598 bases of DNA from NCBI RefSeq assembly GCF_003334385.1, contig NZ_QOWN01000161.1; one strand, 5' to 3'. This stretch comes from Escherichia coli. GTDB taxonomy: Bacteria > Pseudomonadota > Gammaproteobacteria > Enterobacterales > Enterobacteriaceae. Shown here in pieces: positions 1 through 598 of the stretch. Below the pieces are notes generated by a model. The model made no database searches. It worked only from the letters and a program-made list of their open reading frames with translations, and was not told the origin of the DNA. Numbering within the stretch: the first letter of the stretch is position 1; every line of letters begins with the position of its first letter. The position numbers and the translations under genes were made by a program.

Positions 1-132
1 ATGTCAGACAAACTCATAACGCCGGCAAAGGTCCTGTGTGTGATTGTCGGTATTTCATTTTCACTAATGCTGGTTGCTCTTTTTCTGTCCCTCGCCTGGG
101 TGATGTTGTCTTCGTCGGGGCTGCTGGGGTGA
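1..132 (+). CDS. Small hydrophobic single-helix membrane peptide (43 aa if the ATG at 1 is the true start); function unknown; may be the 3' end of a longer gene that starts upstream of the window
   Basis: Frame 1 is open from 1 to the TGA at 130..132. Translation: MSDKLITPAKVLCVIVGISFSLMLVALFLSLAWVMLSSSGLLG. A short polar N-terminus is followed by about 26 uninterrupted hydrophobic residues. T falls at codon position 2 in this frame, as expected for a membrane helix, whereas the overlapping frame-3 reading gives a non-membrane-like CDCRYFIFTNAGCSF. Its stop overlaps the next candidate start (GTGA at 129..132). Absent from the ORF track, presumably for length. Confidence 0.4.
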   Translation: MSDKLITPAKVLCVIVGISFSLMLVALFLSLAWVMLSSSGLLG

Positions 133-251
133 CAGTGACTGATGACATCAGCAGAGCGCTGGCTTTTGCTATTAAGTGGGTGGCTGTTGGTATTGCTGTG
201 TCTCCGATGCTGTATGGGCTGGCAAAACTGGTCATTGCGCTGAAATCGTGA
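129..251 (+). CDS. Small membrane peptide (about 40 aa), paralogue of the downstream 263..349 micro-ORF; function unknown
   Basis: Frame 3. Translation from GTG 129: (M)TVTDDISRALAFAIKWVAVGIAVSPMLYGLAKLVIALKS, ending at TGA 249..251. The start is uncertain: GTG 129 (overlapping the upstream stop as GTGA) or GTG 135. The ORF track extends this frame back to GTG 36, but that extension overlaps the better frame-1 membrane helix. The core RALAFAIKWVAVGIAV aligns with [16 protein letters not shown] in the next ORF, with mostly synonymous or conservative codon differences. Confidence 0.5.
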   Translation: MTVTDDISRALAFAIKWVAVGIAVSPMLYGLAKLVIALKS

Positions 252-262
252 ACTTTAAAAAG

Positions 263-349
263 ATGAGTGCTGAACTTATTCGGGCAATGGCATTTGCCAT
301 TCGTATTGTGGCCATTGCTGTTCTGGTCTGGGCAATTCGTTGGTGGTGA
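263..349 (+). CDS. Micro-ORF encoding a 28-aa hydrophobic peptide, paralogue of 129..251; function unknown
   Basis: Frame 2, ATG 263 to TGA 347..349. Translation: [28 protein letters not shown]. One predicted helix with Arg residues and a C-terminal aromatic RWW. Protein-level similarity to 129..251 with silent nucleotide divergence. Its stop is 1 nt before the Rz ATG (TGA-T-ATG). Weakness: the sequence just upstream of the ATG is A-rich (AAAAAG) with no clear GGAGG-type Shine-Dalgarno. Confidence 0.45.
341..345 (+). promoter_or_regulatory. Shine-Dalgarno-like ribosome-binding site for Rz
   Basis: GGTGG at 341..345, followed by a 5-nt spacer (TGATA) and the ATG at 351. It lies inside the 3' end of the upstream micro-ORF, consistent with translational coupling. 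Confidence 0.5.
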
Positions 350-350
350 T

Positions 351-598
351 ATGAACCGTGTTCTGTGTGTGGTGATTATTGTCATGCTGGTAGCCTGTGG
401 TGTGCTTAGTCTGGGGCTGAATCATTACCGTGATAACGCCATAACCTACAAAGAGCAGCGCGATAAAAAAGTCAGTGAGCTGGAGCAGGCAAATGCAACC
501 ATTACTGATATGCAGCAGCGCCAGCGTGATGTTGCTGCACTTGATGCCAGATACTCGAGGGAATTAGCCGATGCGAGAGCTGAAAATGAAACTCTGCG
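351..598 (+). CDS. Rz: Rz-type i-spanin (inner-membrane spanin subunit), lambda Rz family; 5' portion only, truncated by the window's 3' edge
   Basis: ATG at 351 opens a frame that stays open to the window end. Translation: [82 protein letters not shown]. This is an N-terminal hydrophobic signal-anchor followed by a charged, Q/A/R/D-rich helical region. From memory of lambda Rz (..[44 protein letters not shown]..), the [11 protein letters not shown] and [10 protein letters not shown] blocks are near-identical. A Shine-Dalgarno-like GGTGG sits at 341..345, 5 nt before the ATG. Confidence 0.9.
557..560 (+). promoter_or_regulatory. Putative ribosome-binding site for the embedded Rz1 start
   Basis: GAGG at 557..560, about 10 nt upstream of the +1-frame ATG at 571, inside the Rz coding sequence. 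Confidence 0.35.
571..598 (+). CDS. Rz1: Rz1-type o-spanin (outer-membrane lipoprotein spanin subunit); only the first 9 codons are in the window, embedded in the +1 frame of Rz
   Basis: ATG at 571 is in the +1 frame relative to Rz and lies 220 nt into Rz, which matches my recollection of where lambda Rz1 begins inside Rz. Translation is MRELKMKLC..., compared with recalled lambda Rz1 MLKLKMMLC.... A second in-frame ATG at 586 is an alternative start. GAGG at 557..560 is a plausible ribosome-binding site. The lipobox and mature protein are beyond the window. Confidence 0.6.

Follow-up and report, generated by a model that had tools for sequence, protein, structure and literature searches.

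Three small ORFs upstream of Rz

The window, by which we mean the whole 598-nt stretch of DNA analysed, carries three small open reading frames followed by the 5' part of the spanin gene Rz, with the start of Rz1 embedded in it. Its features are as follows.

1..132, plus strand: ORF1, ATG start, 43 aa, one long hydrophobic helix at residues ~11-36
125..137, plus strand: ORF1-ORF2 junction, GGGGTGACAGTG; the stop TGA of ORF1 (130-132) overlaps GTG129 (GGGGTGA)
GTG129 or GTG135 to 251, plus strand: ORF2, 40 or 38 aa, GRAVY 1.2
ATG263-349 (28 aa) or GTG248-349 (33 aa), plus strand: ORF3, GRAVY 1.48
338..353, plus strand: ORF3-Rz junction, CGT TGG TGG TGA (R-W-W-stop), then T and the Rz ATG
351..598, plus strand: 5' part of Rz (i-spanin), first 82 codons, running off the window
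571..598, plus strand: start of Rz1 (o-spanin lipoprotein), embedded in the +1 frame of Rz

The ORF list and re-translation place three tightly packed one-helix ORFs of 43, 38-40, and 28-33 aa in positions 1-350, each consisting of a single hydrophobic stretch and all lying downstream of the endolysin gene R. As a chance control, we generated 3000 dinucleotide-preserving shuffles of 1-350 and searched them for three ORFs in a row, each 28 aa or longer and with a GRAVY of 1.1 or more. None of the 3000 shuffles yielded three qualifying consecutive ORFs, and 110 of 3000 yielded two. An earlier note on this DNA had described three abutting hydrophobic one-helix ORFs upstream of Rz, a description that translation and this control bear out. 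The ORF list likewise agrees with its statement that the upstream 350 nt hold no endolysin-sized frame: none of 150-180 aa was present among all reading frames of 1-350, where the sole long ORF is antisense (123 aa) and has no family match.

ORF1 has a GRAVY of 1.64, reaching 2.87 in its best 19-aa stretch, and in the source record a good Shine-Dalgarno (SD) sequence, AAGGGG, lies 5 nt upstream of it. Within the ORF1-ORF2 junction, a G-rich SD-like run precedes GTG135, whose SD spacing is better than that of GTG129, and translational coupling may operate here. Inspection of the sequence found no canonical slippery heptamer in register, and the idea of a programmed ORF1-ORF2 frameshift was dropped. 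Longer ORF2 calls that overlap ORF1 (71 or 90 aa in phrog_3246; 51 aa from a CTG start at position 96 in RefSeq, WP_042004856.1) were treated as over-extended because no purifying selection is seen in frame +2 where it overlaps ORF1. The stop codon of ORF2 in turn overlaps the in-frame GTG of ORF3 (TCGTGA), and the annotated ATG of ORF3 has a weak SD. A single nucleotide separates the ORF3 stop from the Rz ATG, and GGTGGTGA, within 338..353, also serves as the SD-like element of Rz. This type of junction recurs where another small-ORF family abuts Rz.

The full Rz gene matches phrog_13, 'Rz-like spanin' (E = 1.7e-77), and is annotated as a lysis protein or Rz. The Rz1 translation has a lipobox and a Pro-rich body and is almost the same as the Rz1 annotated in 933W. 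A spanin profile match together with an embedded lipoprotein gene was found solely for the gene at 351-598 onward, and the small ORFs were rejected as spanins; ORF1 shows no significant similarity to the Rz helix (p = 0.065). Direct repeats (D6, D7) had prompted the idea that ORF1 arose by duplication of the 5' end of Rz and survives as a relic. This was also rejected for want of significant similarity, with p = 0.065 at the protein level against this Rz, p = 0.01 against lambda Rz before correction for multiple tests, and p = 0.16 at the DNA level.

Two families of small membrane proteins

We found that ORF1 belongs to phrog_4906 (E = 4.5e-21) and ORF2 to phrog_1115/3246/4493 (E = 6.4e-25), and that ORF3 hits the same PHROGs as ORF2 (E = 3.8e-06). 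All of these families are listed with unknown function, and none is a holin family. In RefSeq, ORF1 is WP_001280935.1, a 'hypothetical protein', and ORF3 is WP_032140280.1, from a subfamily ending in ..IRWW. Neither ORF1 nor the ORF2/3 alignment matched any Pfam entry, holin families included, and searches of the small ORFs against NCBIfam and the PADLOC defence models gave no match. A 4413-aa match in the representative search was an acidic repeat protein and was discarded as spurious. We found no published description of these ORFs in the literature; their sequences are already deposited as hypothetical proteins, and the families themselves are uncharacterised. ORF3 resembles ORF2 with z = 5.4, a score reached by 0 of 2000 shuffles. 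As judged by these comparisons, ORF1-3 derive from two unrelated families, neither of them characterised, with ORF2 and ORF3 as paralogs.

Homologues of ORF1 are 43-44 aa long and restricted to E. coli and Shigella. They were seen in one setting only, immediately 5' of Rz; the loci are of the 933W type, of the PhiR12 type, or divergent. Pooled pN/pS is 0.50 in the ORF1 frame against 0.82 and 1.35 in the other frames, and the variable sites fall 18/14/23 over the three codon positions; constraint on ORF1 is only weak. Several genomes carry a frameshifted ORF1 variant, whose frame stays open up to an ATGA overlap with the Rz ATG. The homologue in 933W, between ant and Rz, is unannotated in its record, and the copy in Sakai Sp5 is ECs_5707. 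Ribosome-profiling supplements for uninduced Sakai cells list nothing at or near the Sp5 homologue, and a literature search for 'ECs_5707' returned no paper.

ORF2 is a 5'-shortened copy of a family of ~60 aa. Its core protein is identical to that of full-length copies, yet the genes differ at 4-8 synonymous sites. A Salmonella homologue (82% identity), which lies between a different holin with an R21-like endolysin and Rz, differs by 20 synonymous and 8 non-synonymous changes (pN/pS 0.15). Across the ORF2 family, variable sites are distributed 14/3/29 by codon position and pN/pS is 0.05-0.27. ORF3 gives a pN/pS of 0.25-0.34 in comparisons with relatives, and the value is 0.08 when full-length relatives are compared with one another; variable sites in its family fall 9/4/19. 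Frames other than the annotated ones gave values of about 0.8-1.4 or more, such that coding-type substitutions occur in the annotated frame only. The short N-terminus of ORF3, 'MS.E/D.IRA..', is repeated in independent members, and the RWW ending is kept even in family members away from Rz. The sole length change seen in the three-ORF arrangement is a one-codon in-frame insertion in ORF3 of one locus (L008); stops or frameshifts in the arrangement were found in 0 loci. ORF2 and ORF3 of the window lack the N-terminal ~22 residues, the SD, and the upstream hairpin of full-length members, and in this truncated form they could be inactive.

Members of the ORF2/ORF3 family are also found at prophage ends, where they follow tail-fibre or DUF4376 genes, and downstream of a major capsid gene. 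The family is accordingly not bound to lysis genes, and a strict lysis role loses weight.

Taken together, the sequence data identify ORF1, ORF2, and ORF3 as genuine genes for single-pass inner-membrane micro-proteins, the membrane insertion itself being predicted. By the same comparisons we regard them as distinct from holin, endolysin, and spanin. A holin identity was rejected on the basis of no profile match, one helix rather than two, and a position downstream of R. ORF2 as a mimic of helix 2 of the holin S was likewise rejected (a borderline similarity with p ~0.005, uncorrected and among more than 20 comparisons; p = 0.12 for the Salmonella pair). An endolysin identity failed as well, with no enzyme-sized ORF bearing a muralytic domain in 1-350 and R located 1.1 kb upstream. 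The small proteins of the E. coli K-12 prophage Qin (YnfQ, YnfR, YnfS, among others) map elsewhere. The earlier note had also raised the idea of the decayed remains of a holin, which is contradicted by the lack of a holin match in Pfam or PHROGs, by the separate recurrent families, and by the coding-type substitutions. Nor do the ORFs look like fragments of one frameshifted holin, the finding that the note had named as counting against its reading: they match separate families that occur singly and in other orders.

The R-Rz interval in related phages and prophages

The window is 100% identical to part of phage PhiR5_1 and to many E. coli prophages. The PhiR5_1 record is a complete phage genome with E. 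coli C as its listed host, and from its deposition as such we infer that its lysis cassette is functional. In the flanks of the 100%-identical records, a 71-aa class II holin S of the PF04971 type lies ~2.8 kb upstream of the window and a 177-aa lysozyme R lies ~1.1 kb upstream of the window start, in the canonical S-R order. R is annotated 'lysozyme' in RefSeq, matches PF00959 in related loci, and has a weakly hydrophobic, SAR-like N-terminal segment. Stx-phage endolysins of this type have been described as SAR endolysins paired with pinholins (PMC8136144). Between R and the window lie a gene for a KilAC antirepressor and another small ORF, the fourth (31 aa), giving the order S (an S21-type class II holin), R, KilAC antirepressor, 31-aa ORF, ORF1, ORF2, ORF3, Rz/Rz1, terminase. 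Intact S and R genes are present upstream of Rz in every related locus that has enough flanking sequence. The three ORFs do not, as the earlier note had supposed, occupy the endolysin slot: the flanking sequence that it called for places S and R upstream, and the apparent lack of an endolysin is an artefact of the short window. What the window covers is the distal part of the late lysis region of a lambdoid phage or prophage of E. coli that is akin to Shiga-toxin phages.

Of 5426 complete E. coli genomes, 581 carry the three-ORF module in its exact form and 1745 carry parts of it. Since the arrangement is at least 99% identical across all 581 carriers, selection on the exact three-ORF arrangement cannot be measured.

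We mapped S, R, and Rz in 81 related loci and found R-Rz spacers of 293-1895 nt in which a small hydrophobic ORF abutting Rz was never absent. Between one and four small membrane-protein ORFs fill these spacers in varying combination, sometimes joined by ant or a methylase gene, and the number, presence, and order of the cassettes differ among otherwise near-identical lysis cassettes. One architecture is a long ORF2 followed by ORF1 (77/80 loci); others are ORF1-ORF2-ORF3, a long ORF3 alone, a 'WKF' ORF alone, and, in 933W and Sakai, ant followed by ORF1. Nearly all architectures place the stop of the final small ORF within 10 nt of the Rz ATG or overlapping it. The exception is L040, which has a DNA methylase gene between the small ORF and Rz; this gene and the antirepressor are the cargo found at the R-Rz junction besides small ORFs. 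We conclude from these comparisons that the R-Rz interval is a recombination hot spot for small-ORF cassettes in this phage group.

No sigma-70-like promoter was predicted on the plus strand inside the module, and a search for promoters and terminators within it gave nothing above shuffle expectation, with short weak hairpins only. In all 15 of 15 full-length ORF2/ORF3-family loci, a hairpin with an A-tract, a GC stem, and a U-tract lies 24-65 nt 5' of the start codon. Its stem carries compensatory changes, and the structure is conserved and terminator-like. Tail-adjacent family copies alone have a downstream terminator as well, so that terminator-like hairpins bracket them. On the minus strand, a -10-like TATACT is invariant in 7 diverged sequences, with a -35-like hexamer 16-18 nt away, and a promoter scan returned a minus-strand -10/-35-like pair at the same place in three tail-adjacent loci. 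The TATACT overlaps conserved Lys-Tyr codons and is degenerate in the two most diverged members. Both the hairpin and the promoter-like pair belong to full-length members only and are absent from the window. Rfam searches covered the locus of the window plus five related loci, R-Rz or tail-adjacent, and turned up only STnc100, located upstream of the holin, and a rimP hit below threshold.

Possible roles and comparison with known systems

The best explanation, to which we would give about an even chance of being right, is that ORF1-3 encode late-expressed accessory inner-membrane peptides, chained into Rz, that tune lysis. Since no promoter of their own was found, the ORFs would be read from the Q-antiterminated late transcript. 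Translation would proceed as a coupled chain (a 2-nt gap, a GTGA overlap, a further GTGA overlap, and a 1-nt gap), and the chained frames would deliver ribosomes to the Rz start. The peptides would insert into the cytoplasmic membrane late in infection, where they may tune the membrane steps of lysis, whether the triggering of the pinholin, the freeing of the membrane-tethered endolysin, or the action of the spanins; the small ORFs would thereby have a role in lysis timing. An undescribed accessory lysis module had been proposed in the earlier note. The module is real, conserved, and variable, but its sequences were already deposited as hypothetical proteins, and one of its families is found elsewhere too. 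We think it unlikely that the R-Rz small ORFs amount to a new class of trans-acting inner-membrane regulators of pinholin/SAR-endolysin/spanin lysis in Stx-type phages, with ORF1 as a dedicated Rz partner and full-length ORF2/ORF3 cassettes bearing an antisense-RNA and terminator 'safety catch'. If it were true, cassette shuffling would tune lysis timing and hence the release of phage and toxin.

Leading the alternatives, and still rather unlikely, is a reading of the ORFs as moron-type cargo unrelated to lysis, that is, mobile cassettes in permissive late-operon gaps that benefit the lysogen or the infected cell by other means, for example through superinfection exclusion at the inner membrane or host membrane-protein modulation. 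The copies that follow tail-fibre/DUF4376 and capsid genes, the hairpins bracketing them, the variation in cassette presence, number, and order between near-identical lysis cassettes, and the insertion of the antirepressor and the L040 methylase at the same junction are all consistent with such cargo. However, ORF1 occurs next to Rz only, the PADLOC defence models found no match, and expression in a lysogen is not expected, because there is no predicted upstream promoter and 24-65 nt separate the terminator hairpin from the start codon. It is decidedly improbable that the ORFs, and especially the truncated ORF2 and ORF3, are functionless recombination leftovers that stay open only so that translation reaches the Rz ribosome-binding site (RBS). 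A spacer frame of this kind should show pN/pS of ~1, whereas the families show 0.05-0.5 with the third codon position dominant; the L008 insertion preserves the frame, the arrangement has no stop or frameshift, and the ORF3 N-terminus recurs in independent members. What speaks for leftovers is the loss of the N-terminal segment, SD, and hairpin from ORF2 and ORF3, the weak SD at the ORF3 ATG, the frameshifted ORF1 variant that remains open into the Rz ATG, and the fact that all architectures but L040 end within 10 nt of Rz.

We consider it very improbable that the ORF2/ORF3 family is a type I toxin, in which an antisense RNA running from the first codons across the RBS to the upstream bidirectional hairpin would silence leaky expression and the window would hold orphan toxin bodies. 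The small, hydrophobic peptides, the hairpin conserved in 15/15 full-length loci with compensatory stem changes, and the invariant minus-strand TATACT with its -35-like partner would suit a toxin. Yet constraint on the Lys-Tyr codons could explain the -10 element, which degenerates in the two most diverged members, and the locus has no Rfam family, no match to known type I toxins, and no sense promoter, with the control element absent from the window. Scarcely credible is the view that these ORFs stand in for an absent endolysin, or that they come from the break-up of a single decayed holin or other larger gene. The sole support for this is the lack of an enzyme-sized ORF in the 598-nt window, and it is refuted by the flanks, which hold intact S and R wherever they extend far enough, as well as by the ORFs' membership of distinct small families, which are met with alone or in a different order, and by the lack of any holin-family match.

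When lambdoid prophages of pathogenic E. coli lyse the host, both phage and Shiga toxin are set free. Textbook accounts give the lysis cassette three functions, holin, endolysin, and spanin; in this very common prophage group, the endolysin-spanin junction is never empty and holds conserved, selected, and uncharacterised membrane micro-proteins. If these ORFs modulate lysis timing or Rz expression, they would constitute an overlooked control layer, and if they have no lysis role, they would be a clean example of small-protein cassettes spreading through late operons.

The locus shares its S, its type of R, Rz/Rz1, gene order, and late operon with the canonical pinholin/SAR-endolysin cassette of phage 21 (S21-R21-Rz/Rz1) and with 933W and Sakai Sp5. 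In lambda-type relatives such as Qin (rrrQ/rzpQ), R overlaps Rz directly with no insert, whereas here up to 1.4 kb is intercalated, made up of four small membrane ORFs and the antirepressor. Lambdoid morons, e.g., HK97 gp15 and lambda bor and lom, are small cargo genes variably present among late genes that are themselves conserved. Small inner-membrane proteins are the products of some of them, and classical morons have their own promoter and a downstream terminator. The small ORFs are like morons in being variably present between conserved R and Rz, but differ in having a hairpin upstream of the first cassette, no predicted promoter, and frames chained into Rz. With the type I toxins Hok, Ldr, Ibs, TisB, and ZorO they share small size, hydrophobicity, and a single helix, and full-length family members have a possible cis-antisense arrangement; unlike such toxins, they have no homology to them, no Rfam antitoxin, and no promoter of their own, and the window copies lack the putative control region.

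Accessory lysis regulators, namely the S107 and S21-71 antiholins, P1 LydB, and Mu gp25, are also small membrane proteins encoded near the endolysin and expressed late. The small ORFs have no sequence relationship to them, matching neither DUF2730 (PF10805) nor any other Pfam family. At 99 aa, Mu gp25, the 'releasin' (DUF2730), combines an N-terminal helix with a cytoplasmic domain of 73 aa, and it acts on SAR endolysins (PMC9239132). By comparison, the ORF-family peptides have 28-60 aa and, as predicted, almost nothing outside the membrane, and the R of this locus is of the SAR type, the kind of endolysin on which Mu releasin acts.

The lysis locus and its small ORFs

Escherichia phage PhiR5_1 (listed host E. 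coli C) and prophages of many E. coli chromosomes match the window at 100% identity. Its first 350 nt, the module that carries the three small ORFs, were found in 581 of 5426 complete genomes (at least 99% identity, at least 80% of length), and fragments of it in 1745 genomes. Using the annotated flanks of identical records together with independent mapping, we determined the gene order as S (class II holin, 71 aa), R (lysozyme, 177 aa), a KilAC-domain antirepressor (231 aa), a hydrophobic 31-aa ORF, ORF1, ORF2, ORF3, the spanin pair Rz/Rz1, and terminase. R is thus present in its ordinary position, 1.1 kb upstream of the window. The earlier note had placed the small ORFs in a vacant endolysin slot; the vacancy appeared because only 598 bases were read, and the trait that made these ORFs look remarkable is not real. 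The weakly hydrophobic N-terminus of R (MNAKIKYGLSAAVLALIAAGASAPE) is typical for signal-anchor-release (SAR) endolysins, and in a survey of Stx phages (n=279) this endolysin type is described as SAR, with pinholins as partners (PMC8136144).

Further elements were seen upstream of the lysis genes in related loci (L-numbers). A tRNA-Ile, tRNA-Arg, tRNA-Arg cluster (L002 240-489) and a SASA-family esterase gene are arranged as in Stx phages, with no stx genes between them in the L002 prophage. In relatives from E. coli and Salmonella (L032 1-143 and L089 2653-2860), the holin gene is preceded by matches to Rfam STnc100 that exceed the gathering score (81.5 and 67.8 bits).

Features of the window
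1-132, plus strand: ORF1, 43 aa
129 or 135 to 251, plus strand: ORF2, GTG start, 40 or 38 aa
263-349, plus strand: ORF3, 28 aa (33 aa with the in-frame GTG 248 as start)
351 to window end, plus strand: Rz, first 82 codons
571, plus strand: start of Rz1, in the +1 frame of Rz

A single hydrophobic stretch dominates each small ORF (GRAVY 1.2-1.6; best 19-residue windows 1.9-2.9). The ORFs are tightly packed: ORF1 ends in a stop that overlaps a GTG of ORF2 (GGGGTGA), ORF2 in one that overlaps a GTG of the ORF3 frame (TCGTGA), and a single base separates the ORF3 stop from the Rz ATG. Three consecutive hydrophobic ORFs appeared in none of 3000 dinucleotide-preserving shuffles of positions 1-350, and on these grounds the earlier description of the three ORFs was accurate. 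Rz1 has the lipobox LVVSAC and a Pro-rich body, and differs very little from the Rz1 annotated in phage 933W.

ORF2 is extended upstream across ORF1 in frame 3 in existing annotations, to 51 aa from a CTG in RefSeq (96-251) and to 71-90 aa by many gene callers (phrog_3246; 36-251). This upstream extension is probably an annotation artefact, as that stretch shows no sign of purifying selection.

Coding evidence and peptide families

All three ORFs are deposited as 'hypothetical protein' (WP_001280935.1, WP_042004856.1, WP_032140280.1). Their PHROG matches (phrog_4906; phrog_1115/3246/4493) are families with no assigned function, and searches of Pfam, NCBIfam and PADLOC returned no match. We found that the coding-type substitution pattern is confined to the annotated frame.

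Variable sites by codon position (first/second/third) and pN/pS in the annotated frame
ORF1 family: 18/14/23; 0.50 pooled
ORF2 family: 14/3/29; 0.05-0.27
ORF3 family: 9/4/19; 0.08-0.34

For ORF1, pN/pS in the two other frames was 0.82 and 1.35, and its replacements are largely hydrophobic-for-hydrophobic. Between window ORF2 and a Salmonella copy, 20 changes are synonymous and 8 non-synonymous.

ORF1 homologues (43-44 aa) were found in E. coli and Shigella only, and those at 65-67% identity still lie directly upstream of Rz. Several genomes (L044-L046, L180, L181) carry a frameshifted variant (..LVALRLDDVVFV..GVRGI) whose frame is open until it overlaps the Rz start in an ATGA. This fits with selection to keep an open, translated frame running to Rz.

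ORF2 and ORF3 align significantly with each other (z = 5.4), and sequence comparison identifies both as shortened paralogues of a 60-aa family. Full-length members consist of a basic N-terminal segment (M-x-KYKRILLRLTMKNGLE-x-x-AP), a conserved core (RA-x-AFAI(K/R)-x-VA) and a hydrophobic helix ending in ..LIIALKS or ..A(I/V)RWW. Window ORF2 lacks the first ~22 codons, with the join to post-ORF1 sequence at ..GTGACAGTGACTGATGAC.., and ORF3 has a short alternative N-terminus, 'MS-x-E/D-x-IRA', that recurs in independent members. The RWW terminus is also kept in members with no Rz downstream, and so is a trait of the protein as well as of the Rz ribosome-binding site.

This is a small family: 1.8 billion representatives yielded 29 clusters of it at 50% identity. 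Salmonella has members at 77-83% identity, and there too the gene lies directly before Rz, preceded by another holin and an R21-like endolysin. More diverged members occupy other places in late operons: behind tail-fibre or DUF4376 genes at prophage ends, behind a major capsid gene, and behind an M15 endolysin, in the last case ahead of a 60-aa lipoprotein gene instead of Rz. A cassette of this kind in phiSTEC1575-Stx2k (L007 2888-3245; also L109, L113) has two holin genes and an M15 peptidase endolysin, then a long ORF3/ORF2-family gene and, 2-8 nt on, the lipoprotein gene (phrog_7528, of unknown function), and its annotation has no Rz-like gene.

The R-Rz junction as a cassette site

We mapped S, R, Rz and small ORFs in 80 viral contigs encoding the same Rz. 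The R-Rz spacer ranges from 293 to 1895 nt and ends, in all loci but L040, with a small ORF whose C-terminal hydrophobic helix abuts Rz. The K-12 Qin prophage differs, in that R and Rz overlap by four bases.

Arrangements between R and Rz
Type A: 'WKF' ORF, ORF1, ORF2, ORF3; the window's type, antirepressor usually absent
Type B: 60-aa long ORF2, then ORF1; 77 of 80 long-form loci
Type C: antirepressor, then ORF1; 933W and Sakai Sp5 (ORF1 is ECs_5707 in Sakai)
Type D: 50-aa long ORF3 alone
Type E: 'WKF' ORF alone
Type F: antirepressor, ORF1, ORF3-like ORF, DNA methylase; L040

In L040 the last gene ahead of Rz encodes a putative 255-aa DNA methyltransferase (spacer 1111-1878, after the ORF3-like gene), which would represent more cargo at this junction. 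The 'WKF' ORFs (..DFSKLIRE.R.M....WKF.L.W...) are a fourth small-ORF family there, found at L001 5903-5998 (2 nt before position 1 of the window) and L009 2554-2648, and last before Rz in L032 and similar loci. They end in ..AIKG, or in ..IRWW when abutting Rz, match phrog_6632 weakly and show a borderline likeness to the ORF2 helix (p ~0.005-0.008).

Outside the window, all 15 full-length loci examined, in any genomic context, have a strong hairpin 24-65 nt upstream of the start codon. It comprises an A-tract, a GC stem and a U-tract (AAAACCCCG..CGGGGTTTT; predicted -18 to -30 kcal/mol), with compensatory changes between loci in the inner stem.

Hairpin examples
L009 2449-2481, ~95 nt after the R stop
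L089 ~3925-3960
L093, L095-L098 and L007

As modeled, the hairpin looks like a bidirectional intrinsic terminator, and it seems to belong to the mobile cassette. No promoter was predicted upstream of the cassettes or within the module. Given this and the little room after the hairpin, only antiterminated late transcription would be expected to reach the cassettes.

Also outside the window, full-length members carry a minus-strand -10-like TATACT within conserved Lys-Tyr codons (codons 3-4), with a -35-like hexamer 16-18 nt off.

Minus-strand -10/-35-like pairs, same place in three tail-adjacent loci
L093 4053-4026, minus strand
L097 3037-3008, minus strand
L098 3050-3023, minus strand

TATACT is invariant in seven diverged sequences, with the equivalent AGTATA in L005, L050, L057 and L089, and degenerate in the two family members that are most distant. 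In combination with the hairpin, the motif could mark a cis-antisense RNA of ~80-110 nt that crosses the ribosome-binding site and stops at the hairpin; its invariance could equally reflect protein constraint on the Lys-Tyr codons.

Proposed role and relation to known systems

The locus, its intact S, R, Rz and Rz1, the ORF structure, families and paralogy, the selection signatures and the cassette shuffling are established. We propose that the ORF1-3 peptides would be made late, from the Q-dependent transcript, in translationally coupled frames that may deliver ribosomes to the Rz start, a role that R itself has where it overlaps Rz. As single-pass peptides inserting into the inner membrane, they would modulate the membrane steps of lysis, namely pinholin triggering, SAR-endolysin release or spanin action. 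ORF1 strictly adjoins Rz, and members of the ORF2 family recur behind three different endolysin types; on both grounds such modulation appears to be the likeliest role. Because the ORF2/ORF3 family occurs beyond lysis cassettes too, a cargo role independent of lysis is still a real contender. The shortening of ORF2 and ORF3 in the window keeps alive the reading of these copies as a relic plus coupling spacer, but the amino-acid conservation of the peptides argues for a function beyond holding a frame open.

Among known systems, a holin identity is ruled out by the single helix, the position downstream of R and the lack of a profile match. The peptides have neither DUF2730 nor a cytoplasmic domain and are not releasins as defined (PMC9239132); spanins were likewise rejected. 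Neither known type I toxins nor Rfam antitoxins matched the peptides or loci searched, and we found no published description of these peptides in the literature searched. Like morons they vary in presence between loci, but they lack the promoter-gene-terminator layout. The sequences are already known and common; the peptides are of the kind of small accessory membrane proteins in phage late operons. What is left is a tidy, testable group of uncharacterised micro-proteins encoded in lysis cassettes of phages of the Shiga-toxin type.

Follow-up and report, generated by a model that had tools for sequence, protein, structure and literature searches.

Between the endolysin gene R and the spanin gene Rz in the lysis cassette of a Stx-type lambdoid prophage of Escherichia coli, two very small reading frames with similar products follow one another, and they raise the question of whether they are a pair of working genes left by an old duplication or parts of different genes that have come to lie side by side. 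The DNA analyzed, a stretch of 598 nucleotides referred to here as the window, occupies this gap and extends into Rz; the same R-Rz location is found in phage PhiR5_1. A class II holin gene is present upstream of the window ORFs, and the genes of the late operon are closely packed, with stop-start coupling. No sigma-70-like promoter was predicted on the + strand from the holin gene to beyond Rz, a terminator scan of the region gave weak 5-bp hairpins only, and an Rfam scan of the region gave no match.

The window begins with ORF1, or O1 (1..132, + strand), which encodes a 43-aa single-helix membrane peptide matching phrog_4906 (E = 4.5e-21), has a Shine-Dalgarno duplex of dG -7.7, and is elsewhere the usual neighbor of a full-length gene of the type called A below. 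ORF2 (129..251, + strand) runs from GTG 129, which overlaps the ORF1 stop as GTGA, to TGA 251; it yields 40 aa from this start (Shine-Dalgarno dG -5.0) or 38 aa from GTG 135 (dG -6.0), and the RefSeq start call is CTG at 96. ORF3 (263..349, + strand) gives 28 aa from ATG 263 to TGA 349, or 33 aa from an in-frame GTG at 248 that overlaps the ORF2 stop, again as GTGA; no Shine-Dalgarno was found for it (dG +0.3). The coordinates of ORF2 and ORF3 are those given in the preliminary description. RefSeq and GenBank disagree on the start codons of these chained micro-ORFs. The Trp-Trp-stop codons TGGTGGTGA that end ORF3 (341..349, + strand) double as a Shine-Dalgarno-like site for Rz, with a duplex of dG -6.2. 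The 5′ part of Rz itself, the i-spanin gene annotated as lysis protein or endopeptidase Rz, occupies 351..598 on the + strand, and the embedded Rz1 o-spanin gene starts within it in the +1 frame (571..598, + strand; MRELKMKLC...). A relative, the Rz of locus L095, matches phrog_13, "Rz-like spanin".

The similarity of ORF2 and ORF3 had been described as an alignment of about 20 residues, and this is correct: 9 of the 20 residues are identical, with conservative swaps in addition, and the codon pairs AGA/CGG, GCG/GCA, GCT/GCA, GCT/GCC and GTG/GTC are all found. The BLOSUM62 local score of 47 (z = 5.9 against 5,000 shuffles) was equaled or beaten in 18 of 100,000 composition-preserving shuffles. 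Over the same segment the DNA is identical at 34 of 60 nucleotides (57%), the differences at codon positions 1, 2 and 3 number 8, 6 and 12, and dN is 0.47 against a saturated dS of 1.6. Since the nucleotide-level local alignment has no significance (p = 0.16), it is accurate to speak of protein similarity without DNA similarity. Profile evidence independent of the pairwise alignment confirms the proposed homology. Phrog_4493 is matched by ORF3 at E = 3.8e-6 and by ORF2 at 5e-17, phrog_3246 at 9.2e-5 and 2.4e-20, and phrog_1115 at 0.053 and 6.4e-25, respectively, the last ORF2 match covering profile positions 30-67 of 67; ORF3 also aligns with the family at an hhalign probability of 97.8%. ORF2 and ORF3 are true homologues, diverged members of one narrow family of micro-proteins of enterobacterial prophages.

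What the two lack becomes apparent from the full-length form of the family, which is 50-63 aa long and consists of a basic N-terminal helix (KYKRILLRL; KYKRxxLRL), a short acidic linker and one C-terminal transmembrane helix; an AlphaFold model places helices at residues 3-13 and 22-55. The full-length A form matches PHROGs 1115, 4493 and 3246 from end to end, whereas in ORF2 and ORF3 only the C-terminal, transmembrane part is covered. These PHROGs carry no functional annotation. The N-terminal 22-28 residues of the full-length form are absent from both ORFs: ORF2 is a 5′-truncated A-type member that keeps the transmembrane helix without the N-terminal MEKYKRILLRLTMKNGLELKAP domain, and ORF3 is a short B-type member, likewise without the N-terminal domain. 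The helix begins in ORF2 with the motif R-A-x-A-F-A-I-K/R-x-V-A (153..185, + strand), whose alignment columns are invariant, and the same family motif recurs in ORF3 as R-A-x-A-F-A-I-R-x-V-A (281..313, + strand). The full-length A, B and C forms have strong Shine-Dalgarno duplexes of dG -8.4, -13.1 and -13.2, and the last codons of the family gene (RWW-stop) are often the ribosome-binding site of the spanin gene. This RWW tail is also carried by distant members of the family and by an unrelated ORF, O7.

Selection on coding sequence, which the preliminary description had read from the pair, is borne out at the level of the family. The median pairwise dN/dS is 0.26, and values within types run from 0.13 to 0.25, against at least 1 (1.1-5) in shifted frames; variable sites fall at the three codon positions in the numbers 27, 17 and 44. 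In full-length genes the N-terminal half (pN/pS 0.40) is constrained as is the transmembrane half (0.45). The family is protein-coding and under purifying selection. It is also narrow, since a broad profile search of 1.84 billion representatives gave only 32 clusters at 50% identity. There was no Pfam match even at E ≤ 10, a sub-threshold match only in NCBIfam, and no match to solved structures below E = 1.5. A literature search by accession, peptide string and topic found no mention of these ORFs or of the family, and the Qin prophage of E. coli K-12 has no room for a homologue, since its rrrQ and rzpQ are not separated by a gap.

Several further relationships were considered and rejected. 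ORF1 bears no significant similarity to ORF2 or ORF3 (shuffle p 0.05-0.08), which argues against it as a third paralogue. Derivation of ORF1 from the Rz transmembrane segment has a protein z of 3.05, but the nucleotide alignment falls elsewhere and is marginal (p = 0.048). The O7 ORF (72 aa, phrog_6632) ends in an IRWW tail, and in the comparison with the family only this tail aligns (hhalign probability 1%). A 123-aa antisense ORF (385-14) has a dN/dS of 0.35 that mimics coding; it is wobble-matched to ORF2 and has stops in divergent members, and in these the sense frame still has its strong Shine-Dalgarno and its start codon. The antisense ORF was dismissed as an artefact of hydrophobic codons.

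The homology being secure, its origin can be sought in the full-length genes. Window positions 135-252 have 93-97% DNA identity to the 3′ part of full-length 60-aa A-type genes, ORF2 corresponding to the C-terminal two-thirds of the type, and positions 290-349 have 94-97% identity to the 3′ end of full-length 50-aa B genes. The similarity to B begins within the ORF3 motif, and positions 253-289 have no counterpart in full-length B genes. In other prophages full-length A and B are single genes in the same endolysin-spanin gap. Each ORF is thus nearly identical to part of a single-copy gene elsewhere, so the divergence of A from B predates their juxtaposition; in-place duplicates would be closest to each other, yet ORF2 and ORF3 are only 57% identical. 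Chimeric A/B proteins with their junction at the conserved motif also exist (P0109, P0110 and P0128); in P0109 and P0110 this is the RAxAFAI motif. The architectures found were FA-O1-Rz, FB-Rz, FA-s3B-Rz, FA-O1-t2A-s3B-Rz, and O1 fused to VTVTDD-s3B, where FA and FB are the full-length genes. Joining at the RAxAFAI and VTDD motifs indicates recombination and not duplication in place. Nucleotide diversity is 0.004-0.007 in ORF1-ORF2 compared to 0.08-0.15 in the flanking Rz; because it is so far below that of its flank, the ORF1-ORF2 module is young and has spread horizontally. These findings do not bear out the old tandem duplication that had been proposed. They point to a divergence between alternative gene variants and to a recent juxtaposition by recombination.

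It is likely that shortened A- and B-type copies were set side by side by phage recombination, and that they are not an old duplicated working pair. Sequence types A, B and C would fill the endolysin-spanin gap in different phages, and modular recombination at the short common sequences VTDD and RAxAFAI would have brought two shortened genes together: the 3′ two-thirds of an A-type gene, as ORF2, behind the unrelated peptide gene ORF1, and a short B-type form, as ORF3, directly in front of Rz. Both would have kept only the transmembrane helix of the family. The exchange of gene modules to give mosaic genomes is an established property of lambdoid phages. The present case resembles it in having alternative genes in one gap, breakpoints at short common sequences and a block of low diversity within diverse flanks. 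It differs in that the breakpoints lie inside a gene of 50-60 codons, at a conserved motif, and give chimeric or truncated micro-ORFs, not whole-gene swaps.

The association of the two ORFs was expected to be constant if they worked as a pair, and it fails in both directions: A and B each occur by themselves, A is found together with the short B form, and the short B form is also found where A is missing. ORF2 and ORF3 do not co-occur consistently, so the pairing is not obligate, and the A type is more steadily accompanied by ORF1 than by ORF3. The preliminary description had also named frames broken in an otherwise conserved region as evidence against two selected genes, and on this the outcome is divided. 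Both frames are intact in 91 of the 105 contigs that carry the junction; in six, ORF2 has a start-codon change and a 1-nt deletion and ORF3 is lost, with ORF1 and Rz still in place. Because the tandem block hardly varies (573 records with at least 99% identity; nucleotide diversity 0.004), intact frames say little about selection. Within the tandem type ORF2 has three synonymous and one non-synonymous SNP and ORF3 two of each, a diversity too low for a selection test, and the only indel seen is in frame.

Whether the short copies are genes or remnants is a separate matter. A plausible alternative, though the less probable one, is that ORF2, ORF3 or both are non-functional fragments, recombination debris in a hypervariable gap, which would owe its retention only to the youth of the block and to the Rz ribosome-binding site within the 3′ end of ORF3. 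The loss from both of an N-terminal domain that is constrained in full-length genes fits such a reading, as do the weak GTG start of ORF2, the missing Shine-Dalgarno of ORF3, the very low diversity of the block and its broken or deleted variant. The R-Rz gap, moreover, also holds other short forms (O0 and a shortened O7/phrog_6632), together with inserted genes that are unrelated. Against debris stand the in-frame nature of the sole indel and the behavior of the short forms elsewhere. Three ORF3 short-form variants that differ by 14-18% have preserved the ATG and the reading frame, and a single in-frame insertion of 3 nt was observed; their dN/dS is 0.16-0.27 in frame vs. 0.7-2.0 out of frame, although much of this signal lies in the part common to full-length B genes. 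The N-terminal sequence MS-A/T-E/D-L/F-IRA of the short form turns up in four or more contexts, joined to helices of the B type as well as the A type, and its ATG is conserved. The short ORF3 form might itself be a maintained gene. If the short copies set side by side by recombination are translated at all, they would be made by termination-reinitiation at the GTGA overlaps, and as helix-only derivatives their function would be reduced or altered.

The function of the family must be approached from its position. Of 80 family-anchored loci, about 78 have the gene between an endolysin gene and that of a spanin or small lipoprotein, and in 70 the flanking genes are a recognized endolysin and Rz; the order FA-O1-Rz accounts for 58. 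The rest were assigned to endolysin phrogs 181, 465 or 315 with spanin phrog 312 or lipoprotein phrog 7528, and further cassettes use phrogs 126, 873 and 214. Whichever of five endolysin and three spanin families a cassette uses, the gene stays beside that of the spanin. Judged by this position, the family would be a dispensable accessory lysis protein of the inner membrane, acting on the holin or the spanin. Any role in lysis is non-essential, because about one-quarter of close Rz relatives lack a family gene. The position may also reflect only a permissive insertion site.

By analogy with known systems, the family might be an unrecognized component of the lysis cassette, made with the i-spanin and tuning the spanin or holin, the helix-only short forms acting as dominant-negative or "anti" modulators; this proposal is rather unlikely. 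In lambdoid phages one gene gives both holin and antiholin, products with 2-3 transmembrane domains, and S105/S107 of lambda and S68/S71 of phage 21 are related forms that differ at the N-terminus and have opposed activities. These, too, are small inner-membrane proteins of the same late lysis operon, and they set a precedent, in concept, for a membrane protein with a long and a short form. The family differs in having one predicted helix, separate genes and no holin family match. Identity with holin or antiholin was rejected on these grounds, the AlphaFold model giving one long helix, the hydrophobicity one segment, and PHROG, Pfam and NCBIfam no holin match. An i-spanin or o-spanin was rejected since the peptides, of 28-60 aa, have no periplasmic domain and no lipobox, and the true Rz and Rz1 lie directly downstream. 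Phage Mu gp25, the "releasin" (DUF2730), is a small membrane-tethered, mostly cytoplasmic accessory lysis protein encoded near the spanin genes that long went unannotated; its transmembrane domain is N-terminal, and a cytoplasmic domain comes after it (PMC9239132). The likeness is that of a small accessory membrane protein near spanin genes, the accessory role of the family being suggested by its position. In contrast to releasin, the family has the opposite order, with a basic helix at the N-terminus and the transmembrane helix at the C-terminus, and it occurs also with non-SAR endolysins. Identity with a Mu-type releasin was rejected because of this reversed order and the lack of a match to DUF2730 or any other Pfam entry (E ≤ 10).

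It is also doubtful that the family, the window copies included, is moron-type cargo with no role in lysis, for example a superinfection-exclusion or membrane-toxin peptide of the lysogen. The R-Rz gap belongs to a known class of insertion hot spots, with a KilAC antirepressor and a methyltransferase-like gene among its contents in related loci; phages whose Rz is nearly the same dispense with the family; and at one locus (L117) family genes lie in the tail-gene region and not in the lysis cassette. Cargo of this kind would not be expected to sit without a predicted promoter of its own in a stop-start coupled late operon, or to keep its place beside the spanin through so many changes of neighbor. 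ORF1, ORF3 and the A, B and C forms in full length were all without a match to PADLOC models, so a known anti-phage defense or exclusion protein was rejected.

An anciently duplicated, co-selected pair of translated micro-proteins, acting as a hetero-oligomer or as effector and modulator, is the least probable reading and indeed very improbable: the real protein similarity over saturated silent sites, the mostly intact frames, the complete transmembrane helix in both products, the GTGA overlaps that could couple their translation and the coding-type substitutions of the short-form variants would suit it, but it is opposed by the near-identity of each ORF to part of a single-copy gene, the changing combinations of A, B and short B, the near-invariance of the block, its breakage in six contigs, the lack of a Shine-Dalgarno for ORF3 and the steadier attachment of the A type to ORF1.

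For annotation, the juxtaposition of shortened copies by recombination means that exchange inside a gene of 50-60 codons can leave chains of truncated but open micro-ORFs that resemble tandem paralogues. Should the short copies be inert, the finding would be an ordinary lambdoid mosaic. The full-length genes A and B, as well as the tandem, are each found in some 10-20% of the complete E. coli genomes (1,043, 670 and 581 of 5,426, respectively). Canonical lysis by phages of Gram-negative bacteria is described in terms of holin, endolysin and spanin, and extra players such as the Mu releasin have been found only recently. The family, with its gene immediately upstream of that of the spanin in cassettes drawing on at least five families of endolysin and three of spanin, is a concrete and inexpensive candidate for a further accessory lysis factor.

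The 598 bases of the window are 100% identical to part of a prophage of E. coli strain 2018-166 and to part of phage PhiR5_1, and in both records they lie in the late lysis cassette. In each, a class II holin gene is followed by lysozyme R, a KilAC antirepressor gene inserted there, three small ORFs called hypothetical, and Rz. ORF1 (1-132), on the plus strand like the genes that follow it, encodes a 43-aa membrane peptide of phrog_4906; then come ORF2 (129-251), ORF3 (263-349) and the spanin gene Rz, starting at 351. The o-spanin gene Rz1, embedded in the +1 frame of Rz, starts at 571 (571-598 in the window; 5571-5756 in L001, the locus of the window's own prophage). Its N-terminus is MRELKMKLC..., with a lipobox further on, and it carries no annotation in the RefSeq and GenBank records examined. 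The KilAC gene (L001 4211-4906) is unrelated cargo in the endolysin-spanin gap. Just upstream of the window lies a fourth small membrane ORF, O0 (L001 4861-4998; ...MKMIKMDWKFLLVWLIPFLWVVAQLITAIKG), which is O7 (a 72-aa ORF of phrog_6632) in shortened form; with it, the cassette has four single-helix micro-ORFs in a row, drawn from three families.

The preliminary description read ORF2 and ORF3 as old tandem duplicates, translated and selected, and possibly acting as a pair. Their homology is upheld. Both ORFs and the 20-residue alignment, with 9 identities, are correct, and every codon pair listed occurs in the window. The BLOSUM62 local score of 47 (z = 5.9) exceeds what composition gives, being reached by 18 of 100,000 shuffles. 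Nucleotide identity is 34/60, with differences of 8/6/12 by codon position, dN 0.47 and dS 1.6; at the DNA level the alignment has no significance. Independent evidence comes from the phrog_4493 and phrog_3246 profiles, which both peptides match; ORF2 also strongly matches phrog_1115.

Both ORFs are shortened members of a micro-protein family with three sequence types, A, B and C. Window 135-252 matches A-type genes over their 3′ two-thirds at 93–97% identity, starting exactly at the VTDD codons, and 290-420 is 94% identical to the B-type 3′ end plus Rz, starting within the conserved AFAI codons. The matches are confined to 3′ parts, and thus the N-terminal domain is missing from both ORF2, a truncated A-type copy, and ORF3, a short B form. 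Window 253-289, including the ORF3 start (MSAELIRAM), matched neither A-type nor B-type genes. Start calls for ORF2 disagree: CTG 96 in RefSeq (51 aa, WP_042004856.1), GTG 135 in the GenBank record of PhiR5_1 (38 aa) and GTG 36 in a mechanical ORF list (71 aa).

Loci were gathered by anchoring on Rz (80 viral loci), on the family motif (80) and on the ORF1/ORF2 junction (105). Full-length members have 50–63 aa. An A-type example of 60 aa is MEKYKRILLRLTMKNGLELKAPVTDDISRALAFAIKWVAVGIAVSPMLYGLAKLVIALKS; a B-type example has 50 aa, with M or V as first residue. The C type (57 aa) comprises intermediate forms whose loci carry other families of holin, endolysin and spanin, and its close protein relatives bear the database names Klebsiella and Salmonella. 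The Shine-Dalgarno sequences of the full-length A, B and C forms are strong (dG −8.4, −13.1 and −13.2; background median −3.2). An AlphaFold model from the family alignment predicts a short N-terminal helix (3-13) that a loop connects to a single long helix (22-55), with a mean pLDDT of 74 and about 90 in the long helix; the N-terminal side has a net charge of +4. The family is narrow: among 1.84 billion representatives it forms 32 clusters at 50% identity, and there are 276 at the 90% level. The named clusters are all Escherichia, Salmonella or Klebsiella except for one partial entry labelled Pseudomonas aeruginosa. Searches of Pfam, NCBIfam, PADLOC and PDB found no relatives, there was no DUF2730 or holin match, and a literature search found no mention of these proteins. 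The nearest catalogued entities are phrog_1115, phrog_4493 and phrog_3246, all of unknown function.

Protein-level selection, proposed earlier for the two ORFs, is borne out for the family as a whole. Pairwise dN/dS has a median of 0.26 in a set of 31 distinct full-length DNA sequences; pooled pN/pS is 0.42–0.44 in frame, and 1.1 and 2.8–5.1 in the shifted frames, and variable sites fall 27/17/44 by codon position. Within-type comparisons at high divergence gave omega 0.13–0.15 (dS 0.79 for E. coli A type against L095; 1.42 for the C types L088 and L094), and both halves are constrained (N-terminal 0.40, transmembrane 0.45). The family is accordingly a genuine protein family. A 123-aa antisense ORF (14-385, minus strand) spans ORF1 to ORF3 with a coding-like dN/dS of 0.35, its wobble positions coinciding with those of ORF2; stops appear in that frame among divergent family members, which makes an artefact of hydrophobic codon usage the probable explanation.

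The endolysin-spanin gap is variable. Its commonest architecture is a full-length A gene, ORF1 and Rz, which makes ORF1 the regular downstream neighbor of the A gene (58 of 80 loci); others are full-length B followed by Rz, and O7 followed by Rz. In L098 full-length A precedes a short B form and Rz, in L149 and L166 full-length A, ORF1, truncated A and short B precede Rz, and in the window type O0 stands in the place of full-length A. The window order is inverted relative to the common one, ORF1 coming first and the truncated A copy behind. In the L040 type the VTVTDD codons after ORF1 are joined in frame to the short form (VTVTDDDNLFKQMSTEFIRAT...); there a 255-aa ORF (L040 1716-2483), DNA methyltransferase-like by eye only, is cargo that separates the short B form from Rz. 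L006 has O0, ORF1 and Rz, with no family member. Chimeric database proteins join an A N-terminus to a B helix at RAxAFAI (P0109, P0110) or a short-form N-terminus to an A helix (P0128). The tandem block is almost invariant (ORF1-ORF2 nucleotide diversity 0.004–0.007; Rz flank of the same loci 0.08–0.15), and dS between A and B is about 0.9–1.6. By these distances, the A/B divergence is old and the juxtaposition of ORF2 and ORF3 young, which together with the chimeras points to modular recombination between gene variants and not to duplication in place. ORF2 and ORF3 form a recombinational mosaic of two shortened family members, and the reading as an old tandem pair finds no support.

Pairing is not obligate. 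Of 5,426 complete genomes of E. coli, 1,043 have full-length A, 670 full-length B and 581 the tandem; when the tandem was searched for with window 100-360, the best match reached at least 99% identity in 573 of the records that matched at all. The frames are mostly uninterrupted, ORF2 being intact in 93 and ORF3 in 91 of 105 viral contigs with the ORF1/VTVTDD junction. In six, ORF2 carries GTG>GTA and a 1-nt deletion, and ORF3 is gone; ORF1 and Rz are still present. Six others are of the fused L040 type, and in two ORF2 is present and ORF3 has been replaced. Should any pair be functional, the more promising one is A with ORF1, rather than ORF2 with ORF3.

The full-length members may, tentatively, be dispensable accessory lysis-cassette proteins that are produced along with the i-spanin and act on a membrane-embedded lysis protein; an inner-membrane anchor would leave their basic N-terminus on the cytoplasmic side. 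The closest functional precedents are holin/antiholin pairs and Mu releasin (PMC9239132), from which the family differs in number and order of transmembrane domains. With lower confidence still, ORF2 and ORF3 could owe their translation to termination-reinitiation, and their products would act as helix-only derivatives; it is roughly equally probable that one of them, or both, is an inert remnant. ORF2 GTG 129 overlaps the ORF1 stop as GTGA, as does an in-frame GTG 248 for ORF3 with the ORF2 stop; GTG 135 has a modest Shine-Dalgarno (dG −6.0), and the ORF3 ATG has none (dG +0.3). ORF3 in its short form does persist: three variants 14–18% apart all retain this ATG, with dN/dS of 0.16–0.27 in frame vs. 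0.7–2.0 out of frame. The synonymous signal, however, comes mostly from the helix common to full-length B genes, and the four changes within codons 1 to 9 are all non-synonymous. Tandem-type SNPs, synonymous to non-synonymous, are 3:1 in ORF2 and 2:2 plus one in-frame insertion in ORF3, too few for a selection test. That 3-nt insertion (MSAELILRAM...; L008, same contig as L215) is the only indel within the tandem type.

With respect to position, 70 of the 80 family-anchored loci have a recognised endolysin within 700 nt upstream and an Rz-like gene within 600 nt downstream. Most of the other ten proved on inspection to be different lysis cassettes, with endolysin phrog_181 and spanin phrog_312, or with endolysin phrog_465 or phrog_315 and then a 60-aa Cys-rich lipoprotein, phrog_7528; in one locus, L117, the member is flanked by an Ig-domain structural gene and a minor tail gene. 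The lipoprotein, of unknown function, replaces Rz/Rz1 after the family gene (L096 2831-3016, L109 ~2686-2868, L117 2946-3221) and might be an alternative outer-membrane-disruption gene. The L088 and L094 cassettes have holin phrog_126, endolysin phrog_873 and spanin phrog_214. Where Rz is nearly identical, about one locus in four has no family member at all and carries only the O7 ORF. No plus-strand promoter was predicted across the region, which makes the late operon the most likely source of expression. The link of the family to lysis is purely guilt by association.

Genes of types B and C have their stop codon 2–5 nt from the spanin start, and the RWW-stop codons TGGTGGTGA form a Shine-Dalgarno-like site of the spanin. 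In the window (341-353) the Trp-Trp-stop codons TGGTGGTGA ending ORF3 also serve the Rz ATG (351) as such a site. The RWW tail recurs on the unrelated O7 ORF and on distant family members, which suggests a dual constraint on protein tail and spanin ribosome-binding site. The main interest, a modest one, is this conserved position of the family adjoining spanin genes.

Follow-up and report, generated by a model that had tools for sequence, protein, structure and literature searches.

In phage lambda the late lysis genes S, R, Rz and Rz1 are tightly packed, with overlaps of 17 nt between S and R and of 4 nt (ATGA) between R and Rz; Rz1 is embedded in Rz in the +1 frame, and the reading frames alternate 3/1/3/1. 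The lysis cassette that reaches into the window, which is the whole 598-nucleotide stretch of Escherichia coli DNA analysed here, resembles that of lambda both in its packed, overlapping late genes and in the embedding of Rz1 in the +1 frame of Rz. R adjoins Rz directly in lambda, whereas an antirepressor gene and four micro-ORFs lie between R and Rz in the window locus. Termination-reinitiation is known from trpB-trpA, whose junction reads UGAUG, and from the coat-lysis pair of MS2; in such pairs, as at the locus described here, the upstream stop lies within or adjoins the downstream start region. The holin and endolysin of the window cassette are of the pinholin and SAR type of Stx phages, unlike those of lambda (PMC8136144). 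Lcc6 of Shewanella phage LambdaSo (65 aa) is a small membrane lysis accessory protein that acts with a pinholin or SAR-endolysin system and is encoded far from the lysis genes (bioRxiv 10.1101/2024.01.23.576932), and the releasin gp25 of Mu is a small membrane-anchored protein that acts with a pinholin or SAR-endolysin system (PMC9239132).

The lysis cassette around the window

The window covers the downstream end of a late lysis cassette, in an E. coli prophage that is lambdoid and resembles Stx phages. The window was 100% identical to phage PhiR5_1 and to at least 16 E. coli chromosomes among the matches listed, and 581 of 5,426 complete E. coli genomes carried the region at >=99% identity; the micro-ORFs were present in approximately one third of complete E. 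coli genomes. The gene order was pinholin S, SAR endolysin R, KilAC antirepressor, micro-ORF A, ORF1, ORF2, ORF3 and Rz/Rz1. The class II holin and the lysozyme with an N-terminal SAR-like segment were encoded 1.1-2.8 kb upstream, on the same strand as the window genes. With this pair upstream, an i-spanin with Rz homology and an embedded o-spanin, the locus showed the features of a lambdoid lysis cassette. The micro-ORFs are of interest as genes of a cassette that, in Stx-type phages, determines when the cell lyses and thereby releases Shiga toxin.

Inside the window no promoter-like site was found and terminator-like sites showed no clear enrichment over shuffled sequence; none of the candidates for an internal promoter or terminator was convincing. 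Rfam gave no match on either strand up to E = 1, and a known RNA element was not supported. PADLOC and NCBIfam gave no toxin or defence-system match, which does not point to a type I toxin-antitoxin system. ORF1, ORF2 and ORF3 belonged to no Pfam or NCBIfam family (there was no Pfam match, DUF2730 included), and no holin profile of Pfam, NCBIfam or PHROG matched them. Each contains a single hydrophobic segment, and a charged tail is absent. With 28-43 aa, at most about 11 residues past the membrane segment and no lipobox on reading, they did not resemble spanins. Full-text literature searches found no specific account of the ORFs between R and Rz, nor ribosome-profiling evidence for them.

The micro-ORFs, Rz and the junctions between them

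To judge from their conservation, ORF1, ORF2 and ORF3 (modules B, C and D) look like real genes, each for a small single-pass membrane peptide. The upstream micro-ORF A and a relative, module E, also matched the same set of families (PHROG 4906, 1115/3246, 4493 and 6632). pN/pS was lowest in the annotated frames: 0.42 for B over 14 alleles, 0.17 for C, with 9/5/28 variable sites by codon position, and 0.13 for E. Every ORF was intact in the diverged relative L095, against which pN/pS was 0.29 for B (together with an in-frame 3-nt indel), 0.37 for C, 0.41 for D, from 7 differences only, and 0.44 for Rz; within the window arrangement, selection is read mainly from this single diverged lineage (L095/L096), which has few substitutions. 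Loci with the exact arrangement of the window, 38 in number, differed from it by 0-2 nt in 350 and count as one observation.

The micro-ORFs recurred intact, in shuffled order, in related prophages. All 86 loci with sequence upstream of Rz, a set of Stx-type and related enterobacterial prophages, had at least one micro-ORF between endolysin and Rz. The arrangements were A-B-C-D (38-39 loci), E (28), C-B (7) and Rha-B (6), and more rarely D' (3), Rha-B-C-D (2), Ant-A-B (1) and C-B-methylase. Among the prophages of E. coli and Salmonella, three kinds of lysis cassette carried the peptides between endolysin and spanin, and the peptides also accompanied a cytoplasmic GH108 endolysin. Distant family members lay outside lysis cassettes, before a tail sheath-initiator gene and after a capsid gene.

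ORF1 (positions 1-132, + strand, frame 1) runs from ATG1 to TGA130-132 and encodes a 43-aa single-pass membrane peptide. It matched phrog_4906 (E = 4.5e-21) and belongs to a family of about 100 clusters, nearly all exactly 43 aa long and nearly all from E. coli. Its binding site, AAGGGG, lies inside the 3' end of micro-ORF A (-7.8 kcal/mol). The last codons and stop of ORF1, GGGGTGA (126-132, + strand), double as the predicted ribosome-binding site of ORF2 (129-251, + strand, frame 3), a membrane peptide of 40 aa if translated from GTG129 or 38 aa if translated from GTG135. Both codons are in frame 3, open to TGA249-251, and place the start at a spacing of -4 or +2 from the ORF1 stop. The initial annotation had read the junction as an overlapping start and stop. 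The GTGA at 129-132 was confirmed, but the overlap assumes a start at GTG129, and GTG135, 2 nt past the stop, is equal or better: the predicted anti-SD duplex was -9.0 kcal/mol for GTG135, in the top ~4% of positions, versus -5.5 kcal/mol for GTG129. The ORF2 start is thus ambiguous. In L095 the 129 position is occupied by ATG, which creates an ATGA overlap. The Val codon at position 135 was GTG in every locus with the window arrangement and GTA in 10 of 10 ATG-started alleles.

The same 3' end of ORF1 was followed in other prophages by Rz or a methylase gene 7-11 nt downstream. The stretch resembling B-Rz loci stopped at 132, and from 135 onwards the sequence resembled C genes that start with ATG; BLAST hits in the 5,426 E. 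coli genomes broke likewise, at 1-132 and 135-252. The break at 132/135 places a module B/module C recombination joint at 133-134; a further break point falls at 252. The ORF2 start region was predicted to pair with the ORF1 coding sequence, and a start gated by structure was considered and rejected, the hairpin that would bury it not exceeding shuffled sequence in stability (z = -0.8).

ORF2 matched phrog_1115 (E = 6.4e-25). The usual form of its family has 48 aa and begins MKNGLELKAP, a segment absent in the window, where ORF2 has GTG starts only. A short N-terminus, M(S/N)AEL(I/L)RA.AFAI, recurred as an intact 38-aa gene in 122 collection blocks, there with an ATGA overlap with the upstream neighbour. 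In one locus (L005) ORF2 was frameshifted and ORF3 absent. Annotation of ORF2 is inconsistent: depending on the pipeline, the start is placed at CTG96 (51 aa) or GTG135 (38 aa), or the gene is over-extended. An alternative ORF from ATG142 (33 aa), which would use the ORF2 binding site, was discarded (pN/pS 1.58, stops in other alleles). ORF2 showed a weak resemblance to membrane segment 2 of the pinholin (pairwise E = 0.006; shuffle p = 0.004); derivation as a copy of that segment was also rejected, the evidence being this weak similarity and one chimeric database protein from a 554-nt contig.

An A-rich spacer of 11 nt without a ribosome-binding site (252-262, + strand) separates ORF2 from ORF3 (263-349, + strand, frame 2), which runs from ATG263 to TGA347-349 and encodes a 28-aa membrane peptide ending in RWW. 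ORF3 matched phrog_4493 (E = 3.8e-6; 6.1e-15 for the longer form D') and was a short-form paralogue of ORF2 (shuffle p = 0.0005). PGAP annotates it as WP_032140280.1; some phage records omit it. The window copies of ORF2 and ORF3 matched only the C-terminal part of the PHROG profiles, both being without the MKNGLE..AP N-terminus, and could be in decay. The anti-SD duplex at ORF3 was -2.4 kcal/mol, below more than half of all positions, and the leader ranked at the 99th percentile of predicted openness (unpaired probability). Because it has no binding site, ORF3 is, as judged from the sequence, the likeliest of the genes to need reinitiation after its upstream neighbour. The ORF2 to ORF3 junction, which would be the one most in need of coupling, had been passed over in the initial annotation.

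The stop of ORF3 is followed by T350 and the Rz ATG at 351, a spacing of +1, and the TGA-T-ATG at 347-353 with the Rz ribosome-binding site inside ORF3 was found as first described. The RWW-stop of ORF3, CGT TGG TGG TGA (338-349, + strand), contains this site, GGTGGTGAT at 341-349, which gave -9.2 kcal/mol with the 16S tail, in the top ~4% of positions of the 8.6-kb locus. TGGTGGTGA(T/A)ATG preceded Rz in 73 of 86 related loci, the upstream gene being D, D', E, which is unrelated to ORF3, or a methylase; the 311-aa DNA methylase reads the TGGTGGTGA motif in another frame. The same junction was found in Salmonella with a divergent Rz. Rz was also found 7-11 nt after ORF1-type genes, and after an RWW-stop the next gene began within -1 to +2 nt in unrelated contexts. 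Since Rz keeps the same strong site behind six different upstream genes, with average predicted accessibility of its start, its predicted initiation is not dependent on ORF3 in particular. The window holds 82 of the 155 codons of the Rz i-spanin gene (351-598, + strand, frame 3). Its product has an N-terminal hydrophobic segment, matched phrog_13 (Rz-like spanin; E = 2.5e-38) and is annotated as endopeptidase Rz or lysis protein. The Rz1 o-spanin gene starts at ATG571 (571-598, + strand, window frame 1) behind the site GAGGGA (-6.4 kcal/mol); the lipoprotein that it encodes in the source phage is 61 aa long, with a VSAC lipobox and a mature part rich in proline.

Origin of the compact packing

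Eight of the 14 co-directional junctions in the 8.6-kb locus overlapped or had a gap of at most 3 nt. Such short spacings exceed chance, but the packing, although real, is ordinary for phage late operons, in agreement with the initial annotation. The succession of frames 1, 3, 2 and 3 in the four + strand genes, to which meaning had been attached as frame-hopping, was correct in all coordinates; three changes between neighbours, however, arise by chance at (2/3)^3 = 0.30, and the genes of lambda alternate as well. Since about 30% of random gene quartets show all-different neighbour frames, the pattern carries no information, and the frame sequence is without functional meaning.

Spacing between stop and next start was as close as in coupled pairs throughout the array (ORF1/ORF2 -4 or +2, ORF2/ORF3 +11, ORF3/Rz +1; further upstream, A/ORF1 +2 and Ant/A -4). 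A weak or masked start, the other mark of coupling, was seen at ORF3 (-2.4 kcal/mol) but with an open leader, and ORF2 (-9.0 kcal/mol) and Rz (-9.2 kcal/mol) were strong. The first gene of an array had its own site (-6.8 to -9.3 kcal/mol), and second genes in tight pairs had none (-2.8 kcal/mol in L092, -3.2 in L090, -2.4 for ORF3). The coupling proposed earlier holds to the extent that compact junctions permit termination-reinitiation; it does not tie Rz to ORF3, the Rz site being constant. Stoichiometric expression, which had been taken to follow from the packing, is not implied by it, given predicted site strengths of -2.4 (ORF3) to -9.2 kcal/mol (Rz) and a coupling efficiency that is not 1. 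Binding sites being unequal among the genes, differing expression levels would be expected.

We favour, with a probability of about 0.7, the reading that the micro-ORFs are shuffled membrane-peptide modules, that the tight junctions are module borders and that expression is unequal. The micro-ORFs would be interchangeable, shuffled by recombination between the endolysin and spanin genes, and would be conserved, shuffled genes rather than annotation noise. The last G-rich codons of a module (..G-L-L-G-stop, GGGGTGA; ..R-W-W-stop, TGGTGGTGA) would provide the following gene with its ribosome-binding site. Such a double use places the next start within a few bases of the stop and would allow modules to be reordered without silencing Rz. 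With their strong sites ORF2 and Rz may be initiated independently, with a possible contribution from ribosomes that have just completed the upstream ORF, while ORF3 would probably be translated by ribosomes that terminate on ORF2 11 nt upstream and reinitiate, or by initiation at its open A-rich leader.

That the micro-ORFs belong to the lysis programme, as had been claimed, agrees with their position between endolysin and spanin, which suggests a lysis role; the distant members lie outside lysis cassettes. Our likeliest guess is a late-expressed accessory role in the inner membrane, possibly tuning lysis. More tentatively, PHROGs 4493, 1115, 6632 and 4906 might form a portable late-operon peptide set whose end codons (R-W-W-stop, G-x-x-G-stop) both encode a protein motif and provide the site for the gene that follows, so that insertion between essential late genes would have no polar effects, and whose members would be lysis modulators. 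If this were true, the peptides could modulate the action of pinholin, SAR endolysin or spanin, that is, the timing or efficiency of lysis.

It is unlikely that all junctions are obligatorily coupled and that, as a single lysis unit, the spanins and the three peptides are produced at a fixed ratio close to 1:1. Stops and starts that overlap or lie 1-11 nt apart would fit such coupling, as would the missing binding site of ORF3, the predicted pairing of the ORF2 start region with ORF1 coding sequence, the canonical ATGA overlap at ORF1/ORF2 in L095 and an RWW-stop that adjoins the next start in several contexts. However, Rz and ORF2 have binding sites in the top 4%, that of Rz being constant behind six upstream genes and of average predicted accessibility, the ORF2 hairpin is not above shuffles, and binding-site strengths lie about 7 kcal/mol apart. 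Coupled gene pairs are, moreover, rarely translated 1:1. That ORF2 and ORF3 lack the conserved N-terminus MKNGLE..AP together with the 5' leader conserved in front of it, TTTYTGAGGYTGTCT, could instead mean that both are recombination scars, N-terminally truncated leftovers that are open by chance and through recent origin, with only ORF1 and Rz functional and the junctions no more than the joints left by recombination. The GTG starts of ORF2, the siteless ORF3, a nearly clonal arrangement and the loss of both in L005 are consistent with this. We nevertheless consider it improbable, because both ORFs are intact in the diverged L095/L096 with pN/pS ~0.4, where ORF2 acquired or kept an ATG, the short N-terminus recurs in the intact 38-aa gene of the 122 collection blocks, GTG rather than GTA stands at 135 only where it would be needed as a start, and the region is kept at >=99% identity in the 581 complete genomes.

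Programmed ribosomal frameshifting that fuses neighbours, for example ORF1 to ORF2 by a -1 shift into the open frame 3, is very unlikely. In the entire window frame 3 is interrupted only by the stops at 249 and 264, neither of them within ORF1, and frame 2 is free of stops in the 3' half of ORF2, but no in-frame X XXY YYZ slippery heptamer was found in ORF1, ORF2 or ORF3, the alternative frames had pN/pS > 1 and stops in other alleles, and other prophages carry ORF2 ahead of ORF1, each with its own start. The last observation also led us to reject ORF1 and ORF2 as one frameshift-split gene, at which the 90-aa phrog_3246 profile had hinted. Hardly more credible is a real gene in the 123-aa minus-strand ORF (14-385) with the plus-strand micro-ORFs as its shadows. 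This ORF is the longest in the window, and over ORF2 it is stop-free with a pN/pS of 0.30; so low a value is expected, however, since the third codon positions of the two frames coincide and the antisense frame mirrors the sense one. Over ORF1 the antisense frame had a pN/pS of 1.5 and 23 stops among 14 alleles, a gene of this kind is impossible in loci with reordered modules, and PADLOC gave no match.

Comparison with described systems

The Rz binding site in the window is far stronger than that of lambda. Downstream genes without a site of their own, as in termination-reinitiation, were ORF3, the short C of L092 and C55 of L090. Unlike classic coupled pairs, two of the three window junctions carry strong independent predicted binding sites. 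The micro-ORFs match PHROG 4906, 1115/3246, 4493 and 6632 by sequence, the window copies of ORF2 and ORF3 being without the conserved N-terminal segment. Lcc6 and the Mu releasin act with pinholin or SAR-endolysin systems, and the window cassette likewise has a pinholin and a SAR endolysin; in the general searches no sequence similarity to either protein emerged, and Pfam gave no match, DUF2730 included. The window peptides also occur with a GH108 endolysin and outside lysis cassettes.

Phage morons are small accessory genes between essential late genes, such as bor and lom of lambda, and classical morons bring their own promoter and terminator. Like morons, the window peptides vary in presence, absence and order in otherwise collinear prophages and sit at module borders. 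Unlike morons, they are without a promoter or terminator of their own, and their last codons hold the binding site of the gene that follows.

Locus and coding status of the micro-ORFs

The 598-base window was 100% identical to a stretch of Escherichia phage PhiR5_1 (PV340545.1, 24331-24928) and to 16 listed E. coli chromosomes, and parts of it were present in 2,180 of 5,426 complete E. coli genomes. The matching records place it among the late genes of a lambdoid, Stx-phage-like prophage; from 5' to 3' these are class II holin S, lysozyme R (with a SAR-like segment at its N-terminus), KilAC antirepressor, the 31-aa ORF A, ORF1-ORF2-ORF3, Rz and then terminase genes. A survey of Stx phages describes a cassette type composed of pinholin, SAR endolysin and Rz/Rz1 and leaves the small ORFs unmentioned (PMC8136144). 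The coordinates used in the initial annotation, with ORF1 at 1-132 (frame 1), GTGA at 129-132, ORF3 at 263-349 (frame 2), T350 and the Rz ATG at 351 (frame 3), were all correct. ORF2 lies in frame 3, open as far as the TGA at 249-251. Rz, the last ORF of the window, matched phrog_13 (E = 2.5e-38; full product 155 aa), and embedded in it from ATG 571 is Rz1, a 61-aa lipoprotein with a VSAC lipobox.

The evidence says that the micro-ORFs are genes, with a strength that differs for each. ORF1 matched phrog_4906 and about 100 sequence clusters; almost all of these come from E. coli and almost all are exactly 43 aa long, down to 62% identity. ORF2 matched phrog_1115 and 69 clusters in E. coli and Salmonella, and a profile search of 1.84 billion representatives gave 27 clusters at 50% identity for its family. 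ORF3 is a paralogue of ORF2; its match to phrog_4493 was weak, and that of its longer form, D', was clear. In the annotated frames pN/pS was 0.42 for module B (ORF1), 0.17 for module C (ORF2) and 0.13 for E, a peptide related to A, and the variable sites of C were distributed 9/5/28 over the three codon positions; the remaining frames showed higher pN/pS or stops, the mirror antisense frame excepted. Since the 38 IMG/VR loci with the exact arrangement differ from the window by only 0-2 nt in 350, they count as one observation. In a single diverged lineage sharing the B-C-D order (L095/L096), all three micro-ORFs were intact, ORF1 carried an in-frame 3-nt indel, and pN/pS, from small counts, was 0.29 for ORF1, 0.37 for ORF2, 0.41 for ORF3 and 0.44 for Rz. 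None of the three peptides had a match in Pfam, NCBIfam or PADLOC, and each has one hydrophobic segment. That of ORF2 (174-221, KWVAVGIAVSPMLYGL) weakly resembles the second membrane segment of its own pinholin (QWAAIGVLGSLLFGL, holin S, L001:1230-1445; pairwise E = 0.006, shuffle p = 0.004). A database protein, P0062, joins a holin N-terminus to an ORF2 C-terminus at the point of resemblance; its source is a 554-nt contig, and the fusion may have arisen in assembly.

Other readings of the coding content fared less well. The longest ORF in the window, a 123-aa ORF on the minus strand (14-385) opposite all three micro-ORFs, appears spurious: over ORF1 its frame contained 23 stops in 14 alleles and had a pN/pS of 1.5, and no such ORF is possible in loci with reordered modules. 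A 33-aa ORF in frame 1 (142-243) was likewise rejected, with a pN/pS of 1.58 and stops in other alleles; its ATG142 start is well placed, 9 nt from the GGGGTGA site serving ORF2, and could compete for initiating ribosomes. ORF1 and ORF2 are not a split gene, because elsewhere they occur in reversed order, and each then has an ATG and a binding site of its own. Slippery heptamers for programmed frameshifting were absent, and no match to a known RNA family was detected in the window.

Module combinations between R and Rz

We compared 80 IMG/VR loci fetched by a closely related Rz N-terminus, with phage and genome loci added. At least one micro-ORF lay between R and Rz in 86/86 loci reaching upstream of Rz, a sample picked by Rz similarity and thus not independent. 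The interval held varying combinations of the same small genes: the window's arrangement A-B-C-D (D being ORF3) in 38-39 loci, E alone in 28, C-B in seven, Rha-B in six, D' alone in three, Rha-B-C-D in two, and Ant-A-B and A-B-C (C frameshifted, D missing) in one each. Homology break points fell at 132/135 and about 252, and BLAST matches across E. coli genomes broke exactly at 1-132, 135-252 and 290-350. The usual form of the C/D family starts with MKNGLE(V/L)(D/K)AP behind a conserved leader, TTTYTGAGGYTGTCT-ATG. Neither element is present in ORF2 or ORF3 of the window. A 60-aa form of C (MEKYKRILLRLT-MKNGLE.., L003 1435-1617, homologues P0014 and P0042) is probably over-extended, since its ..ILLRLT stretch corresponds to the conserved leader, which precedes the MKNGLE start in distant members without any upstream ORF.

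One of the C-B loci, L060, has a 311-aa DNA methyltransferase-like gene (1569-2504) between module B and Rz, which starts at a B-type junction of GGGGTGA, 7 nt and ATG. In phage phiSTEC1589-Stx1c (L005, about 1480-1625), the A-B-C locus, ORF2 has a 1-nt deletion (GGCTTTTGC to GGCTTTGC), ORF1 stops with TAA, not TGA, and an intact ORF3 is absent; micro-ORFs can thus be lost in a sequenced Stx1c phage. Where present, the block at 1-350 was nearly invariant (0-2 differences per 350 nt, 38 loci; 581 genomes at ≥99% identity), and the adjoining Rz N-terminus (351-598) showed 90-100% protein identity in the same loci. This pattern suggests that recombination has recently carried the block to different Rz alleles.

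The three junctions

The GTGA overlap of ORF1 and ORF2 is real, and ORF2 starts at GTG129 or GTG135, both within 6 nt of the ORF1 stop; the choice is uncertain. In favor of GTG135, GGGGTGA (126-132) is well placed, with a predicted binding energy of -9.0 kcal/mol (top ~4% of positions in the 8.6-kb locus), compared with -5.5 kcal/mol for GTG129. Homology with full-length C genes also starts at 135, the Val codon there is GTG in all loci with the arrangement and GTA in 10/10 ATG-started alleles, and some annotators call the 38-aa product. In favor of GTG129, the codon at this position is ATG in the diverged L095 lineage, which creates a canonical ATGA overlap. Frame 3 has only two stops in 598 nt (249 and 264), and RefSeq PGAP therefore calls a 51-aa ORF2 from CTG96 (96-251, WP_042004856.1), without a binding site; this start is unsupported (dG +1.0). 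Annotation of the region is inconsistent, with ORF2 lengths of 38, 56, 58 or 71 aa from other annotators and ORF3 missing from the PhiR5_1 record. In the predicted structure the ORF2 start region is paired with coding sequence of ORF1, which would suit coupling; the hairpin at this start had no extra stability over shuffled sequence (z = -0.8).

The ORF2/ORF3 junction, absent from the initial annotation, is the most interesting one for coupling. ATG263 of ORF3 lies 11 nt past the ORF2 stop, without a binding site (-2.4 kcal/mol), in an A-rich leader predicted to be unusually open. Similarly weak values were obtained for other second genes of tight pairs, the short C of L092 (ATGA overlap, -2.8 kcal/mol) and C55 of L090 (1-nt gap, -3.2 kcal/mol), and the first genes of arrays have their own sites (-6.8 to -9.3 kcal/mol). 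Weak sites in second genes would be expected if translation of the downstream gene depended on reinitiation. Coupling is geometrically possible at each of the three junctions, and the need for it is probably confined to ORF3.

At the third junction the Rz binding site does lie within the preceding ORF, as had been proposed: GGTGGTGAT (-9.2 kcal/mol) is the RWW-stop of ORF3. The motif TGGTGGTGA(T/A)ATG was found 5' of Rz in 73/86 loci, after D, D' and E, and contains a stop in both non-Rz frames. The L060 methylase reads the TGGTGGTGA bases in another frame (..EMVVI-stop), with an ATGA overlap with the Rz ATG, and a Salmonella locus with divergent Rz and divergent peptide had an identical junction. 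After ORF1-type genes, Rz starts 7-11 nt on, behind GGGGTGA. Rz thus carries, or always receives, a strong predicted binding site and would not depend on any single upstream gene. RWW is a motif at the protein level as well, as distant members vary the Arg codon (CGT, CGC, CGG) and the stop (TGA, TAG, TAA) and keep WW. In 4/5 distant loci, -1 to +2 nt separate the RWW-stop from the next start, which belongs to Rz, a sheath-initiator, a lysozyme with hydrophobic N-terminus or a small lipoprotein; in the fifth, L102, the distance to the next called gene is 81 nt. This metagenomic phage contig has a five-micro-ORF array (1501-2403) directly 3' of the major capsid gene, the first a C/D-family member and the last E-like; both end in RWW, which makes this end common to two otherwise different peptide families.

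Late-operon packing and the lysis programme

The initial annotation had read the junctions as frame-hopping and coupled, implying stoichiometric expression of the micro-ORFs and a part in the lysis programme. What holds of this is compact, coupling-permissive late-operon packing, of which the feature is an ordinary case. The frame sequence is no signal, since three neighbouring pairs all differ in frame by chance with a probability of 30%, and lambda S, R, Rz and Rz1 likewise change frame (3, 1, 3, 1), with a 17-nt S/R overlap and ATGA at R/Rz. Short spacings are the local rule, with 8/14 co-directional junctions in the 8.6-kb locus overlapping or separated by ≤3 nt. Nor need expression be stoichiometric, given the wide range of predicted initiation strengths and because coupling is not quantitative. 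Only the shuffled family of uncharacterised membrane micro-genes, in which the last codons of one gene double as the predicted ribosome-binding site for the next, is less ordinary.

In lambdoid phages a single Q-dependent transcript carries the late genes, and no promoter-like site was found in the window; it is therefore reasonable to infer that the micro-ORFs are co-transcribed with the lysis genes. Gene position supports an association with the lysis programme: C and B sit 3' of the endolysin in three cassette types, which in E. coli combine a pinholin and a SAR lysozyme, in Salmonella holin_2_3 and a lysozyme, and in the third type holin_8/holin_3_7 and a cytoplasmic GH108 endolysin. Family members are also found 3' of a SASA esterase in L090, 5' of tail genes in L099 and 3' of a capsid gene in L102. 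In the GH108 cassette (L092-L094, about 2300-2961), the genes after the endolysin encode a 65-aa paralogue, a 38-aa C with an ATGA overlap, a 44-aa B and a small phrog_7528 lipoprotein with an LVGC lipobox, and no Rz-like i-spanin ORF was found there. The searches brought up no sequence similarity between the micro-ORF peptides and Lcc6 of LambdaSo or the Mu releasin; by analogy only, the peptides may be compared with these small membrane proteins, which are needed for, or modulate, lysis by pinholin and SAR endolysin.

Follow-up and report, generated by a model that had tools for sequence, protein, structure and literature searches.

The window considered here is a stretch of 598 nucleotides of Escherichia coli DNA that is 100% identical to positions 24331-24928 of Escherichia phage PhiR5_1 (PV340545.1) and also to a prophage of E. 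coli 2018-166. Sequence related to it is present in 2180 of 5426 complete E. coli genomes. The annotated context is that of a lambdoid late operon, in which holin S, (DUF1327), lysozyme R, a KilAC antirepressor and several tiny hypothetical ORFs are followed by Rz and the terminase. A literature search under the name of the phage returned unrelated papers only. Four micro-ORFs, ORF0 to ORF3, occupy the interval between the antirepressor stop and the Rz start (3903-4353 of locus L001, which corresponds to window 1-353 and about 100 nt upstream). ORF1 (1..132, + strand) encodes a small hydrophobic protein of 43 aa that matches phrog_4906, and is followed on the same strand by ORF2 (135..251), ORF3 (263..349) and the 5' part of the gene for the i-spanin Rz (351..598), which matches phrog_13 (Rz-like spanin) with an E value of 2e-76 and runs past the end of the window. 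A 61 aa ORF with a lipobox (LVVSAC) is embedded in Rz in another frame (L001 4571-4756), its start falling at 571..598 of the + strand. Absent from the PhiR5_1 annotation, this ORF is presumably Rz1, the o-spanin, judging from the lambda Rz1 sequence, and at the equivalent position of the related loci L209-L211 there is a Pfam call for Rz1. ORF1 was also considered as a duplicate of the N-terminal transmembrane segment of Rz, on account of the direct repeats D6 and D7, a candidate that was rejected at a BLASTP E value of 0.69.

The reading frames of this interval are closely packed. The antirepressor stop overlaps the start of ORF0 (ATGA); the ORF0 TAA is separated from the ORF1 ATG by ag (TAAagATG) and the ORF1 TGA from the ORF2 GTG by ca (TGAcaGTG); the ORF2 stop is overlapped by a GTG at 248 (GTGA), in the same frame as the ORF3 ATG at 263 and thus an alternative start for ORF3; and a single t lies between the ORF3 TGA and the Rz ATG at 351 (TGAtATG). 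Overlaps or gaps of 1-2 nt between starts and stops along the micro-ORF chain suggest serial translational coupling, and ORF3 would be the last of the coupled micro-ORFs that lead from the antirepressor to Rz/Rz1 in the late (lysis) operon of a lambdoid phage or prophage. Prophages differ in how the small genes between the endolysin and Rz are arranged: in L209-L212 a 60-aa ORF2-type gene is followed by a 43-aa ORF1-type gene and Rz, whereas the order in the window is ORF1, truncated ORF2, ORF3 and Rz. In a first set of loci, 80 viral contigs collected by way of the adjacent Rz gene and without regard to the palindrome, the gene directly before Rz is ORF0-like (MAEKLSTWKF...IRWW) in about 28 and ORF1-like in about 10.

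ORF3 encodes a small hydrophobic protein of 28 aa that matches phrog_4493 (E 3.8e-6) and phrog_3246 (E 9e-5). The gene is annotated in RefSeq (WP_032140280.1), the GenBank record of PhiR5_1 lacks it, and the exact peptide is found on about 1000 contigs in public databases, where its names are always hypothetical or membrane protein. ORF2 (VTDDISRALAFAIKWVAVGIAVSPMLYGLAKLVIALKS) is a paralogue of ORF3 with stronger profile matches, to phrog_1115 (E 3e-24) and phrog_4493 (E 1.5e-16); the two peptides align by BLASTP with an E value of 3e-5 over an RAxAFAI[KR] motif and the adjoining hydrophobic stretch. Full-length members of the family have 37-60 aa and start with MK(N)G[IL]E..., and in comparison with the full-length form of 48-60 aa ORF2 is truncated at its 5' end; its annotated start differs between the RefSeq and GenBank records (135 and 96, respectively). 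All three PHROGs matched by ORF2 and ORF3 (4493, 3246 and 1115) are annotated as of unknown function, and comparison of the ORF3 family with Pfam, NCBIfam and PADLOC gave no significant match, the nearest being one sub-threshold NCBIfam hit (E 0.16). A literature search on small membrane proteins of lysis cassettes brought up no description of the family. From its hydrophobic sequence and the tight stop/start coupling, the ORF3 peptide would be expected to reside in the membrane.

In the lysis cassettes of many enterobacterial prophages, members of the family lie between the endolysin gene and the gene for the spanin or for another lipoprotein. In other prophages they are located between the endolysin and Rz, and in cassettes of quite another make-up (holin_8, holin_3_7, M15 or GH108 endolysin; L204-L207) the family member precedes the gene of a lipobox protein instead of Rz. 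This downstream gene (1616-1828 in L204-L207) encodes a lipobox (LLVGC) protein of 60-70 aa that belongs to phrog_7528 and may be an outer-membrane lysis component. The family peptides end in R-W-W-stop, 1 nt ahead of the downstream start codon.

In the window the junction between ORF3 and Rz (341..353, + strand) reads TGGTGGTGAtATG. In it the closing codons of ORF3 and its stop are found together with a Shine-Dalgarno-like GGTGGTGAT, and Rz starts 1 nt beyond that stop. The ideal Shine-Dalgarno sequence, complementary to the 3' end of 16S rRNA, is GGAGGTGAT, from which GGTGGTGAT deviates by one base, and the end of ORF3 is on this account likely to carry the ribosome-binding site of Rz. Translation of ORF3 would then be coupled to the initiation of Rz. 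The junction TGGTGGTGAnATG (window 339-353; L204 1603-1618) is conserved before Rz in the 80 Rz-anchored loci whatever lies upstream, and the 3' end of ORF3, CGTTGGTGGTGAnATG, is kept upstream of Rz with any preceding micro-ORF and even with none, as well as ahead of the unrelated gene for the 60-aa lipobox protein. The final codons CGT TGG TGG TGA, which stand 1 nt before the Rz ATG, may also be under selection. Relatives with CGC in place of CGT have an exact Chi octamer (GCTGGTGG) at the junction, where the window has GTTGGTGG.

Within ORF3, at 286..301 (no strand assigned), the window reads AATGGCATTTGCCATT, a near-palindrome of 16 bp of the form AATGGCA-TT-TGCCATT. Its arms, AATGGCA at 286-292 and TGCCATT at 295-301, are perfectly complementary over 7 bp, and its centre, the TT at 293-294, is not symmetric. 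The sequence-only reading had described these arms, the 2-bp centre and the placement of the repeat inside the third micro-ORF, and all of this agrees with the window, since 286-301 falls within the ORF at 263-349. The same reading had offered two explanations for the palindrome, namely that it is bound by a dimeric protein or folds into a cruciform or RNA hairpin, or that it is a by-product of the codons in which it lies.

The palindrome is statistically unremarkable and represents no excess over chance. In 2000 dinucleotide-preserving shuffles of the window, perfect inverted repeats with 7-bp arms occurred on average 0.10 times per shuffled window for loops of up to 2 nt (P = 0.09) and 0.36 times for loops of up to 10 nt (P = 0.25). 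Across the 50-kb PhiR5_1 genome there are 19 palindromes with perfect 7-bp arms and a loop of up to 2 nt, and 35 with a loop of up to 4 nt. The 16-mer itself is present once in the PhiR5_1 genome (50,981 bp), and a scan of that genome revealed no further copy even at 3 mismatches. Scans of the phage genome that left the centre free or allowed variable spacing between half-sites returned this site alone or near matches at the level of chance. Further copies of the motif, for which the sequence-only reading had proposed a search of the genome, are thus not to be found in the phage genome.

The six codons concerned are GCA ATG GCA TTT GCC ATT, which encode Ala-Met-Ala-Phe-Ala-Ile, and the palindrome covers the last base of the first Ala codon together with the Met-Ala-Phe-Ala-Ile codons. 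Four of the seven dyad pairs are imposed by the peptide: the Met and Ile codons account for A287/T300 and T288/A299, and two Ala codons for G290/C297 and C291/G296. The remaining three are set by synonymous third positions. When the codon usage of the PhiR5_1 late genes is applied to the peptide A-M-A-F-A-I, the probabilities of obtaining 4, 5, 6 or 7 pairs are 0.37, 0.44, 0.17 and 0.022, respectively, so that a full dyad is unlikely at any given place yet unexceptional among many hydrophobic, Ala-rich positions. It should be kept in mind that 7/7 is an outcome of about 2% at this one site, which is unremarkable genome-wide but not trivial. The dyad is very probably a fortuitous product of these codons, which open the predicted hydrophobic helix of the ORF3 peptide; four of its pairs follow from the amino acids without further assumption, and the other three would be chance synonymous choices made within one lineage.

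The behaviour of the palindrome among homologues was followed in a second set of loci, 120 viral contigs that match a degenerate DNA pattern for AFAIRI[VI]AI. All third positions of this pattern are free and the left arm lies outside it, so that it does not select for the palindrome. Of the 120 loci, 69 are of the near-identical type A and keep 7/7 pairs, and in one further type A locus (L179) a synonymous GCC>GCT change reduces the dyad to 6/7. In the L118-type (A', 3 loci) an ATG>ACG change (Met>Thr) likewise leaves 6/7 pairs with no compensating change. Type B accounts for 44 loci, in which the C-terminal peptide, the right arm and the downstream DNA are identical and only 2/7 pairs are present, GGCAGCT standing where the left arm should be; the last 3 matches to the degenerate pattern are unrelated. 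A more diverged homologue, the P0053-type, has TGCGGCCTTTGCAATT at the position of the palindrome and again 2/7 pairs. In the window itself the counterpart in ORF2 (158..173, no strand assigned) is GCTGGCTTTTGCTATT, which codes for (A)LAFAI, retains 3/7 pairs and has a DNA fold of only -0.6 kcal/mol. The residue that precedes AFAI varies among family members (M, A, L, V or T), and the dyad can be completed by Met alone. No compensated arm changes were present among the homologues examined, every observed change in an arm breaking pairs.

The dyad is thus not conserved, and the peptide is. Both outcomes that the sequence-only reading had named as speaking against its palindrome were encountered, namely homologues that keep the peptide and lose the dyad (2/7 pairs in 44 loci, 3/7 in ORF2) and, as far as the phage genome is concerned, the lack of any other copy of the motif. 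The near-invariance of the palindrome within type A is evidence to the contrary, but it says little either way because the DNA of this lineage is almost identical throughout. The type A ORF has 4 variable positions in 87 nt, one of which (298) lies inside the palindrome; as the palindrome makes up 18% of the ORF, substitutions within type A are not depleted there, although some contigs were in duplicate and the copy counts in this tally are inflated. A role for the dyad that is specific to the type A phages is given a very slim chance at most.

Selection at the locus is evident at the level of the protein. By the Nei-Gojobori method, type B (L087 1573-1686) and the P0053-type (L204 1501-1614) differ by 18.5 synonymous and 4.5 non-synonymous changes, which amounts to a dN of 0.056, a dS of 1.7 and a dN/dS of about 0.03, and 34/38 residues agree in the coding frame as opposed to 18/37 in the other two frames. 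The corresponding dN/dS between A and A' is about 0.27. The low dN/dS of the former pair and its identity in the coding frame mean that the third micro-ORF is a real gene, and the family is under strong purifying selection and evolves as a protein. Selection would act on the peptide, that is on the family motif R-A-x-A-F-A-I and the putative TM segment that follows it, and the only role of the DNA at 286-301 would be to encode the first part of the hydrophobic helix in a small membrane peptide.

The alignment of types A, A' and B also places a mosaic boundary inside the palindrome. Types A and B cannot be aligned upstream of window 292 and are almost identical from 293 through Rz, so that the boundary (292/293) is situated between the left arm and the centre, at the point where the conserved A-F-A-I motif begins. 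The left arm is therefore part of a lineage-specific head (MSAELIRAM), the centre and the right arm are part of a shared tail, and the two arms differ in history. This boundary reads as an explanation of how the palindrome arose and not as evidence that the palindrome has a function. Its sharpness and its position could in principle also mean that the palindrome was left as a scar by the recombination which brought the type A head and the shared tail together, or that it is a site favoured for this exchange. This is held to be highly improbable, as the start of the A-F-A-I motif is where an exchange between diverged paralogues would end anyway, and as type A' (L118) is evenly diverged on both sides of the boundary, which implies a long-standing association of head and tail in that lineage. 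Cruciform-dependent or SbcCD-dependent events require palindromes well above 16 bp, a size that this one falls well short of, and even a scar would leave an element without function.

Perfect 7-bp arms around a 2-bp centre have a geometry that suits a dimeric helix-turn-helix protein, and the dyad could on these grounds be taken for an operator-like site, inside the late operon, of a phage or host DNA-binding protein. The dyad symmetry and the length expected of an operator are indeed present, but conservation of the half-sites beyond coding constraint, a regulatory location and recurrence are not. The site lies within a coding sequence under purifying selection, and 0 promoter-like sites were detected when the window was scanned for sigma-70-like promoters. 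The left half-site is missing in the 44 loci that retain an identical right half and identical downstream DNA, the phage genome contains no second copy or near-copy of the site, and it contains 19 palindromes of equal quality. The palindrome has no obvious resemblance to the sigma-54 -24/-12, CRP, LexA and Fur consensus sequences or to the common restriction sites. Binding of a dimeric protein at this site is therefore considered improbable in the extreme.

As RNA, the isolated 16-mer is predicted to form a stem of 6 bp with a 4-nt loop at -6.2 kcal/mol, and as DNA the palindrome reaches -4.0 kcal/mol (z -1.4). The z-scores of the RNA folds against shuffles range from -1.0 to -1.9 and are non-significant, and the minimum-energy fold of 109 nt uses a shifted 5-bp stem in which the palindrome's own 6-bp pairing is absent. 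A permissive terminator scan flags a related stem of 5 pairs at 283-298, whose tail, AUUCGUAUUG, is no U-tract. Matches to a terminator-like consensus occur at 148-162, 283-298 and 296-312, three against 0.6 expected, and are probably compositional, reflecting a T-rich hydrophobic coding sequence without real U-tracts. The idea that the repeat forms an mRNA hairpin with an effect on termination, stability or the coupled translation into Rz can draw on the predicted stem and on the flagged 5-pair relative, but it is barely credible given that the stem is non-significant and unused in the longer fold, lacks a U-tract, lies 50 nt upstream of the Rz start and leaves the Rz ribosome-binding site uncovered, has no match in Rfam at E <= 1, and is disrupted in homologues by uncompensated changes (Met>Thr and GCC>GCT to 6/7 pairs, type B to 2/7). 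By the usual measures it is neither an intrinsic terminator, which has a stable G+C-rich stem directly before a U-tract (here -6.2 kcal/mol and 3 G-C pairs), nor a structured RNA, which would match a described family or display covariation.

The site is thus subject to coding constraint, its dyad is not conserved and its motif is unique in the phage genome. It is very probable that the palindrome is a functionless by-product of codons within a real gene, that of a putative 28-aa small membrane protein of a lambdoid lysis cassette. Of the two explanations put forward from the letters alone, that of a codon by-product has held up, and that of a dimeric-protein site, cruciform or RNA hairpin has not, the dyad being unconserved and without a second copy in the phage genome. 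The palindrome need consequently no longer be counted among candidate regulatory sites; it illustrates that hydrophobic coding sequence rich in Ala, Met and Ile yields dyads of convincing appearance. [quoted passage not shown] It may tentatively be supposed, as a rather unlikely proposition, that the peptides of 28-60 aa are accessory lysis factors which modulate the spanin or holin or which act as a translational-coupling leader that sets the dosage of Rz/Rz1; alternatively, the micro-ORF peptides are neutral passengers. The sole item at this locus that might repay experimental work is the small-gene family located between endolysin and spanin.

Like intrinsic (Rho-independent) terminators, the palindrome can be drawn as a short stem-loop and a permissive scan reports a related stem, but this stem has 6 pairs, 3 of them G-C, is not followed by a U-run and is located mid-gene, in a translated ORF of an operon that needs read-through to Rz. 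The phage operators, such as lambda OR/OL and the Arc and Mnt operators of P22 immI (ant), share with it the dyad symmetry and are of comparable length to its 16 bp, and an antirepressor gene is found about 0.4 kb upstream. In contrast to these operators, the dyad in the window is intragenic and downstream of the antirepressor instead of in the antirepressor promoter; it is also single-copy, has half-sites that are not conserved and has no promoter nearby. ORF3 and ORF2 resemble the members of PHROGs 4493, 1115 and 3246 in matching their profiles, in the RAxAFAI[KR] motif with a hydrophobic stretch after it, and in their position between the endolysin and Rz, or before the gene of another envelope protein. 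ORF3 differs from the usual members (MKGIEVETPASLDLTRAA) in its N-terminal head, which is shorter and distinct (MSAELIRAM) and which supplies the left arm of the palindrome. The closest counterparts of the palindrome are fortuitous coding palindromes, in which the GC of the Ala codon GCN is self-complementary and the ATG of Met pairs with a CAT across an xxC-ATy codon junction. No feature distinguishes the palindrome from these, save that 7/7 pairs call for three synonymous coincidences (P of about 0.02 given the peptide). As in such palindromes, 4/7 pairs are dictated by the amino acids, the dyad of the window is lost upon any change of residue or synonymous change of base, and 19 per 50 kb is the density of ordinary sequence.

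Follow-up and report, generated by a model that had tools for sequence, protein, structure and literature searches.

An embedded lambda-family Rz/Rz1 spanin gene pair at the distal end of a lambdoid lysis cassette in Escherichia coli phages and prophages

The window analyzed here, a stretch of 598 nt of Escherichia coli DNA, ends within one open reading frame, and 28 nt before its end a second frame opens inside the first. Do these two fragments belong to a spanin gene pair of the Rz/Rz1 type, and does such a pair still serve the lysis of a phage? The initial annotation of the sequence had proposed an embedded Rz/Rz1 architecture at positions 351-598, with the second frame starting as MRELKMKLC in the +1 frame of Rz at a lambda-like offset. 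We conclude, at a probability of roughly 97%, that 351-598 is the 5' half of a lambda-family embedded two-component spanin of a lambdoid (Stx-phage-like) E. coli phage or prophage. With this assignment, the window becomes the distal end of a lambdoid lysis cassette carried by an E. coli phage or prophage.

Matches of the window and the lysis cassette around it

The whole window (598 bases) is 100% identical to Escherichia phage PhiR5_1 (PV340545.1, 24331-24928) and also to at least 16 E. coli chromosomes, in which it belongs to prophages. The literature yielded no relevant information on PhiR5_1. Matching phage records number 335 and are mostly Stx1- and Stx2-converting phages. Among complete E. 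coli genomes, 2180 of 5426 contain a match, the median number of matching places in a genome is two, and 6975 of all 7004 such places are chromosomal. Two contexts were fetched, one from PhiR5_1 (L001, PV340545.1) and one from E. coli 2018-166 (L002, NZ_CP075632.1). Both show the same order of genes on the same strand: a class II holin S, a lysozyme R (177 aa, hydrophobic at its N-terminus), an antirepressor of the KilAC type, four tiny hydrophobic ORFs and Rz. Upstream of the holin, both contexts carry an esterase-type gene, DUF1378 and DUF826. The holin (phrog_9876/20) and the endolysin (phrog_7) are encoded 1.4-3 kb upstream of Rz/Rz1 on the same strand, so that the pair belongs to a lysis cassette in which inserted morons separate R from Rz. 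The earlier reading of the region as a lysis cassette for a Gram-negative host is thus borne out by the upstream holin and endolysin and by the lambda-family nature of Rz/Rz1.

The two contexts also differ in places. Holin S and lysozyme R adjoin in the E. coli 2018-166 prophage (L002 3399-3404), whereas in PhiR5_1 (L001 2449-3292) they are separated by an additional gene, DUF1327, and by a DUF1823 gene on the opposite strand. The KilAC-domain antirepressor gene (phrog_63; L001 4211-4906) sits between endolysin and Rz on the same strand, within the lysis cassette. Neither PhiR5_1 nor E. coli 2018-166 has an stx gene within the 5 kb that precede the window. An Rfam scan of L001 1500-7000 at E ≤ 0.1 gave no match, and promoter-like sites were no commoner than in shuffled sequences.

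In PhiR5_1, no further gene separates Rz/Rz1 from cos, which is of the lambda type and follows 368 nt past the Rz stop (L001 6186). Its first 41 bases, and 44 of its first 45, are identical to the left end of lambda, and Nu1/A come next. No strong or convincing + strand terminator-like site was found between Rz and cos/Nu1/A in this phage; from lysozyme to terminase, the + strand terminator-like sites amount to three weak 5-bp stems, all inside small ORFs. In lambda, late transcription begins shortly before S and proceeds across cos to the genes for head and tail. The initial annotation had placed the window at the 3' end of a late operon, and Rz/Rz1 does close the lysis cassette. By the lambda paradigm, however, the cassette would be promoter-proximal in the late transcript rather than 3'-terminal, because the lambda transcript begins upstream of S and continues past cos.

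The packaging modules behind the lysis module are not the same in both contexts. In PhiR5_1 it is joined to the lambda-type cos and Nu1/A (L001 5819-6922), while the identical module in E. coli 2018-166 is joined to YlcI/YnfO, an HNH endonuclease and a different terminase pair (L002 5846-9383). Different packaging modules behind an identical lysis module are typical lambdoid mosaicism.

The spanin locus could be part of a decaying cryptic-prophage remnant, whose genes, though apparently intact, have lost their role in lysis in the genome from which the window comes. The chromosomal location of nearly all E. coli matches fits such a view, as many of these prophages are probably defective. However, the window is fully identical to a deposited complete phage genome, PhiR5_1, with E. 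coli C listed as host, both the Rz and the Rz1 ORF are full length, and holin, endolysin, cos and terminase are all found in the context. We therefore consider a remnant very improbable and read the locus as the spanin pair of a lambdoid phage or prophage.

The Rz gene

The first frame begins at ATG 351 and stays open to the end of the window (351-598, + strand), which corresponds to codons 1-82 (248 nt) of Rz as judged from Pfam, PHROG and identity to lambda. The complete gene measures 468 nt in PhiR5_1 (155 aa; L001 5351-5818) and 495 nt in E. coli 2018-166 (164 aa; L002 5351-5845). Its product covers positions 1-125 of the 126 positions of the PF03245 model (3.5e-49) and matches phrog_13 over the full length (2.1e-76). 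The part inside the window alone already matches phrog_13, ‘Rz-like spanin’, at 7.1e-38. An in-frame GTG further upstream (267) was ruled out as the Rz start, since the phrog_13 profile begins exactly at the methionine of ATG 351. A Shine-Dalgarno-like motif for Rz, GGTGGTGA, can be read from the sequence at 342-349 (+ strand) and would overlap the TGA stop (347-349) of the preceding small ORF.

Residues 4-22 (360-416, + strand) form the N-terminal transmembrane anchor, with a best 19-aa Kyte-Doolittle window of 2.97. The protein beyond these residues is polar, and this layout with a single N-terminal TMD, as well as the position of the TMD, is as in lambda Rz. Both Rz proteins are 67% identical from end to end, and Cys99 and Cys153 align with C99 and C152 of lambda Rz. 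The gap-poor alignment to lambda Rz further suggests two coiled-coil domains in the periplasmic part.

The initial annotation had asked for the C-terminus of Rz once the sequence was extended in the 3' direction, and the extension gave a full-length Rz of 155 or 164 aa. The same window sequence runs into two different Rz C-termini, ...LYIREQCLR in the 155-aa protein of PhiR5_1 and ...EYIRTQCTKLAFYYPEDI in the 164-aa protein of E. coli 2018-166. They differ only in the last residues and the divergence starts past the end of Rz1, in a stretch of Rz that has been reported to be variable. The 164-aa Rz overlaps a downstream 74-aa ORF by ATGA.

The product name ‘endopeptidase Rz’ in PV340545.1 and several other records implies another function, namely that Rz is a peptidoglycan-outer-membrane endopeptidase and not a membrane-fusion spanin. 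No protease domain was found in the protein, however: Pfam returned PF03245 and otherwise only weak matches to coiled-coil and membrane families. Moreover, the genetics of lambda favor fusion motifs and a periplasm-spanning complex (PMC5295617, PMC6139136). An enzymatic Rz is thus even less probable than the remnant considered above, and ‘endopeptidase Rz’ is a legacy name for what we regard as a spanin subunit.

The embedded Rz1 gene and the constraint on both frames

The gene for the o-spanin Rz1 starts at 571 in the +1 frame of Rz, and its first nine codons, MRELKMKLC (571-598, + strand), encode the n/h region of a signal peptide. The offset to the Rz start (571-351) is 220 nt. An in-frame TAG at 565-567 precedes the Rz1 ATG. 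The putative Shine-Dalgarno-like motif of Rz1, GAGGGA (557-562, + strand), lies 8 nt upstream of this ATG, and lambda carries AAGGAG in its place. The complete Rz1 gene (L001 5571-5756, L002 5571-5756; 61 aa) lies wholly inside Rz and occupies nt 221-406 of the 468-nt Rz gene, so that only its first 28 nt fall in the window. These 28 nt alone are indistinguishable from chance; the case for Rz1 as a real gene is made by the 3' extension, by homology and by the constraint on both frames.

The extension turned the +1 frame into a 61-aa lipoprotein precursor with a lipobox and a proline-rich mature part, as had been predicted from the partial sequence. The two outcomes named beforehand as refuting the spanin assignment, an early stop of the +1 frame without a lipobox and a truncated Rz, are both excluded. 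The lipobox, VSAC, is found at residues 17-20 with Cys20 as its cysteine, and the +2 residue is Gly, not Asp, meaning that there is no inner-membrane retention residue. The consensus of o-spanin lipoboxes is [LVI][ASTVI][GAS]C (PMC6139136). The cysteine encoded at the very end of the window is Cys9, which belongs to the signal peptide and is C, F or Y among relatives. It is not the lipobox cysteine, which is encoded 32 nt past the window end. The mature part consists of 42 aa, of which 11 are proline, and its Cys30 aligns with C29 of lambda Rz1. In the proline stretch, KPPAPPAW differs from KPPPPPAW of lambda at a single position, with Ala at P34, the one position of the stretch where lambda Rz1 tolerates it (PMC5295617). 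Rz1 spans 0.47-0.87 of the Rz length, which is close to the typical range for embedded spanins (PMC6139136). In profile searches, Rz1 matched PF06085 at 2.1e-21 and phrog_3198 at 1.3e-30. No NCBIfam model scored above its cut-off and PADLOC found no defense-system match for Rz, Rz1 or the small ORFs upstream.

Every feature tested for membership of the lambda Rz/Rz1 family was found, in agreement with the initial view that the architecture is canonical and its novelty low. In lambda (J02459), Rz starts at 45966 and translation from 46186 reads MLKLKMMLC...; we take 46186 to be the start of lambda Rz1, which is not annotated in J02459. The offset is again 220 nt, the proposed Rz1 start within Rz being confirmed in this respect. 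Both systems share the gene-within-gene organization in the +1 frame, the position of the TMD, Cys99 and the C-terminal Cys of Rz, the lipobox of Rz1 at residues 17-20 and its second Cys. The Rz1 proteins are, like the Rz proteins, 67% identical (E = 1e-25) and have the proline-rich region and the C-terminus WQTPLNGIIS in common. They differ in length (60 aa in lambda and 61 aa here, against 153 aa and 155 or 164 aa for Rz), in the lipobox (VVGC in lambda), in the motif PPAPP instead of PPPPP, and in the linker, which is richer in proline here (STPPAPVP versus TSKQSVSQ in lambda). The organization of the cassettes differs as well. Lambda Rz directly abuts R, whereas Rz is here separated from R by about 1.4 kb containing the antirepressor gene and the four tiny ORFs, and lambda S and R have as their counterparts here an S21-like class II holin and the 177-aa lysozyme whose N-terminus is hydrophobic.

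The Rz/Rz1 pairs of Stx-converting and other lambdoid E. coli prophages belong to the same allele family without any substantive difference, and in a published survey 277 of 279 Stx phages carried the Rz pham (PMC8136144). LysB/LysC of phage P2, an overlapped two-component spanin, is alike in functional class and topology, but LysC overlaps LysB only partly, whereas Rz1 lies here wholly within Rz. Matches to the P2-type families are weak (TIGR03495 LysB, E = 0.003, below the cut-off; Pfam LysC, E = 0.16), and membership of the LysB/LysC family was ruled out with scores far below the family thresholds.

Selection on the two frames was assessed in 83 loci, of which 80 are relatives taken from IMG/VR and the others are both annotated contexts and lambda. 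The +1 ORF is intact at offset 220 in 83/83 loci, with a length of 61 aa (60 aa in lambda), and Cys20 and Cys30 of Rz1 are invariant in all of them. Among 40 distinct Rz alleles, the diversity at third codon positions of Rz amounts to 0.148 in the Rz-only stretch before the overlap, to 0.034 within the overlap and to 0.186 in the Rz-only stretch after it. It is thus approximately 4-5-fold lower exactly across the overlap with Rz1. Of the third positions of Rz, 14/62 vary within the overlap versus 44/92 elsewhere (Fisher p = 0.002). Synonymous changes of the +1 frame account for 18/42 substitutions within the overlap, versus 6/58 and 2/24 in the two outside parts (8/82 together). We conclude that both overlapping frames are under purifying selection, because third-position diversity drops and +1-silent changes are enriched inside the overlap. 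A chance alternative-frame ORF from 571 in a genuine Rz, devoid of a functional product, would fit the 28 nt inside the window, the fact that an alternative-frame ORF of 61 codons is not rare in itself and the missing annotation in PV340545.1 and NZ_CP075632.1, but it is effectively refuted by the homology to lambda Rz1 and PF06085 (2e-21), by the lipobox and second Cys that are invariant in all loci, and by third-position suppression and +1-synonymous enrichment that occur only inside the overlap.

Rz1 has no annotation in either GenBank PV340545.1 or RefSeq NZ_CP075632.1, although the exact protein has been deposited at NCBI as ‘Rz1 family lipoprotein’. Embedded Rz1 genes are known to be missed by automatic annotation (PMC8136144), and the o-spanin gene is still overlooked in this way in the phage and chromosome records that we inspected. 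The spanin pair itself is already known, common and ordinary, and there is nothing new in Rz/Rz1. It is a textbook case of two overlapping frames that are both constrained and raises nothing beyond the ongoing questions on lambda Rz/Rz1.

All sequence determinants of the lambda spanin model are present in this Rz/Rz1. In lambda, Rz is located in the inner membrane and Rz1 is an outer-membrane lipoprotein; both form disulfide-linked homodimers, their C-termini bind across the periplasm, and genetic work backs coiled-coil and proline-rich fusion motifs in a periplasm-spanning complex (PMC5295617, PMC6139136). By analogy, Rz would be the i-spanin here, anchored in the inner membrane through its N-terminal TMD and extending a coiled-coil domain into the periplasm. 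For Rz1, translation would begin at a separate start, 571, in the +1 frame; after export and lipidation at Cys20, the protein would reach the outer membrane as an o-spanin of 42 aa that is rich in proline. Holin and endolysin would remove the peptidoglycan first, after which the periplasm-spanning Rz-Rz1 complex would destroy the outer membrane, most likely by fusion with the inner membrane. Localization, disulfide-linked complex formation and the fusion mechanism are carried over from the lambda work and are thus presumed for this pair.

Small ORFs upstream of Rz

The spanin pair had been expected to anchor the interpretation of the ORFs upstream. It does put them inside the lysis region but tells little more, and positions 1-349 are not explained by the spanin. 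Four consecutive tiny single-TMD ORFs of 31, 43, 38-40 and 28-33 aa were observed between the antirepressor gene and Rz. This string of small ORFs occupies positions 1-349 of the window (L001 5001-5349) and L001 4903-4998 on the + strand and corresponds to PHROGs 6632, 4906 and 1115/3246/4493, all of unknown function. The ORFs are labeled ‘hypothetical’ or ‘membrane protein’ in databases. Pfam, like NCBIfam and PADLOC, gave no match for the small ORFs, nor did Pfam for the 50-aa relative of ORF 3.

ORF 1 (1-132, + strand; 43 aa, single TMD; phrog_4906) has a good Shine-Dalgarno motif. ORF 2 (129/135-251, + strand; 38-40 aa; phrog_1115/3246/4493) is hydrophobic and represents a 5'-truncated copy of a 60-aa family. 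ORF 3 (248-349, + strand; 28-33 aa), equally hydrophobic, is a 5'-truncated paralogue of ORF 2 and ends 1 nt before the Rz ATG; its full-length relative is the 50-aa CP-933O protein Q8X4B6. Stop and start codons overlap as GTGA at 129-132 (ORF 1/2) and at 248-251 (ORF 2/3). ORFs 2 and 3 have no clear ribosome-binding sites, and translational coupling to their predecessors is possible.

Since 35 colinear loci contain only 11 variable sites in 350 nt, selection was gauged for ORF 1 only, with more distant copies. In these diverged copies (L046, L062 and L068), the pN/pS of ORF 1 is 0.13-0.8, versus 0.87-1.8 in two control frames. ORF 1 is probably a real gene encoding a small membrane protein. 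ORFs 2 and 3 are paralogous (phrog_4493/3246), with a kinship that is visible at the protein but not at the DNA level, and a repeat search of the window gave only short matches of low identity. Compared with their relatives of 60 aa and 50 aa, which start with M(G/R)KYKR..LRL, both are shorter by approximately 17-22 residues at the N-terminus, and they look like recombination joints rather than whole genes. Instead of being debris of recombination, the small ORFs could encode undescribed membrane peptides that tune lysis, for instance through an effect on the pinholin or on how the membrane-tethered endolysin is released, but we consider this unlikely.

On the minus strand, we noticed an ORF of 123 aa (14-385 of the window) that is antisense to the small ORFs and to the start of Rz and has no PHROG match. 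It probably represents a mere shadow of the hydrophobic, codon-biased genes on the opposite strand.

Other lambdoid loci contain differing subsets of these small ORFs, and the non-lambda architectures that we inspected each have one small hydrophobic ORF ending 1-7 nt before the Rz ATG. In loci L004, L043, L050, L056 and others, the last ~100 nt before Rz encode the unrelated families WKFILIWL... and RAAAFAIRIV..., both of which end with ...IRWW* at the same TGGTGGTGAtATG junction with Rz. The pattern suggests that the TGGTGGTGAtATG junction is a joint conserved for recombination or ribosome binding, and that the slot immediately before Rz takes up varying cassettes.
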